Notes: generated by a model from the letters alone, not told the origin. A stretch of DNA of 64,000 nucleotides from a virus (IMGVR_UViG_3300021431_000079:32001-96000); one strand, 5' to 3'. Counted from the stretch's first letter, positions 1 to 64,000 are shown. Numbers and translations are program-made.

Positions 1-460
1 CTTTAGAAGAGGGACTTTGGGAGAGAGAGATCTTTTGGGGAGAAGGTTTTTGGAGAGGAAAAGGACTCTGGAAAAAGAAGGGTTATTTTGGGAGAGGTGA
101 TATTTTTGGGAAGTGTTATTTATAGGAAGAGATTTATATGGAGAACGATGGAAAAGCCCGATGGGATATGGGAGGAGCGTTTGGGAGGAGGGAGAGTGTG
201 GTGGGGTGAGGAGGGGGCGAGGGAGGCGATGAGGAGGAAGGTATAGTTTTTGCGTTGATTATAATTGATTTAGGATGGGAGTTTTATTGGGTGTGTAGGT
301 GAAGGAGCTATAGCACTGCCCGCGTTTTCGGGGGTTAAAAAATCTAAAAAATACCCCGGATAAAATTGAAGAAAATAACTATTTTCCCGCATTTATGGGG
401 CTTTTTGAAATAAATCAAAAATTTTATTTTTTTGTAGCTTTTTGGGGTTAAATTAAAATA

Positions 461-469
461 TGATACAAT
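461..469 (+). promoter_or_regulatory. Possible extended -10 promoter (TGnTACAAT) ahead of the GC-rich non-coding region
   Basis: tgatacaat at 461-469 after an AT-rich tract; no clear -35. Confidence 0.35.
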
Positions 470-1226
470 CGGCGAAGCCGACCGCGAGACTTCGCCGCCC
501 ACCTTCACGCGGTCACAGGCAAGCAACCCCAACCGGGGACAGACAGCCCGCCGCCATGCAGTAAACGCACCACCCACACAACCACACCAACCCGCCCGCC
601 CACATGGACGAGCCGCACCGCACGAGGATTTACGACAGTATCCAAGCATAGGAGTCACCCCGCGCACCATGCCCCACGCGCAACTTACGACTTGAACCAC
701 CCGCCACCGCGAACGGCCACCAACAGCCGCCCGCGACCGGGACAGGCAAGGAAGGAAGACGCACCCCAGAAACGTGACAACCGCCCGCCGATCAACGCGC
801 CCCGCATATGGGGCAAGCTCGAAAGCCGTCACCGCGTAAGAGTGGCAAAAGGCCGGACAACTGAGAAAACAACAGCCCCCGCGAGACGCGCGGGAGACAC
901 GAACCTTTACAACCTACGGCAACCGCACCGCGCGAGGAGCGCGGGGCTGTAGAGCATAGCAAGGAGCGACAACGACACGCACGGACGCGGACAGGGTAAC
1001 ACCTGCCGCACGCGTGAGAGTTGGACAGGGTAACACCTGCCACCCTCACACACTCAGCCCGCGACAGTGCCGGCGCGCCTACCTTGAAACGACCCTGAGA
1101 GCGGACACCGCGAGCGACTACTACAGCCGCTTTACTCACCGCCTGCCATGCGTTGGACAGCGTGACAGGCGGGAGAAAATCAGGAAAGCCCGGCGAGACG
1201 GTCAGAGAGTCCCGCCCGGGCTTTTT
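470..1226 (+). ncRNA. Candidate long structured non-coding region
   Basis: GC- and C-rich with no credible ORF. Inverted repeats 470-477/490-497, 872-879/943-950 and 1185-1193/1216-1224, the last followed by a T-run. Confidence 0.35.
989..1041 (+). repeat. 19-bp direct repeat GGACAGGGTAACACCTGCC x2
   Basis: Identical copies at 989-1007 and 1023-1041. Confidence 0.9.
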
Positions 1227-1351
1227 GTCGTATCTTTTCACAAGCTCACGACACAGTGCGCGGGCTTATGAAAGGACGCGACACAGCGCCCCGGAAAATT
1301 GAATATACAGCCACCGCGAACAGGCTATAAACGGCGAGAAAGGTTAACACA

Positions 1352-2350
1352 ATGACAAGAAAGAACACCGCAACCGCAACCGCAACCAACAACACCAACA
1401 CCAACACCAACACCAACAAGACCAACACCGCAAAGAAAGGAACTAAAGCCATGAAAAACACCAACAAGACCAACAACACCACCAACACCACCGCAACCGT
1501 TAACACCATCAACGCGCCCGCAACCGTAACTATTAACCCGGCAGACCTGCCCACCGTCAAAAACAACGTATTTGCGGACTGCGACGGCTTCAGGCTTGCA
1601 CTTTTCAACCGTCGCAATACTATTGAAGCGGTCAAGCTTACCGAAGACCGCGCCCGCATTGAAAAGGCCATGAAGGCCGAAGGCTTAACCCTCGTAGAGC
1701 TTGAAGCCCTGCGGATTAAATACACAATGTTAACCGCGTCTATCAATGCACGAGTTGAAAACGCGACAGCAACCCGCGCCGCATATGCTGAATTTATTTC
1801 AACAGTTATCAACGCGGGCAACAAGCCGCAAACGGTTGAATTCATTCTTAATCTGTTGTCTACTGCCGAAGTCCCCGCCCTGAGAGCTTACGCACTCCGC
1901 GGAGCACTCGGAACGACTGCCGGAAGTACGGCGGAAGTATTCTATAATATTTTCGACAAGTTTTTACACCCCGCGGACGGTTACACCGCGGACGGACGCG
2001 CAAACGTGCCCGCGGCAGTATACAAGACCACCGCTGGCGCGCTTGAAACACTTTTTAAGGAAGCGTTTTCTCTGCCGTTCGCGTCCTCTGTCAGTGAGAA
2101 GACAAGAGTCAAACTCAGCGGAAAAAATATCAATCATGTTATCATGAGTTATGCCAAGTGCATAACCTGCGGAGTATCGAACGACAAGAAGACTAACGCC
2201 ATTTCTATTGATACTGACACGGACGTTAAGCCCGCTATCACGAAGACTATTAAAAAGGGCATTGTATCTTACAATGCTAACGAGTTTATGAAAAATATTA
2301 CAAATATCTTGCTTTCAAAGCTCGGAACGAGTGAGGAAGAAAACAAGTAA
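1352..2350 (+). CDS. Hypothetical protein with an N/T low-complexity N-terminus (true start may be 1451)
   Basis: 332-aa ORF; AAAGGA RBS before ATG 1451; ACCAAC-type microrepeats at about 1365-1510. Confidence 0.75.
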   Translation: MTRKNTATATATNNTNTNTNTNKTNTAKKGTKAMKNTNKTNNTTNTTATVNTINAPATVTINPADLPTVKNNVFADCDGFRLALFNRRNTIEAVKLTEDRARIEKAMKAEGLTLVELEALRIKYTMLTASINARVENATATRAAYAEFISTVINAGNKPQTVEFILNLLSTAEVPALRAYALRGALGTTAGSTAEVFYNIFDKFLHPADGYTADGRANVPAAVYKTTAGALETLFKEAFSLPFASSVSEKTRVKLSGKNINHVIMSYAKCITCGVSNDKKTNAISIDTDTDVKPAITKTIKKGIVSYNANEFMKNITNILLSKLGTSEEENK

Positions 2351-2371
2351 ATAAACAATTAGTATACTTTC

Positions 2372-2419
2372 CCCACTGGCAGGACTGGCCTGCTTTACAC
2401 GTTCGAGTCGTGCAGTGGG
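2372..2419 (+). ncRNA. Mini tRNA-like element (7-bp stem, hairpin, T-arm)
   Basis: cccactg/cagtggg stem, gcagg/cctgc hairpin, cacg-TTCGAGT-cgtg T-loop, then a T-run. Confidence 0.55.
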
Positions 2420-2832
2420 ATTTTTTAGCATGAAATCACGCAATTTCTATGTGCTTTTTGTTCTATTTCTGCGCCACTTCTGACACGTTTTTACGCAATT
2501 TCAGCGCAATCCGACAGAATTTCCACGCTAAAATTCTGTCCCTTTGCGCTATCACTCTGCCCTGATCAGAATGATTTCTACGGAATAACCACGCTCAGAA
2601 TCAACGCAATAATTCTATCTCAAAAAAAATATTAGACGCTATTCCTGTAGTTTCTACGGGCTTACTGTGTCTTTTATTGTTCCTATCGTCCAGTCTGACT
2701 CTCGCATACTTTCACGGAGACATATGCGCCCGAGGGAGAACTGCGGCATAGACTGGTGAAGCGTGTAATATCACGCAATAACTTTATCATTTTTACGGGA
2801 GAACCCTGCCCGAAGTGGGAGAAGGAGAAAAA

Positions 2833-3171
2833 ATGAACAATACTGTTTATCGTCAGAATCGCGTCAATAATATCATCGAGAAGTATGTCAATATTTTCGG
2901 AACAAGTGTTCTGAAATATTGCTATGATCACGGGTTCACACTGTCCCTCGTATGCTCTTTGTCCGGGGATATCACATATTCTGATGAGTGGTTAGACAGT
3001 GAGGGCAGAGAGAACGTCCCATGTTGTGACGGTTGGGAGACCGTAGACATTGACGGTGATGATGTTTATTATGAGGATTTTTCCGATCCTGATAATAACG
3101 GTCATACCTCGTTCAATTTGTCGGATTATGTATATACCAACCCGACAATTGGCGAGTTATGCAATATCTAA
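2833..3171 (+). CDS. Hypothetical acidic protein
   Basis: AAGGAG RBS and ATG 2833. Confidence 0.7.
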   Translation: MNNTVYRQNRVNNIIEKYVNIFGTSVLKYCYDHGFTLSLVCSLSGDITYSDEWLDSEGRENVPCCDGWETVDIDGDDVYYEDFSDPDNNGHTSFNLSDYVYTNPTIGELCNI

Positions 3172-3252
3172 CAATATTCTATTGTGGGATTATCCACGCT
3201 ACTACACCACCATATTGCGCTCACTGCATATAGTGTGAGAGAAGGAGTAATT

Positions 3253-3402
3253 ATGTCACAAGAAACACGCACCTACAAACTTTTTGCCCTTCAGGCAGCC
3301 AGAGACCTTTGCTATCCTGCGAAGGTTATCTCTGCCCTGAAAGCGGCACAGTCAGAATCTGAGATCTGCCGTATTATGACAACGGCAAGGAAGGAGTCAT
3401 AA
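3253..3402 (+). CDS. Small hypothetical protein
   Basis: AAGGAG RBS; stop overlaps the next start (TAATG). Confidence 0.6.
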   Translation: MSQETRTYKLFALQAARDLCYPAKVISALKAAQSESEICRIMTTARKES

Positions 3403-3587
3403 TGAACAACAAGAAGTATTATTCCGTCTATCTGTCAATCCGGGAAGAAGCAGACAAGCTCTCCTCCTACTTAAAGTCCCACACTCACTATTACGAGCGT
3501 TCGGGCTGTGGCTCAGGCTATCACTTCTCCGTGCTTCTTGCGCCTGAAGAAGTCGAAGAAGTAAATACCTTCCTCGACACCCTTTGA
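3402..3587 (+). CDS. Small hypothetical protein, paralogue of 12286..12468
   Basis: Shared AxKxSxYL...GYHFxV...EE(V/I)NxxL-like pattern. Confidence 0.7.
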   Translation: MNNKKYYSVYLSIREEADKLSSYLKSHTHYYERSGCGSGYHFSVLLAPEEVEEVNTFLDTL

Positions 3588-3589
3588 GA

Positions 3590-3665
3590 GCCGAAACCGT
3601 CCTATATAGTGAAATTAAAATATAGGGCGGTCTGCGTAAGATGGTAACTTGCGCACTGACGAGGC
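3590..3665 (+). ncRNA. Type II hammerhead ribozyme
   Basis: gcc-GAAA-ccgtcctata/tatagggcgg-TC (predicted cleavage after C3632)-tgcgtaag/cttgcgca-CTGACGA-ggc; all core nucleotides and three stems present. Confidence 0.9.
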
Positions 3666-3703
3666 AAACCTCACAGAAACAGAAACCAGAAAGGAAAAGA
3701 AAA

Positions 3704-3892
3704 ATGGAGGAGACTATTTTTACAGTAAGTGTTGCCCTTGCAGTTCTCGCCTTCCTGTTTGCCTATGTGGCAACGGAAAACATACTTTTGCAGTTACTCA
3801 TTCCCCTGATCATCATATTTATGGGGATTATTCTCATGGCCTTTCATATGGCATGGGAAGAAGTTATAAACGGAAAGGAGATAAAGAAATGA
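3704..3892 (+). CDS. Small membrane protein (two hydrophobic segments)
   Basis: AAAGGA RBS; hydrophobic translation. Confidence 0.6.
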   Translation: MEETIFTVSVALAVLAFLFAYVATENILLQLLIPLIIIFMGIILMAFHMAWEEVINGKEIKK

Positions 3893-4251
3893 CAAACAGA
3901 CTTAACCAAACGGAACTTGAAATCAGCTTCCTGCTTTACGGAGACTACGACTCTCTCTCCGTATATGCACAGGAACAGAACGAAAAGCTTTTCGAAGAAG
4001 ATATCACCACTCCCGGAAAGCGCCATAACGGAAAGCGTGATACCCACGCAAGAAAGCGGAAAAAGGGTATCTATGCAGGTATTCGTCACATCAATACTTG
4101 CACCGTAAGAGAGAGCAGAAAATATCCCTATTCCCAAATGTTGGGAAAAGGAAAGCGGCACGACCATGTGTATCAGGATGAACCGAGTAATCCTGAAAGG
4201 AAAGCAAAGGCAAAAGCGAAAGCAGAATTCGCCCTTTATCTGTTTGACTAA
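3889..4251 (+). CDS. Hypothetical basic protein
   Basis: AAAGGAG RBS and ATG 3889. Confidence 0.6.
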   Translation: MTNRLNQTELEISFLLYGDYDSLSVYAQEQNEKLFEEDITTPGKRHNGKRDTHARKRKKGIYAGIRHINTCTVRESRKYPYSQMLGKGKRHDHVYQDEPSNPERKAKAKAKAEFALYLFD

Positions 4252-4379
4252 TATCCAGACAGAGCACACAAGGGAACGGAAAAAAGAATTCTCTTGTGTG
4301 TTCCAATGTGGGTATTACTCACACAAGGCAAATTAAAAAAAACAACGCACCTATGCGACAAATAGGAAAGGAGAAAAAT

Positions 4380-4958
4380 ATGACAACTTATGTACTCAAT
4401 CAGAAACTCAATGGAGTCGAGATCTCTTTTGATTCCAAACCTACAAGGGAAGTGTTAACTTCCCTCAAGACAAATGGATTTAGATGGAATCCGAAAAAGT
4501 CCATCTGGTACGCAAAGCAGAGTGAATCGACTCTTAACTTTGCAAAGGGTATCTGCGGCAATGCAGGAACGGAAACCAAAGTAGAGGCTAAAGCAGAAAC
4601 GGAAACCAGAATTGCACCTGTCAATGCTTACGGCGTAAAGGTAGGTGATCTGTTTTACGATACCTACGGATATGATGCCACGTTATATGACTTCTATGAA
4701 GTTGTGGCGTTAAGAGGTACAAAACAGGTAGTTCTTAGACCTGTTGCAGAAGAGAGAAAGCAAACGGACTTCTGCTCTGCCGAGGTAAAGCCCATCAAGG
4801 GAAAGTACCTCACTGGTAACGGATACAAGACCAGACTGCTTTCTGGTTCAGATGAAGTTCTGGTAAGAACCTGCACCAACAACGGAAACTACGTTAAGGC
4901 CGGAAAACTCTATCCCGCTTCATGGGATAGAACCTTTAGCGAGAGCAACTATCACTAA
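4380..4958 (+). CDS. Hypothetical protein; N-terminus resembles polyvalent-protein-associated domains
   Basis: GVEISFDSKPTREVLTSLKTNGFRWNPKKSIWYAK; AAAGGAG RBS. Confidence 0.6.
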   Translation: MTTYVLNQKLNGVEISFDSKPTREVLTSLKTNGFRWNPKKSIWYAKQSESTLNFAKGICGNAGTETKVEAKAETETRIAPVNAYGVKVGDLFYDTYGYDATLYDFYEVVALRGTKQVVLRPVAEERKQTDFCSAEVKPIKGKYLTGNGYKTRLLSGSDEVLVRTCTNNGNYVKAGKLYPASWDRTFSESNYH

Positions 4959-5049
4959 AGGCAAATTAAAAAAACTGAATACAATGTAAGACCTTGCCTG
5001 ATGGTAAGGCAAAGCAAAAATCAAAGCGAAAGCAAAGGAGAAAAGAAAA

Positions 5050-6547
5050 ATGAAAAACTATGAAGTTATCAACGGCGAAGTGGTTGATGTTACTACGGTT
5101 ATGGACAAGTCTGTGACCTTCGTCCCCACAAGGGAAGTTGCCGAAGAGATAAAAAATAAAGTCTATAACCTGCTGAATGAGTATTTTCCGGGTTACCTCC
5201 ATAAGGCAAACGGTATCAATGACATGTTTGCCCCGGATGGTGTTTTCTGGGAAAGGAAAGGGTGGTTATGGGATGCATTCTCCAAACATCCCAACTGGAA
5301 CGGAAAGGGGCAGATAGTCCTTCGTGGCGTGAATATGAAGCGCCATATTGACTACTCAGAAGCTATGAGATTTTTCAGGTATGTCTATAACGTACTTGAC
5401 ACCCTCACTGATGAACAGAGATATGATTACACATATAACGGTGGGGATGAGATTATTCCCTATGCAGAAGGGAAAGCAAAGTTAGATAAGCTCACGGCTA
5501 ATCGTGTGTTGGCTGAACGACTGTATTACCATTACAGAAATAAGGACAAATATAACATTGCTGATAAGGTTGTCGAGGCATACAGGCGGTTGTACAGGGA
5601 GATTAACAAATACCATCTCGTTGAAAGATACAACAAGGAGTTGTCCTGCCTTTCCTTAATAAAGGAAAAGATAAAATACGATAGAGAGTATATCGTATCA
5701 GATTTCGTTGCTGAAAAAAATAAACGAAATCATGGAAGATCCTCGCTTCACAAGCGAAGGAACAAAGTTCTCTCGTCTTGTAGGCAAGCTCTGCAAGCGA
5801 ATGGGTATCAACAAGCACGTTGATATTCAGACCGTCAGTTTTACAAGGCAGGACGGAACTGAGGTAACCAGAACTGTGGACAAGGGATATAATAAGCAGT
5901 TCGCCGCTTTTGGTGATGCTATCAATCCTTTGTCGGTCAAGGCAACCGCAGTTATCTCCGTCAATCCGATGGACTATTATACAATGTCCTTCGGAAAGTC
6001 GTGGGCTTCCTGCCAGACTATTGACAAAAATAACCGCAGGGGCTGTGAAAACAGCTACCATGGCATGTACTGCTCAGGAACGGAAAGCTACATGCTCGAC
6101 AATTCCACGGTGATAATGTATTACATCCCGGATGATTACGAAGGGAATCCTGAAAACTCTGACAAGCTCAAGAGGTGTGTGTTTTACCTTGGAGAAGACA
6201 AGGTCATTCAGGGTAGAGTATATCCTGATGGAAGAGACGGAGGAGACAATAGCCTCGCCGGAGACATGAGAAAGCTCATGTGTAAGGTAGTTTCAGAAGT
6301 TTTCGAGACTCCGAACTTCTGGAAATATAAGGGAGACACAAGTGCGTGCGAATCCGTAATTTATAGCGACGGAACACACTACCGCGATTACGAAAATTAT
6401 AGTGATTGCGGAGTCGCTTACATGAAGCGAATTGACGGATATATCAATAACCGCCACATTGATGTAGGCAGTGACCCGATTTGCCCGGAATGTGGCAAGG
6501 CTCACACACTTAACGATAACTTGTTCTGCTATGATTGTGGAGAATAA
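5050..6547 (+). pseudogene. Conserved-looking phage protein split by a +1 frameshift at an A7 run (5714-5720)
   Basis: ORFs 5050..5823 and 5708..6547 fuse (SDFVAEK-INEIMEDPRF) if one A is removed; the second ORF has no RBS. Confidence 0.7.
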
Positions 6548-6578
6548 GGCAAATTAAAAAAGAAAGGAGAATATAAAA

Positions 6579-7553
6579 ATGAAAAAAGCAAACATAGTCA
6601 CAGACGGGACAAAAAGAAACAAGCATTTTGAAGCTATCTGCTCCATGTCTCAGGAGCAGTTAAAGCTCCACCTCAAAGAGAAATTAAAATCCTTGGGAAG
6701 GAAAGTAATAGACGGAGATGGTTTTCTCTATTCAGAAGGGAGTTTCCCGGTGATGCTGTGTGCTCATCTTGACACAGTACACAAAGAACTCCCGAAAACC
6801 ATCGTATACGAGAAGGGAAAGGTATCTTCTCCACAGGGAATAGGTGGAGATGATCGGTGTGGGATATACATGATATTGGAGTTGTTAAAAACTCATCCAA
6901 ATATTCATGTATGCTTCTTCGAGGAAGAGGAGCACGGCGGCATAGGTAGTACGAAATTCACAGCAACGGAAACGTGTAATTCCCTCATAGGGAAACTGAA
7001 TTTCGTAATCGAGCTTGACCGTGCAAACAGCCGGGATGCGGTTTATTACAGTCAGGATAATTATGATTTTGAAAAATTCATAGAGAAAGAGTTTTTCGAA
7101 ATCGCATACGGCAGTTTTACAGATATCTGCCATATCTGTCCGACTTTAGAGTGTGCCGGAGTCAACCTGTCCTGCGGATATTATAATCAGCACACAGTAA
7201 AAGAGTATGTATGTCTAAGGGAGATGGAAACAGTTGTTGAAGAAGTCAGAAAGCTTCTCGATAGAACTACTGAGGCTGACAAGTTCGAGTATATTGAGTA
7301 TGTCAGCAAGGGAAAATGGTCTGACTTATACGGCTATGGCAATTATGGCTATAGCGATTATTACTACGGAAGTTATTACAAGAAACCGGCAATAAAAGGA
7401 AAAGAAGAAGAATATGATATCTACTTTTCCTTAAACAAAGAACACTGCATTGCAACAGTGCGTGCAGTGTCAACCTACGAGGCAATAGGGAAATTCCTCG
7501 TAGATCATGAAGACATGAGTTATTCAGATATCCTTACTTGTGTCAGGGTCTGA
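6579..7553 (+). CDS. M20/M28-family zinc peptidase-like protein
   Basis: AHLDTVH, GIGGDDRCG, EEEHGGIGS, ELDR and YYNQHT metal-binding motifs. Confidence 0.8.
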   Translation: MKKANIVTDGTKRNKHFEAICSMSQEQLKLHLKEKLKSLGRKVIDGDGFLYSEGSFPVMLCAHLDTVHKELPKTIVYEKGKVSSPQGIGGDDRCGIYMILELLKTHPNIHVCFFEEEEHGGIGSTKFTATETCNSLIGKLNFVIELDRANSRDAVYYSQDNYDFEKFIEKEFFEIAYGSFTDICHICPTLECAGVNLSCGYYNQHTVKEYVCLREMETVVEEVRKLLDRTTEADKFEYIEYVSKGKWSDLYGYGNYGYSDYYYGSYYKKPAIKGKEEEYDIYFSLNKEHCIATVRAVSTYEAIGKFLVDHEDMSYSDILTCVRV

Positions 7554-7657
7554 GTAACGGAAAGTAAAAAAGCAAAACAAATAAATTAAAAAACAAAAGC
7601 AAACAAAAGAAAACAAAGAAAAAAAACAAAACAAACAAAAGAAAGGAAAATAAAATC

Positions 7658-8215
7658 ATGGCAAACTATATCAGAAGCGAAATCGTAACCACCAACACCT
7701 CTAAGTACACTGGCTATACCAGAGTGTACAAGCGGAATGGACAGGAGTTTCCTGCTCTTGTTGACCTTCTCGGAAAGATCGTTACCACAGCAAACGGCAC
7801 AACTGCTGTAGTAGCACAGAAGAGAAACGGAATCGTTCTGTATGCTAACGGAAACGCAATTCCGTGTGCATATGGCAGGCGGCTGACCGCCTACAAGGTG
7901 ACGAAGAAGGGTACTTTAGGATTAAAGAATCCTGAGTTCGATATTGTCACTGTTACTAATGCAGATGGTGATCTGTTCTGGCAGAGAAGAGAAGTTAAGA
8001 AAGAGAAGCCAGTAATCCTCACTCAGGGAGAACTGAAGGAGCTTTTCCGTAACCTCTACGGAAAGGAAATTAAGATAACGGAGGGGAGAAGAGGACACAG
8101 GAATCGTAAGCTTGAGGAGCTTACGGCTATTCTGGAAAAGAAGCCTGAGACAAAAGAAGTCGTTAACATCGAAGTGAATCCTGATCCTGCTCAGGCAAAC
8201 TTCGAAATCGCATAA
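7658..8215 (+). CDS. Hypothetical protein
   Basis: AAAGGA RBS; 185 aa. Confidence 0.75.
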   Translation: MANYIRSEIVTTNTSKYTGYTRVYKRNGQEFPALVDLLGKIVTTANGTTAVVAQKRNGIVLYANGNAIPCAYGRRLTAYKVTKKGTLGLKNPEFDIVTVTNADGDLFWQRREVKKEKPVILTQGELKELFRNLYGKEIKITEGRRGHRNRKLEELTAILEKKPETKEVVNIEVNPDPAQANFEIA

Positions 8216-9053
8216 AGAAAGGAGATTAAAATGAAGCAAAAGAACATCGACTGGAATGGACTCTGTACATATATTGTGCAGAACAGAAAGATTCCGTCAA
8301 CCAAAGAAGCAGAAGAGAAATACGGCGTTCCATTCTCTATCTGGTTTGAGTTATCAACCAGAGAGACGGAACAGTTGCTTAGAAACTCGAAGCGTGTATT
8401 GAACAAATTGGAAGGGAGATAAAGAAGATGAAGAAAAATGGATTTTATTTAATGCTGAGGGGTAAGGATGTGTTCATCGTAACTGCACAGAAAGCTAAAA
8501 CAAAAGCTTTTCTACGTAAAGTGGCTCAGAAGTTAGAGCTTCCTGATGCACCGTCAGTTTTGGATGAACTTAGATATCTGATGCGTCCTGCAACTCTTGA
8601 AGTAAAGACCATTGCAGGAAGGGAGATGAACGAAATCTCCGGCGATAGCTTTGGCGGATATGGTCACTTCGTGGATGAGGATAAGGATCTCATCATTCGT
8701 GTAAATTAAGAAAGGGGAAATTAAAATGATGAATAAAGAAAAGTATACGTTAATCAGATTTAAGGATAATCTGGAATTTGACCCTCGTGAACATGCAGGA
8801 ATAAAAATGCCGAATGGAAATGTGATTTGCTTCTGTTGCGGCGGCATTCTGGAACAGGAAGATTACGATATTATTGAGGATAATATTCCTTGGCAGTATT
8901 TAGATGAAGCGGCTTTGGAAGCTTTACACATTTAACCGTTGATAGAATCCATCATCACAAAAGCGAAATTAAAATAGTGATGATGGGTTCAATTGAGCGG
9001 TTAACAGCCAAAGGCAAAAATAAAAAAACACGCTCAAAGAAAGGATATTAGAA

Positions 9054-9500
9054 ATGAAGTTGTATGATTTGGAATTAGATGCCAACAAACGACCAATTCT
9101 CGTAGAAGAGAAAGCGTTTCGGTATTCATCGAGATGTAACACACCGAAACTTATTAAAGAGATGTTAAACACATGCTTTAACCTTTGCAACAAAGCAGAG
9201 GAACATGTGTATTTAATCGCACTGAATACAAAGCTAAATGTATCCGGTGTATTTTTAATTAGTAAGGGAACAATAAATGCATCAATCTGTAATCCAAGAG
9301 AAATATTACAGAGATGTTTTATAGTTGGGGCATCAGCGTTTGTTATTGCTCATAATCATCCATCTGGTGATTGTTCACCGTCAAGGGAGGATGTAGAAAC
9401 ATATAATAAGCTAAAAGAAGCCGGGAATATCATGGGCATTCAGTGTTTAGACAGTATAATTCTGTCAAACAGCGATTATTATTCATTAAGCGAAAATTAA
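9054..9500 (+). CDS. RadC-like JAB domain protein
   Basis: EEHVYLIALN...PREI...AHNHPSGDCSPSREDV...LDSIIL. Confidence 0.9.
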   Translation: MKLYDLELDANKRPILVEEKAFRYSSRCNTPKLIKEMLNTCFNLCNKAEEHVYLIALNTKLNVSGVFLISKGTINASICNPREILQRCFIVGASAFVIAHNHPSGDCSPSREDVETYNKLKEAGNIMGIQCLDSIILSNSDYYSLSEN

Positions 9501-9518
9501 ATTAAGGAGGAAATCAAT

Positions 9519-10268
9519 ATGTCAGCATATGTAAAAGCATTAGGTTTCAAAGTTCCGATCATCGCATGGAGCGATGAGGCAGTAGCACGGAATGTGCGTA
9601 AGGCAAAAGAAGATCGTGACTTACTTATGCAGAATGTAAATGACATTCATGTTGACCTGCTTCCCGGAAACGAAAAAACAGGATGTATGAGCTACACAGT
9701 ATCTCTGTACCCGGTTCTGGATTGTGGTGGATGTAAGGGATGCCCTTGCAGAAACATCTGCTACGACTTGAGACATGATGTTATTAAAAAGGATTGCAGA
9801 AAGTACCGTCTGATCAATTCTGCTATCCACAAGGCAGACGCGGAACGTTACTGGAAGGAAATTGAAGAGCAGATTAACTCTCTCTTCTGCGTTTTTCTTA
9901 GAGGAAACGTAGGGGGAGACCTTACAGATGAAGATTTCTTCTATCTATTTGAAATGTGCAAGCGAAATCAAAGATGCACATTTCAGTATTTCACAAAGAA
10001 TTATAGCGGTGGCAATGCCGCTATCAAAGCAAACGATGGTATATGGCCTGAGAACTTAAAGCTCATGTATTCCAGACTTCCCGGACTGGATTGTCCGAAC
10101 CCTTATAATGTCCCAGAAGCACACATTAACTTTGGGGATGGATGTCCCTGCACTGCTCCTGATTTTGGGAGTTACTTTTGCAAAGGAAACTGCACTGCAT
10201 GTTGGTACAAGGCAGAAGGGTGCATAGGATGTAAGCCCGGAGAGAGCGTTACATTTAACGCCCACTAA
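9519..10268 (+). CDS. Phage GP88-like Cys-rich protein
   Basis: GNEKTG...SLYP..C..C..C.C...CY, RGNVGGD, C-terminal CKGNCTAC. Confidence 0.6.
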   Translation: MSAYVKALGFKVPIIAWSDEAVARNVRKAKEDRDLLMQNVNDIHVDLLPGNEKTGCMSYTVSLYPVLDCGGCKGCPCRNICYDLRHDVIKKDCRKYRLINSAIHKADAERYWKEIEEQINSLFCVFLRGNVGGDLTDEDFFYLFEMCKRNQRCTFQYFTKNYSGGNAAIKANDGIWPENLKLMYSRLPGLDCPNPYNVPEAHINFGDGCPCTAPDFGSYFCKGNCTACWYKAEGCIGCKPGESVTFNAH

Positions 10269-10326
10269 AGGCAAAATTAAAATCCCTGTTGGTAGGTAGG
10301 TTAGACCATCAGAAAGGAAACCAAAA

Positions 10327-10851
10327 ATGGAAATAAAGTATGGTTTCAAGCTCTTTGAACAGGATGCAAACGGAAATCTGTATCCTCTGTTTATTGACAA
10401 GAATACACCAGTTCCAATGTATAAATGGATTCATGCTGAATTCCATCCAACAAAGGGATTTGCGGCAAGAGGTGGTTGGCACATTGGAGCAGATGTCCCA
10501 GATGCTCCGTGGCTGAAGAGCTATGACGGAACGGAAACTGGATTCTACAAATCACGGTGGAAATCAGGCAAAAGAGTCTGGTGCATTGTTGAGTACAATG
10601 CAAACCACGACTACAATATGGAAGTATCTCTACTTCCGAAGAAATCCTTTACTGACAAAGTCCCGGAAGATGGTTTTTACTTCTTCCGTGAAGTCGGCAA
10701 GGGAACATGGATAATCACAAGCGATATAAGAATTATTTATGTTATTTCCGAAGAAGAGAGAAAAGAGATGATGGAGCTTAATGGATATGATGAAATTAAA
10801 GCGTTTGCTAAATACAAGGCAACGTTTGAAAAGAAAATGAGAATTGCATAA
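10327..10851 (+). CDS. Hypothetical protein
   Basis: RBS and 174-aa ORF. Confidence 0.75.
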   Translation: MEIKYGFKLFEQDANGNLYPLFIDKNTPVPMYKWIHAEFHPTKGFAARGGWHIGADVPDAPWLKSYDGTETGFYKSRWKSGKRVWCIVEYNANHDYNMEVSLLPKKSFTDKVPEDGFYFFREVGKGTWIITSDIRIIYVISEEERKEMMELNGYDEIKAFAKYKATFEKKMRIA

Positions 10852-12464
10852 GCGAAAGGAGAAAGAATTTGAAAAAGAAACTATATCCCGGAATTAAAGA
10901 AGCGGAGGCTGAAAAAAGAAAGCAGAAAGCAGAAAGAAAAACAGAACAGCCGGACTTTATAGGTGGAAAACCGAATTATGATGCGTTTGAAGGTTGGACA
11001 CCAGAAGAAGTTCTTGTTTGGTTGAATATTGATTAAGGAGGAAAAAATGAAAAATATTGTCGTTTATGATGAGATCACGGCAGATGAGGCACTAAAACTC
11101 TATAGATGTACTGATGATGTCTATGCAGATGATCGTAATGGTGACAAAGGAAAACTCAGGCCACATTATGAATATGGCTCTCATGCTTCCATTGAGGAAT
11201 TATTTTGGAAAGCGGCAAGTCACTATAATTATGGCTATCATTATGAAGGTAAATTCTATAAGAGGAGGGTGACGAGAATAATGACAGTAAAAGAACTGAA
11301 GAAGGGAACTTACTTCACAAGAAAATCCATTGAATATCCCACAGATTCTCAGGTTTGGGTTCGCGGTGATTACATCAGAAGCGAAAAGAAATATGAGATT
11401 TACAAGTTCTCAGACGTAAATCACACTTCCCTGATCAATGGAGACAAGGAAGTCTTTACTGACTTCACGTTTTAAGCGAAAGGAGAATAAAACCATGAAA
11501 GAAGACAGGAAGGCATTTTGTGAGGAGCTTTGTAAATTATTAAGAATGACCAGAAATGCAGGACATCCTGATTGTAACCCTTTGGTTGAGTTGCGTTTCA
11601 TTGAAACGGAAATGGGAGAATTTGTTCGTCCTATATTTGAAGACGGAACAGGAGAAAATGGATATTACGATGTAAACGTAACTGCTGACTCTAATATGGG
11701 AATTCTTAAAGATGTGTGTGACAGATTCATCTTTAAGAGGTGGTAACAGAAATTGATTGTTGAACCTGATCATCACCACATGGTGGTGGTCAGTATTGAG
11801 CAATCAATGCCATAAGGTAAATCAAAGATTGCAAAGAAAGGAGTTCCGTTATGAAGAAGCGGATCATGGTAACTGTTGTTTGTGTTGGACTTGCTATTGC
11901 GGCTTACTTTGTAGGCAAAGCAAACGGAGTTCGTCATGCTATAGAGGACAGCGAAATCTACACTGTCACTCGTTACAATCCTGATGATCCTGATGCTTCA
12001 GTATGGGAAGGATATGATCAGCAGATCTTCATTGATCTGGATGGTCAGACATATGTTCATGGAATGTATCAGGGATAATTAAAAACAGAAAGGAGGAACG
12101 GAAATGATAGACTACGCAAAACACTTTACTACGGCAGGTGAAGTAAGAGAGGAAATCAAGGCACTCGATGCATATGCAAAGAGAGAATATCCACAGTATA
12201 ACGATCTGTTTCTGATGCGTCCTGCTTCAAAGCGGATGGACAGATTGATCAGAATGTACTGGGCTTTCGAAAGGAGAGTAAGAAAATGAGAATGTACAAT
12301 TACTTTTTATCGGACAAGGCAACTGCAAATAAGTTCTCTGCTTATTTGTATAAGCGGAGAAAAGAATTCACTGTATCCTGCATTGATGGGTGTGGATATC
12401 ATTTCGTGGTATCTGCAAATGCTGAGACAGCACAAGAGATCAACAACATTTTGGAGTATTGCCT

Positions 12465-12644
12465 ATGAAGCAATACTCAGCAAGGGAACTAAAAAAGATT
12501 GTAACTGCAAACGGGTTTATTCTTGTGAGAACAAATGGTGATCACTTCATCTATAAAAGGGATGATGAAACCATTGTGATTAACAAGAATATAAACATGT
12601 GTGTTGCGAACAGATTGATTAAGCAACACAAGTTAGTCGTATAG
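12465..12644 (+). CDS. hicA: HicA-family toxin-like protein (orphan)
   Basis: YSARELKKIVTANGFILVRTNGDHFIYK matches the HicA GF...R..G.H signature. Confidence 0.75.
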   Translation: MKQYSARELKKIVTANGFILVRTNGDHFIYKRDDETIVINKNINMCVANRLIKQHKLVV

Positions 12645-12663
12645 AAAGGAAAGGGAAAAGGAA

Positions 12664-13221
12664 ATGAGGGATTTACAGATGTATGCAACAAAGGTAATGA
12701 AAATGTTAGATGATATCAACATCCCCTACAGAAAGCCGTATAGCTTCACTGTCAACACCAGAGCTACCACAAGATGGGGACAGACAAGGATAAGAAAGGG
12801 AATTCCTATTAACATCAACATTAGCAGTATTTTGCTGAGTGATGATGTAAGCGAAACTCAGCTTATTGACACTATAGCTCATGAGCTTATCCATACTTGT
12901 GTTGGATGTGGAGATCACGGAGACCTCTGGAAAGCATATGCAGAGCGGTTCAATAGGGCATATGGATATAATATATGCAGGACGAAACGTGGAGACGAGA
13001 CAGCCCACCAGATGATGCAGGAAAAGAAGAAAGATAATGCATATGAGGTGACTTGTGAAAAATGTGGAGCGAAATATTACTACCAGAGATGGTGTAAGGT
13101 AACTGCAAATCCAAGTCAGTATGTTCACAGTAGGTGTGGTGGTAAGTTAACTCTTACCAAGGCAAAACCCGGATTTCAGATATGGACAATTTCTGGAAAT
13201 GGGTACTGGAATACATTATAA
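12664..13221 (+). CDS. SprT-like zinc metalloprotease
   Basis: TIAHELIH...HGDLWK motif and C-terminal CxxC. Confidence 0.8.
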   Translation: MRDLQMYATKVMKMLDDINIPYRKPYSFTVNTRATTRWGQTRIRKGIPININISSILLSDDVSETQLIDTIAHELIHTCVGCGDHGDLWKAYAERFNRAYGYNICRTKRGDETAHQMMQEKKKDNAYEVTCEKCGAKYYYQRWCKVTANPSQYVHSRCGGKLTLTKAKPGFQIWTISGNGYWNTL

Positions 13222-14754
13222 GCTAAATTAAACTCCCTGTCAGTAGGCGGTTAGACTGTCAGAAAGGAAAAGGAAATGGCAAATTACAGAACAATCAGAA
13301 ACTTGAAGCCATATAGGGGAGCGAAAATAATGAGAATCCATGTAAATGGTGGATATCATTATTACGCAACGATCAACGGAAATGCAAGAGCGGCATATTC
13401 GTTGAGTATGATTAAGTTAGCTATTGATCAGGAATTAAAAAGAAAGGAAGGCGCGGAATGAAAACTGTATTTGCGAGAATTGGTATCTGCTTAGAAGTAA
13501 CAGATGAGGAATATAAGAACTTCAAAGAAGATAGGTATGTTAATGAGGATAACATCTCAGATGAACTTGCCGAGAGATTCTTGAAGAACGGAGAGTTGTC
13601 TGGTGACAGCTACATTCCTGAGAGTCAGTATGATTTTGATTAACGAAAGGAGATAAGAAATGGAAATTAAAAGAAGATCAAAGTCGCTTAATTCAGAGGA
13701 GATCAGAAAGGGAGAAGCGGACGGGACGATGGTTTATCTTAAGTGTTCCAACAGTTTCTTTCCAAAGGTAAAGGAACTTCCAAAGGAAGCGAAGTTCTTA
13801 AAGCTTATGACTGGCTATGTAAGGAAGGACGAGATTGCGGTGCAGGATAAAGGAAACTGTGTTCTGTATCATACGCACTTAGTAAATGGTTCTCACAGAG
13901 AAAACAAGCATACATGGAGACACAATGTGTATGTGATTTATAAGGAGGAAGATTAAAATGACAGTAAAGGAGTTTATAAATAAATGTTGGTGCTGTCAGG
14001 AGATCGCCATTGTTCCTGACGGAATGATTGTTGGAGAAAACCTTTGCACAAGGGAGCGGATGAAGAGATTTAAGAATATTAAATTTGTAACACCAATAAT
14101 CCTTTTAAGTGTGGTGTACGATGAGATCAACAATAAACAAGTTGTCTCATTTGGAGTCGTTGACAATATCCTTGTTATCGAGGTAAAATGAAAGGAGAAG
14201 CGAAATGAGTGAGGAGCTTGCGGCAAGAGTTGACAGATTTTTATATGACCTTGATCCCTATGAATATGCAGATTCTGCGGAAGATGATATGGTAACATAC
14301 ATTATCAACAATTCAGAACCTATTCTGGATTATCTCTGGGGTGTTATAATAAGTGAAGATAACGATTGGCTTCATGAAAATTCTAAGGAAGCAAGGGAAC
14401 TGATCGAAATGATTGAAGATGAGATAAGCGAAGGGAGATAAGAGATGAAAAATAAAAATATCGCCTACATCGAAGGATACGGAAATATAAATATGGATGA
14501 ATATAAGTCCATTGCAGAATGTATGTGCAATACAATTGATGTTGATGGCGCAATGGAAGATAAATACTGGGTTGAAGCTGATGTTGATTTAGCGGAGGCG
14601 TGGTATCAGTATAAAGGGTTTACCAAAGAAGATATCAAATATATTGATATGAGAGGCTTGTCTGACTTCTGGAATTTTGAAGCAGATAATGAATAAGCGA
14701 AGGGAGACAAGGGAAAAATGATTATAAATAGATTAAAAAAGTTGAAAATAATAC

Positions 14755-14783
14755 TTGACAAATTAAATAAGACCATTTATAAT
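14755..14783 (+). promoter_or_regulatory. Consensus sigma-A promoter
   Basis: TTGACA-17 nt-TATAAT. Confidence 0.9.
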
Positions 14784-14827
14784 CTTGATTAGAACAAACA
14801 AATTAAAAACAAGAAAGGAAAACGGAA

Positions 14828-16075
14828 ATGGAAAGGTTTTATATCTACGAGGGATTTATGGATGAACTCAAAAAGAAAGCAGAAACCATCCGCAAGAAGT
14901 GTCTGCGGTTTGGCTGTGACTTCCACTTTGCTGAGACAGGGAACATTGAAATAAGGAAAGTCACGGATTACACAACAACAGATGGTAACGGAAAACATCC
15001 TGTTTACTATCTCAAGTTCATTGAGGTTGAGGCAGAGGGGACAGCAGTGCTTGACAACTGGCAGTTTGTTGCAAGCGTAGATCACACACAGAACGGAAAC
15101 ATTTTTAATAAGGCAATGGTTGATCTGGAAATCCCACAGAGATACTATTGCAGTGATCCGTACTGTGAACACTGCAATAGCAATAGGTACAGAAAGAATA
15201 CCTGCATTGTCTATAATAAGGAAACCAAAGAATTCAAGCAGGTTGGAAACCAGTGCTTGAAGGACTTCACCAGAGGGATGTCTGTTGCTTTTGCAACTTA
15301 TATGGCTTCATTAAAATCAATCTTCACTGAGTACGAAGAAAGGGAAGTTGATTTTGGTGGTGGTTGGAGAGGAACATATCATGAGGTAAAGGAAATCCTC
15401 AGGTATGCGGCAGAAACCATCAGACACTTTGGATGGGTAAACGTAAAGCAGGGTGATGATTATGATGTAGATCTTTTCAATAATACAAGATATAGGGTCG
15501 AGAAATACTATAATCTTGATCATGGTTACACAAGATTCTGGGATGATGATGAAAGAGATCAGGTCAGAACGGAAATGGAATCAGTTGATTTTAATCCTAA
15601 TTCAGAGTATGCTGTAAAGGAAACGGAAAAGGTTCTGGCATGGCTCGAAGCTCAGGAAGAGAATAACGATTATATTCACAATCTGAAGGTTATTGTTGCA
15701 AATGAATATTGTAGTAGCAACAGGTTTGGAATCCTTTGCTCTCTTTTCCCATCTTGTAACAAAGACCTTGAAATTAAAGCGAAAAGAGAAGCTGAAGCGA
15801 AATCTGAAAAAGCTTCTGAGTACATTGGTCAGGTTGGAGATAGGGTAGAAACGGAGATTCAGAGCGTCAAATGTGTCACCTCTTGGGAAACACAGTTTGG
15901 AATGACATTCATTTATAAGTTCGTCAGCACTGATGGAAATGTACTTACTTGGAAGACAAGCAAGAGCATTGACGAAGAGAGGTGTGTAGGAAAGAAGATC
16001 AAGGGAACTATAAAAGAACTCAAGGTTTTCAGAGATATCAAGCAGACAGAGTTAACAAGATGCAAGATTGCATAA
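14828..16075 (+). CDS. Hypothetical phage protein with CxxC motif and probable C-terminal OB-fold
   Basis: CEHC...QVGNQC; IGQVGDRVE...QFGMTFIYKF...GNVLTWKTS. Confidence 0.7.
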   Translation: MERFYIYEGFMDELKKKAETIRKKCLRFGCDFHFAETGNIEIRKVTDYTTTDGNGKHPVYYLKFIEVEAEGTAVLDNWQFVASVDHTQNGNIFNKAMVDLEIPQRYYCSDPYCEHCNSNRYRKNTCIVYNKETKEFKQVGNQCLKDFTRGMSVAFATYMASLKSIFTEYEEREVDFGGGWRGTYHEVKEILRYAAETIRHFGWVNVKQGDDYDVDLFNNTRYRVEKYYNLDHGYTRFWDDDERDQVRTEMESVDFNPNSEYAVKETEKVLAWLEAQEENNDYIHNLKVIVANEYCSSNRFGILCSLFPSCNKDLEIKAKREAEAKSEKASEYIGQVGDRVETEIQSVKCVTSWETQFGMTFIYKFVSTDGNVLTWKTSKSIDEERCVGKKIKGTIKELKVFRDIKQTELTRCKIA

Positions 16076-16746
16076 GAAGGGAGATGCTAAAATGTATTTG
16101 AAGTTAAAGAGAATTTATGATAGAGAACAGTTGCCAGTGTTCGTGATGGCAGTAAGTAATCTTCTGGACAAGGGATTTGCAAAAGTTCAGAAGATTACAG
16201 AAGAGGACATAAAGCAGATCAAGATGCCCGAAAACAGTTTCATGACTACTGAGTTTGCTCAGTATCTTACGGGGCTTACAAAGGAAATCGCAGATAATTG
16301 TGACTCTGTGGTGGAGATAATTCAATTTTGTTCAAAAGTCAAATGTTTTGATCAAAATTACGGAAGGAGATAAGCGAAAATGAACACTTTGAAAGTAGGA
16401 GATCTTGTGGTAATTCTTAAGGATCTTCCATCTGGTATTGAAGATGAAGACGAATTCAATTGCAATGGAGAAGTAGGAGAGATCATCGAGTATAATGAAG
16501 ACAGGGATATGTATCTTGTGAGCACAAATGATTTCGTGGCTACTGACTGGTGGTGGTTCGAAGATGATTTGAGACTTGCCAATACGGAAGAAATAGTAGA
16601 AAAACTGAGAAAGATTTTGAAGGGAGAATAACATATGACAAAGGAAAAGAGAGCACCGTGTGAGAAGTAAAGAACGGAAAACCGAAGCAATAAAGCGCAA
16701 ATGAATAAATTAAAATAATATCACAAAGAAAAAAGGAGAATATAAT

Positions 16747-17742
16747 ATGAGTGCGAACGTAGAAACGATGTTTTATGTTGGTGAGACCCCGTGGCATGGA
16801 TTGGGAAAATCTGTAAAAGAATGTAAAAAAAGTGATGAGGCGATTAAACTTGCAGGACTTGACTGGGATGTAATTCCGAATCCCATTTATGATGGATTTG
16901 GAAGGGAACTCTCTGGTTACAAGGTAAACCTGAGAAGCACAGACAATAAGATTCTTGGTATTGTTTCTGACAAGTATAAGATTGTGCAGAACAGAGATGC
17001 ATTTGCATTTACTGATTCTCTGCTTGGTCAGGGAGTTAAGTACGAAACAGCAGGAAGCCTTGCTTCTGGTAAGAGAGTTTGGATGTTAGCAAGACTTGAA
17101 AATACTATTCTTGCCGAAGAGAATATTGATCCGTATCTGGTTTTCACTAACAGCCATGACGGAACTGGTGCTGTGAAGGTAGCTATTACGCCTGTTCGTG
17201 TCGTTTGCCAGAACACCTTGAATCTTGCATTGTCTACAGCAAGTAGGCACTGGTCTGCAAGGCATATGGGACAGATCGAAGACAAGCTTGAGGACGCAAA
17301 AATGACTCTTTTGAATGCTGAGACATATATGAAGTGCCTTGGTGAAGAGTTCGAAGCACTTAAGCTCAAGAAGGTAACTGATAGTCAGGTAAAGGAAATG
17401 ACAGATTATCTCCTGAAAGAAGAGTTTGAAACCGTATGGAAGAACGCATACGGAAATGACACTAATGGAAAGATCGTTTCCTTCCTTGACAGAGCGAGAG
17501 CCGCAAAGTACGAAGAGAAGATTGATCGTAAGAGAAATGAGATCCTTACCATTTACAATGACAAGCCTGATCTCAGAGACGAAGAGAGAACAGCCTTTAG
17601 GTTTGTTAATGCGGTAAGCGATTACGCAACGCATACCACAGACCATAAGAATACTGCCAACTATCAGGAAAACCTGTTTATGAAGACAGTGGACGGAAAC
17701 AATCTCATTGATACAGCATACAAAATTGCACTTGCTGTATAA
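16747..17742 (+). CDS. DUF932-family phage/plasmid protein
   Basis: MFYVGETPWHGLG, YETAGSL..GKRVW, NSHDG, RVVCQNTL. Confidence 0.85.
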   Translation: MSANVETMFYVGETPWHGLGKSVKECKKSDEAIKLAGLDWDVIPNPIYDGFGRELSGYKVNLRSTDNKILGIVSDKYKIVQNRDAFAFTDSLLGQGVKYETAGSLASGKRVWMLARLENTILAEENIDPYLVFTNSHDGTGAVKVAITPVRVVCQNTLNLALSTASRHWSARHMGQIEDKLEDAKMTLLNAETYMKCLGEEFEALKLKKVTDSQVKEMTDYLLKEEFETVWKNAYGNDTNGKIVSFLDRARAAKYEEKIDRKRNEILTIYNDKPDLRDEERTAFRFVNAVSDYATHTTDHKNTANYQENLFMKTVDGNNLIDTAYKIALAV

Positions 17743-17833
17743 GGCAAAAGGTATACTAATAATATATTTTTGGGGCAGGCCATCAAAATAGATTTTGATT
17801 GGACTAAATATATATAAAAAGGAGATAAAAAAT

Positions 17834-18778
17834 ATGAATAATATAATTACTTATTTTGAGGCAGAAAAGGATTCCAGAAATACCTACAAGCTCAACAACG
17901 ATATCATGATTCCTGTTGGTGTATATAGAGACAGCACAGGATTATATACTCACTATGAGTGTGATAATGACAACTGGGAAGATGAAATTCTTTTTCCAAC
18001 AGAAATTGTAAGGTCGTATTTCTATACTAATAACATATCTGACGAGCACACATTTGAAGAATGGTATAAGGATGAGTACACACTTGATGAAACCGATGGG
18101 CTGTATAACTACGCAATTAAAAAAGGTTTTTATGGAATTCGTCCTGATGGAAGATACCTTGAAAACGAAATGGAAATATTTAAAAGTGGAGTAAAGCTTC
18201 TAATTCATCACAATGATATGATGGATGTCGGTAACTATCTGATTGAACTGATTTCTGATGAGACTGGTGAGGTGTATAGAACGCAAATGACCGTTGGCGT
18301 AGATGCCACATGGGAAGATTTTATAAATGTACTGGTAGCCAATGTAACAGAGGAGACTGACATAAGACTTGATAGATGTGAGATCAAGATCATGCATGAT
18401 GCAAATGCATTTACAATATCAAGCGCACAGAAAAAGATCTCAAAAGAGATGGTTGAAAATATCAGTGGTATTGATGAAAGCGAAAAAGATGTGTGTGATT
18501 TTGACAGCGGATATTTGACGGAAAAGATCGAATGCGCAAGGCATAACGGAACAACGTATGATTTGGATTGCATGATAAATCTGAATAATATTTTGAAATT
18601 CAGTATCAGTTGGGAGTTATACAGTTTTATCAATGCAAAGGTAGATGATATTATGGAGTGTGATAAGGAAGATTATTTAGCGCTTCTCAGATTTGTTTTT
18701 GAATATGTTAAAGAAAAAGAAAACAAATCTAATGAATATGGCAAAATTAGAATAATGAGAAAAGGGAGTTTAAGATGA
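17834..18778 (+). CDS. Hypothetical acidic protein
   Basis: AAGGAG RBS and ATG 17834. Confidence 0.7.
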   Translation: MNNIITYFEAEKDSRNTYKLNNDIMIPVGVYRDSTGLYTHYECDNDNWEDEILFPTEIVRSYFYTNNISDEHTFEEWYKDEYTLDETDGLYNYAIKKGFYGIRPDGRYLENEMEIFKSGVKLLIHHNDMMDVGNYLIELISDETGEVYRTQMTVGVDATWEDFINVLVANVTEETDIRLDRCEIKIMHDANAFTISSAQKKISKEMVENISGIDESEKDVCDFDSGYLTEKIECARHNGTTYDLDCMINLNNILKFSISWELYSFINAKVDDIMECDKEDYLALLRFVFEYVKEKENKSNEYGKIRIMRKGSLR

Positions 18779-20598
18779 AAGAGAATTATGCTTATATGAC
18801 TATTGAGGAGTTTGCCGATCTGATACAGAAGAATGAGGGAAAGGAAATCGGTTTCTGCGAAGCCGGAAAAGAAGATAATGGTAGGTTTGATTATAATTGG
18901 TATTGTGCGGCTGTCATGAAGATATTTGATGATAAAAATCTTATTTGTGGGTATTGCGGTAGCGGAGTTGAATACTGTGTGTCATATAACGACATGACAG
19001 ACTTTGATCAGAAAACAGTCGCACAAGAACTTGAAGGTTATATTAAAGACAACCTTGGTTCTTGGGTGGAATATGTGTGTGTTGATATGGATGATCTGAA
19101 GTAAACTATAGCGTAGGGCAAAACAAAAAAACAAAAATAAGGAGATTAAAATAATGACAAACATGAAAGAAATCAATCTGAATAACGCAAATGCTCGTGA
19201 GAAGGTAGAAGAAGTTCTCAATGAGGTTCAGAAGAAAACCTCAGTAAGAGAGATAAGTTATGATGATATTATTCATGCTCTCAGAATGATCGAGAATAAT
19301 CTTGGTGTATCAAAGAAAGCGATGAATGATGTCCGGGTAACGTGTGATGTTAACGCACAGAGTTTTCCCGGTACATATAAGGGAATTCCAGAATCCACTT
19401 GGTTCTCTGCAAGATACAAAAACGGAAGTTGGAGACTTACAAATATTTGTAGGTCGCAAACTGCCACACCGACAAGAGGACACTTTATATATTTAACAGA
19501 TGCTTGCAAAAAAGCCATTCTGGATAGAATGGAATGCTTCTAAAGAAGGGAGAAAGTCGGGCTTTCGACCCGGTGCTATAGAGTGATGGAGAAGAGAAAA
19601 TATGTATATCTGATTCTCAATCAGAATTATATCCCTGAAGGAAGAGTAGTTGCTACATCCAGAGAAGAGGCGGTCACCATAGCTGTTGCGGCTTGGAATC
19701 TGAAAAGAGAATCAATACTGGATGCGGTTGCTGTACCTGAAGGACTTTAAAGCATAAAGTTAGATATAGAAAAAGGAGAAGGAATGGTTGTATGTGTAAT
19801 TGCCACGGATAAGGGAACTGGGTTTATTAAAACATGCACTTCATGTGATGATACTGATGCACAGAGATATGCAAAGTATTATCGAAGCATTGGATACAAT
19901 GCAAGAGTGGTAACGTATGAGGAGCTTGAAGAGATTCAGGAAAAAGAAAGGAAATTAAGAGAGGGGTCAATATGAATTTAGCTTATATGTATTGCCAGTC
20001 AGTTACTTTATTACATGGTCAGGCAGCAGATGTTCTCGTGGAATATAACGAGAATAAGAATAAATTTATTGTAACTGCTACTTCTGAAAGTTGGATTGAT
20101 AATATAGAGAGCTTTATAAATGAGAATGATGATTGTGATGATTTTTTATGCAAAATATATAATATTAATAATATGAGTGATTTTTTTAAAGAAGCAAGAG
20201 AGGTTTGTACAAAGATTAGTGGAGAGTATTTTACTCTGAGAGAAATCAATCAGACACTTGAGAAATATTGCGAGGATGGGGGCTGGGATAAGTTTTCATG
20301 GCGGTATAAGGACGGAGGAGAACGGATCATGTTAAATGAGTTAATGAATGAATTAACAAATGAAAATTATTATATGTATAAGATAGCAGGTGGCGGTTTT
20401 GGAATTGTAAAGGCAAACACAGAAGACAGTGCCAAAAGGGAAGTGTTAAATGCATATCACAAACATGGACAGCCGGAGTTAACCGAAGAAGATGTAACTG
20501 TGCTTCCTGTTATAAGCGGATACTTCAGTGATTCACCGAATGTTATTGAGCTTGGAGATATTTTAGAATAAGGTATACTAAAATAATACAAATAACCC

Positions 20599-20628
20599 TT
20601 GACAAAACCACTCAGTGAGTGGTATGAT
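20599..20628 (+). promoter_or_regulatory. Sigma-A promoter with a palindromic operator in the spacer
   Basis: TTGACA-18 nt-TATGAT; ACCACTCA-G-TGAGTGGT at 20607-20623. Confidence 0.75.
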
Positions 20629-21327
20629 ACAAACAGAAAACAGAAAGGAGTAATTCAATGAACGCAAATAGAATTCGATTGGAAAGATTTTTTGCTGATA
20701 CTGGTTTAATCAAAGCGGGTGCAAAAAGACCTGATAACCTTTTCAATTTTGCACTTGCAAATGATATTGATTCTGAAATTATTGAGGAAATGGAATTAAC
20801 ACCAGAAAACAAAGAGAAAGCTATGAGGTGGCTTGGTACTAAGCGAAATACTTGTAAAGAGGTAAACGGTTTCGCGGGATCGTTCTATCAAGTCGAAGCT
20901 TACGGAATCGAGTATTTCGAAGTAGATGAAGATGGAGAATTTGTTGAAGGTTCTGATTTTGATAGTGCTGAAGATGAGAAGGAGGTTTTGCAATGACAGC
21001 AAAGAAGATTGTTTATTATCACGGTTTTGACGAAAATGGAAAATGCATTTTGTCCTATTCCTGCGGACATTGTATAATGCCCGTTGATGATAAAGATTAT
21101 TTTTGCAGATGGTGCGGCGCTGAGTTTGAAGAAAAGGAGATGTAAAATGCAGATACTTGAAAGAAGACACCTTAAAAAAATGCCATTCGATCGTTGGGAC
21201 GAATCAACTTGGTCTTTTATCCATGCGACAGGGGATGAGGTTCTTGTACAATGGCCTGACGGTCATTTAACTTGGGAAACAGAATACGAAGATTCACTCT
21301 TTGAGAATAATATCAAGGAGTGAAGCA

Positions 21328-21657
21328 ATGACGAGTAAGGAAATCAGAGATCTACTTGGTATTAGTCGAGCAGAATTCTCACGGAAATACGGAATTCCAA
21401 TTCGGACTCTTGAGAACTGGGATTCAGGAACAAGGAAAGCCCCCGAATGGATATTGGTTCTTTTAGAAAGGATAGCAAAAGAGGACAAGATCATGGACAA
21501 CAAACCTTTTACAAAAGAGAATCTGATGCAAAGTGGTTTATCAGAAGATGATGCTGATAAGGTTGTGGATTTTGTTGAAAATATAATCAAGAGCGGTGAG
21601 CTTGAGAAGTATTATAAAACAGAAAGGGAAAAGAAGGAGAATTGTGATGAGTCTTAA
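21328..21657 (+). CDS. XRE-family HTH transcriptional regulator
   Basis: IRDLLGISRAEFSRKYGIPIRTLENWDSGTRKAP. Confidence 0.85.
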   Translation: MTSKEIRDLLGISRAEFSRKYGIPIRTLENWDSGTRKAPEWILVLLERIAKEDKIMDNKPFTKENLMQSGLSEDDADKVVDFVENIIKSGELEKYYKTEREKKENCDES

Positions 21658-22064
21658 ATTCACTAAAAAGCAAGTAGAAGATGGTGAGATTGGTAGGGAG
21701 ATTATAGAGGAATATCTTATCGACAAGAAAATGTACGAGCTTGATATGTTTCCTGAATATGAAGATGAGGTTTTATTTACTGGATACATAAAGAAAGTGA
21801 GCACTGGTATTTACGAATTGGTATATGATCCAAGCGAGGCAACATGGGAGTTGAATGCGGTAGTAAGTGTAGACCAATCTGAAAAAGAAGAAATGGCAAA
21901 CGGAAGTTGGAAAGAAACGCTTGATAATCCTCTCTTTGTTGATGTGTGTGAACAGATGCACACATGGTTATACGAATATATCTTGGATGATGTAGAAGAA
22001 TAAAACAAGAAGCACTGAAATTTGGTTAATAGATAGGTGTTTATTATAATAGGGAGAGTAACAT

Positions 22065-22703
22065 ATGGAGAAAAAAGAAAACAATCTTTCAACAAATATA
22101 GAAGCGAAAAATCGTTTGTTGGGTGGGATACTTGGTGCTATCCCGGGTGCTCTAATTAGTGGCATAGGTGGTGCTATTCTCTCTATTGGCGCAGGTATTT
22201 TTGGAGCGAAACTATCACTTGATGAAGCGGATAGAGCACAAATGGAATTTGAAAACGATCCAAAAAGAACACATCTTGCATATATGAAAAAGCATTATGA
22301 ATATAATGATGAATTTTCTGTAATGCAAACGGAGCACTGTGAGGAGTATCTTGAAAAAATTCGTCAAGAATATCCGATGGAAAAAGAATTTACATATTGG
22401 ATAAATGGGTGTTTTCCAAGTTTGGATTGCAATATGTATAGGTGCTATGTAGCAAAAGACGAAAGCACAAGCTCTTTTGCAATGGCTATTATTTATAATG
22501 ATTTAGTTAGAGAAATTGAGGATGCAAAAGCTAAAGGGGCGAAAATAACATGGACTAAAATGAATGTTGAAATAGAAAAAATGAGTGGCGTAAAAAAAGA
22601 AATTAGATATATTTATAGTATCAATGACAAAGCAAGAATTCCAGTAAGAGAATCTAAAGCAATGGATTTGATGTTTTATTATGAATCTGAAGGTAGAGGT
22701 TAA
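22065..22703 (+). CDS. Membrane-anchored hypothetical protein (glycine-zipper-like N-terminus)
   Basis: GGILGAIPGALISGIGGAILSIGAGIFG; TATAAT and GGGAG RBS upstream. Confidence 0.65.
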   Translation: MEKKENNLSTNIEAKNRLLGGILGAIPGALISGIGGAILSIGAGIFGAKLSLDEADRAQMEFENDPKRTHLAYMKKHYEYNDEFSVMQTEHCEEYLEKIRQEYPMEKEFTYWINGCFPSLDCNMYRCYVAKDESTSSFAMAIIYNDLVREIEDAKAKGAKITWTKMNVEIEKMSGVKKEIRYIYSINDKARIPVRESKAMDLMFYYESEGRG

Positions 22704-22747
22704 CTTATAACTTTAAAAAATAAATAAAACAAAGAAGGAGAATTAAT

Positions 22748-23758
22748 ATGCAGAAATTAAATATTACTTGGAGCGCAAAGCAGATTACAAAGTCTTACAA
22801 CAACGGTCTTTTGAAGTTTGATAACATTATTCAGAGAAGCTATGTATGGGAGCAGAAGAGAAAGTCTGATCTCATCCACTCTATGATTGAGGGATATCCT
22901 ATTCCTCCGTTTTATGCGAGAAAGGTAGATGGTAAGGTGTATGACTTCCTTGATGGCAAACAGAGGATGAATGCTATTGCAGGTTTCATCAATGGAGACT
23001 ATTGGCTTGATGGTATTCGTGAGGTAACTTATACAAATGAAGAGGGTATTGAAGTAACCGAAGATATTAACGGTCTTAGCTTTAATGATCTTCCCGAAGC
23101 TATTCAGGATATTATCAAAGATTATTCGCTCACCATATATTATTATGATAACATTACTGATGATCAGGTAAGAGAGTTATTCCGCAAGCTGAACAACGGA
23201 AAGCCTCTTTCTGCAAAAGAAAAGAACATTGCCAATATGATTGACATTTCCAATATTTCTAATATTGGTGAGCACGAGTTCTTTAAGAAAATATTTACTG
23301 AAAGAGCTATGGATTCCAGAAAGCAGTTGCCTGTTATCATGAAGATGTGGGCAATGCTTAATCAGGATATTGCTGACATATCGTTTGAAAGTAAGTCGTT
23401 CAATGAGCTTGTCGGCGAAACGCTTACAACAGAAAACCAGAGGGAAGAAATTGTAAAATGTCTTGACTTTTACAATGATGTGTTTAATAATGTAAGCGAA
23501 AAGAATGGAAAGGCTACACTTAAAAAGTGTGTTAACGAAACACACTTAGTGTCACTGATTCCGTTTGTAAAAAAAGCTCTGAGTAACAATATTTCTGCTG
23601 ATCTTTTTGCTGACTGGTTAATGACCATCTTTACAAAAGACAAAACGGTATCGTTCGATTACTCGAATGTGGCTCAGTCTGGTGCGGCTAAGAATAGCAG
23701 TATTGTTAAAAGGAATGAGGAATTAGAGGTTTCTTGGAATGAGTTCTTCAAAGAGTAA
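22748..23758 (+). CDS. DUF262 (ParB/Srx-like, GmrS-type) domain protein
   Basis: IQRSYVW...LIHSMIEGYPIP...LDGKQR...FRKLNNGKPLS. Confidence 0.85.
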   Translation: MQKLNITWSAKQITKSYNNGLLKFDNIIQRSYVWEQKRKSDLIHSMIEGYPIPPFYARKVDGKVYDFLDGKQRMNAIAGFINGDYWLDGIREVTYTNEEGIEVTEDINGLSFNDLPEAIQDIIKDYSLTIYYYDNITDDQVRELFRKLNNGKPLSAKEKNIANMIDISNISNIGEHEFFKKIFTERAMDSRKQLPVIMKMWAMLNQDIADISFESKSFNELVGETLTTENQREEIVKCLDFYNDVFNNVSEKNGKATLKKCVNETHLVSLIPFVKKALSNNISADLFADWLMTIFTKDKTVSFDYSNVAQSGAAKNSSIVKRNEELEVSWNEFFKE

Positions 23759-23975
23759 GTACACCATCTACACACAGGATGCCAAAAGCTTTGAGTCTGT
23801 TGGTTGGACAGGCTCAAAGCAAAGGCAAAGAAACAATCTTGAAACATCCATCATTTGGGCGAATACACTTGACTCACGATGGATCAGGTGGAAGATTGTA
23901 GACAATGAGAACGGAGAAATAATCTGTTCCAATGCCTAATATTTCTAATTATAAATCAAATAATTAAAAATGGAC

Positions 23976-24004
23976 TTGACAAAACAAGACAAAGCGTTTA
24001 TACT
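23976..24004 (+). promoter_or_regulatory. Sigma-A promoter for the recombinase gene
   Basis: TTGACA-17 nt-TATACT. Confidence 0.8.
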
Positions 24005-24035
24005 GAATACAGATACAAAGGAAAGGAGAAGAAGA

Positions 24036-25022
24036 ATGAACGGTAGAAACGAGCATGATGAAAAAGTAAGGGCTATGGTTGATAAGATTTTAGAGTCAAG
24101 ACCTTCTTATCTTAGAGACTACGCAGAGTCTTTCAGAAGTAAAACAGCTTTAACGGAACTGAATTACATTAAAAAGCTTTGCCAGTTCTTTGATTACCTC
24201 GAAAAGCATAATATAATTGATGTATCTAACGGAAAGAACTTTGATAAGCTTGTTCCTTCTAAGGTTAATGGATATATGAATTCTCTTAGTGAGAAATCTG
24301 ATTCGACTCAGGCTCAGACATTTTACGCACTGAAATCTTTCTTCAAGTTCCTTAAGGCAGATCGTTATGTTGAGAACAACATAATGTTAGATATTGAAGC
24401 GCCTAAACTCAAGGGTTTTCATGAGGTTACTGCGTTAGATAAGGATGAGATTCATGATCTGAAGCTTAATGCAAAGTATGGATACAGTCTTGAAACAGAA
24501 CTTGAAAGCAGAAGAAGAGAAGGATGGAGAGAAAGAGACTTCGCTATTATTCAGCTTGGCATTACATCCGGGTTCAGAGTTTCAAGTATTTCTGAGATTA
24601 ACCTTGAAGATATTGATTTTGATCAGCAAGTGATAAGAATTGTTGAGAAAGGTAATAAAGTTCGAGAGATGTATCTTGACAACAGAACTATTGATGCAAT
24701 TCGTGAGTGGATAAGCAAAAGAAATGAATATCTGAAGAAGAGAAAGATGAATACGGATGCGTTATTCATTTCTAATAGATGCAAAAGGATCGCAACGAAT
24801 AGTATTTCCGTAATCATGGATCATTATACAAGGGGAATTGATAAGCATATCACTCCTCACAAGATGAGATCCACCTGTGCCACAAATCTTTATGAAGCAA
24901 CTGGTGATATTTATTTGGTAATGGAGCAGTTGGGTCACGCAAATATTAATAACACCAAAAGATATACAAAGGTTAATAAACAGAGACGTATTGATGCGGC
25001 GAATATTCTTGGTAATCTGTAA
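24036..25022 (+). CDS. Tyrosine recombinase (XerC-like; SPbeta YopP/SroD-like position)
   Basis: SGFRVSSI, EKGNK, TPHKMRSTCAT, LGHANINNTKRY: catalytic set complete; AAAGGAG RBS. Confidence 0.9.
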   Translation: MNGRNEHDEKVRAMVDKILESRPSYLRDYAESFRSKTALTELNYIKKLCQFFDYLEKHNIIDVSNGKNFDKLVPSKVNGYMNSLSEKSDSTQAQTFYALKSFFKFLKADRYVENNIMLDIEAPKLKGFHEVTALDKDEIHDLKLNAKYGYSLETELESRRREGWRERDFAIIQLGITSGFRVSSISEINLEDIDFDQQVIRIVEKGNKVREMYLDNRTIDAIREWISKRNEYLKKRKMNTDALFISNRCKRIATNSISVIMDHYTRGIDKHITPHKMRSTCATNLYEATGDIYLVMEQLGHANINNTKRYTKVNKQRRIDAANILGNL

Positions 25023-25165
25023 TATATATACTATAAACCATCTAAATATATATAAGGGGGTGATAAAAATGAATAGACAAATTAAATGAATGTGATCTAA
25101 AAAAGCTTGCACAAATATAAATTGTGATGTATTATATAAGAGAGTTAGAAGGGAGATTTTAATTT

Positions 25166-25597
25166 ATGAAAATTAGATGTAAAAAATGTGGTGCTGAATA
25201 TGGAATTTTTGATCTTGATTTTTATGAAGATAAAGATAAAATGAGGTTTTTGTCATGTAGTCAATGTAATGATGTAACATATTTTAACATCGGTGATTTA
25301 TATCATGGTTGGAATCCAAGTGATAAGAATATAACTGTTATGGATTGTATAGACGATATTAAAGAAAGCATTACAAGTGACGCAGACCTTGTACTTGTAT
25401 GGTTAACAAAGGAAGTTGTAGATGATGAGGGTTTATATCCGTTTTTAAGAAAAGACGGTGAATTGAAACCATATTTAAGAAAATGGGGACGCATATTTGA
25501 TAAGTCTACATGCATTGATAGCGAAATTGATTTTAGCAGATGCCTAAAAGAATGTGGAGTATCTGTAAATTGGGATGGTTATAAAACTATAAGTTAA
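25166..25597 (+). CDS. Zinc-ribbon hypothetical protein
   Basis: CKKC...CSQC. Confidence 0.65.
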   Translation: MKIRCKKCGAEYGIFDLDFYEDKDKMRFLSCSQCNDVTYFNIGDLYHGWNPSDKNITVMDCIDDIKESITSDADLVLVWLTKEVVDDEGLYPFLRKDGELKPYLRKWGRIFDKSTCIDSEIDFSRCLKECGVSVNWDGYKTIS

Positions 25598-25636
25598 CCA
25601 GATTTAATTAAAACAAAAAGAAAGGAGAACACTATT

Positions 25637-26854
25637 ATGCTGAAATCAAAGAAGGAGCTTATAAAAGAGCTTCAAAGCGTAATAACAGAAAAGTGTATAG
25701 GCAAACGAAAAGAAAACGAGTACGCTCAATCCGTAATGCGTGAGTTAAATAATAAATACAAAATGACAATCATCAGAGCGTCAGATATTGTATCACTGAG
25801 AATTGACTTCGAAATTCTAACGGAATTTGAATTGTTCTGTGTATGTGATGTTATCTGTCCAGAAAAACTTGCTGAGTATTTTGTAAGCGTGGAAATACAG
25901 AAATATTCCAACTCAACATTTGAGGTAAATAAAATCTTCCTACCGCTCAAGATTAGTATGATTAAAGTGCAGGACAACCAGTTTATTGGTGCGATATCTG
26001 CTAAGACTTTAAGGGAATGGGGAGACGCAGGTTTTATAAATTACAATCAGAACACTCAGCGTACCCTAAAGCGAATTGTCAGAGGAGACAAAGAGTATTA
26101 TAAGATATCTCTCAACCAAACAGCGATCAATGCGATATCAAAACTCATGGAAGACAGAGCATATATCTCTGATGATATCACGCTGAATATCCCGGATGAT
26201 GATGAATCTTCTTTCTCCTACAATTCTGAGACAAAGGAACTGCGGATAGATAAGCTCAAAGCATTTGATATCATAGATGGATACCACCGTTATGTGTCAA
26301 TCGTGAAGATGTGCAATCTGAATCCTGATTTTGATTATCCAATGGAAATCAGAATTACAAACTACACGGAAAGCAAAGCACAACAATTTATCTGGCAGAA
26401 GGATCAGAAGACAAAGATGAAGAAACTTGACTCTGATTCACTTAACCAAGAGAGGTTGTCAAACAGAGTTGTAAACAGATTGAATGATGATCCGAATTTC
26501 ATCTGGTATAGACAGCTTGATAGAAATAATCCCAGAATCCCTGTTGGAACTTTTGCCTTGGCAGTAGATAAGATTTTCTTCACGAAGAAGATTAAGAAAG
26601 ACGAAGAGAATCTTGAGGTAAGAAAGATTGCAAACCAGATTAAATCTGGTCTTGAAGCGTATTTTGATCAATATGATCCATCTGCAACAAAAGAAATAGA
26701 CGATGTAAGAATTGTTTGCATCTTATACTGTATCATGTGCAATGGTCTTGACATGATCAACGAGATAGATACAAATGTAAGAAAGGGTCTTGCTCCGAAT
26801 GCATCAGTCCACACTATTCTGAGAAAGGTGAATGAGGTAGGTGAGAGAAAATGA
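25637..26854 (+). CDS. DGQHR/DndB-like ParB-superfamily protein (SPbeta YopQ/SroE-like)
   Basis: YNQNTQR...DDITLNI...IIDGYHR; gene order. Confidence 0.7.
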   Translation: MLKSKKELIKELQSVITEKCIGKRKENEYAQSVMRELNNKYKMTIIRASDIVSLRIDFEILTEFELFCVCDVICPEKLAEYFVSVEIQKYSNSTFEVNKIFLPLKISMIKVQDNQFIGAISAKTLREWGDAGFINYNQNTQRTLKRIVRGDKEYYKISLNQTAINAISKLMEDRAYISDDITLNIPDDDESSFSYNSETKELRIDKLKAFDIIDGYHRYVSIVKMCNLNPDFDYPMEIRITNYTESKAQQFIWQKDQKTKMKKLDSDSLNQERLSNRVVNRLNDDPNFIWYRQLDRNNPRIPVGTFALAVDKIFFTKKIKKDEENLEVRKIANQIKSGLEAYFDQYDPSATKEIDDVRIVCILYCIMCNGLDMINEIDTNVRKGLAPNASVHTILRKVNEVGERK

Positions 26855-27792
26855 ACGAAATAATAACAGAGTTATATAATGCAGAAAGGAAACAACGATA
26901 TTTTGATGAGAACTATATTGCTAAAAGCAACTACCTAAACCTACTCCGGTTATTTAAAAAGAGCACTGTGTTTGAGAATACATATGACAGGGACATTTCA
27001 GAATGGAGCGCAACGGAAGGTATAGCATTTCTAAAGTTCTTAAACACTGGTTCTGTTAACACGTTGGTTGTATATAGGTCGCTATTAACAAGCTACACTC
27101 AGTGGTGCTTACAAAATAATTTAGTAGAATCGGGGCAAAATAATTGGCAATTAATCACACAAAATGTTCTGCGAGAATGTATAAACAAACAAAAGAATGT
27201 CGTACTAATAAGGCAAGAAGTCCTTGATATTTGCAGAAATCTAAAGAATGACGGAGACGCTTTTTTACTTCTTGGTCTTTTTGAGGGAATTGGCAGTTAC
27301 GGAAAACAATGGGAAGAATTAGCCAATGCAAGAAGACAAGATATTGATCAGGAGAAAAATACAATTCGACTATGTACTGGGAGAGTCTTAGAGATATCCA
27401 ATGAGCTAAAGTACATTGCTATTGAGGCATCAAAAGCAAAGATAATTTACACCGGGAGCAGAGATTATCCAGTATCTCCTGATGAGCCGTATGATCTGAT
27501 CATTAAAACGAAGAAGCGTAGGAATGCAGAAGATAATCCATACAGAAAGGGAGTGCGTTGTTTTGTTCGGCTAAATAAGTTCATGAATGAGTTTGGATAT
27601 TCTGTAACAGCGGCTAATATTGAGAACTCTGGCAAGATAGAATATCTGAATCAGTGTGCTGATGAGGCTGGGATGTCTGTAGAAGATTGGCTTGAAATAA
27701 AAGAAAATGAACAGAAGTTTATTGACAGGTTTAATAACTACAACAAAGGAAAACGCGCTTTCTTATCTGAGAATGAAGAGTATCTTATCTAA
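26851..27792 (+). CDS. MrpR/YopR-like lytic-cycle repressor (degenerate recombinase fold)
   Basis: YNAERKQRYF...FENTYDRDI...SVNTL...YTQWC...LLGLFEGI; follows the DGQHR gene as in SPbeta. Confidence 0.65.
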   Translation: MNEIITELYNAERKQRYFDENYIAKSNYLNLLRLFKKSTVFENTYDRDISEWSATEGIAFLKFLNTGSVNTLVVYRSLLTSYTQWCLQNNLVESGQNNWQLITQNVLRECINKQKNVVLIRQEVLDICRNLKNDGDAFLLLGLFEGIGSYGKQWEELANARRQDIDQEKNTIRLCTGRVLEISNELKYIAIEASKAKIIYTGSRDYPVSPDEPYDLIIKTKKRRNAEDNPYRKGVRCFVRLNKFMNEFGYSVTAANIENSGKIEYLNQCADEAGMSVEDWLEIKENEQKFIDRFNNYNKGKRAFLSENEEYLI

Positions 27793-27803
27793 TGTGTACA
27801 ATG

Positions 27804-27836
27804 TTGTGGTTCTCGATATAATTGAGAACCACAACG
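27804..27836. terminator. Strong hairpin downstream of the repressor gene
   Basis: gttgtggttctc/gagaaccacaac 12-bp inverted repeat. Confidence 0.6.
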
Positions 27837-27962
27837 ATTATTTGATACTAATAAGGATGAAAAATGATATTGTTAATAATTTTGTAAACACTTAATAACA
27901 ATTGAATTAAATATACATCTCGATAAAATGGATAACAACAAAAACAAGTGTTCATTTTTCTC

Positions 27963-27991
27963 TTGACACATGAACTGTGTGGTGCTAAAAT
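27963..27991 (+). promoter_or_regulatory. Sigma-A promoter
   Basis: TTGACA-17 nt-TAAAAT with extended TG. Confidence 0.75.
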
Positions 27992-28306
27992 AAGGATAAG
28001 AATTTATATGGAGGGTTTGTATATGATCGAAAATTTTATTTCTGCATTGACTAAAGCTAACAGTTGTATTGAGTGTGTTGAAAATAATGGGTTCGGTGAT
28101 ACAGAGTATAACACATTCTCAGTAAATGGTGTATGGATTGATGATAATAAAACCAATATAAAGCTATCATTTAATGAGGGTGCAACGGAAATCTATTTAA
28201 GTGACTGGGATAAGTGCAATGTGATCGAGGATGAGGATGATGGAACGGTGTATGAATTCGTTTTTGGTAACGTTAAAAGAAGTTTTATAATTCTTCCTAA
28301 AAGTGC

Positions 28307-28335
28307 TTGACAAGTTGAAAATAATATGCTAATAT
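28307..28335 (+). promoter_or_regulatory. Sigma-A promoter for the replication operon
   Basis: TTGACA-17 nt-TAATAT with extended TG. Confidence 0.7.
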
Positions 28336-28863
28336 GTTATTAACATAAACGTGGGAAATGGATACTTAGTCAATTGAGTATCCATTTTACAATCTTAAAA
28401 AGGAGAAATTAAAATATGTGGAAAACGATCAGGGCGAAAAACATGAATACAAAGTATTATATTGACGATGAGAAAAAGACGATTGTTGCCAAGACTGAAA
28501 ATACAAAAACATTTATAAATGAGCTGTGGGATCAGGGGCTGTATGGTTTTATTGGAGCAATTAATTCATTTAAAAGATGTGGTAATATTTGTGACCCTAA
28601 AACTGATTTCGTAGGAAAGGCAGTTTGTAGCCCAAAGGATGAATATGATGAAGAAGTTGGAAAGAAGATCGCTGCATGGAAAGCGGATCTGAAATATCAT
28701 AAGTATAGTGCAAATAGGTATGGGGATATTATATCGAGACTTCAGGAAGTTATCAACCGTGTTAAAGCAAATATGAAGAAGCATGAGAATTGCTGTGCCG
28801 CTCTTGAAAAGAAGCTTGAAGAAGTAAATAATAATACTTTATAATAAGGAGAATTAAAAATAT

Positions 28864-30033
28864 ATGGAAAAGAAAACACTGAGTAAAACTGGTCAGGCAA
28901 GCAGATTCACACTGGTAGGAAAAGCAATTGTTAACGATAGGACTTTTTCAATTGATCAGAGATCACAGAGCAGTGATTATATTTCCAACAGGATGAACCT
29001 TGGAGTTAACTGTGGAAGTAAGTACGGAAATATTTATTGTGAACTCTGGGGTGGATATTCTGAAAATAGAGATACATTTATCTATGTTCATAAGAAAAAT
29101 GCTGATGGATCAGATGATTTCTCAAACACTGATAAGATCGCATGGGAAGATAGAACAGATGAAAACATCCTTTCAGAGATCGGTAGAAGCTGTTTTATTA
29201 GAGTCGGTGTAGAGAATACAACTAAAGGTGAGATCTTTACTAAAGAGTTCTTGTCTCCTTATGATGCAATCAACTATCTTAATGAACATCTGAAAGATGG
29301 AACAAGAATCAGAGTAAATGGTCGTTTGAAATATGACTATTACAATGGCAATGTCAGGGTAAGAAAGGAAATCACCCGAATTGAGGTTGTTAATAACGAT
29401 GTCCCTGATACTGCTACATTCGTTCAGAGCATTCTTCTTACAAAGGGATGCGCAGGAACTATTGATAAAAAGACTGGCCTCTGTCCCATTGATGGTATCG
29501 TACTTGAATACTTCAAGACTTTCAATAACAAGGAAGTAAATGGATGCGTACCATTACACAAGAGCTTTGAATTTGATTTCTCAAGATTCCTTAATGAGCC
29601 TGAGAAGATTAAGAAGATCAGAGAGAAGTTCTTCAATGTAAGAAAGGGTGTTACGGAAATCAAGTTTGAAGGTGAATTCATTGAGAGCGGTTCTACTGTC
29701 CAGATTACAGAAGATGATCTTGATGATGATATTAAGCTTCAGATTGAGTTTGGATTAAGAACACTTGAGGAAGCTCTTCAGACTGCCGCAGGATCTGGTA
29801 GTGTACTGAGAAGAATGGTTCTCGTAAGACCTGCTATGAAGGATGTTGAGCAGGAAGATGGTTCAATTAAGAGAACTACCGACATTACAGAACGCAAATA
29901 TGAAGAAGATGATCTCGCCCTTGATTGTCTTGTGGAAGATGAGAAAGAGGAAGAAGCAGAAGAGAAGTTCGAAAAGCTTTCTGATGATGATGAAGATGGT
30001 CTTGATGACTGGATGAGTGAACTTAACCTTTAA
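28864..30033 (+). CDS. Putative single-stranded DNA-binding protein
   Basis: Beta-rich with a highly acidic C-terminal tail (DDDEDGLDDWMSELNL); heads the replication operon. Confidence 0.55.
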   Translation: MEKKTLSKTGQASRFTLVGKAIVNDRTFSIDQRSQSSDYISNRMNLGVNCGSKYGNIYCELWGGYSENRDTFIYVHKKNADGSDDFSNTDKIAWEDRTDENILSEIGRSCFIRVGVENTTKGEIFTKEFLSPYDAINYLNEHLKDGTRIRVNGRLKYDYYNGNVRVRKEITRIEVVNNDVPDTATFVQSILLTKGCAGTIDKKTGLCPIDGIVLEYFKTFNNKEVNGCVPLHKSFEFDFSRFLNEPEKIKKIREKFFNVRKGVTEIKFEGEFIESGSTVQITEDDLDDDIKLQIEFGLRTLEEALQTAAGSGSVLRRMVLVRPAMKDVEQEDGSIKRTTDITERKYEEDDLALDCLVEDEKEEEAEEKFEKLSDDDEDGLDDWMSELNL

Positions 30034-30062
30034 AAATAACTAAAAAATAGGAGATAAAACGC

Positions 30063-31196
30063 ATGGCATATGGTAAAAAGAACCAAGTAAATGTAGATCC
30101 GTTCCGATACAATATTGGTTTGATCGGGGAGAGCGGAATTGGAAAAACTACAACCATCTGGGAGATGTGTAAAAAGCATTTGGGTGAAGATGGAGCACTA
30201 TTCTTGGAGTGTGGTAAAGAGGATGGTGCTGATGCAATTGAAGGAATCAACTACGTAAACTGTCCCGAATGGTCTGCTGAGTATGATGAATACAATAACA
30301 CAATCGGATTTGAGGATATGGTCGATGATATTATTGAAAATAAGACCTCTGAATACCCTAACCTCAGAGTTGTGGTTATTGACACCTATGATGAGCTGAT
30401 TTTAATTGCAAAAGATGAGGTTGTCAATATGCACAACAGATTGAATCCTGAAAAGCAGGTTAAGACAATTAAGGCGGCATTCGGTGGTTACATGGCAGGT
30501 GATGATAAGGCCGCTGAAATCGTTCTGAATAAGCTTTGGGAATTGAAGAAAGTCGGAGTCAACTTCATTATTATTGGTCATGTAAAGGCTCGTCAGCAGA
30601 CCGATGCGTTAACTGGTCAGGAATATACAAGCCTTACCACAAACATGGCTATCAGAGATTTCAATACCATTAAAACTAAGCTTCACTTCCTTGGTGTTGC
30701 TTATATTGATCGTAACATCGTTCAGGAAAAAACAAATAAGAAAGATCAGAACGGAAAAGTTATCACACGCAGTAAGATAGCGCAGGAGAGCAGAAAGGTA
30801 ACTTTCCGTGATGATAATTACTCTGTAGACTCAAAGAGTAGATTCAGCCACATTGACAGCGAAATACCTCTTGATGCTGATGCTATTTATAACACCCTCG
30901 TTGAAGCCATTAAGTATGAAGTCAATAAGAATGGCTCATTTGAGGAGAGTCAGAAGAAACAGGAGAAGATTGATGCTGATCACAAGAGGGAAATCGAGCG
31001 TTTAGAGAACGAGAAAAAGGATAAAAAGGAATTAGACGCAATCATTACCGAGATTGTTGATTTTATAAAGGAAAACAAGTCAAATCAGGATGTTTTCAGA
31101 CCGATCATGCTCAAGGTTAAACAGCTTGGTTACAACAATCCTCTTGAAATCTCATCAATTAAAGATGCAAAAGAAGTCCGTAGCATGATTGGCTAA
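30063..31196 (+). CDS. AAA-family ATPase (Sak4/YorG-like)
   Basis: GESGIGKTT Walker A, VVVIDT Walker B, IIIGH. Confidence 0.8.
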   Translation: MAYGKKNQVNVDPFRYNIGLIGESGIGKTTTIWEMCKKHLGEDGALFLECGKEDGADAIEGINYVNCPEWSAEYDEYNNTIGFEDMVDDIIENKTSEYPNLRVVVIDTYDELILIAKDEVVNMHNRLNPEKQVKTIKAAFGGYMAGDDKAAEIVLNKLWELKKVGVNFIIIGHVKARQQTDALTGQEYTSLTTNMAIRDFNTIKTKLHFLGVAYIDRNIVQEKTNKKDQNGKVITRSKIAQESRKVTFRDDNYSVDSKSRFSHIDSEIPLDADAIYNTLVEAIKYEVNKNGSFEESQKKQEKIDADHKREIERLENEKKDKKELDAIITEIVDFIKENKSNQDVFRPIMLKVKQLGYNNPLEISSIKDAKEVRSMIG

Positions 31197-31262
31197 CATC
31201 TTGCAACACTGTCATTGCCCGTCAGCAAATAGTTGGCGGGCAATTATTTATTGGAGTATTGC

Positions 31263-31733
31263 ATGACTAAAAAAGAAATAAAAGATTTTGATGATCTATA
31301 TTTTTATGTTAAAGCGTTAATGGGGTATGATGAGAGTCAACCATTAACAAGAAAAATGGTATTACGGCTTAAGGGTCTTGGCAAGGGCAAATTGTATGAC
31401 AATAATTATCAAAAGGATCGCGGAAACATCGGTTTTGATATTATATTGCTTACGTTAAAAATGTATAATGGTGATATTGTTACTGGATTATCACGAAATA
31501 CATTTAAAAATGACGAACACAAGTTTAACTATATTCTTAAGATTTGTGAAACCCATATGAATGAAGTTTACAGAGCGGTTGAAAAGAAGAAAAATTCGGA
31601 GGAGCTTAATAATCTCACAGTAAGTGGATATTTAACCGAGACAAAGACTGCCAGAGGGACAGAGAAGTACAAAGAGATACACAAGGAAAAAGAAACTAAA
31701 ATCACCAATGAAGATTTGTGGGGTGATTTATAA
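31263..31733 (+). CDS. Hypothetical replication-operon protein
   Basis: Stop overlaps the helicase start. Confidence 0.7.
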   Translation: MTKKEIKDFDDLYFYVKALMGYDESQPLTRKMVLRLKGLGKGKLYDNNYQKDRGNIGFDIILLTLKMYNGDIVTGLSRNTFKNDEHKFNYILKICETHMNEVYRAVEKKKNSEELNNLTVSGYLTETKTARGTEKYKEIHKEKETKITNEDLWGDL

Positions 31734-33223
31734 TGACAAAAAAGAACGGATTGAGTTCGTTCGAAAAACAACTACTGGAAACCATAAAGAAAATCAGTGA
31801 CATTAAAATGTCATCAGAGGCTAATATAGTTGCTTCAATTTATAAGAATTCGGAGTTGTTCTTCAGTACGAACTTAGAGATTGAAGAGTTTTCCAATAAC
31901 TCATGGAGAGTTTATTTTGCGATAGCACAACAGCTATTACGAGTAGAAAACAAGCCAGTCTTAGATGATATGACCGTTGGGCTTTATCTTGAGAAGCATG
32001 ATAAGCTCAGAGAGAAGTATTACGAGAGTGGTGGATATGACACACTTGAAAAGGCAATGGCAGAAATAAGCCTTGAAAACTTTGATGGATATGTAGAAGA
32101 ATTAAGAAAATGGAATGGTGTTATAAAGCTTGCCAAGAGTGGATTTGGTGTAGGAGATAACATCTCAAAATACTGTGATATGACTTCTGATCAGATCTAT
32201 GATGAGTGGGAAGCTTATCTAAACGGAATTTATGCCAACATAGACAGAGAAGCAAAGACATATGATATCGCCTTTGATCTTGACAAGTTAATTGATGATC
32301 TTGATGCAGGAGTAGCACTTGGTTTACCATACCATGACATGGATATGCTTACGGCTGAAACTGGTGGACAGTATTTAGGTTCAATTACACTTGTAATGGG
32401 ATTGAGTAACGTTGGTAAATCTACATTTGCCAGAAATGCTTGTATTCCGTCAGCCTTAAAAGAGGGTAAAAAGATTGTTGCCATGATCAATGAGGATAAC
32501 TTGATTAAATGGCAACGAGAATTACTGATATATGTTGCAAACAATATTTTGAAGAAGGATCTTCAGAAGCATGTATTAAGAAACGGAAATTACACTGAAG
32601 AGGTTCGTAATATTCTTGAAGAGTCTAAGCAATGGATTCAAGAGAACACAAAAAATCATATGATCACAGTTATTCCGTTTCTTCAGTATAAAACAAAGAA
32701 CGTTATTAAGACAATTAAAAGATTCGCCGCTCTTGGTGTTGAATATTTCATATTAGATACCTTCAAACTTGATGCAGGAGAATCAGTTGAATCATCATGG
32801 TTGCAGATGCAACAGCACATGGTGGAGATAAATGATACAATAAAACCAGAAGCAAAGAATGTCCATATTCTGATAACAGCACAGTTAAGTAAGGGGTCTG
32901 TTCATCAGAGGTATTACACACAGGACTCAACTGGTCTTGCTAAGAACATAATAGATGTGGCAAGTACAGCTATTATGATCAGAGACCTATATGAAGATGA
33001 ATATCCGGGTGAGAAAAGAGAGTTAACAGTATACAGAAGAGAAGGTAAGAATGGCAAAACAAAAATCGCAGTGAACTTAGATAAAGATAAGCACTATCAA
33101 ATCTTGTTTATCACGAAAAACAGAGAGGGTACAGCAAACCGCTACCAGATCGTAATAGAACATGATATGAGCAGGAATATAATTAAAGAGATTGGGACAT
33201 GCAATGTTTTACCAGATTTTTAA
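31733..33223 (+). CDS. dnaB: Replicative DnaB-like helicase
   Basis: GLSNVGKST, FILDT, TAQL, ITKNREG. Confidence 0.85.
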   Translation: MTKKNGLSSFEKQLLETIKKISDIKMSSEANIVASIYKNSELFFSTNLEIEEFSNNSWRVYFAIAQQLLRVENKPVLDDMTVGLYLEKHDKLREKYYESGGYDTLEKAMAEISLENFDGYVEELRKWNGVIKLAKSGFGVGDNISKYCDMTSDQIYDEWEAYLNGIYANIDREAKTYDIAFDLDKLIDDLDAGVALGLPYHDMDMLTAETGGQYLGSITLVMGLSNVGKSTFARNACIPSALKEGKKIVAMINEDNLIKWQRELLIYVANNILKKDLQKHVLRNGNYTEEVRNILEESKQWIQENTKNHMITVIPFLQYKTKNVIKTIKRFAALGVEYFILDTFKLDAGESVESSWLQMQQHMVEINDTIKPEAKNVHILITAQLSKGSVHQRYYTQDSTGLAKNIIDVASTAIMIRDLYEDEYPGEKRELTVYRREGKNGKTKIAVNLDKDKHYQILFITKNREGTANRYQIVIEHDMSRNIIKEIGTCNVLPDF

Positions 33224-33232
33224 AGAGGTAAT

Positions 33233-34348
33233 ATGATGACAGTCAATGAGTTGAAAGAATATATTTATGATAAAGATAAAATATATAAGATACTTGACTC
33301 TGTTGGTTGCCATCATATTATTTTTCACAACAATAATAACAAGGCTTATTATACTTGCGCTAATCCAGATGGAGATAATACATCGGCAATTACTGTCAAG
33401 ATGAATCATGGTTTATCTGTTAAGGATTATACAAGAGAGAAAGAATTTCCAGAAGCTTCAGATATATTTACACTGGTTTCCTATTGTTTGAAGCTCAAGA
33501 AGCAGAAAAACGACTTTTACCACACAATAAAATATATACATGAACTTTTTGGGCTAAATTTTTCAATCAAAGATAAGCCAAACAAACAGGATAAACTCAA
33601 GGATGAGAAACAAGATCCATTATATTGGTTCAAGAAGGTTCGCAAGAAAAGAGCGATCTGTATAGCCAATGATATTGAAGTAAAAGAGATAGAAAACACG
33701 GAAGAATATGCTCCATATCCGCATATTAGCTTTGTGAGAGAAGGGATTATGCCGTGGACATGGAAAAAGTTCGGACTGGGCTATTCATATCAAAGAAAAA
33801 GAACAGTTATCCCTTTAAGATATTGGTTGACTGGGGAGCTTATAGGCTATAACATGAGAACCTCAGTTGAACATGCAGATTTGTTAGGAATTAAAAAATA
33901 TTGGATAACACCAAACTATCCGAAGTCAATAAACCTTTTTGGCTTGTATGAGAACATGGAAGCCATACAGAAAGCAAAATATGTTGTTGTCTATGAGGCT
34001 GAAAAGTCAGTATTGAAAAGAGATTCGCTTGGTGATTCAACAGGAGTCGCTGTTCAAGGGCATTCGTTATCACTTGAACAGATAAAAATACTGATTGGAC
34101 TAAACGTAGAGATAATTATTGCGTTTGATAATGATATAGACAGAGATTATTTAAGATATTGTTGCAGTAAATTCTATCTCATCAGAAGAGTATCGTATAT
34201 TTATGATACGCATGGATTGTTAGGAGAAAAAGATGCACCAGTTGACTGTGGAGATAGGATTTTTCAACAACTACTCTCTGAAAGAGTAAAATATGATGCG
34301 GCAGAACACGCCGCTTATCTAAAAAGTGTAAAGGTGGAGAAGGAATGA
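33233..34348 (+). CDS. DNA primase (TOPRIM)
   Basis: NLFGL, VVYEAEKS, IIIAFDNDID, KDAPVD; follows the helicase. Confidence 0.8.
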   Translation: MMTVNELKEYIYDKDKIYKILDSVGCHHIIFHNNNNKAYYTCANPDGDNTSAITVKMNHGLSVKDYTREKEFPEASDIFTLVSYCLKLKKQKNDFYHTIKYIHELFGLNFSIKDKPNKQDKLKDEKQDPLYWFKKVRKKRAICIANDIEVKEIENTEEYAPYPHISFVREGIMPWTWKKFGLGYSYQRKRTVIPLRYWLTGELIGYNMRTSVEHADLLGIKKYWITPNYPKSINLFGLYENMEAIQKAKYVVVYEAEKSVLKRDSLGDSTGVAVQGHSLSLEQIKILIGLNVEIIIAFDNDIDRDYLRYCCSKFYLIRRVSYIYDTHGLLGEKDAPVDCGDRIFQQLLSERVKYDAAEHAAYLKSVKVEKE

Positions 34349-35622
34349 GGTTAACATCTAATGAACTTGAGAAAATTAAAGAAAAATACGGTGTAGATAC
34401 GCTTTGGAGTTGGTCAAGGCTTGAAAAAGCAAGGAATTATCTGTATGAGTTTTATCTTACATACATAGCAAAGAAAAGAGAGGATAGAACGGACTGTGTT
34501 TATGGTGTAATGGGAGGATTATGCCACGAGATACTTGAAAAACTGTATAACAATGAGCTTCCATATGAAGATATGGAGTCTTATTTTGAAACTAACTGGA
34601 CAGCACTGATTGACGTTGCCGATTTGAAATTTGATAGGAATGATTCTGAGAAAAATAGAAGTATAGCGACTAAATACAAGGAAAATCTCGCACATTTCTT
34701 TAAAAATCATAATAAGATAAGCGAAAAAATAGCCACAGAGCGTTTTGTTGTTACTAAATTTGCTGATGATATTGTTTTTCAGGGATATATTGATGCCATC
34801 CGTGTAAATAAGAATGGCTCTTATGATATTTTGGACTTCAAAACGAGCACAAAATACTCTGGTTCTGCTCAAAAAGAGAAGTGTGGACAGCTTGTGTGCT
34901 ATGCACTGGGTCTTAGCCAGATGAAGAACATTCCTGTTAAGACAATAAACATTGGATGGAACTTTTTGAAATATGTGACGGTCAATTGTACTCAGGCTAA
35001 TGGTACTATTAAGAGAAGAGATATTGAAAGGCGAGAGATTGGCAAGAGTCTTGCCACTTCTGCAAAAATGTGGCTTAAAAAGCTTGGCTACGAGGATGGA
35101 ATTGACGATTATCTGAGCAGAATGGAGCTTGAAAATTCTATTGATTGTCTCCCGGATGATGTGAAGGAAAAATTTAGCATTTCTGATTGCTATGTTTATG
35201 TAGAGATCACAGATGAGCTGATAGATTACTGGAAGAATATTGTGATCGAAACAGTTCATGACATTGAGGATAAGATTAAAAGATATGAGACTGTAAAAGT
35301 AGTAAATCCTGATGAAGCGGATAAGATTTTCTATGATTCTCCTGAAGCCATTGAGAAAGAGAGCTATTATTATGCAACATTGTCTGGTTATTCCGCAAAC
35401 TTAAATATCCCATACAAGATGTATCTGGAAAAACTTGAGGCAAAAAAGAATGGAGTAATTGATTTTGGCAATCTGGGATCAGATTTATCATTGGATAATC
35501 TGTTTGGTGATTTTCAGCAGTCTCAGGAAGATGTAACTGATAATAATGTCAGCGTTAAATCTGATTCTGAAAATGTAAAAGAAGCGGATGTTGAGGACAT
35601 TGATTTGAGTTGGTTAGAGTAA
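34345..35622 (+). CDS. PD-(D/E)XK (RecB/Cas4-like) nuclease
   Basis: SWSRL, G..CHEILE, GYIDAI, ILDFKTS, QLVCY. Confidence 0.85.
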   Translation: MRLTSNELEKIKEKYGVDTLWSWSRLEKARNYLYEFYLTYIAKKREDRTDCVYGVMGGLCHEILEKLYNNELPYEDMESYFETNWTALIDVADLKFDRNDSEKNRSIATKYKENLAHFFKNHNKISEKIATERFVVTKFADDIVFQGYIDAIRVNKNGSYDILDFKTSTKYSGSAQKEKCGQLVCYALGLSQMKNIPVKTINIGWNFLKYVTVNCTQANGTIKRRDIERREIGKSLATSAKMWLKKLGYEDGIDDYLSRMELENSIDCLPDDVKEKFSISDCYVYVEITDELIDYWKNIVIETVHDIEDKIKRYETVKVVNPDEADKIFYDSPEAIEKESYYYATLSGYSANLNIPYKMYLEKLEAKKNGVIDFGNLGSDLSLDNLFGDFQQSQEDVTDNNVSVKSDSENVKEADVEDIDLSWLE

Positions 35623-35637
35623 AGTGGAGTTGGATAA

Positions 35638-38600
35638 ATGAAAAATTATGTTGTTTATCATCTACATACAGAGGATTCGTTGTTAGATAGTTGTACCAAC
35701 TATAAACTGTATGTAGATAAAGCGGCAGAACTTGGACAGAAAGCTATTGGTTTTTCTGAACATGGCAATATTTTTCGTTGGACAGAGAAAAAAGCGTATG
35801 TAGAATCTAAGGGATTGAAATATCTTCATGAATGCGAGGTTTATCTTACAGAAAAGCTTTGGCCAAAAACGAGAGACAACTACCACACGATCTTAGTTGC
35901 AAAGAATTATGATGGTATGAAAGAAATGAATCTTCTTATTGGACATGCTACAAACAGAGACCATATATATTATAAACCTCGCATTACATTTGATGAATTC
36001 TTTAAGATTTCAGATAATGTGATCAAGATTTCTGCTTGTTTGGCATCGCCACTATCTCAGTATCCTAAATCGTTTGATGGATTATATGATGAAATTAATA
36101 ATTTACAACAGGAAAAGATAAATCATATAAGAGAAGTGGCTGTAAATTCATCAGAAGATAATTACAATCAATATCTTGAATCTTATAATGCTGAAAAAAC
36201 CAAAGAGACTATTCTTCCACTACCATATGAAATCTGGATTGAGAATCAGAAGAAGATAATGACGGATGTTCAGACCGAATATGATAATAAGATTAAGAAT
36301 ATACAGAAGAGAATTGATGAGGCAAAAGAAACGTATCATAGGCTGTTGGCTACATATGACTATTATGAGATTCAGCCGCATGTTAATTCATCAGATCAGA
36401 TAAAGTATAACAGATTTCTTTATGAGGCTTCGAAACGATATAATAAACCTCTGATAGCTGGAACTGATACACATAGTCTTGATAAGTATAAAGCAGAGTG
36501 CAGAAGCATATTACAGAAAGCAAAGAAAATCGAATACACCGATGAAGATTCGCTTGATTTAACCTATAAATCATATAGTGAACTTGTTAAGATGTTTGAG
36601 TTACAGAATTCTATCCCAATGACTGTAGCTTTGGAGGCTATAGAAAATACAAACAGGATGGCAAATTCTGTTGATGAGTTTATCGTTGATAGCACTGTCA
36701 AATATCCAAAGCTTTATGATAACGAAGAGGTGGTCTTAAAAGAAAAGATTGTTGAAGGGTTAAAATACAAGCTTCAGCATGGCATAATTGATAAAAGAGA
36801 TCTGCCAAAATACAAGGCGAATATTGCTGAGGAGCTTAGGGTTTTCAAGAAGATTAACATGATAGGCTTTATGCTGTTTATGTCTGAACTGACGAAGTGG
36901 TGTTGGGAAAATGGTATTCCAATTGGATTTTGTCGTGGTTCTGTAGGTGGTTCTACAGTAGCATATATTATAGACATAATTGATGTTGATCCTGTGAAGT
37001 GGAATACAGTGTTTTCAAGGTTTGCAAACGAGGATCGTAAAGAGGTAGGAGATATTGACATTGATATTTCTCCTGATCAGAGAGACGCAGTATATGAACA
37101 CATCTTTGACAAGTTCGGATATGATAAAGCCGCATATATTTTAGCATTGGGTACTGTATCTGATAAAGGTACAATAGATGAGATCGGAAGAGCATTATCA
37201 ATTCCGCTGAATGAGGTAGCCGAAATTAAAAGTCGTTACTCAATGATAAAAGATGAGCTTGATTCTCTTTATGACAGCCTGAAGAATGCACAAGAAAACA
37301 ACAATGAAAAACTATGTGCGTCTATTCAGGAGAAGATAGATAAAGCAAATAAGGATATGAAAAAGCTGAGAACAGAAGATTATCCGAATTTGTTTTACTA
37401 CTTTGATGGAATCAATGGCACTGTGGTTTCTCAAAGTATGCATCCTGCCGGAATTGTTGTCGCACCAGTAACTTTACCAGACAACTATGGTTGTTTTTGG
37501 AATAGTGATGGTAAACAGATCATGTATATTAACATGGAAGAGATTCATGATAACGTTGGACTTGTGAAATATGATTTATTAGGACTAAAATCCCTCCAAG
37601 TTTTGCGTTTAACCTGCGAATATGCAGGAATCCCATATCCAAAGTCTTATCAAATAAATTGGTATGATGATAAGGTATGGGACGATATGATAACAAGTCC
37701 TGCGGGAATATTCCAGTTTGAAAGTTCGTCAGCGTTTAGGATGTTAAAAGATTTTCATCCTCACAAAATCAATGATATGTCTATTGTGAATGCCGCACTT
37801 AGACCATCTGGGGCAAGCTACAGAGATCGTTTGTTGTCTGGTGAGATAAATAAAAATCCGTCACCAATGATTGATGAACTTCTTAAGGCTAATAATGGCT
37901 ATCTTGTATTTCAGGAAGATGTAATTAAATTCCTGCAAGAGATATGCGGAATGAGCGGGTCAGAGGCTGACAACCTCAGACGAGCTATTGGAAGAAAAAG
38001 AGTTGACATACTTGAAAAAGCTTTGCCCGATATACTTGATGGATACTGCAAGATGTCCTCTCAGCCAAGGAGTGTCGCAGAAGAAGAGGCAAAAAGCTTT
38101 TTGAAGATTATTGAGGATGCATCATCATACATGTTCGGATTTAATCATTCGCAGGGCTACTCTATGATAGGTTATCTTTGTGCATATTTACGATACTATT
38201 ATCCAGAAGAGTTCATTGCGGCATATCTGAATTGCGCGAATAACGCCGATGATATTGTATTCGGAACTAACCTTGCAAAGCTTAAGAACATTACAATTAA
38301 TTCAATTAAATACGGAAAATCAATTGCCGATTATTCCGTGGATAAACCCAACCATGCAATCTATAAGGGTATAGAGTCTATTAAATACTGTAATGCTCAG
38401 ATTGCAGATGAATTAATGACCCTTTCAAAAGAGAATCAGTATGATAACTACATTGATCTGCTAATAGATATTAAGGATAAAACATCTGTAAACTCACGAC
38501 AGCTTGAGATTTTAACTGGACTTAATTTCTTTTCTGACTTTGGTGGCAATGCTTATCTGTTACAAGTTATCGACTTATTTGATAAGTTTTATAACATCAA

Positions 38601-39093
38601 ACAAGTGAAAAAGGATAAAATGTCTGAACTTGGTTTGGATGAATATATAATGCAAAAGGTTTCTGGAAAAGAAACAGCGAAGCTCTATAAGGATATTAAC
38701 TGGATTGAGATAGTAAAGATGCTGTCTGCGAAACTTGAGGATAAAAGCTTTGGAGTAGTATCACAAATGCAATTCGAAAAAGAATACCTTGAGTATGTGG
38801 ATTACATTTATCCCAAAGCACCAGAGGATATCTATGTGATCATTGATTATGTTGAGTTAAAAGACACAACAAAACCAAGGTTCACGGCAAGAAGAATCAG
38901 CGATGGCGAAGAGATGAAGACCAGAATCAAACAATCTAAGGTTTATAAGAAGAATCCGTTTGGGCTGTGGTCTGTTCTTAGGATTCCAGAATTTAGCTTG
39001 GAGTTTAAAAAGAAACCAAACGCTAATGGCGAATGGGTTGTAACAAATGAAATGGAATTGATTTTAAATCAATATGAGGTACTTAGAAGATGA
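35638..39093 (+). CDS. dnaE: DNA polymerase III alpha subunit
   Basis: PHP HLHTEDSLLD, RGSVGGS, GDIDID, HPAG, KYDLLGL, FNHSQ. Confidence 0.95.
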   Translation: MKNYVVYHLHTEDSLLDSCTNYKLYVDKAAELGQKAIGFSEHGNIFRWTEKKAYVESKGLKYLHECEVYLTEKLWPKTRDNYHTILVAKNYDGMKEMNLLIGHATNRDHIYYKPRITFDEFFKISDNVIKISACLASPLSQYPKSFDGLYDEINNLQQEKINHIREVAVNSSEDNYNQYLESYNAEKTKETILPLPYEIWIENQKKIMTDVQTEYDNKIKNIQKRIDEAKETYHRLLATYDYYEIQPHVNSSDQIKYNRFLYEASKRYNKPLIAGTDTHSLDKYKAECRSILQKAKKIEYTDEDSLDLTYKSYSELVKMFELQNSIPMTVALEAIENTNRMANSVDEFIVDSTVKYPKLYDNEEVVLKEKIVEGLKYKLQHGIIDKRDLPKYKANIAEELRVFKKINMIGFMLFMSELTKWCWENGIPIGFCRGSVGGSTVAYIIDIIDVDPVKWNTVFSRFANEDRKEVGDIDIDISPDQRDAVYEHIFDKFGYDKAAYILALGTVSDKGTIDEIGRALSIPLNEVAEIKSRYSMIKDELDSLYDSLKNAQENNNEKLCASIQEKIDKANKDMKKLRTEDYPNLFYYFDGINGTVVSQSMHPAGIVVAPVTLPDNYGCFWNSDGKQIMYINMEEIHDNVGLVKYDLLGLKSLQVLRLTCEYAGIPYPKSYQINWYDDKVWDDMITSPAGIFQFESSSAFRMLKDFHPHKINDMSIVNAALRPSGASYRDRLLSGEINKNPSPMIDELLKANNGYLVFQEDVIKFLQEICGMSGSEADNLRRAIGRKRVDILEKALPDILDGYCKMSSQPRSVAEEEAKSFLKIIEDASSYMFGFNHSQGYSMIGYLCAYLRYYYPEEFIAAYLNCANNADDIVFGTNLAKLKNITINSIKYGKSIADYSVDKPNHAIYKGIESIKYCNAQIADELMTLSKENQYDNYIDLLIDIKDKTSVNSRQLEILTGLNFFSDFGGNAYLLQVIDLFDKFYNIKQVKKDKMSELGLDEYIMQKVSGKETAKLYKDINWIEIVKMLSAKLEDKSFGVVSQMQFEKEYLEYVDYIYPKAPEDIYVIIDYVELKDTTKPRFTARRISDGEEMKTRIKQSKVYKKNPFGLWSVLRIPEFSLEFKKKPNANGEWVVTNEMELILNQYEVLRR

Positions 39094-41345
39094 GCACTAC
39101 ACAAAATGCCAATACTGGAACAATAACTTTTCAGGCCACGCTGAACAGGAAGATGTTTGAAAAACAATATGATGGTGAGCGATGGTGGCGAGTATATCTT
39201 ATGAATGCGTCCAAAAATTTAATTCCTGATGATGGTATCAATTACAGTGTCGTAAAGATATTTGGATATATCCCAGAATTAAATTATGACGAGAAATATA
39301 CCATCATAGCTCAACCAGAAGAAAACAGTAAGTACGGAATTTCCTATAGGGTGTTTCATATTGGACAGGAGTATAACGGCAATTATTCATCTAAAGATGT
39401 AGCTATATTTCTCAATTCTGTTATTCCATCCTATGCGGTAACGTTGCTGTCAGCATATCCAGATATATTAGATAGGATTGTACGTGACGAACCAATTGAT
39501 TACTCAAAAACTCGTGGCATAAAAGAAAAAGCGTATGAGAAAATAAAGAAAAGAGTGCTGAGCAATCTTAGAGAGATGGATTTTATTGTGGCGTTTGGAG
39601 ATATTATGTCAGCGTCACTCATTGCACGTATATATGAATTATATCCGTCTGTTGATGAGGCTAAGACTGCATTGGCAAATGATCCATATAAGTTCTTCTG
39701 CTCCGTTCAGCGTATTGGTTTTATAAAAGCTGATAAGCTGATTAAACAAATAGCAAGAATTGATAACAACCAGTATGGAATAAGTCGTGACATAATCAAC
39801 AGTGGGAGCAGGTGCTTATCTTGCATGAGATACCTACTGGAAAAGGCTCGTGATGGGGGTAACACTTATATTGAAGTTAAGGACTTGAGACAGGAAGTAG
39901 CAGAACTATGTCCAGAATGTGTTGATAAGTTCAATACGTGTATTTCGGATGATTCGTTATATTTTAATCCTAAAATGATGGCTGTATCTCTGCAAGAAGT
40001 GTTTGATATAGAGAAGGGTATCGCTGATATTATTCTGGATGTAATAAAGAAGCCCTTTTTCTATAATAAAATTGACCTCTCACTCTATAAAAATATAGAT
40101 GGTGTTGAATTAACTGATGAGCAGATACAATTTTTAGATATGGTTACTAAAAACAATATCAGCATTCTTAATGGATGTGCAGGAACAGGAAAGTCATTCA
40201 CAATAAAGGCATTAATTAAAATGCTGAATGACAACAATCTGAGCTATTTTCTTTTAGCTCCGACTGGTAAAGCCGCAAAAGTTATAACGGATTATACTAA
40301 TGATGAGGCAATGACAATACACAGGTGGTTGGCAATTCGTGAAAGATATGATTCTATACTGAATTATGCTGATGTAATAATCGTTGACGAATTCTCAATG
40401 GTTGATATTATAATTTGTTACCGTTTATTAAAACAAATTGACTTTAGCAGAACAAAGCTTGTGATCATAGGAGATAACGCACAGCTTCTGTCCGTATCAT
40501 GTGGCAACCTGCTTCATGAGTTTATCAATACAAATATAATTCCAAGGGTATCACTTTCAAAAGTGTTTCGCTATGCTGATGGTGGACTAATGATGGTGGC
40601 TACTGATGTGAGAAACGGAAAAGATTTCTTTGGATCAGCAAAAGAACCTATTTTGATTTATGGTAATGATTATAGGTTTATAAAAACATCAAAAGATAAC
40701 ATCGTGAATAATGCTGTCGCTTTATATAAAAAGCTGATCGGATCAGGTGTAAAGCCTTATGATATCGAGTTGTTATCTGCACAAAAAGTGGGTGATTGCG
40801 GTACTGAGGCAATTAATAGTAGGCTTCAGCAGGAGATAAACCCATATTATAATACAGAGCATGGAATTAAAATCTTTGAACACGAATACTATATTAGCGA
40901 TATAGTTATACAAACAGTAAATAATTATCGTGTCAGAACAGTGAAATATAATAATGAAGAAAACCAGTATTACATTGATCAGGAAGATATGTTTATAGCA
41001 AATGGAGAGATCGGAGAGATTGTAGACATTAGAGATAGACATGTTTATATTAAGTTCAATGATGAAATAGCAGAGTATACTGAGGGTGATATGCGAGATG
41101 TGCAACTGGGATATGCGATTACCGTCCATAAATCACAGGGATCATCTGCTAAGTATGTTATTTTTATTTCGCCAGAAAGTCATACATTTATGCTGTCTTC
41201 CAATCTTATTTATGTTGCGCTGACAAGAACAATTAAAACGTGTTTTCATTTTGGTGATGAAAGGGCGGTTAAGAGAGCGATTAAAAAAGTTGAGAACATT
41301 AAGAGACAAACATTTATGCATGATTTATTGTTAGGAACGATCTGA
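39090..41345 (+). CDS. RecD2/TraA-like SF1 helicase
   Basis: GCAGTGKS, APTGKAA, VDEFSM, GDNAQL, YAITVHKSQGS, YVALTR. Confidence 0.9.
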   Translation: MSTTQNANTGTITFQATLNRKMFEKQYDGERWWRVYLMNASKNLIPDDGINYSVVKIFGYIPELNYDEKYTIIAQPEENSKYGISYRVFHIGQEYNGNYSSKDVAIFLNSVIPSYAVTLLSAYPDILDRIVRDEPIDYSKTRGIKEKAYEKIKKRVLSNLREMDFIVAFGDIMSASLIARIYELYPSVDEAKTALANDPYKFFCSVQRIGFIKADKLIKQIARIDNNQYGISRDIINSGSRCLSCMRYLLEKARDGGNTYIEVKDLRQEVAELCPECVDKFNTCISDDSLYFNPKMMAVSLQEVFDIEKGIADIILDVIKKPFFYNKIDLSLYKNIDGVELTDEQIQFLDMVTKNNISILNGCAGTGKSFTIKALIKMLNDNNLSYFLLAPTGKAAKVITDYTNDEAMTIHRWLAIRERYDSILNYADVIIVDEFSMVDIIICYRLLKQIDFSRTKLVIIGDNAQLLSVSCGNLLHEFINTNIIPRVSLSKVFRYADGGLMMVATDVRNGKDFFGSAKEPILIYGNDYRFIKTSKDNIVNNAVALYKKLIGSGVKPYDIELLSAQKVGDCGTEAINSRLQQEINPYYNTEHGIKIFEHEYYISDIVIQTVNNYRVRTVKYNNEENQYYIDQEDMFIANGEIGEIVDIRDRHVYIKFNDEIAEYTEGDMRDVQLGYAITVHKSQGSSAKYVIFISPESHTFMLSSNLIYVALTRTIKTCFHFGDERAVKRAIKKVENIKRQTFMHDLLLGTI

Positions 41346-41385
41346 AAAAGTTGAAAAAAATATTGAAAAAAATATTAAATAATAC

Positions 41386-41414
41386 TTGACAGGTTCACAA
41401 TTATATGCTAATAT
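41386..41414 (+). promoter_or_regulatory. Sigma-A promoter for the tRNA/ncRNA island
   Basis: TTGACA-17 nt-TAATAT with extended TG and an upstream A-tract. Confidence 0.8.
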
Positions 41415-41531
41415 ATACCATGTAAGACAGAGGTGAACAAAACCTCCTGCCTCATGTAGTAATTTCCTTTCTTTTGTTTTTTTGTTTTGCTTGTTGGTGT
41501 TTGAATAAATTAAAACAAGCACCAACAATAT

Positions 41532-41605
41532 TGCGGGGTGGAGCAGTCTGGTAGCTTAACGGGTTCATGTCCCGAAGGTCGCAGGTTCGAATCCTGCCCC
41601 CGCGA
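41532..41605 (+). tRNA. tRNA-Met(CAT), initiator-like
   Basis: Cloverleaf; GGG/CCC anticodon stem; loop TTCATGT; TTCGAAT T-loop. Confidence 0.85.
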
Positions 41606-41829
41606 CTCGGTATAGCAAACGATGTTGCGATCTTTGCAGATACCGACTCATGAGTAGGTCTTGCCGGAGACCGTTAATGCGTAGCGTGTACGCAAGCACT
41701 GTCTACGCTCCGGCGCTGTCTATCTTGGTGAATATGCGACTTCAACTCCTCAATTATTTACCAGACAATTAAGGCGGCATCTATTTATAGATGTCGAGAA
41801 ATGGTGATCCCGTCAATCATCAAAAGATA

Positions 41830-41932
41830 TAAACGCTTACAGCAATCATTTTTTTGTAGTCAAATGGTTAGACAATACTCTTGAAAAGTATCATATGTTG
41901 GTTCAAATCCAACCAAAAGAAAAAGCGTTTAG
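41830..41932 (+). ncRNA. ACAGCAA stem element 1, enclosing a tRNA-like cloverleaf (anticodon TGA)
   Basis: taaacgc-ttACAGCAA...gcgttta-G; cloverleaf at 41850-41920. Confidence 0.8.
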
Positions 41933-41937
41933 AAATA

Positions 41938-41995
41938 AAGGCACACACAGCAAATATGTAAAAGTATTATTTGGGAATACATTTATTGTGCCTTG
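41938..41995 (+). ncRNA. ACAGCAA stem element 2
   Basis: aaggcac-acACAGCAA...gtgcctt-G. Confidence 0.8.
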
Positions 41996-41999
41996 TTAA

Positions 42000-42088
42000 G
42001 CAATCTTACTCAAGTGGTTGAAGAGAGTAGTCCTGAAAACTACGAGACGGTTAACAGCCGTGCGAAGGTTCGAATCCTTCAGATTGCG
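42000..42088 (+). tRNA. tRNA-Ser(TGA)
   Basis: gcaatct/agattgc acceptor, long variable arm, loop CCTGAAA, G discriminator. Confidence 0.85.
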
Positions 42089-42105
42089 CGAGGCTGTGTC
42101 GCTTT

Positions 42106-42253
42106 AGTGCGGTGGCGGAATAGGTATACGCTTAGTGTTAGGGTGCTTCTCCAGAAGATAACAGCGAACGCTTCAAAAAGTGACTAAGAGAAATAAGCAA
42201 ACCCGATCAACTTGTTTGTTTGTCATGCAGGGTGTAAATCCCTGCCCGCACTA
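42106..42253 (+). ncRNA. Oversized tRNA-like RNA (expanded anticodon and variable arms)
   Basis: agtgcgg/ccgcact acceptor, gcg-gaataggtata-cgc D-arm, gcaggg-tgtaaat-ccctgc T-arm. Confidence 0.7.
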
Positions 42254-42382
42254 TTTGAAATGAAATATATCGAGGCCATGAACAGTTCACAGTGATGCGG
42301 TGTGAAGCTATTACCGAAAGGGGTGGAGTAACCTCATGGAGAGGAGACATCGTTGAACGATCTTTGGATGGATGGTCATTAT

Positions 42383-42454
42383 GGGAGCGTAGCTCAGTTG
42401 GGAGAGCGTTTGACTTGCAATCAGGAAGATTGGGTTCGAATCCCACCGTGTCCA
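42383..42454 (+). tRNA. tRNA-Ala(TGC)
   Basis: Loop CTTGCAA; G3-U70 pair; one acceptor mismatch. Confidence 0.8.
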
Positions 42455-42463
42455 CTTTATTAT

Positions 42464-42537
42464 GCTGTGGTAGCCCAATTGGCAGAGGCAACTGTCTCAA
42501 AAGCAGTACAGTATGGGTTCGAATCCCATGCACAGTA
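42464..42537 (+). tRNA. tRNA-Leu(CAA), short variable loop
   Basis: actgt-CTCAAAA-gcagt; atggg-TTCGAAT-cccat. Confidence 0.8.
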
Positions 42538-42725
42538 TTAAACAGAGCATTGGCTGTTTTTTAAATCTCCTTTCTTTGTTTTTGTGCCAATGCAGTTTAG
42601 TCGGTACTTAACTGACAAAGATTATCCAGAAGCTAACAGTATAGGATAATTAAATATTTGATGAGTTAGCATCTCAAAAATCAAGCCTTAGCACAGCAGA
42701 ACTATGAGATAAAAACATCAAATAA

Positions 42726-42797
42726 GACTGAATTCATCCAGTGGTAGGAGACTTAAGCATATGCGAGTGACGCAGGTTCGATTCCTGCATTCGGTCT
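42726..42797 (+). ncRNA. tRNA-like RNA with a non-canonical anticodon arm
   Basis: gactgaat/attcggtc stem, tcc-agtggta-gga D-arm, gcagg-TTCGATT-cctgc T-arm; no 7-nt anticodon loop. Confidence 0.65.
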
Positions 42798-42798
42798 T

Positions 42799-42858
42799 TA
42801 AGCACACACAACAATTATATTGAAAATCTTTTAGGGTAAAGAATTTTTTGGTGCTTAG
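42799..42858 (+). ncRNA. ACAGCAA stem element 3 (variant ACAACAA)
   Basis: taagcac-acACAACAA...gtgctta-G. Confidence 0.7.
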
Positions 42859-42862
42859 GAAA

Positions 42863-42922
42863 AAGACACATGCAGCAAATATGTATTTTGTATTTTATAA
42901 TCAAGCATAAAAAGGTGTCTTG
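42863..42922 (+). ncRNA. ACAGCAA stem element 4 (variant GCAGCAA), directly upstream of the DUF2828 RBS
   Basis: aagacac-atGCAGCAA...gtgtctt-G. Confidence 0.8.
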
Positions 42923-42937
42923 TTAAGGAGGATTAAG

Positions 42938-44443
42938 ATGAATTTTTATAACATGATGGAGAATCAGGTTAAAACTACGAAGAGCCTTACTGAAAATGGA
43001 GCAATTGCTTACAAAACCTCTGGGAGTGAACTGCTTGATTATAATTTTCATGTAAGCGCATTAAGAGCAAAGAGCGAAGCTGAAATTCAGGCAATGTTCG
43101 AAAGAGCGTTCTATGAGGATAAGATCGCCGCTCTCAGATATCTCTTTTATCTTGGTGATATCAGGGAGGGAATTGGTGAAAGAAAGCAGTTCAGAGCTTG
43201 TATGAGTTACCTTATTCAGTATCATACTGATATAGCTCTTGCTGTCATGCCTTTTATTCCTGAGTACAACAGGTTTGATTCTCTCATGGTATTTGTAGAG
43301 AATAAGAACACTCATGATGTGGCTATTGAGTTCCTGAAGAAGCAAATAGAGACTGATAAGAGGAATATGAAAGAAGGAAAGCCAGTCTCATTATGTGCAA
43401 AATGGATGCCAAGTGAGAATGCGTCTTCAAAAAGAACCAGAGAGCTTGCAAGGAATATCATTAGTAGTTTTAAATGGTCTGAAAGTAAATATAGAAAGAC
43501 ACTTTCTGCACTCCGTGATTTTATCGGGGTAACTGAGGTGTTCATGAGTGCCGGGAAATGGGCATCCATCGACTACTCAAAAGTCCCATCAAAGGCGAAT
43601 TTGATCTATCAGGGTGCATTCCTCAGAAACGACAAGGAGAGGAGAGAAGCCTATCTGGAATCTCTTAAAAACGGCACTACAAAGATCAACGCAAAGGTAT
43701 TACAGCCTCATGAGATTGTTTATAATTACGCGAGGGATATACATGGGGTGAACACTGCATACGAGGAGATGTGGAAAAATCTTCCTGCATATACATTGGA
43801 TAATGTACTTGTGGTAAGAGACGGATCTTACTCTATGACTGGTGGTTTTGGAATAAGCTATCGTCCTCTTGATGTTGCTACTGCTCTTGCTATTTATATG
43901 GCAGATCATAACTCAAGTGAATGGAAGAATAAGTTCATTACGTTCTCTTCTTCTCCTAAAATCGTTGATCTTTCTAACTGCAAGACTCTTAGAGACAAGA
44001 TTAGGAAAACATACGCAGAGGATGATTGCAGTAACACCAACATCTATAAGACAATGAAGCTTATACTTAATACAGCTATCGAAAATAATGTTTCTCAGGA
44101 AGAAATGCCCAAAATGGTTGTCATTTGTTCTGATATGCAGTTTGACGGACGCTACGAACGCTATTTTAATTATAATAAAAGCCTATTTGATACAATTAAA
44201 GATGAGTATAAGGAACATGGTTATCTTCTTCCGAAGATTTGTTTTTGGAATCTGAGTGGAAACGTAGATAATACAATCCCAATGCAGGAGAATGATCTTG
44301 GAATGATTCTTTGTAGCGGATTTAGTGTTCATCTTCTTAAGATGTTCATGAGCAATCAGTTAGATCCGTACAAGATTCTTTTAGATGCAATCAACCAGAA
44401 GAGATACGACCCGATTGAGAATGCCGTAAAGCATCTGGTATAA
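42938..44443 (+). CDS. DUF2828-family protein (helical N-terminal region plus C-terminal vWA; Ro60/TROVE-like architecture)
   Basis: LTENGA, DIREGIGER, CAKWMPSE, IDYSKVPSKA, MIDAS VRDGSYSM...NTN...SDMQFD, FWNL, SGFS; AAGGAGG RBS. Confidence 0.85.
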   Translation: MNFYNMMENQVKTTKSLTENGAIAYKTSGSELLDYNFHVSALRAKSEAEIQAMFERAFYEDKIAALRYLFYLGDIREGIGERKQFRACMSYLIQYHTDIALAVMPFIPEYNRFDSLMVFVENKNTHDVAIEFLKKQIETDKRNMKEGKPVSLCAKWMPSENASSKRTRELARNIISSFKWSESKYRKTLSALRDFIGVTEVFMSAGKWASIDYSKVPSKANLIYQGAFLRNDKERREAYLESLKNGTTKINAKVLQPHEIVYNYARDIHGVNTAYEEMWKNLPAYTLDNVLVVRDGSYSMTGGFGISYRPLDVATALAIYMADHNSSEWKNKFITFSSSPKIVDLSNCKTLRDKIRKTYAEDDCSNTNIYKTMKLILNTAIENNVSQEEMPKMVVICSDMQFDGRYERYFNYNKSLFDTIKDEYKEHGYLLPKICFWNLSGNVDNTIPMQENDLGMILCSGFSVHLLKMFMSNQLDPYKILLDAINQKRYDPIENAVKHLV

Positions 44444-44453
44444 AAAAATAAAA

Positions 44454-44521
44454 AAGACGCATACAGCAAAATTATATTCTGGAATAGCCTTTTAAACTAT
44501 GAACCAAAATAAAGCGTCTTG
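44454..44521 (+). ncRNA. ACAGCAA stem element 5, directly downstream of DUF2828
   Basis: aagacgc-atACAGCAA...gcgtctt-G; inner atag-c-CTTTTAA-a-ctat. Confidence 0.85.
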
Positions 44522-44751
44522 TATAAAGGAAGCGTTTGCCGTGAAAGGCGGCTTGGTACAGTATGCCAATATAATACTGGTAGTGTGAGTGAGCAGTTAG
44601 GTCTCTGTTAGAAGCAACGCAACCATCTCTCACGCATGAGTTTTCATAAAAAGATCAAACTGAGTAGTGAAGATAAAGCCATTTGATATCCCCACTGTAC
44701 GAAACTTTATTCTTCGTCCGTACAACAGGAATAAAGTTGTGGACAAAAGTA

Positions 44752-44819
44752 TACCTTGTAGTTCAACGGAGAGAATACCTCTTTGGAGGAGATGCAGAGT
44801 TCGAGTCCTGCCATAGGAA
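44752..44819 (+). pseudogene. Degenerate tRNA (4-nt anticodon loop)
   Basis: tagttcaacggagagaat D-arm, cctc-tttg-gagg, gttcgagtcctgc T-arm remnant. Confidence 0.5.
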
Positions 44820-44961
44820 GCTTTTGTAAAAGATATTGAATGAAAACACTGTATAACATATTAGCAATGCCGGTCGCATATAAATTAGACCCCTGATAAG
44901 TGTTTGCGCAGACTGAACTCAGGTACAGTGTCTACAGATGAAAGGCTGTGGCTCAGTTTAT

Positions 44962-45037
44962 GCTTTCATAGCACAATTGGTAGTGCAGTTGATTTGTAAT
45001 CAACAGGTTGGGGGTTCGAGTCCCCGTGGCATCACCA
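44962..45037 (+). tRNA. tRNA-Thr(TGT) with a poorly paired acceptor stem and encoded CCA
   Basis: gttga-TTTGTAA-tcaac; acceptor gctttca/tggcatc has two mismatches. Confidence 0.65.
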
Positions 45038-45184
45038 TTGGCAATACAGGTTTCGGTGTAAGTCCGTGTAATGTTGCTCCTACCAAAATCCCGAATGGAG
45101 ACCCCCTGAAAAAAAAATTGAATCGGCTTGGGGATATGCTGATTCTTGTAGACCGGATTTTAAGCCTTTTTGCTGGTCTATTAT

Positions 45185-45257
45185 GCGGTAGTAGCGCAAT
45201 TGGTAGCGCATCACCTTGCCAAGGTGGAGGTTGTTGGTTCGAGTCCAACTGGGAGCT
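45185..45257 (+). tRNA. tRNA-Gly(GCC)-like with a broken acceptor stem
   Basis: cacc-TTGCCAA-ggtg; D and T arms intact; acceptor gcggtag/tgggagc mostly unpaired. Confidence 0.55.
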
Positions 45258-45445
45258 TGGGATAGTAACAAGATTACTATCATGTATGATGAAATATGTG
45301 ATTGGGTTGGTGACAGTCACATATGGAGTACGATGTTGGTTAAGCAGTTACCTAAAGCCAACTAAGGTCTTAGACTGAAAGAAAATGCTTGAACAAAAGG
45401 AATTTCCTTTTACCTACAAATTGTTTACAAGGAGTAGGGTTTTAC

Positions 45446-45519
45446 TGGGACGTGGCGCAACCGGTGAGCGCAGTGGTCTTATAAACCAAAGGCTGGGAGT
45501 TCGAGTCTCCTCGTCCCGA
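45446..45519 (+). tRNA. tRNA-Ile(TAT)
   Basis: tgggacg/cgtcccg acceptor; tggt-CTTATAA-acca. Confidence 0.8.
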
Positions 45520-45523
45520 TTTA

Positions 45524-45617
45524 AAGGTACATACAGCAAATTAGATATAATTCTTAAAAGTATTTAAATTGTAGTTATCTTTATTTTATTTTTTTTAAAA
45601 ATTGTAAACGTGCCTTG
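45524..45617 (+). ncRNA. ACAGCAA stem element 6
   Basis: aaggtac-atACAGCAA...gtgcctt-G (one U-G pair). Confidence 0.75.
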
Positions 45618-45622
45618 CATAT

Positions 45623-45684
45623 GAGACGCTAACAGCAAATATTTTTTTTATAACAAAAGCTGACAAGTGTTATTAAGCGTCTCG
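45623..45684 (+). ncRNA. ACAGCAA stem element 7
   Basis: gagacgc-taACAGCAA...gcgtctc-G. Confidence 0.8.
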
Positions 45685-45969
45685 TCTCCCTTTGCTCGAC
45701 AAGGGCAGTGCGCACAGAGTTGATCGTCTGTGCTATGTTACAAATTTGTCTACGTTAAACACCTAAGAGATTGAGTGTTTCAAACATCCGCAGATATCCG
45801 CAGAGTGGGGATAAATAAAAATAGTCTTCGAAATCTGTTACGCTTCACTTAACGTAGATCTAAGTTGTAACAAAAAATAAAAGAATGTGAGGTATAAACC
45901 GATGGGCTATTAATCCAACTTAGTTTGGTAAGCAGTTTGCGGTCTGCTAAATAAAAAAACCGCATCTAT

Positions 45970-46044
45970 TGGGGTGTAGTTCAGTTTGGTTAGAACGCTG
46001 CGCTTGGGACGCAGAGGTCGTGGGTTCGAATCCCACCACTCCAA
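45970..46044 (+). tRNA. tRNA-Pro(TGG)
   Basis: ctgcg-CTTGGGA-cgcag; canonical cloverleaf. Confidence 0.95.
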
Positions 46045-46050
46045 CTATAA

Positions 46051-46123
46051 GTGCCAATAGCTTAGTTGGTAAAGCACATGACTTTTAATCATGGGAGCGT
46101 GGGTTCAAGTCCCACTTGGCACA
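46051..46123 (+). tRNA. tRNA-Lys(TTT)
   Basis: catga-CTTTTAA-tcatg; canonical cloverleaf. Confidence 0.95.
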
Positions 46124-46141
46124 TTAAGGTCTGTAATTTAT

Positions 46142-46214
46142 TGCTCCTTCGCCAAGCGGTAAGGCACAGGACTTTGACTCCTGCATTACACTGGTTCGAA
46201 TCCAGTAGGGGCAG
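46142..46214 (+). tRNA. tRNA-Gln(TTG)
   Basis: cagga-CTTTGAC-tcctg; canonical cloverleaf. Confidence 0.95.
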
Positions 46215-46406
46215 TTTTGGTTATATAAAAAATGATAAAGGAGGAAATTATGACAGACATCAGATTGAAACTTGCACCACTTTGGATTACGTGAAAATGT
46301 ATTGAATGGAGTGTATTTCAATACAGATGTTGAGCATGGTTATCTTGGTAAACCGTTTGGTGAATAGCCTTAATGATATAAAAATAATAAAATAAATTAA
46401 AAAATA

Positions 46407-46483
46407 GAGACACATACAGCAACAAAAACAGAATAAATCTATATTATAATATTATAATCCAATCAATACTTCCAAGTGTCTCG
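46407..46483 (+). ncRNA. ACAGCAA stem element 8
   Basis: gagacac-atACAGCAA...gtgtctc-G. Confidence 0.8.
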
Positions 46484-47861
46484 TGATAAAATAGAAAAAA
46501 TCAGAGGTATAAAATGACATACATGCGTTTGATTAATTATTGTACTCGCCGTGATGGTAATTGTAAGAAGTGTGCTTATACAAAGTATTGCAATCAGTAC
46601 AAGAAGTTATTTGACGGTGACATTCCGTTAGACGATGATGAGTTTCACCCTGATAGATATATTAAAAAAGAAATTATACTTGAGGAATAATTAAGTTATG
46701 AAAAGCAAAATTGCAAAGACCGATAATAGCACCTTTAGAAATATAAATATAATCATAAAAGTATTTCTAATTATAGCTATTATCGGTTTTTTATTTGGAA
46801 GCCTGACAGTAGATAGTCAGTCTAAGATACCGTTGATTGTCCTTATTATTTCTTCCTCATGGATTGCTTTGTGTTTCTTACACTTTATAAGCATACACCT
46901 TCTGTTTGAGGAGAATGTCGTAATGTCACCAGAAGAATTTCAGGATAATTTTATGGATAATTAATAATAGCAAAAAGGGGTAACATGAATGGATTAGTAA
47001 TAGCAATTATTATAGTCGTGTTTATTATAATCGCAATTATAGATTATGCTTGCTGTGTTATGAGCGGAATAGATGAAGAGCGATGTAATAGAGAACGAGA
47101 GAAGCGAGAGAAACATAAGAATGACGAACTTTGAATTATGGGTTAAAGCTTGTGAAGTATTTGATGATCAAATATATAAGCTCACCAAGAATCAGGAAGA
47201 TGGTCATGGTGTTTATCAGACTATAAAAGAATACTTTCCACCGAAAAGCTATAATACTATGAGATGTGTGATGTATCATTTATGGTGGCATGGAAAACAT
47301 GAAGTGGTGGGTAGCGATTATTACAGCATAATCAATTTATTCGAGAAAAGAGAAAAAGATGGATACGTTAGAACTGAGTAAATATAAATATATATATAAA
47401 GTAATTGTTAACACTGACGCTGAAATTGATAAATATAATATATATAAATATCCAATAGTATATATCAGCAAAGAGTTTGTATATTATCCTGAACATGAGC
47501 ACGGTGAACTTATAAAGATTCATAATGAGTGTACAAATGATTTACATAACGAGTTTATTTGCATAAAGGGTGCAACATCGAGATCATTGTTTGGCAAGGA
47601 ACACACATATTATTATATATCATATAAAAAAGTAGACAGAGAGCAAATAAAAGAAGCCATAAGTCAGATTATAAATAAAATTTCTATAGAAGAAAGAAGT
47701 ATAGAAATTGAAAATTTAGAAAAGCGAATCAAAGATTTAAAATCTCAAATAAATATGCTCGATGCTGATCTTAAAAAACAGAAAGAAGATATGGTCGAGA
47801 TGAAGCATACAGAAAACATAAAACTTGTAGAAGAACTGCTTAATAAGGGAATGATATAAAT

Positions 47862-49163
47862 ATGGACACAGTAATTAAACTATTTGATAAAATTAAAAAC
47901 ACACGAAGTCGAAACGAGAAGATTGATATAATCAAATCTAATAAAGACAACGAATTGTTTATCGAGGATCTGAAATTTCTGTTAGACCCATCTGTGATCA
48001 CTGGGATATCTGCATCAAAACTCAAGAAGGATGTCGGTGTAATTAACGCAATAGAAATTAAAAATCTTCAAACTGAAAGAAGATCATGGTTCGCATTAAA
48101 ATCATGGTTGCTTGATCATCCGACAGGAACAAAACGTGAGATTGTTGCATGTCAGAAATTCTTAAAATCTGTTCCAGAAGATCATAGAGAATTTTATGAG
48201 CAGATGATTACCAAGAAGTATCGTCTTGGGTGTGATTGTAAAACCGTCAATGAAGCTATTCCGGGATTGATCAAAGTCTATGAGACTCAGCAAGCTTATC
48301 CCATTTCAGATAAGAACAGGCCAAAATCTGGTGAATGGTTCTCTCTTTCTGAAAAGCTGAATGGAATTAATGGTGGATTCATAAATGGTAAATGCTTATC
48401 TCGTCAGGGTAAACCCATCTCAGGAATGCAGCACATTATCTCAGACTTAGAGAAGCTTGGGCTTCAGAACTACTATGTGAACGGTGAGTTGATCAGATAT
48501 AACCATGATAATATTCCAGATGATGAGAATTTTCAGTTGACTACATCAATTGTAAACAGTGATTCGAATACACCGAAGAGAGAGATTCACTTTATCTTTT
48601 ACGAGATTATTCCTCTTGATGAGTTTTATGCAGGAAAATCCAAGCTGAAGTACAGTGAAAGACTGAAGGTTTACAAGAAGATTGCGCTCAAGATTGAAAA
48701 TGAAAAATTAAAATACATTCACTTTGTTGATCAATATTATGATGGTAAGAGTCAGAAAGAAATTCAGGAATGGCTTGACTGGGCTGACTCACATAACAAA
48801 GAGGGGATTATGCTCAACAAGGACACTTATTGGGAAGCAAAGAGGAACAATGGTCTTCTTAAGGTTAAGACATTTAAGTCATGCGATATAAGATGCATTG
48901 GAGTAGAAGAAGGTGATGGTAAAAATTCAGGAACACTTGGAAGGATTAACTGCGACTATAAGGGTAATGTTTTGGGTGTTGGGTCTGGTTTTACTGATGA
49001 ACAGCGTGATTATTTTTGGAAGTATCCAGAAGAAATCATCGGAAAGATAGTTACAGTAAAGTATAAAACAGAAACAAAGAATAAACAAAATGGTGTTTCT
49101 GTACAGTTCCCTGTTTTTGTTTGCGTTAGAAAAGATAAGAATACGGAGAGTTACGAAAATTAA
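47862..49163 (+). CDS. ATP-dependent DNA ligase
   Basis: SEKLNG motif I, VNGEL, EGIML, LLKVK, VGSGF, QFPVFVCVRKDK. Confidence 0.9.
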   Translation: MDTVIKLFDKIKNTRSRNEKIDIIKSNKDNELFIEDLKFLLDPSVITGISASKLKKDVGVINAIEIKNLQTERRSWFALKSWLLDHPTGTKREIVACQKFLKSVPEDHREFYEQMITKKYRLGCDCKTVNEAIPGLIKVYETQQAYPISDKNRPKSGEWFSLSEKLNGINGGFINGKCLSRQGKPISGMQHIISDLEKLGLQNYYVNGELIRYNHDNIPDDENFQLTTSIVNSDSNTPKREIHFIFYEIIPLDEFYAGKSKLKYSERLKVYKKIALKIENEKLKYIHFVDQYYDGKSQKEIQEWLDWADSHNKEGIMLNKDTYWEAKRNNGLLKVKTFKSCDIRCIGVEEGDGKNSGTLGRINCDYKGNVLGVGSGFTDEQRDYFWKYPEEIIGKIVTVKYKTETKNKQNGVSVQFPVFVCVRKDKNTESYEN

Positions 49164-49361
49164 AAATGAGCAAAACGAGTAAATATAAGTGCAATAAATG
49201 CGACAATTGTTTTTGGTATTGGTCTGGATCATATGACAAGATTTGTCATAACCAAATGGTTACAAGCTTAAATATAGAAAACAGATATGAAGATGATTGT
49301 GTATTCTTTGAAGATAAATTTATTGGTAATGCCAAGGCAAGAGATGTGACAGAGGATTATT

Positions 49362-50081
49362 ATGATGGAAGATGGTGAGAAAAAATGCATTATACAGAAT
49401 AGGGTTATTGATTTGGCAAGGAATCCACCAAAACCAAAACCAAATTTAACTCATTCTCTTATGCATGACATTATTTTTATTGATTGTGTAATTAAGCCGC
49501 GTTGTTTTTATGTCTATTGCAATCAGATATTCCGATGTGAATTTATTAATTGCAGATTTTGTAATAAAGCATTTTATGGTTGTTCAATTCGCTCCTGTTC
49601 ATTTAGTAATATTACTTTAACAGATGAACCAAGAGAATGTATGTATATGTGTAATTTTTATGATTGTCAATTAGACGAAGAGCTTCAAAATAAATTTGAT
49701 ACAACAAACCCATGCTTGTACAACGGTGCAATTACTGGTTGGAAGAAAGCTTACTTATTTAATGATCAATATTTACATCAATATAAAGCATATGTAATTA
49801 TAAAACTAATGATCCCAGAAGATGCTAATAAAGTATGTGGGTATAGCAATAAGTGTAGATGTGATAAAGCAGTCGTAGTTGAGATTCAAACTATGAGCGG
49901 AGATGTATTAGGATTTGATTTAAAAAATCGTGTATGTTCTATGTATAATGAGTCATTTTTATATAATGTTGGCGATATTGTAAAACCTGAGTATGATTTT
50001 GATCCTAATCCATTGAATGAATGTTCAAGTGGAATCCACTTTTTTACAAAGCGAGAAGATGCAGTTGTATACAAATATTAA
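49362..50081 (+). CDS. Pentapeptide-repeat-like protein with a DUF5758-type C-terminus
   Basis: Cys/Phe 5-residue repeats; GWKKA, KCRCDKA, NECSSGIHFF. Confidence 0.65.
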   Translation: MMEDGEKKCIIQNRVIDLARNPPKPKPNLTHSLMHDIIFIDCVIKPRCFYVYCNQIFRCEFINCRFCNKAFYGCSIRSCSFSNITLTDEPRECMYMCNFYDCQLDEELQNKFDTTNPCLYNGAITGWKKAYLFNDQYLHQYKAYVIIKLMIPEDANKVCGYSNKCRCDKAVVVEIQTMSGDVLGFDLKNRVCSMYNESFLYNVGDIVKPEYDFDPNPLNECSSGIHFFTKREDAVVYKY

Positions 50082-50105
50082 TATTATGAAAGTGAGTAAA
50101 GAAAA

Positions 50106-50741
50106 ATGAATATGAATATGTTTAACGGAATGTTTGGAAAGATTGAATCTGGAATGTGTAGGCTGTCAATGAATGGTGATATTGCGGTGAAAACTTCAAG
50201 TGGATTTAAGTATTATAATCTTAAGTCTGGGAGATTGGTCAACTGTGATAACTTTGCTTTTGACATTGGAGAGGATTTCTTCTTTGTGATCCCAACAAAC
50301 CATGTATCTACTGGTGATATTATTCTGGTTAATGGCAAGCCGAGATGTGTAAAGAAGGTTGAAAAAGATTTGATTGTTGTTATTAACTATGAAGACAACA
50401 CTATTGATACCATTCTTCCTGAGAGACACGTACTCATGGGGAAGACATATTTCTATGGCAAGATCATTTCCATGCTTGGCAACAACCTATTTAAGGGTGG
50501 AAAAGGTAAGGGACTTAACGGCATGATGAAGTACATGATGCTGTCTGAAATGATGAAGAGTGGTTTTGGAAACAACGGAGCTTCTGGTGCAACAGGAATG
50601 AATAGTATCTTACCTATGATGATGATGTTTGGTGGTGGTAACTCTGAAGGGATGTTTGATGGAATTTTTGATTTTGATTTTGAATCAGAATTAAATAATT
50701 CAGATGAAGATGATGAAACTGAAGAGGATGATTTGAAGTAA
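50106..50741 (+). CDS. Hypothetical protein with a Met/Gly-rich C-terminus
   Basis: 211-aa ORF upstream of the vWA gene. Confidence 0.75.
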   Translation: MNMNMFNGMFGKIESGMCRLSMNGDIAVKTSSGFKYYNLKSGRLVNCDNFAFDIGEDFFFVIPTNHVSTGDIILVNGKPRCVKKVEKDLIVVINYEDNTIDTILPERHVLMGKTYFYGKIISMLGNNLFKGGKGKGLNGMMKYMMLSEMMKSGFGNNGASGATGMNSILPMMMMFGGGNSEGMFDGIFDFDFESELNNSDEDDETEEDDLK

Positions 50742-50968
50742 TGCATGAGTATTTGGGAGATTAGTTTTGAAATAAGCTCTAAATTAAATACAAATAATGT
50801 AAATAATGAAAATGTATATGGTTATTTTACTATAGTCGGAAGTTGTTATATTGAAGCGGCAGATATAGAAACAGCCATAAAATCAGCTAAGTCAGAGCTT
50901 TCAGTGTTTTCCAATGGCACTATATTTATTAACGGTGCTAAAAGCGTTTAAATAGGAGAAATAAAAAT

Positions 50969-51853
50969 ATGGGAAGTAGTTCATGGAGTACAAGAGACTT
51001 TGCCTCGTATAGTACATCAAAAGGATACACGGTAACAACAAGTACAACAAGTGGGTATACAAAATTATCACTTGATGGAATAAGTGATGCGAAACAGATG
51101 TATACCGCATATAAAGTTGATGCGGCACTAAATCCTCATAATGTTATGAGGGAATGTAGGGATTCTGAGGAACATCCAAATACATTACCTATTATACTGG
51201 CACTGGATGTGACAGGTTCAATGAGTGATTGTTTGATGGAAGTCGCATCGTCTCTGAATGAAATTATAAGCAAGTTACTGAGTGAAACTATTGCAGACGT
51301 AGAAATTTGTGTAATGGCAATTGGTGATCTCGCATATGATAAAGGAGCGATTCAGATCGGACAGTTTGAGTCTGATATTAGAATCGCAGAACAGCTTGAT
51401 AAGATATGGTTTGAACAGGGTGGCGGTGGAAATTCTTATGAATCATATACAGCGGCATGGTATATGGGAGCAAAACATACAGATTTAGATTGTTGGAAGC
51501 GTGGTAAAAAGGGCGTTATTATCACTTTTGGTGATGAAGAATTGAACCCATATTTACCAAAAGGCAAGCTTAATATATTAACTGGTGATACGCTTCAGTC
51601 AGACATTGAGACAAATGATCTGTATAATGAGGTATGTAAAAAATATGATGTATATCATATCTTTGTTGATCATAATTCCCACACACACCGTAGATGCGAA
51701 CAGGATTCTCAAACATTCAAAAAGGTGATTGGTGATGATCATGTTTTAATTAGTTCTGTTAATGAACTGTCTAATAACATTACTGAGATCATAAAAAGAA
51801 ATACAAATGATATTAACAGAGTGAATTATTATACTGGTGGAATTAGTTGGTGA
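50969..51853 (+). CDS. vWA domain protein
   Basis: LALDVTGSM MIDAS, GGGGNSYESY, TFGDE. Confidence 0.8.
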   Translation: MGSSSWSTRDFASYSTSKGYTVTTSTTSGYTKLSLDGISDAKQMYTAYKVDAALNPHNVMRECRDSEEHPNTLPIILALDVTGSMSDCLMEVASSLNEIISKLLSETIADVEICVMAIGDLAYDKGAIQIGQFESDIRIAEQLDKIWFEQGGGGNSYESYTAAWYMGAKHTDLDCWKRGKKGVIITFGDEELNPYLPKGKLNILTGDTLQSDIETNDLYNEVCKKYDVYHIFVDHNSHTHRRCEQDSQTFKKVIGDDHVLISSVNELSNNITEIIKRNTNDINRVNYYTGGISW

Positions 51854-51857
51854 CGAA

Positions 51858-53009
51858 ATGAATAAAGAAATCAAAATTGTAATTGGAGCAAATGCAGGAG
51901 ATGAGGGCAAAGGACTGGCTGTTGATTACTTCGCTTCGAAGAAAAAAGATGGTGTTGTGATCATGTCTAATGGTGGTTCTCAGCGTGGACACACCGTAGA
52001 GCTTCCGAACAAAACTCGTCATGTCTTCCATCATTTTGGATCTGGAACATTCAGAGGATGGGATACTTATTTTTGGAAAGATTTTATCTTGAATCCAATG
52101 CAATTTTGCAAAGAATATGAAGAGATAAAGAAAATATACAATAAAGATTTTAAGGTATATTGTGATCCAACGTGTATGTGGTCTACGCCATATGATATGA
52201 TTTACAACCAGATCATGACGAGGCTATCTGGAAGATATGATACTTGTGGTATGGGAATATGGACAACCATTCAGAGATACAAATATTTTATGGATAACAA
52301 TATTCCCATACCATCTATCTTCGATAATCATACAAGGTCAGAGCTTGATACTATCAGAATGTATTATATAACACTGTTCAACCAAAACGTTAAAGATAGA
52401 GAATCGCTTAACCTTGTATTAGATTTGTGTGCGTTTTTTCTGGATAACGATTTGTTAGATCATTTTTTAGCTGATCTGATATTTATGAGCAATCATATGA
52501 AACTGTGTTCTCCCAGTAGTATGTCGAGTTATCAGAACATCATCATTGAGAATGGACAGGGTTTATTGATTGACACTGACCGTGATGTTCAATTTGGAAC
52601 TCCTTCACATACTGGATTGAACATACCAATGAAAATTGTAGACAGCTTGCCGAGTAATTATGATATTGAAGTGTGTTACGTGTCAAGATCATATCTTACG
52701 AGACACGGATATGGAGTTTTGCACGAAGAAGATTCTCGTGATAACATTATTAAAACTAAGGCGGTTGATCTTACAAATATATTTAATGATTTTCAGGGTG
52801 AATTGAGATATGGGAGACTCTTTCAGCACGACTTAATCAACAGAATATTGTCTGACATTAGCCTATATCCAAATAAGAAGTATGACAAATCAGTCATGAT
52901 AACCCATTTGAATGAAAATACAATGGATATTTTGCCGATCAAAAATTCATTTGATAGGCTATATTTGTCAGAAACAAGGTACTCAAAAGACATTTATGTT
53001 ATGAAATAA
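51858..53009 (+). CDS. Divergent adenylosuccinate-synthetase (PurA)-like protein
   Basis: GANAGDEGKG, GGSQRGHT, ENGQGLLID, YLTRHG. Confidence 0.8.
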   Translation: MNKEIKIVIGANAGDEGKGLAVDYFASKKKDGVVIMSNGGSQRGHTVELPNKTRHVFHHFGSGTFRGWDTYFWKDFILNPMQFCKEYEEIKKIYNKDFKVYCDPTCMWSTPYDMIYNQIMTRLSGRYDTCGMGIWTTIQRYKYFMDNNIPIPSIFDNHTRSELDTIRMYYITLFNQNVKDRESLNLVLDLCAFFLDNDLLDHFLADLIFMSNHMKLCSPSSMSSYQNIIIENGQGLLIDTDRDVQFGTPSHTGLNIPMKIVDSLPSNYDIEVCYVSRSYLTRHGYGVLHEEDSRDNIIKTKAVDLTNIFNDFQGELRYGRLFQHDLINRILSDISLYPNKKYDKSVMITHLNENTMDILPIKNSFDRLYLSETRYSKDIYVMK

Positions 53010-53023
53010 AGAGGTAGTATATT

Positions 53024-53494
53024 ATGAATATATATTTAGCCGCACCAATAGTAAATATACCAGAAGATTGGAAGGATAAAATCCAAGAGGTAAAGAACCA
53101 GTTAAGTAAAATTGAGGACTGTAATGTATATGACCCTCGTGAACACGGAGTTCCAAACGCATGGGGAATGAGTATGTCTGAGTGGAGTCATTGCATTTTT
53201 ACAATGGATGTGCTTGCACTTGATAATGCAGACTGGGTGGTTGTGTGTGACTTTGGAAGAGATTGTACTGCCGGAACAGCATGGGAAGCAGGTTACGCTT
53301 TTGGTAAAGGCAAGAAGGTTCTGATCGTGAGAATGTGTGATAACTCACAGCACTATTCTGTTATGATGAATGGATGTTGCGCTAACTATGTTAGCTATTC
53401 GTCCTTGATGCTTATTGAAAAAGGCAGTCTTTTTAAGACTTATTTTGTGGAGCGAGGAAGGGCGGCGGGAACAAATGATGTGATGTTTGATTAG
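53024..53494 (+). CDS. Nucleoside 2-deoxyribosyltransferase family protein
   Basis: IYLAAP...DVLALDNADWVV...GTAWEAGYAFGKGK. Confidence 0.85.
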   Translation: MNIYLAAPIVNIPEDWKDKIQEVKNQLSKIEDCNVYDPREHGVPNAWGMSMSEWSHCIFTMDVLALDNADWVVVCDFGRDCTAGTAWEAGYAFGKGKKVLIVRMCDNSQHYSVMMNGCCANYVSYSSLMLIEKGSLFKTYFVERGRAAGTNDVMFD

Positions 53495-53502
53495 GAGAAA
53501 AC

Positions 53503-54078
53503 ATGGAAGACGTTAAAGATATCAAAAGTCCAGAAGAAACGATAGTTCTAATAGACATTGACAACACTATTGAAAATCTATCTTATTCATGGTGCAAATA
53601 CTTAAATAATAAATACAATTTTAATGTTGATTATACAACGGCAAAAGATTATAAGATAAGCTTTTTATATCCAACATTAACAAGTGATGAAATATATGAA
53701 CCGCTTGGACAAGAAGATTTTTGGAAGAATGTAAGACCATATGTAGATGCCGTTTATTATGTTAGATTGTTGCATGAATTTGGATATAAGATTTATCTAT
53801 GTACATCGTCATATATCAATCAGCTTGTTCCAAAATACAAGTATGTGATTGAACCATATTTTCCATATATATATCCACGAGACATAATTGTTTGCAACAA
53901 AAAGAGAATGATTAAAGCGGACTATTTGATAGATGATAACATTAACAATCTTATAGGCGGCGAGTATAAAAAGATTCTGCTGACGCAACCTTATAATGAG
54001 GATATCACTTTTGATGATATATACAGAGCAGATGATTGGGAAGAAATATATGATGTCATAGTGAACAATAAAATATAG
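53503..54078 (+). CDS. 5'(3')-deoxyribonucleotidase (HAD)
   Basis: LIDIDNTI...CTS...K...YLIDDN...PYN. Confidence 0.85.
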   Translation: MEDVKDIKSPEETIVLIDIDNTIENLSYSWCKYLNNKYNFNVDYTTAKDYKISFLYPTLTSDEIYEPLGQEDFWKNVRPYVDAVYYVRLLHEFGYKIYLCTSSYINQLVPKYKYVIEPYFPYIYPRDIIVCNKKRMIKADYLIDDNINNLIGGEYKKILLTQPYNEDITFDDIYRADDWEEIYDVIVNNKI

Positions 54079-55097
54079 GAGACAACACATTATGAGAAAT
54101 CCAGATAGGCTTGATAGTTTTTATGATGAATTAAAAAATCTGCATAAAAATACATTTCCAGATTGGAGATTTGGACAACTGATGAGCAACTTCTTTGGAT
54201 GGCTATGGAGTAATAAAGGCATTGATTGTTTCTTTCCTGAAGAAAACAGGATGCTTGAATACCTGAAAGAATATGTAGATTATTGCAAGATGGGAGAATA
54301 ATAATGGGAAGTCAGAAGTTCATAAAGAAGCTTGAAGAGTTTAAGAAGAATATGAAAATTGGTGACAAATTCTGTTTGACTCAAGACGATATAGCATTTG
54401 AGCACGACTACGATCTTCCGCACACAATGACATTCTATGTTGTAAAGAAATATGAATACGTTGTGCTGTTAGAAAAGTCTTGCAAATATGGGATACATCG
54501 TCAGAGTATGAGCTATCTGAATTTATTTATGCTTACACACAGGAGCGAAAATATATGGTGATAAAAAGTAGCGAAGTAAAAACTTATTTTGATGAGGCGA
54601 TATGTGATTGTGGTGGGGAGTATCGGTATACTGGAATAGGCTATCCAGTATTTCCAGAAATGTATCAGCATATATGTAATAAGTGTGGTGATGTAGTGAC
54701 ATTTAGAAAAATATACCCTGATATAAGATACGAGTATGTTGACAAATCAACACAGGTTCACGAAGAAGAGAGTAATCTTAAAGATACAGATAAACAAACA
54801 TGAAGAAGCAAAAGTTTATATTGATTTGTGAAGTATGCGGTAAACAAATAATCTGTGACGATCCGAAAGATGTTTATGATCTTGGATGGGATTATCCACC
54901 TTTCATGGGGAAATACGGTGTATTGTCTCCACGAACGTGTAATAGTTGTACTATTGAGAAAACATTATGGTGGAAAATCACAGCAGAAGGAAGTGACTAC
55001 TTGAACAGTCACGATCTTGAAATACTAAAAAGAATTAAGGATGAGCCAAAAAGTTTATATTATAAAGAATAAGTGAAAAAATGAGATGAAAATGATA

Positions 55098-55126
55098 TTG
55101 ACAAAGTTTATCTGTGGTGTTATAAT
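55098..55126 (+). promoter_or_regulatory. Consensus sigma-A promoter
   Basis: TTGACA-17 nt-TATAAT with extended TG. Confidence 0.9.
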
Positions 55127-55176
55127 GATAATGTACTTGATAGACTTTGTTTTTATTTATATGAGGTATACATTAA

Positions 55177-55953
55177 ATGATCAACCATAATGAGTTAAAG
55201 ATCGGAGATATTGTTTATTTCGTTGATAGAGCCAGATATACATATGAATATGTAGTTAATGTTGGAGTTGTAGATGATATTTTTGTAGATGGTGTTATAT
55301 TATGTAGGCTGTGTACGAAAGAATGCAGATTGGTTAACGGAATAAAATACGATGATTTTGTAACTCCTACAAGATGGATGAAGCTTCCGAAGGGATGGAC
55401 ATACAATACACCATTATATAATCTTACATATGAAGATGATAATAATTATGAAGCGTTCTTAAAGATATATTCTATAAAGAATAAAGAAGATATATTGGAA
55501 GCATTGGATCTTGGATATCTTATTCGTGCAGATAAGAAAGATTATTCTTATATAGATGTTGAGATTGATAAGCAATTAGGATATAGATTGATTAGAAGAT
55601 ACTGTGCAAAAGAAGTCATAAATACAGGAACAACACGTATGTGCAATCAAATATATTCATCATATAAAGAAGCTGAGAAATGGATTGATGATTATGTGGA
55701 GGAATTAAAAAGACAGTCGAAGCTAACATATAAAGAATGGTCATTAGAACAGATACAGAGGACTGTTGATAGGTATTTGAATTTTACTTTTTCTGATGAA
55801 TCCGTCAGAGCTGAGAAAAGAGATAAACTGATGGAGTATTTTAAGGAATTAAAAAACGTGGAAGATATAGAAACAAGACTGTTTGATGGACAGATTGAGT
55901 GGAAGTATTGGAAGAATAAGAAGTGGAATAGCATTTCAAATAATATAGTGTAG
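55177..55953 (+). CDS. Hypothetical protein
   Basis: 258-aa ORF downstream of the promoter. Confidence 0.75.
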   Translation: MINHNELKIGDIVYFVDRARYTYEYVVNVGVVDDIFVDGVILCRLCTKECRLVNGIKYDDFVTPTRWMKLPKGWTYNTPLYNLTYEDDNNYEAFLKIYSIKNKEDILEALDLGYLIRADKKDYSYIDVEIDKQLGYRLIRRYCAKEVINTGTTRMCNQIYSSYKEAEKWIDDYVEELKRQSKLTYKEWSLEQIQRTVDRYLNFTFSDESVRAEKRDKLMEYFKELKNVEDIETRLFDGQIEWKYWKNKKWNSISNNIV

Positions 55954-56714
55954 GGGCAGATGAAACAGTTTATAGATTCAAAAAATATGAGTAGACAAGA
56001 GTGTGAAGCTTGTGGAAGATTATATAACTTTAGCGATCTCAGATTGACAGCTACAGTTGATGGTGAGTTGTTACTTTGCAACAATTGCTATAATCAGATT
56101 TTGAGATCTGTGAAATATCAGAAGAAGAGTAGCGATGAACGAAAAGAATAGCTATGCTATAAATGTATATGTAAAAAGAAAGGATATATTATGGGTAAGA
56201 AGTATGTGATTGAGTTGGAAGATGTGCCGTTTGTTGACGATTTGACTCTTCTAAATGAGAGGCTTTACCGGGTGAAAGGTTTTAAAAGTCTTGTGTTTGA
56301 CGAGAACGGATTGGAAAAACTCACGCCGATTGATGATGCACTCCGTGAAGCCGAAAGAAAAGGGCAGGACGAGGCATGGGAGTTTATACGATTGTCGGAT
56401 GAAGACCTCAAAGAAATATTTCCTGAAGCTTACAAAGAATACGGGCGTGATGGAATCTCATATAAGTCGTACTATGAAGCTAAGACAATGTATGACGAAT
56501 GGTTAGAGAACCAACCAGAAGAGGTTACTATTGGAGATGAAGTCAGCACACCGTGGAACAAGGGTGTTGTAATTTATATGGAGGATGATAAGGTCAAGGT
56601 ATTGAGTGCGGGTGGAGACACATTTTACATTAGAATGGAAGATGGTAAAAAAACAGGCCGTCACTTTTCAGATGTTGCTGATCTTTTGGAAAAGATTAAA
56701 TAAAGATATGAAAA

Positions 56715-57002
56715 ATGAAAAAGAAAATACTTGCTCTTCTATTATTTTTTATCGTTGCTGTAATGAGCGGCTGTTCGCAAAATGTCAGTAATGCAACAGT
56801 GGATGTATCGTCAGGGGTTACACCAAACTTACTATCAACAGGCGATATGTACGTTGGTGAACGATATTATTATTACGTCATAGACACAAATACTGGTGTT
56901 GTATATCTGGCGAATGCTGGTTACAATTGTAGTGGAATCTCAGTAATGCTTAATCGTGATGGTAGTCCTATAACGGCGGAACAGCTTGGAATTGAATATT
57001 AA
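56715..57002 (+). CDS. Putative lipoprotein
   Basis: MKKK-hydrophobic-MSGC lipobox. Confidence 0.65.
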   Translation: MKKKILALLLFFIVAVMSGCSQNVSNATVDVSSGVTPNLLSTGDMYVGERYYYYVIDTNTGVVYLANAGYNCSGISVMLNRDGSPITAEQLGIEY

Positions 57003-57396
57003 GGAGAGATGATGGCTTTCTCTAAATTGGTATTAGCTATAATTATATCGGTATTCGTTTTTATGGGATTAGGTATCATGGATAATAGTGAGCTTGTTGG
57101 CATTGGTTTTTGTATATTGCTTTCAGGATTTATTGCGCATGATGAGAAATAAAAAAAACATTATAGAGGATAGATGATGGGTACACAATATAAAAGGTGG
57201 ATAGAGATATACCATTGGGATTTTGGCTACACAAAATGTCCTTATTGTGGTGACGAGACTGAATGGTATAATCCAATGAGACGAGGTTTCCAAATGGACA
57301 ATGACAACAATCGGAGAAAACATTGCCCTAAATGCGGTAACCGTGTATATGCAAGAGAGGGACTGCTTATAAATCAACCGCCAGAGGAGGTGAACG

Positions 57397-57639
57397 ATGG
57401 AGAAGCTTAAAAACTGCCCGTTTTGTGGAAATATACCAGAAATAAAAGTTAAAATAACGCAGTATGGCAGTGGCGAATCACGTATTGAACATATTGATTA
57501 TATTATCCGTTGTACAGAATGTGGAACAAGTAAAAACAGTACGATTAAAGGAAAAGGAGGATTTTCATTTTTTGATATAAACAGAATAAAAAATGAAGTT
57601 ATTGCGGCATGGAACAGGAGAGTAAAAGATGCTGATTGA
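57397..57639 (+). CDS. Lar-family restriction-alleviation-like zinc-finger protein
   Basis: LKNCPFCG...IRCTECG...AAWNRR. Confidence 0.75.
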   Translation: MEKLKNCPFCGNIPEIKVKITQYGSGESRIEHIDYIIRCTECGTSKNSTIKGKGGFSFFDINRIKNEVIAAWNRRVKDAD

Positions 57640-58105
57640 AAGACGAAACAGAGAAGAGATAAAAGAACCACTTAAGGTAACGGGAATAACCTTGCTGTCG
57701 ATTAAGGAATACGAGACGGCAAAAGAATACGTCCCCTTGGTTAATGGTTGGTGGTGGTTGCGTTCGCCCGGCGACATTAGTGGTCGTGCCGCGTATGTTG
57801 AACACTATGGCCGCGTCAATACGTATGGTAATTATGTCGATAGTACGGATATTGCCGTTCGCCCCGCTTTATTAATCTTAAATCTCGACTCTTCTAATCT
57901 TAATCCGGGGGACAGAATCGTTGATTTTTGTGGATCTGATTGGACAGTGATATCCGACAACATGGTCTTATGCGACACAGAAGTAGGGACACATTGCTTT
58001 CGAGAAGACTGGGTGGCAGATGGCGCAAATGATTATAAAAAATCTGATGTGAAAAAATGGCTTGAGAACTGGGCGAGAGAAAGGGGGATCATTGATGTTG
58101 TGTAA
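57629..58105 (+). CDS. DUF6273-like protein
   Basis: TLLSIKEY...WWWLRSPG...AVRPAL. Confidence 0.6.
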   Translation: MLIERRNREEIKEPLKVTGITLLSIKEYETAKEYVPLVNGWWWLRSPGDISGRAAYVEHYGRVNTYGNYVDSTDIAVRPALLILNLDSSNLNPGDRIVDFCGSDWTVISDNMVLCDTEVGTHCFREDWVADGANDYKKSDVKKWLENWARERGIIDVV

Positions 58106-58782
58106 GGATTGTGAATATGGGGCAATCTACATTGATTTTTCGAAGGATAACCACTACGAAAATGGAAAGATTGGAGTATCTTGTGAAAAGTATCATCTTA
58201 TATGTGATACAACTCATCCAGAAACAAGACAGTGTATTGAAGAAGACTGTGATGTATTGTGGAGAACGGCAAGATGCAGACTTGATGGGAGTTATGATGA
58301 AACAAGAAAATATTAAAATCATTGAAATGACAATAATAGCTCTATCACTTTTTGTGGTTGGCTACTCTGTTAAATCAATTGAGATAAATAGCAGTGATAA
58401 GGTGTCTATATTTTTTATTATATACTACAGTGTTTTAGGTATATACTATTGGCTTAAGTTTGTATATTATATTAAGAGAGGCAAAATTTAATAGCATTAT
58501 CTTAATATGAACTAATTAAAAAGGTGTTGCAAATGGTTTATAAAATTCTTTTCCATTATGATAATACAGAGAAAACAAAGGCTTATATTGGACAGACTTT
58601 TACATATAAAAAGCAGAGATATGTTGGGCTTGATGATAACCTTCCAAAATATTATAGATCAAAAAGCGTTGCTGAAAGAACCGCACAGAATCTAATAAGC
58701 AATTGTGTAAATACTGGAAATACTTTTGAAGTGGTGGGAGTTTTGGATGAATATGATTACTGAGTCTATGGTAAATAATAAA

Positions 58783-61700
58783 ATGAATGGTCTAATCAGC
58801 AGACAGAAGGTACTAAATCTAATCCGAATGGTTATGACCGAAGAGACAGTAAGCAGTATGCTCTTATATCAATCTGTAAGTCAGATGGACTCTGAAGAAC
58901 CGAAACAAGGACACTGGATTGAGCATAAATGGGCAGAAGAAGTAGATGGAATGCTTATTTCGAATTACGAATGTTCCGAGTGCCATTATTGGGGGAGACA
59001 TGACAGCAACTTCTGCCCGAACTGCGGAGTAAAGATGGAGGTCGAAAATTTTTTTGAGGAGGTTGCCGAAGAATGAAGATTGAATTAAATGACGATTTTG
59101 AGACAATCCTGCTCTGTGCAGAAAGGTATGCATGTAGTCATGAGTCCTATATGCCATCATTAGTGATTAATTATATCACACCACTATTGCCTAACCTGTC
59201 CGACAGGGCGTTATCGGTGTTAGATGAGGACATGCGTGTGGTTGACGAAATTGATCGTAGATACAAATCTCTTGAGATTACTTTCGAAAATTGTCACGGA
59301 ATATGGGGCAATGATCATATTGACAAGCCCGAATGGATGCGTTTCTGGCGGGCAGTAAAAGCGGAAATTGGAAGGAGGAAGAATGGACGATCTAATCAGT
59401 AGACAGGCAACGATAGATGCAATGAATGAAGTCTATTGCCACATCGAAATGATTAAAAAGCGTCCTGTCAATAAAACAAAACAAGCCGTGTATCTTGATA
59501 TGATAGGAGTGGTGAAGTCAGTGCCATCCGCAGAGCCAGAAATCAAACCAATAGAATATCGTGACTGCGCAGATGCGATGCTGAAAATGTGGATGGATAA
59601 TGTGGTAACTGATGGGGAATATAACCGCATCATGGACAAGTTAAATGCACATTGGAGGATGGAGAATGGACGATCTGGTCAGTAGACGGGCGGCTATAGA
59701 TGCGGTTGAGAAAAGCAGGCGCTTAAACCATCATCAAGATGGGAAAGAAGCTTGCGCTCATGAATATGAACATAGACACTTCTTAAAAATTTTGATGGAT
59801 TTGCCATCAGCAGAACCAGAACCGCTAACCGATAAGGAAAAGAGAATATTTCTTGCCGCAATGGGAAGAGAGGAAAAAGTCTGCAAAGAGGTTGATGAAA
59901 ACTTGCCTCTTAAAGAGCCATATGAGGATAGTCTTGTGCAGGTATGTAGAGAAATCGTAAGAAAGGTAAAGGGTACGCTATGGACGAGTTGATCAGCCGT
60001 CAGGCGGTGATTGATACAGTGTATGATTGGAGCAATTACGCACCGACAGACGAAGAGGCAAGGAATATTAGACAGGTGATTAATGATATAAAAGCTCTGC
60101 CATCCGTACAGCCAGAAATCATACGGTGTAAGGATTGTAAATATCGAGACGAAAATTGGAGAAGGGTATCTGTTAGATGGTTGCCGTGCATGGATGTGCA
60201 AACTGGTAACAACTGGTATTGCGGAAGCGCAGAGAGAGGCGAACAGGATGAGTGATCTAATCAGCAGACAAGGTCTTTTAAATAAAATCTGCGATGGGTG
60301 CGGATATATAGGTTATTGCCATCCCGACAGGAAAAAGTGCATAGAGTATGAACGAGTAGAGAGTATGCCATCAGTAGAGCCAGAACAGCGGTGGATACCA
60401 GTGAGTGAGAGGTTGCCGGAAGATAGCCAATTCGTGTTAATGACAATACGAAGAATGGGTGAACGCTATAATCACGAACCCTTTATATCCATTGGCTATA
60501 TCTCGTGGAATCAATCAGTATGGTGGTGCGCTCATGACGGAGATTGCAAATTACACAATGTCAGAGTAGACGCGTGGATGCCGTTGCCCAAGCTATACGC
60601 AGAGAGGAGACAGGATGGATGATCTGATCAGTAGACAGGCGGCGATTGATGCTCTTGCTGAACATGAAAAATCGAATGGACACAACTATACCTTGTTTGT
60701 GGATATTGTAAGCGAGTGCGCTGAGATTATCAGAGATTTACCATCCGTACAGCCAGAGCGGGCGATAGGAAAGTGGATGGATACGGATAATTATTATCAA
60801 AGGTGGAAATGCTCGGTTTGTGGATGCCATACACGGGATGCGAAACCGCCTTATTGCTCGCATTGCGGTGCAAGGATGGAGAGTAAATAAAGGACGGTGG
60901 TTAAATAAATGACAAAAGAACAAGTAGTTTTTTGGTTGTTACTCTTACGATTTAATCCTGACAACAACGTCTTACCAAATGAAGTAATTGATATAGCAAT
61001 TGGAGCAATTGTCGCAGAGCCAGAGCGGAAGATGGGGAAGTGGATAACCGTTGACAAAGGCTTAATAGTGACATCATACAAATGCTCTGAATGCGGCAGA
61101 ACAGTAAGAGATGATACCGGGTATGATGTTGCTAAGGATTATCCGTACTGCCATTGTGGGGCAAAAATGGAAGGAATGAAGAATGAATAATTGCAAGCAT
61201 TGCATGGAAATCAAAGAAAACGAGATCGGTGAGACGGTTGCTTTCTGTGAGTTATCCGATGAATGGGAAAATGTTACTCTTGGAAGCTGTTTTGGAAACT
61301 GCGAAGGTCAGGAGTTTACTGCTGACTATATCGCACAGCGCTTGAATCAACTTTCCGACTGCGCCTACGACTGGCATATTGATAATAAAGTGGTGGGTAT
61401 TGATGTATGTGAGTTTGAACAGCTGATGGACGTGGCGGCTAAAATGATTCTCAGAAAGGATGAATGATGAATAATCTAATCAGCAGAAAAGCGGCGATTG
61501 ATCTGTGGGAGACATATCATCCAACAATTGCTGTTGATGCAATGGCATATGATAAAGCGTTAAGAGAGCTACCATCCGCACAGCCAGAACCTGCGATTCC
61601 GTTACAATGGATTGAAGCGCAGATTGAATGGCTGAAAAGTCTGGATAATGCCTTTGCGACATTAACGGCAGGACAAATTTCGGCGATGGTGAATAAATGG

Positions 61701-62426
61701 AAGGGTGAACAGGATGGATGATGTAGTCAGTAGACAGACGGCAATTGATGCGTTATGTGATGAATATTGTGGTGGGTGGCAAGATTGCAAGCACTATCCC
61801 AAATGTGAAAACTTGAAAGCAATTCAAAACCTGCCATCCGTACAGTCAACTTTATACGGATACAATATAGAACACCTTGAATTGATAGCGAGGGTTCTTC
61901 AGAAAGAAGATTTACCGCCAGAGAGAATAGTAGAAGTCTTAACAGATATTGGTAGAATTGTTGCTATTGTCAGAGATGAGTTTGAAGAAGTATTAAGAAA
62001 GGCGGTAGAGCAATGTATGACCTAATCAGCAAGCATGCGGCAATAAATGAACTCAAAGCAAACAGATTATTATATTGTGATGAAACACCGGAAAGCTTCT
62101 CAGAGTTATCGTATGAAGATAAATGTAGAGTCGATGAAATAGACAATGCAATTGCTACACTCTTGAATCTACCATCTGAAAAACCAGAGTATAAGCTTGA
62201 TGAGTGGTGTATGGATTGTAAAGAATATGATCATAAAAAGCACCGTTGTCCAAGATTCAATCGAGTGATCAGAAGAACCGTAGATGAATGTACCGCAAAT
62301 CAGTTTGTTAAAATTTTGGAGAGCCTTAAGGATGATGATTATGACACATATTGTCATACTGGACATAGTAGATTTTCAGAAAATGATTGGGATTGGGTTA
62401 TCGCCAGAGTGAAGGAGCTTAAATGA
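58783..62426 (+). repeat. Array of mosaic small paralogous genes (MDDLISRQAAIDA...LPSAQPE modules)
   Basis: Starts at about 58783, 59383, 59666, 59980, 60248, 60615, 61467, 61714 and 62013 share N-terminal and internal sequence blocks; 60248..60622 carries a DUF551-like WIPVSERLP...AWMPLP domain. Confidence 0.85.
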
Positions 62427-62758
62427 GTGAAATGATTGATAAACAAGAAACAAGTCAGAGTCATATAACAAAGAAAGAAGCATATAAATATGGCGATAAG
62501 TTTATTTTAGAGATTGGGGAAAGAAGAGCTGTTCTTGATGAATACAATATTGTAGGAACAGATCTTTATGTAAGAGAGTCTTTGCTCCAATATCTTACCC
62601 CATATAACCCACCAGTAAGTTGTAGAGATTGCAGACATAACGGCAGTTTTGATACAGATTGCCCGATCAAGTGGGAGGGTAAAGAATATTGCAGTTTTGG
62701 AGAGGAATAAATAAGAAATAAAAAGATTATTCTGGACACAAACAATGAGGAATAACAT

Positions 62759-63151
62759 ATGAAAATTATAATACTTATAAGTATGATATTTCTGCATATT
62801 GTAGACGATTTTTATTTACAAGGAATTCTTGCCAAGATGAAACAAAAGTCTTGGTGGGATGAAAATACATCCAATGAATTATATAAAAATGATTATATAA
62901 TTGCTCTTGTTGAACATGCCTTTAGTTGGACATTTATGATGATGTTACCAATTACAGCAGTTATGATATTTGGAAGTGGTATGCTTAGTATACATTGGGC
63001 TATCTGGTTATATGCGTTTATTTGCAATGTTATAATTCATGCAATTATAGATAATTTAAAGGCTAATATTCAATGCATCAATTTAATTACTGATCAAATG
63101 ATTCATCTTGCGCAGATAATATCAACGTGGGTGTATTTATGTATTTTATAA
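62759..63151 (+). CDS. DUF3307-like membrane protein
   Basis: HIVDDFYLQ...HAIIDNLK...DQMIH; hydrophobic. Confidence 0.7.
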   Translation: MKIIILISMIFLHIVDDFYLQGILAKMKQKSWWDENTSNELYKNDYIIALVEHAFSWTFMMMLPITAVMIFGSGMLSIHWAIWLYAFICNVIIHAIIDNLKANIQCINLITDQMIHLAQIISTWVYLCIL

Positions 63152-63166
63152 AGAAGGAGAAGCAAA

Positions 63167-63859
63167 TTGAAATTTGAAAATACAGAAGTGTGGGGATTTG
63201 AACACGCTGTGAGAGGAATGAGAAACCCTTTGGCTTCATGGGATAAAAGTGATAGCACGTTCGAAAATGGTGAAATTAAATTAGGCAAGAGTGACATTGA
63301 TTTGATGCAGAGACTTATTAAGGCGGGATCTCCTGATAGAAAATTTATGAGACAGATCTTTGTAAGTGTAGATATTACAGCACCAATGTACTGGTGGAGT
63401 GAACTTGACACTTATAAAGTTGGAACTGTCGCAAACAGCACTTCTAAAATGCACAAGCTTGCGTCAACACCAATCACTTTAGATTGTTTTGAGACGGATG
63501 ATTTCAATCATACATTAAAATTATTTGACAGTGAGCCATATAAAGAAGATGTTTATATTGATGATGCGTGGGAAGATATAATTTGTGTATGCGAAACATT
63601 AAGAAAAAGATGTCTTGAAACAAAAGACAAGCGCTATTGGAAAGAATTAATTCGAATTCTTCCTGAGTCATGGCTTCAGACAAGAACAGTAACTATGAAC
63701 TACGAGAATATTTATTCAATGATCCGTCAGAGAAAATTCCACAAGTTGAATGAATGGAGTGGAAAAGATGATTTGAACAAACCTAACTTCATTGCTTGGG
63801 CGAAGACACTTCCTTATGCTGAAGAGTTGTTGTTCTATGGATTAGATAGCAAAGAATAA
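63167..63859 (+). CDS. ThyX-like flavin-dependent thymidylate synthase homologue (divergent)
   Basis: RKFMRQI...APMYWWSELDTY...LPES..Q.RTVTMNY...R..HKL.EW. Confidence 0.55.
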   Translation: MKFENTEVWGFEHAVRGMRNPLASWDKSDSTFENGEIKLGKSDIDLMQRLIKAGSPDRKFMRQIFVSVDITAPMYWWSELDTYKVGTVANSTSKMHKLASTPITLDCFETDDFNHTLKLFDSEPYKEDVYIDDAWEDIICVCETLRKRCLETKDKRYWKELIRILPESWLQTRTVTMNYENIYSMIRQRKFHKLNEWSGKDDLNKPNFIAWAKTLPYAEELLFYGLDSKE

Positions 63860-64000
63860 AAAGTGAGTAAAAATATAAATGACAAGATTTGATATTATAA
63901 AAAACAGTACAGTAGAACAGATTGCAAGACTATTATGTGATAATGTTATGTGGGGTATGCAAGCAAAAGATTCAGAAGAGTATGATAGGCTTTGTAAAAT

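What the first reader, a model, noticed from the sequence alone, without database searches (positions are those of the whole stretch)
41830..41932. A whole tRNA cloverleaf mounted inside an ACAGCAA element
Seen: inside element 1 lies ttttttg-ta-gtc(aaatggtta)gac-a-atact(CTTGAAA)agtat-catat-gttgg(TTCAAAT)ccaac-caaaaga. This has D, anticodon (UGA) and T arms, but an almost all A-U acceptor, no long Ser variable arm and no CCA, and it is capped by the conserved stem. Inference: it is an unchargeable tRNA mimic fused to a protein-binding handle. That parallels YrlA RNAs but with a different topology, since the handle extends the acceptor stem rather than replacing the anticodon arm. It suggests the other elements are reduced versions of such tRNA cargo.
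Basis: partly seen in the sequence, partly recalled or inferred. Interest (0 to 1): 0.85.

Follow-up and report, generated by a model that had tools for sequence, protein, structure and literature searches.

The report
tRNA-shaped cargo on Ro60-partner RNA
A large phage carries a complete tRNA-shaped RNA clamped inside the conserved "handle" it shares with seven neighbouring small RNAs, next to a gene for a Ro60-like ring protein. It is most likely a tRNA look-alike displayed on an undescribed kind of Y-RNA particle, not a working tRNA.

Summary
Positions 41850-41921 are a canonical class I cloverleaf with anticodon UGA (Rfam tRNA, 60.3 bits). It is closed by a 9-bp stem (41830-41838 with 41923-31) that carries ACAGCAA on its 5' side.

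A covariance model built mostly from other phages finds exactly eight such handles in the 165-kb genome. All lie at 41828-46485 on one strand, around a DUF2828/DUF7788 gene whose predicted fold matches Ro60.

In 82 related loci, all 209 handle hits lie on that gene's strand. Their cargo is modular:
- bare anticodon hairpins, four of them with E1's own loop CUUGAAA;
- T-arm or D-arm hairpins;
- permuted T-acceptor-D domains with YrlA topology;
- rarely, whole cloverleaves with weak or broken acceptor stems.

E1 lacks the seryl features. It has no long variable arm, unlike all 20 other phage tRNA(UGA) genes examined, and it has A73. A class II tRNA-Ser(UGA) lies 78 nt downstream, though with C33.

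So the YrlA parallel with a different topology holds. Non-chargeability and protein binding remain inferences.

This scan has met the same handle/DUF2828 system on other DNA. I found no Rfam family or paper for it. The handle equals that of the dictyostelid Class I RNAs.

The parts
41830..41838 (+). Handle, 5' strand (TAAACGCTT) of element E1
   Evidence: Pairs 9/9 with 41923-41931. It is in the minimum-energy fold. R1 hit at 41828-41934, 32.5 bits, E = 1.8e-5.
41839..41845 (+). ACAGCAA motif, unpaired and directly 3' of the handle's 5' strand. UCA(U) at 41846-41849 links it to the cloverleaf.
   Evidence: CAGCAA is invariant in 48/48 aligned elements from many phages. The same letters occur in the dictyostelid Class I RNA motif CCTTACAGCAA.
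41850..41921 (+). Complete class I tRNA-shaped domain with anticodon UGA (41882-41884), anticodon loop CUUGAAA (41880-41886), a 5-nt variable region and A73
   Evidence: Rfam tRNA 60.3 bits, model positions 1-71. ARAGORN 41849-41922. It is the only class I tRNA(tga) among 22 calls in related loci.
41923..41932 (+). Handle, 3' strand (AAGCGTTTA), followed by the conserved unpaired G (41932). Only one nucleotide (41922) separates it from the discriminator.
   Evidence: (the G after the 3' strand is invariant).
41936..41997 (+). Element E2: handle plus a short hairpin cargo with loop AUUUGGG
   Evidence: R1 49.7 bits, E = 9.6e-10. Fold.
42797..42860 (+). Element E3 (ACAACAA variant)
   Evidence: R1 31.6 bits, E = 3.1e-5; not in the training set.
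42861..42924 (+). Element E4 (GCAGCAA variant), abutting the ribosome-binding site of the DUF2828 gene
   Evidence: R1 46.6 bits. Sequence.
42938..44443 (+). Gene for a 501-aa DUF2828 + DUF7788 protein with a Ro60-like ring plus vWA fold; the presumed partner of the handle
   Evidence: Pfam E = 6e-38 and 1.8e-41. AF2 model with pLDDT 78. The top 12 Foldseek PDB hits are all Ro60/TROVE, probability 1.0, TM about 0.5.
44452..44523 (+). Element E5: cargo is an anticodon-type hairpin with loop CUUUUAA (as in Lys UUU)
   Evidence: R1 61.1 bits, E = 1.4e-12. Sequence.
45522..45619 (+). Element E6 (weak; long AT-rich interior; G.U pair in the stem)
   Evidence: R1 19.6 bits, E = 0.029.
45621..45686 (+). 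Element E7
   Evidence: R1 44.3 bits, E = 2.1e-8.
46405..46485 (+). Element E8
   Evidence: R1 41.4 bits, E = 1.1e-7; not in the training set.
42000..42089 (+). Class II tRNA-Ser(UGA) with long variable arm and G73, the likely true UCA decoder. Its anticodon loop is CCUGAAA (C33).
   Evidence: ARAGORN. Rfam 51.5 bits. Loop comparison.
41386..41414 (+). Strong sigma-70-type promoter upstream of the whole tRNA/handle-RNA cluster
   Evidence: TTGACA-17-TAATAT with an upstream TG, 10/12 matches. No terminator-like site in 41300-46700.

Best explanation
E1 (41830-41932) is one of eight genes for Y-RNA-like small RNAs. They partner the phage's Ro60-like DUF2828/vWA protein, encoded at 42938-44443.

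**Architecture (shown).** All eight share a handle: a terminal stem, ACAGCAA on the 5' side and an unpaired G after the 3' strand. Each carries a different cargo in the loop. In E1 the cargo is a complete class I tRNA-shaped domain. The handle continues its acceptor helix. Ten unpaired nucleotides (ACAGCAAUCA) lie on the 5' strand and one on the 3' strand. The 3' end is therefore buried in a helix.

**Inferred mechanism.** The cluster is transcribed from the promoter at 41386. The ring protein binds the handle through ACAGCAA, as Ro60 binds the 5' strand of the Y-RNA stem. The cloverleaf is presented as a tRNA mimic that shows the standard tRNA-Ser(UGA) anticodon loop, not as a decoder of UCA. 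The class II tRNA-Ser 78 nt downstream does the decoding.

**Most likely role of the mimic (inference only).** It serves as bait or decoy for a host factor that recognises tRNA anticodon loops, such as an anticodon nuclease. Alternatively it tethers a tRNA-handling enzyme to the ring, as Y RNA tethers PNPase.
For: **Handle family and its gene.**
- R1 finds 8 hits in the 165-kb genome, all on the + strand within 4.7 kb around the gene.
- In 82 related loci, 209 of 209 hits lie on the gene's strand and 64 of 82 loci have at least one.
- The stems covary: 86 cells change on both sides, against 28 in shuffles.
- The protein folds like Ro60.

**Cargo is built from tRNA parts.**
- Anticodon-type hairpins occur in 44 of 155 short elements, against 7.9 +/- 2.8 in shuffles. 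Five loops dominate, including CUUGAAA four times.
- About ten elements of roughly 120 nt carry T-arm, then a closed acceptor hairpin, then a D-arm, in that order.
- Whole cloverleaves occur in about six lineages.

**Nested cloverleaves are not under normal acceptor selection.**
- 4 of 5 have imperfect stems, against 52 of 455 free tRNAs (P = 9e-4).
- 4 of 5 have two or fewer G-C pairs, against 24 of 455 (P = 5e-5).
- Rfam matches two of them only over model positions 6-65.
- The nested tRNA(GGC) lacks G3.U70 and has C37.

**E1 itself.**
- It is the only class I tRNA(tga) among 22 calls; all others are 84-95 nt.
- It has A73 rather than G73, and one G-C pair in the acceptor.
- The acceptor is absent from the minimum-energy fold while the handle is present.
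- Two of its three closest relatives among about 460 tRNAs are other nested cloverleaves.

**Precedent.** YrlA RNAs mimic tRNA and lie beside Ro60 on the same strand (PMC4201824). A phage Ro60 binds phage Y-like RNAs (PMC12135203).
Against: - No RNA ends, expression data or binding data could be obtained.
- E1's cloverleaf is fully canonical, with 7/7 acceptor pairs and every tertiary-contact nucleotide. RNase P, 3' trimming and CCA addition could release it.
- E1 is identical in the only close relative, so there is no comparative test of selection on E1 itself.
- Whole nested cloverleaves are rare: 80 further metagenome loci added none.
- The elements used for covariation were picked for pairing, which inflates.
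- The decoy idea has only anecdotal support. The loop of a U33-mutant tRNA is matched by a displayed wild-type loop in 2 of about 9 cases.
Confidence: 0.55

Rival explanations
1. E1 is a working tRNA gene. The handle is only its precursor's leader-trailer duplex, for example a maturation or stability signal shared by the operon. RNase P and 3' processing discard it and the tRNA is then charged.
For: - Full-length Rfam tRNA match at 60.3 bits with a 7/7 acceptor.
- It lies in a tRNA operon with one promoter and no terminators.
- M. smegmatis YrlA, with a 7-bp acceptor, is cut by RNase P and gets CCA (PMC4201824).
- The neighbouring class II tRNA-Ser has an odd C33, so a second UGA tRNA might be useful.
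Against: - By established identity rules, bacterial SerRS needs the long variable arm and favours G73. E1 has a 5-nt variable region and A73.
- All 20 other phage tRNA(UGA) genes seen are class II.
- Acceptor stems with a single G-C pair occur in 1 of 455 free tRNAs.
- Other nested cloverleaves have broken acceptors.
- The same handle mostly encloses cargo that cannot be a tRNA.
Confidence: 0.2
2. E1 is an evolutionary accident. A tRNA gene or pseudogene recombined into the loop of one handle element, and the cloverleaf has no function of its own.
For: - tRNA clusters of phages are recombination-prone.
- E1-type cargo is rare.
- The window holds several damaged tRNA-like sequences.
Against: - Every structural and tertiary position of the cloverleaf is intact.
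- The junction geometry is the family's own.
- Independent lineages repeat the design with other anticodons.
- E1's anticodon loop is one of the few loops the family displays repeatedly.
Confidence: 0.12
3. The ACAGCAA hairpins are not protein ligands. They are punctuation of the polycistronic transcript (nuclease entry or stop sites) or a DNA-level signal, and their closeness to DUF2828 is incidental.
For: - They sit between tRNAs and at gene borders.
- E4 abuts the ribosome-binding site.
- There are no terminators in the cluster.
Against: - 209 of 209 hits lie on the gene's strand, and they cluster within a few hundred nt of it across proteins only 32-60% identical.
- Cargo made of tRNA parts, including a YrlA-like permuted domain, is not expected of punctuation.
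- Stem covariation with an invariant single-stranded motif fits an RNA ligand.
Confidence: 0.08
4. E1 is charged with an amino acid other than serine, for example by a synthetase that ignores the anticodon, and recodes UCA.
For: A73 and an A15-U48 pair are features that I recall as E. coli LeuRS identity elements. This is from memory only and was not tested.
Against: - There is no sign of an altered code: long ORFs read normally.
- A class II tRNA-Ser(UGA) is present.
- The 3' end is locked in the handle.
Confidence: 0.02

Closest known systems
Bacterial and phage YrlA-type Y RNAs with Ro60/Rsr (Rfam RF02553; Chen et al. 2014, PMC4201824; Thermus phage phiLo Ro60 with Yrl1/2, PMC12135203)
   Same: - A small RNA lies on the same strand and within a few kb of a Ro60-fold ring/vWA gene.
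- A terminal stem carries a short conserved single-stranded motif near the 5' end.
- The body mimics tRNA.
- There are several different RNAs per genome.
- Relatives of E1 carry the same permuted T-arm / closed acceptor / D-arm order.
   Different: - The motif is ACAGCAA, not GNCGAA(N)G.
- The Rfam YrlA model does not match.
- The protein hits DUF2828/DUF7788, not the Pfam TROVE family.
- In E1 the tRNA is whole and unpermuted, with its own anticodon arm, and the handle prolongs the acceptor stem instead of replacing the anticodon arm.
- Many family members carry only an anticodon, D or T hairpin.
Class I RNAs of dictyostelid social amoebae (Kjellin et al. 2021, PMC7919456)
   Same: The handle is the same: a 6-7-bp terminal stem, then CCTTACAGCAA, a variable interior, the 3' stem strand, and unpaired UG. 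They are about 60 nt long with about 35% GC. I read the motif and sequences in that paper's supplementary files. E1 reads CGCTTACAGCAA.
   Different: - They are eukaryotic, with their own promoter element, and the only reported partner is the RRM protein Rnp1A.
- No tRNA-like cargo is described.
- Their function is unknown.
- I did not test whether amoebae carry a DUF2828 protein.
Ordinary phage tRNA genes, including variants with anticodon-loop mutations that escape host anticodon nucleases (van den Berg et al. 2023, PMC10264068)
   Same: E1's body passes every tRNA detector and lies in a phage tRNA cluster. The neighbouring true tRNA-Ser carries a rare C33, the kind of change that paper describes.
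   Different: E1 lacks the identity features of the amino acid its anticodon implies. It is enclosed by the handle, and its acceptor is nearly all A-U.

Membership tests
   E1 pairs 9/9. Family covariation.
   41839-41845 and 41932. Invariant columns.
   32.5 bits, E = 1.8e-5. It lies 1 kb upstream of the gene. 209 of 209 hits in relatives lie on the gene's strand.
Functional bacterial-type tRNA-Ser | Cloverleaf above the Rfam tRNA gathering score | tested here: met
   60.3 bits against 29.
Functional bacterial-type tRNA-Ser | Long (class II) variable arm, the main SerRS determinant (established knowledge) | tested here: not met
   The variable region is 5 nt. All 20 other tRNA(tga) genes in related loci are 84-95 nt.
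Functional bacterial-type tRNA-Ser | G73 discriminator (established knowledge) | tested here: not met
   A at 41921. The class II tRNA-Ser at 42000-42089 has G73.
Functional bacterial-type tRNA-Ser | Free, CCA-ended, aminoacylated 3' end | not testable with these tools
The encoded 3' flank is paired in the handle.
YrlA (Rfam RF02553) | Match to the YrlA covariance model | tested here: not met
   The only hit is a chance one at 22 bits, elsewhere in the window, against a gathering score of 69. No hit on relatives.
YrlA (Rfam RF02553) | GNCGAA(N)G motif near the 5' end (PMC4201824) | tested here: not met
   ACAGCAA occupies that place.
YrlA (Rfam RF02553) | tRNA-like domain in the order T-arm, closed acceptor stem-loop, D-arm, with the protein-binding stem in place of the anticodon arm | tested here: not met
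   E1 has the normal tRNA order with its own anticodon arm. The permuted order is present in sister elements of other phages.
YrlA (Rfam RF02553) | Encoded beside a Ro60 orthologue on the same strand | tested here: inconclusive
   The neighbour has a Ro60 fold but belongs to DUF2828/DUF7788 rather than Pfam TROVE. There is no sequence hit to PDB Ro60 chains.
Dictyostelid Class I RNA | Short terminal stem + CCTTACAGCAA + variable interior + 3' strand + UG, about 42-65 nt | tested here: inconclusive
   The handle letters and layout agree. E1 is 102 nt because of the cloverleaf. The organism and promoter differ, and homology as against convergence was not tested.

The most novel reading that the evidence does not exclude
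The DUF2828 ring protein and its handle RNAs form a phage counter-defence particle. It displays tRNA parts, from bare anticodon loops to whole cloverleaves, as bait for host tRNA-cutting defence nucleases. E1 would be the full-length bait carrying the wild-type tRNA-Ser(UGA) loop, while the phage decodes UCA with a nuclease-resistant C33 variant of tRNA-Ser. The shared handle with amoebal Class I RNAs would then point to an ancient, widespread handle-ring RNP.
Probability: 0.15. Interest if true: 0.9.

Novelty: new variant of a known kind. Interest (0 to 1): 0.68.

Why it matters
Ro60/Y-RNA particles are known from animals, some bacteria and a few phages. What the tRNA-like part of bacterial Y RNAs is for remains open.

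Here a second, sequence-unrelated handle serves a Ro60-fold protein family that is very common in large gut and rumen phages. More than 3000 homologues were scored. The cargo ranges from single anticodon loops to a whole tRNA.

E1 is the clearest case, because the mimic is complete and carries a defined anticodon. That gives a direct handle on the question 'what reads the tRNA-like part?'. One can pull down what binds an E1 cloverleaf but not an E1 with a mutated anticodon loop.

It also warns annotators that some 'tRNA genes' in phage tRNA clusters are probably not decoders. Finally, it links the orphan Class I RNAs of social amoebae to a candidate protein partner class.

Tried and rejected
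- **Close phage relatives.** Megablast of the region against INPHARED phages found nothing. The only close relative, L009/L014 at 98% protein identity, is identical across E1 and gives no covariation.
- **More loci.** 80 metagenome loci yielded only the two nested cloverleaves already known and no new E1-type case.
- **Known RNA families.** Rfam YrlA and all other Rfam families do not cover the handle elements.
- **Sequence search of the protein.** A profile search against PDB chains found nothing. Only the fold search gave Ro60.
- **Consensus fold of the permuted elements.** RNAalifold recovered only the T-arm because MAFFT misaligned the variable parts. The order T / acceptor hairpin / D therefore rests on single-sequence folds and my motif script.
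- **Promoters or terminators in the loops.** Rejected: promoter-like sites are at the shuffle level and there are no terminator-like sites.
- **MITE, attC or other DNA repeats.** Rejected: the interiors are unrelated, the stems covary, and all copies lie on the gene's strand.
- **Pairing of U33-mutant tRNAs with displayed wild-type loops.** Only 2 of about 9 cases fit (this window, and L023 with Lys). Too few to count.
- **RNA-repair genes in this genome.** No RtcB and no CCA-adding-type enzyme. One RNA-ligase-family gene lies far from the cluster.
- **Literature.** 'DUF2828' returned no functional paper.

Full report
**Where we are.** The window is bases 32001-96000 of a 165-kb IMG/VR phage record. 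The finding lies in a 4.7-kb non-coding-rich stretch that follows a DnaE-type polymerase gene and a RecD-like helicase gene. This stretch holds ten ARAGORN tRNAs (twelve Rfam tRNA matches) and a drum RNA. One strong sigma-70-type promoter lies at 41386-41414, and no terminator-like site occurs up to 46700. The cluster is therefore probably one transcript.

**The observation.** ARAGORN (41849-41922) and Rfam (41850-41921; 60.3 bits against a gathering score of 29; model positions 1-71) both call a tRNA with anticodon UGA. Read from the sequence, it is a textbook class I cloverleaf:
- U8 and A14 are present, and the D loop carries GG.
- A 5-bp anticodon stem encloses the loop CUUGAAA.
- The variable region is 5 nt, with an A15-U48 pair.
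- The T loop is UUCAAAU.
- The discriminator is A73.
- The acceptor is U-A, U.G, four U-A pairs and G-C: fully paired, but with one G-C pair.

Around the cloverleaf, TAAACGCTT (41830-41838) pairs perfectly with AAGCGTTTA (41923-41931). ACAGCAA and UCA(U) lie unpaired on the 5' side. A single A (41922) lies on the 3' side, and a G follows the stem (41932).

In the minimum-energy fold the handle and the D, anticodon and T hairpins form, but the A-U acceptor does not (-19 kcal/mol, z = -2.3).

By my reading, nine of the ten ARAGORN-called tRNAs here also lack an encoded CCA.

**The handle is a family.** A script found stem-plus-ACAGCAA hairpins only in this stretch of the genome. I aligned 48 short elements, 4 from the window and 44 from other phages.
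- CAGCAA and the G after the 3' strand are invariant.
- The 7-8-bp stem changes on both sides in 86 cells, against 28 in shuffles. These elements were picked for pairing, so the percentage paired is circular.
- Model R1, built from this alignment, finds exactly eight hits in the window and in the whole genome. All are on the + strand at 41828-46485.
- E1 (32.5 bits, E = 1.8e-5), E3, E6 and E8 were not in the training set.

**The partner gene.** The eight elements surround a 501-aa ORF (42938-44443) that matches DUF2828 and DUF7788. A profile of 25 homologues finds no PDB chain by sequence. The AlphaFold model (pLDDT 78) does match by fold: its top twelve Foldseek hits are all Ro60/TROVE structures, aligned over nearly the whole length with probability 1.0 and TM about 0.5. 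These include Xenopus, human and Deinococcus Ro60 and the Ro60 of Thermus phage phiLo. The protein therefore has a Ro60-like ring plus a vWA domain.

**The association is general.**
- The protein has more than 3000 scored homologues.
- In 82 loci around homologues of 32-98% identity, R1 gives 209 hits at E <= 0.01. All are on the gene's strand, and most lie within a few hundred nt of it. 64 of 82 loci have at least one hit.
- A second set of 80 metagenome loci gives 238 script hits on the gene's strand against 30 on the other.

This is the signature by which YrlA RNAs were tied to Ro60 (PMC4201824).

**What the handles carry.** Element lengths are bimodal, about 60 nt and about 120 nt.
- **Anticodon hairpins.** Of 155 distinct short elements, 44 contain a hairpin with a stem of at least 4 bp and a 7-nt loop of anticodon type (pyrimidine, U, NNN, purine, N). 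Shuffles give 7.9 +/- 2.8. Five loops dominate: CUGUUAA (11), CUUUUAA (8), CUGCUAA (5), CUUGAAA (4) and CUUGUAA (3). CUUGAAA is E1's anticodon loop.
- **Other short cargo.** Some short elements carry D-loop-like or T-arm hairpins.
- **Permuted tRNA-like domains.** About ten elements of roughly 120 nt carry, in order, a T-arm, a closed hairpin whose stem differs in every copy, and a D-arm preceded by U-purine. That is a tRNA permuted so that the handle stands where the anticodon arm would be, which is the YrlA plan (PMC4201824). Rfam's YrlA model does not detect them.

**Whole cloverleaves in handles.** Besides E1 and its identical copy in L014, unpermuted cloverleaves sit in handles in several loci:
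- L015 (GGC);
- L020 (UUG);
- L067, L068 and L072 (GAU);
- L073 (UUC);
- probably L029.

These cloverleaves are not normal tRNAs:
- 4 of the 5 called by ARAGORN have imperfect acceptor stems, against 52 of 455 free-standing tRNAs from the same loci (P = 9e-4).
- 4 of 5 have two or fewer G-C pairs, against 24 of 455 (P = 5e-5).
- Rfam matches two of them only over model positions 6-65.
- The GGC one lacks G3.U70 and has C37.

Two of E1's three closest relatives among about 460 tRNAs are other nested cloverleaves.

**Is E1 a seryl tRNA?** All 20 other tRNA(tga) genes in the related loci are class II, at 84-95 nt. Only E1 and its L014 copy are class I. Bacterial SerRS depends on the long arm, which is established knowledge. 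E1 also has A73, whereas the class II tRNA-Ser(UGA) 78 nt downstream (42000-42089) has G73. That gene, however, has loop CCUGAAA. C33 is rare: U33 occurs in 447 of 460 distinct tRNAs, and CUUGAAA occurs in 18 of the 20 type II tRNA-Ser(UGA) calls outside this phage and its near-identical relative L014.

The phage thus pairs a probable decoder that has a mutated loop with a non-seryl cloverleaf that shows the standard loop. Phage tRNAs with loop mutations escape anticodon nucleases (PMC10264068), so a 'resistant tRNA plus bait' reading suggests itself. Only one other of about nine U33-mutant cases shows the same pairing, so this is a lead and not a result.

**Mechanism.**
- *Shown:* the architecture, family membership, linkage to a Ro60-fold gene, tRNA-part cargo, and the lack of seryl identity features.
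- *Inferred:* the protein binds the handle via ACAGCAA, by analogy with Ro60, which reads the 5' strand of the Y-RNA stem (PMC4201824); the cloverleaf stays attached and uncharged; it acts as bait or tether.
- *Caveat:* M. smegmatis YrlA, with a 7-bp acceptor, is cut by RNase P and gets CCA. E1 might also be nicked at U1. The 9-bp handle could still hold the two pieces together, with the 3' end buried.

**Comparison with known systems.** E1 works like a Y RNA of the YrlA kind, but it fails each YrlA membership test that could be run: model, motif and permuted order. The handle equals that of the dictyostelid Class I RNAs (terminal stem, CCTTACAGCAA, variable interior, 3' strand, UG). I confirmed this in the sequence files of PMC7919456, following a lead from earlier notes of this scan.

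I found no paper on DUF2828 function and no Rfam family. The scan itself has reported the same protein/handle system on many other genomes, including one 'otherwise complete tRNA' in a handle. The family is therefore not new to the scan. E1 adds a clean, full-length, defined-anticodon case.

**Verdict.** I file it as a new variant of the Ro60/Y-RNA kind.

Noticed in passing
window 42000-42089: The class II tRNA-Ser(UGA) has anticodon loop CCUGAAA (C33). U33 is present in 447 of 460 distinct tRNAs of related loci, and 18 of the 20 type II tRNA-Ser(UGA) calls outside this phage and L014 have CUUGAAA. It may be a nuclease-escape variant.
   Followed up: partly
window 45284-45393: A drum RNA (Rfam RF02958, 78.5 bits, full length) lies inside the tRNA/handle-RNA cluster.
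   Followed up: no
window 44962-45037, 45185-45257, 44752-44819: These are tRNA-like genes with defects. Thr(UGU) has only 5/7 acceptor pairs. Rfam calls a tRNA at 45185-45257 that ARAGORN does not. A sub-threshold tRNA-like match (25.6 bits) lies at 44752-44819.
   Followed up: no
L073 703-1080; L011 21-335: Related phages encode their own RNase P RNA (class B, 238 bits) and a tmRNA (97.8 bits), close to their DUF2828 gene and handle RNAs.
   Followed up: no
G000:C1:111886-112404 (outside the window; locus L182 952-2052): The same phage encodes an RNA-ligase-family protein (PF09414 plus the PHA02142 OB domain). It has no RtcB and no CCA-adding-type enzyme.
   Followed up: partly
L023 7263-7337 and 3851-3918: A tRNA-Lys(UUU) with G33 (loop CGUUUAG) coexists with a handle element that displays the standard Lys loop CUUUUAA on a 5-bp stem. 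This is the only other case like E1 with the C33 tRNA-Ser.
   Followed up: partly
L048 3463-3527, L051 3535-3603, L059 7-76, L067 1336-1401, L082 1086-1154 and others: A subset of short handle elements carries a hairpin whose loop looks like a tRNA D loop (for example CAAAUGGUGA, CAAUUGGUA) rather than an anticodon loop.
   Followed up: partly
L010 9022-10455: An IS605 OrfB/TnpB-type gene lies a few kb downstream of the DUF2828 gene in the closest divergent relative.
   Followed up: no
Short elements in many loci, e.g. window 44478-44508, L031 5495-5558, L019 5593-5657: Anticodon-type hairpins in handle elements are often framed by GG(A/G)AU upstream and ACC(A) downstream. This suggests a further short helix that closes a mini anticodon-arm module.
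   Followed up: no
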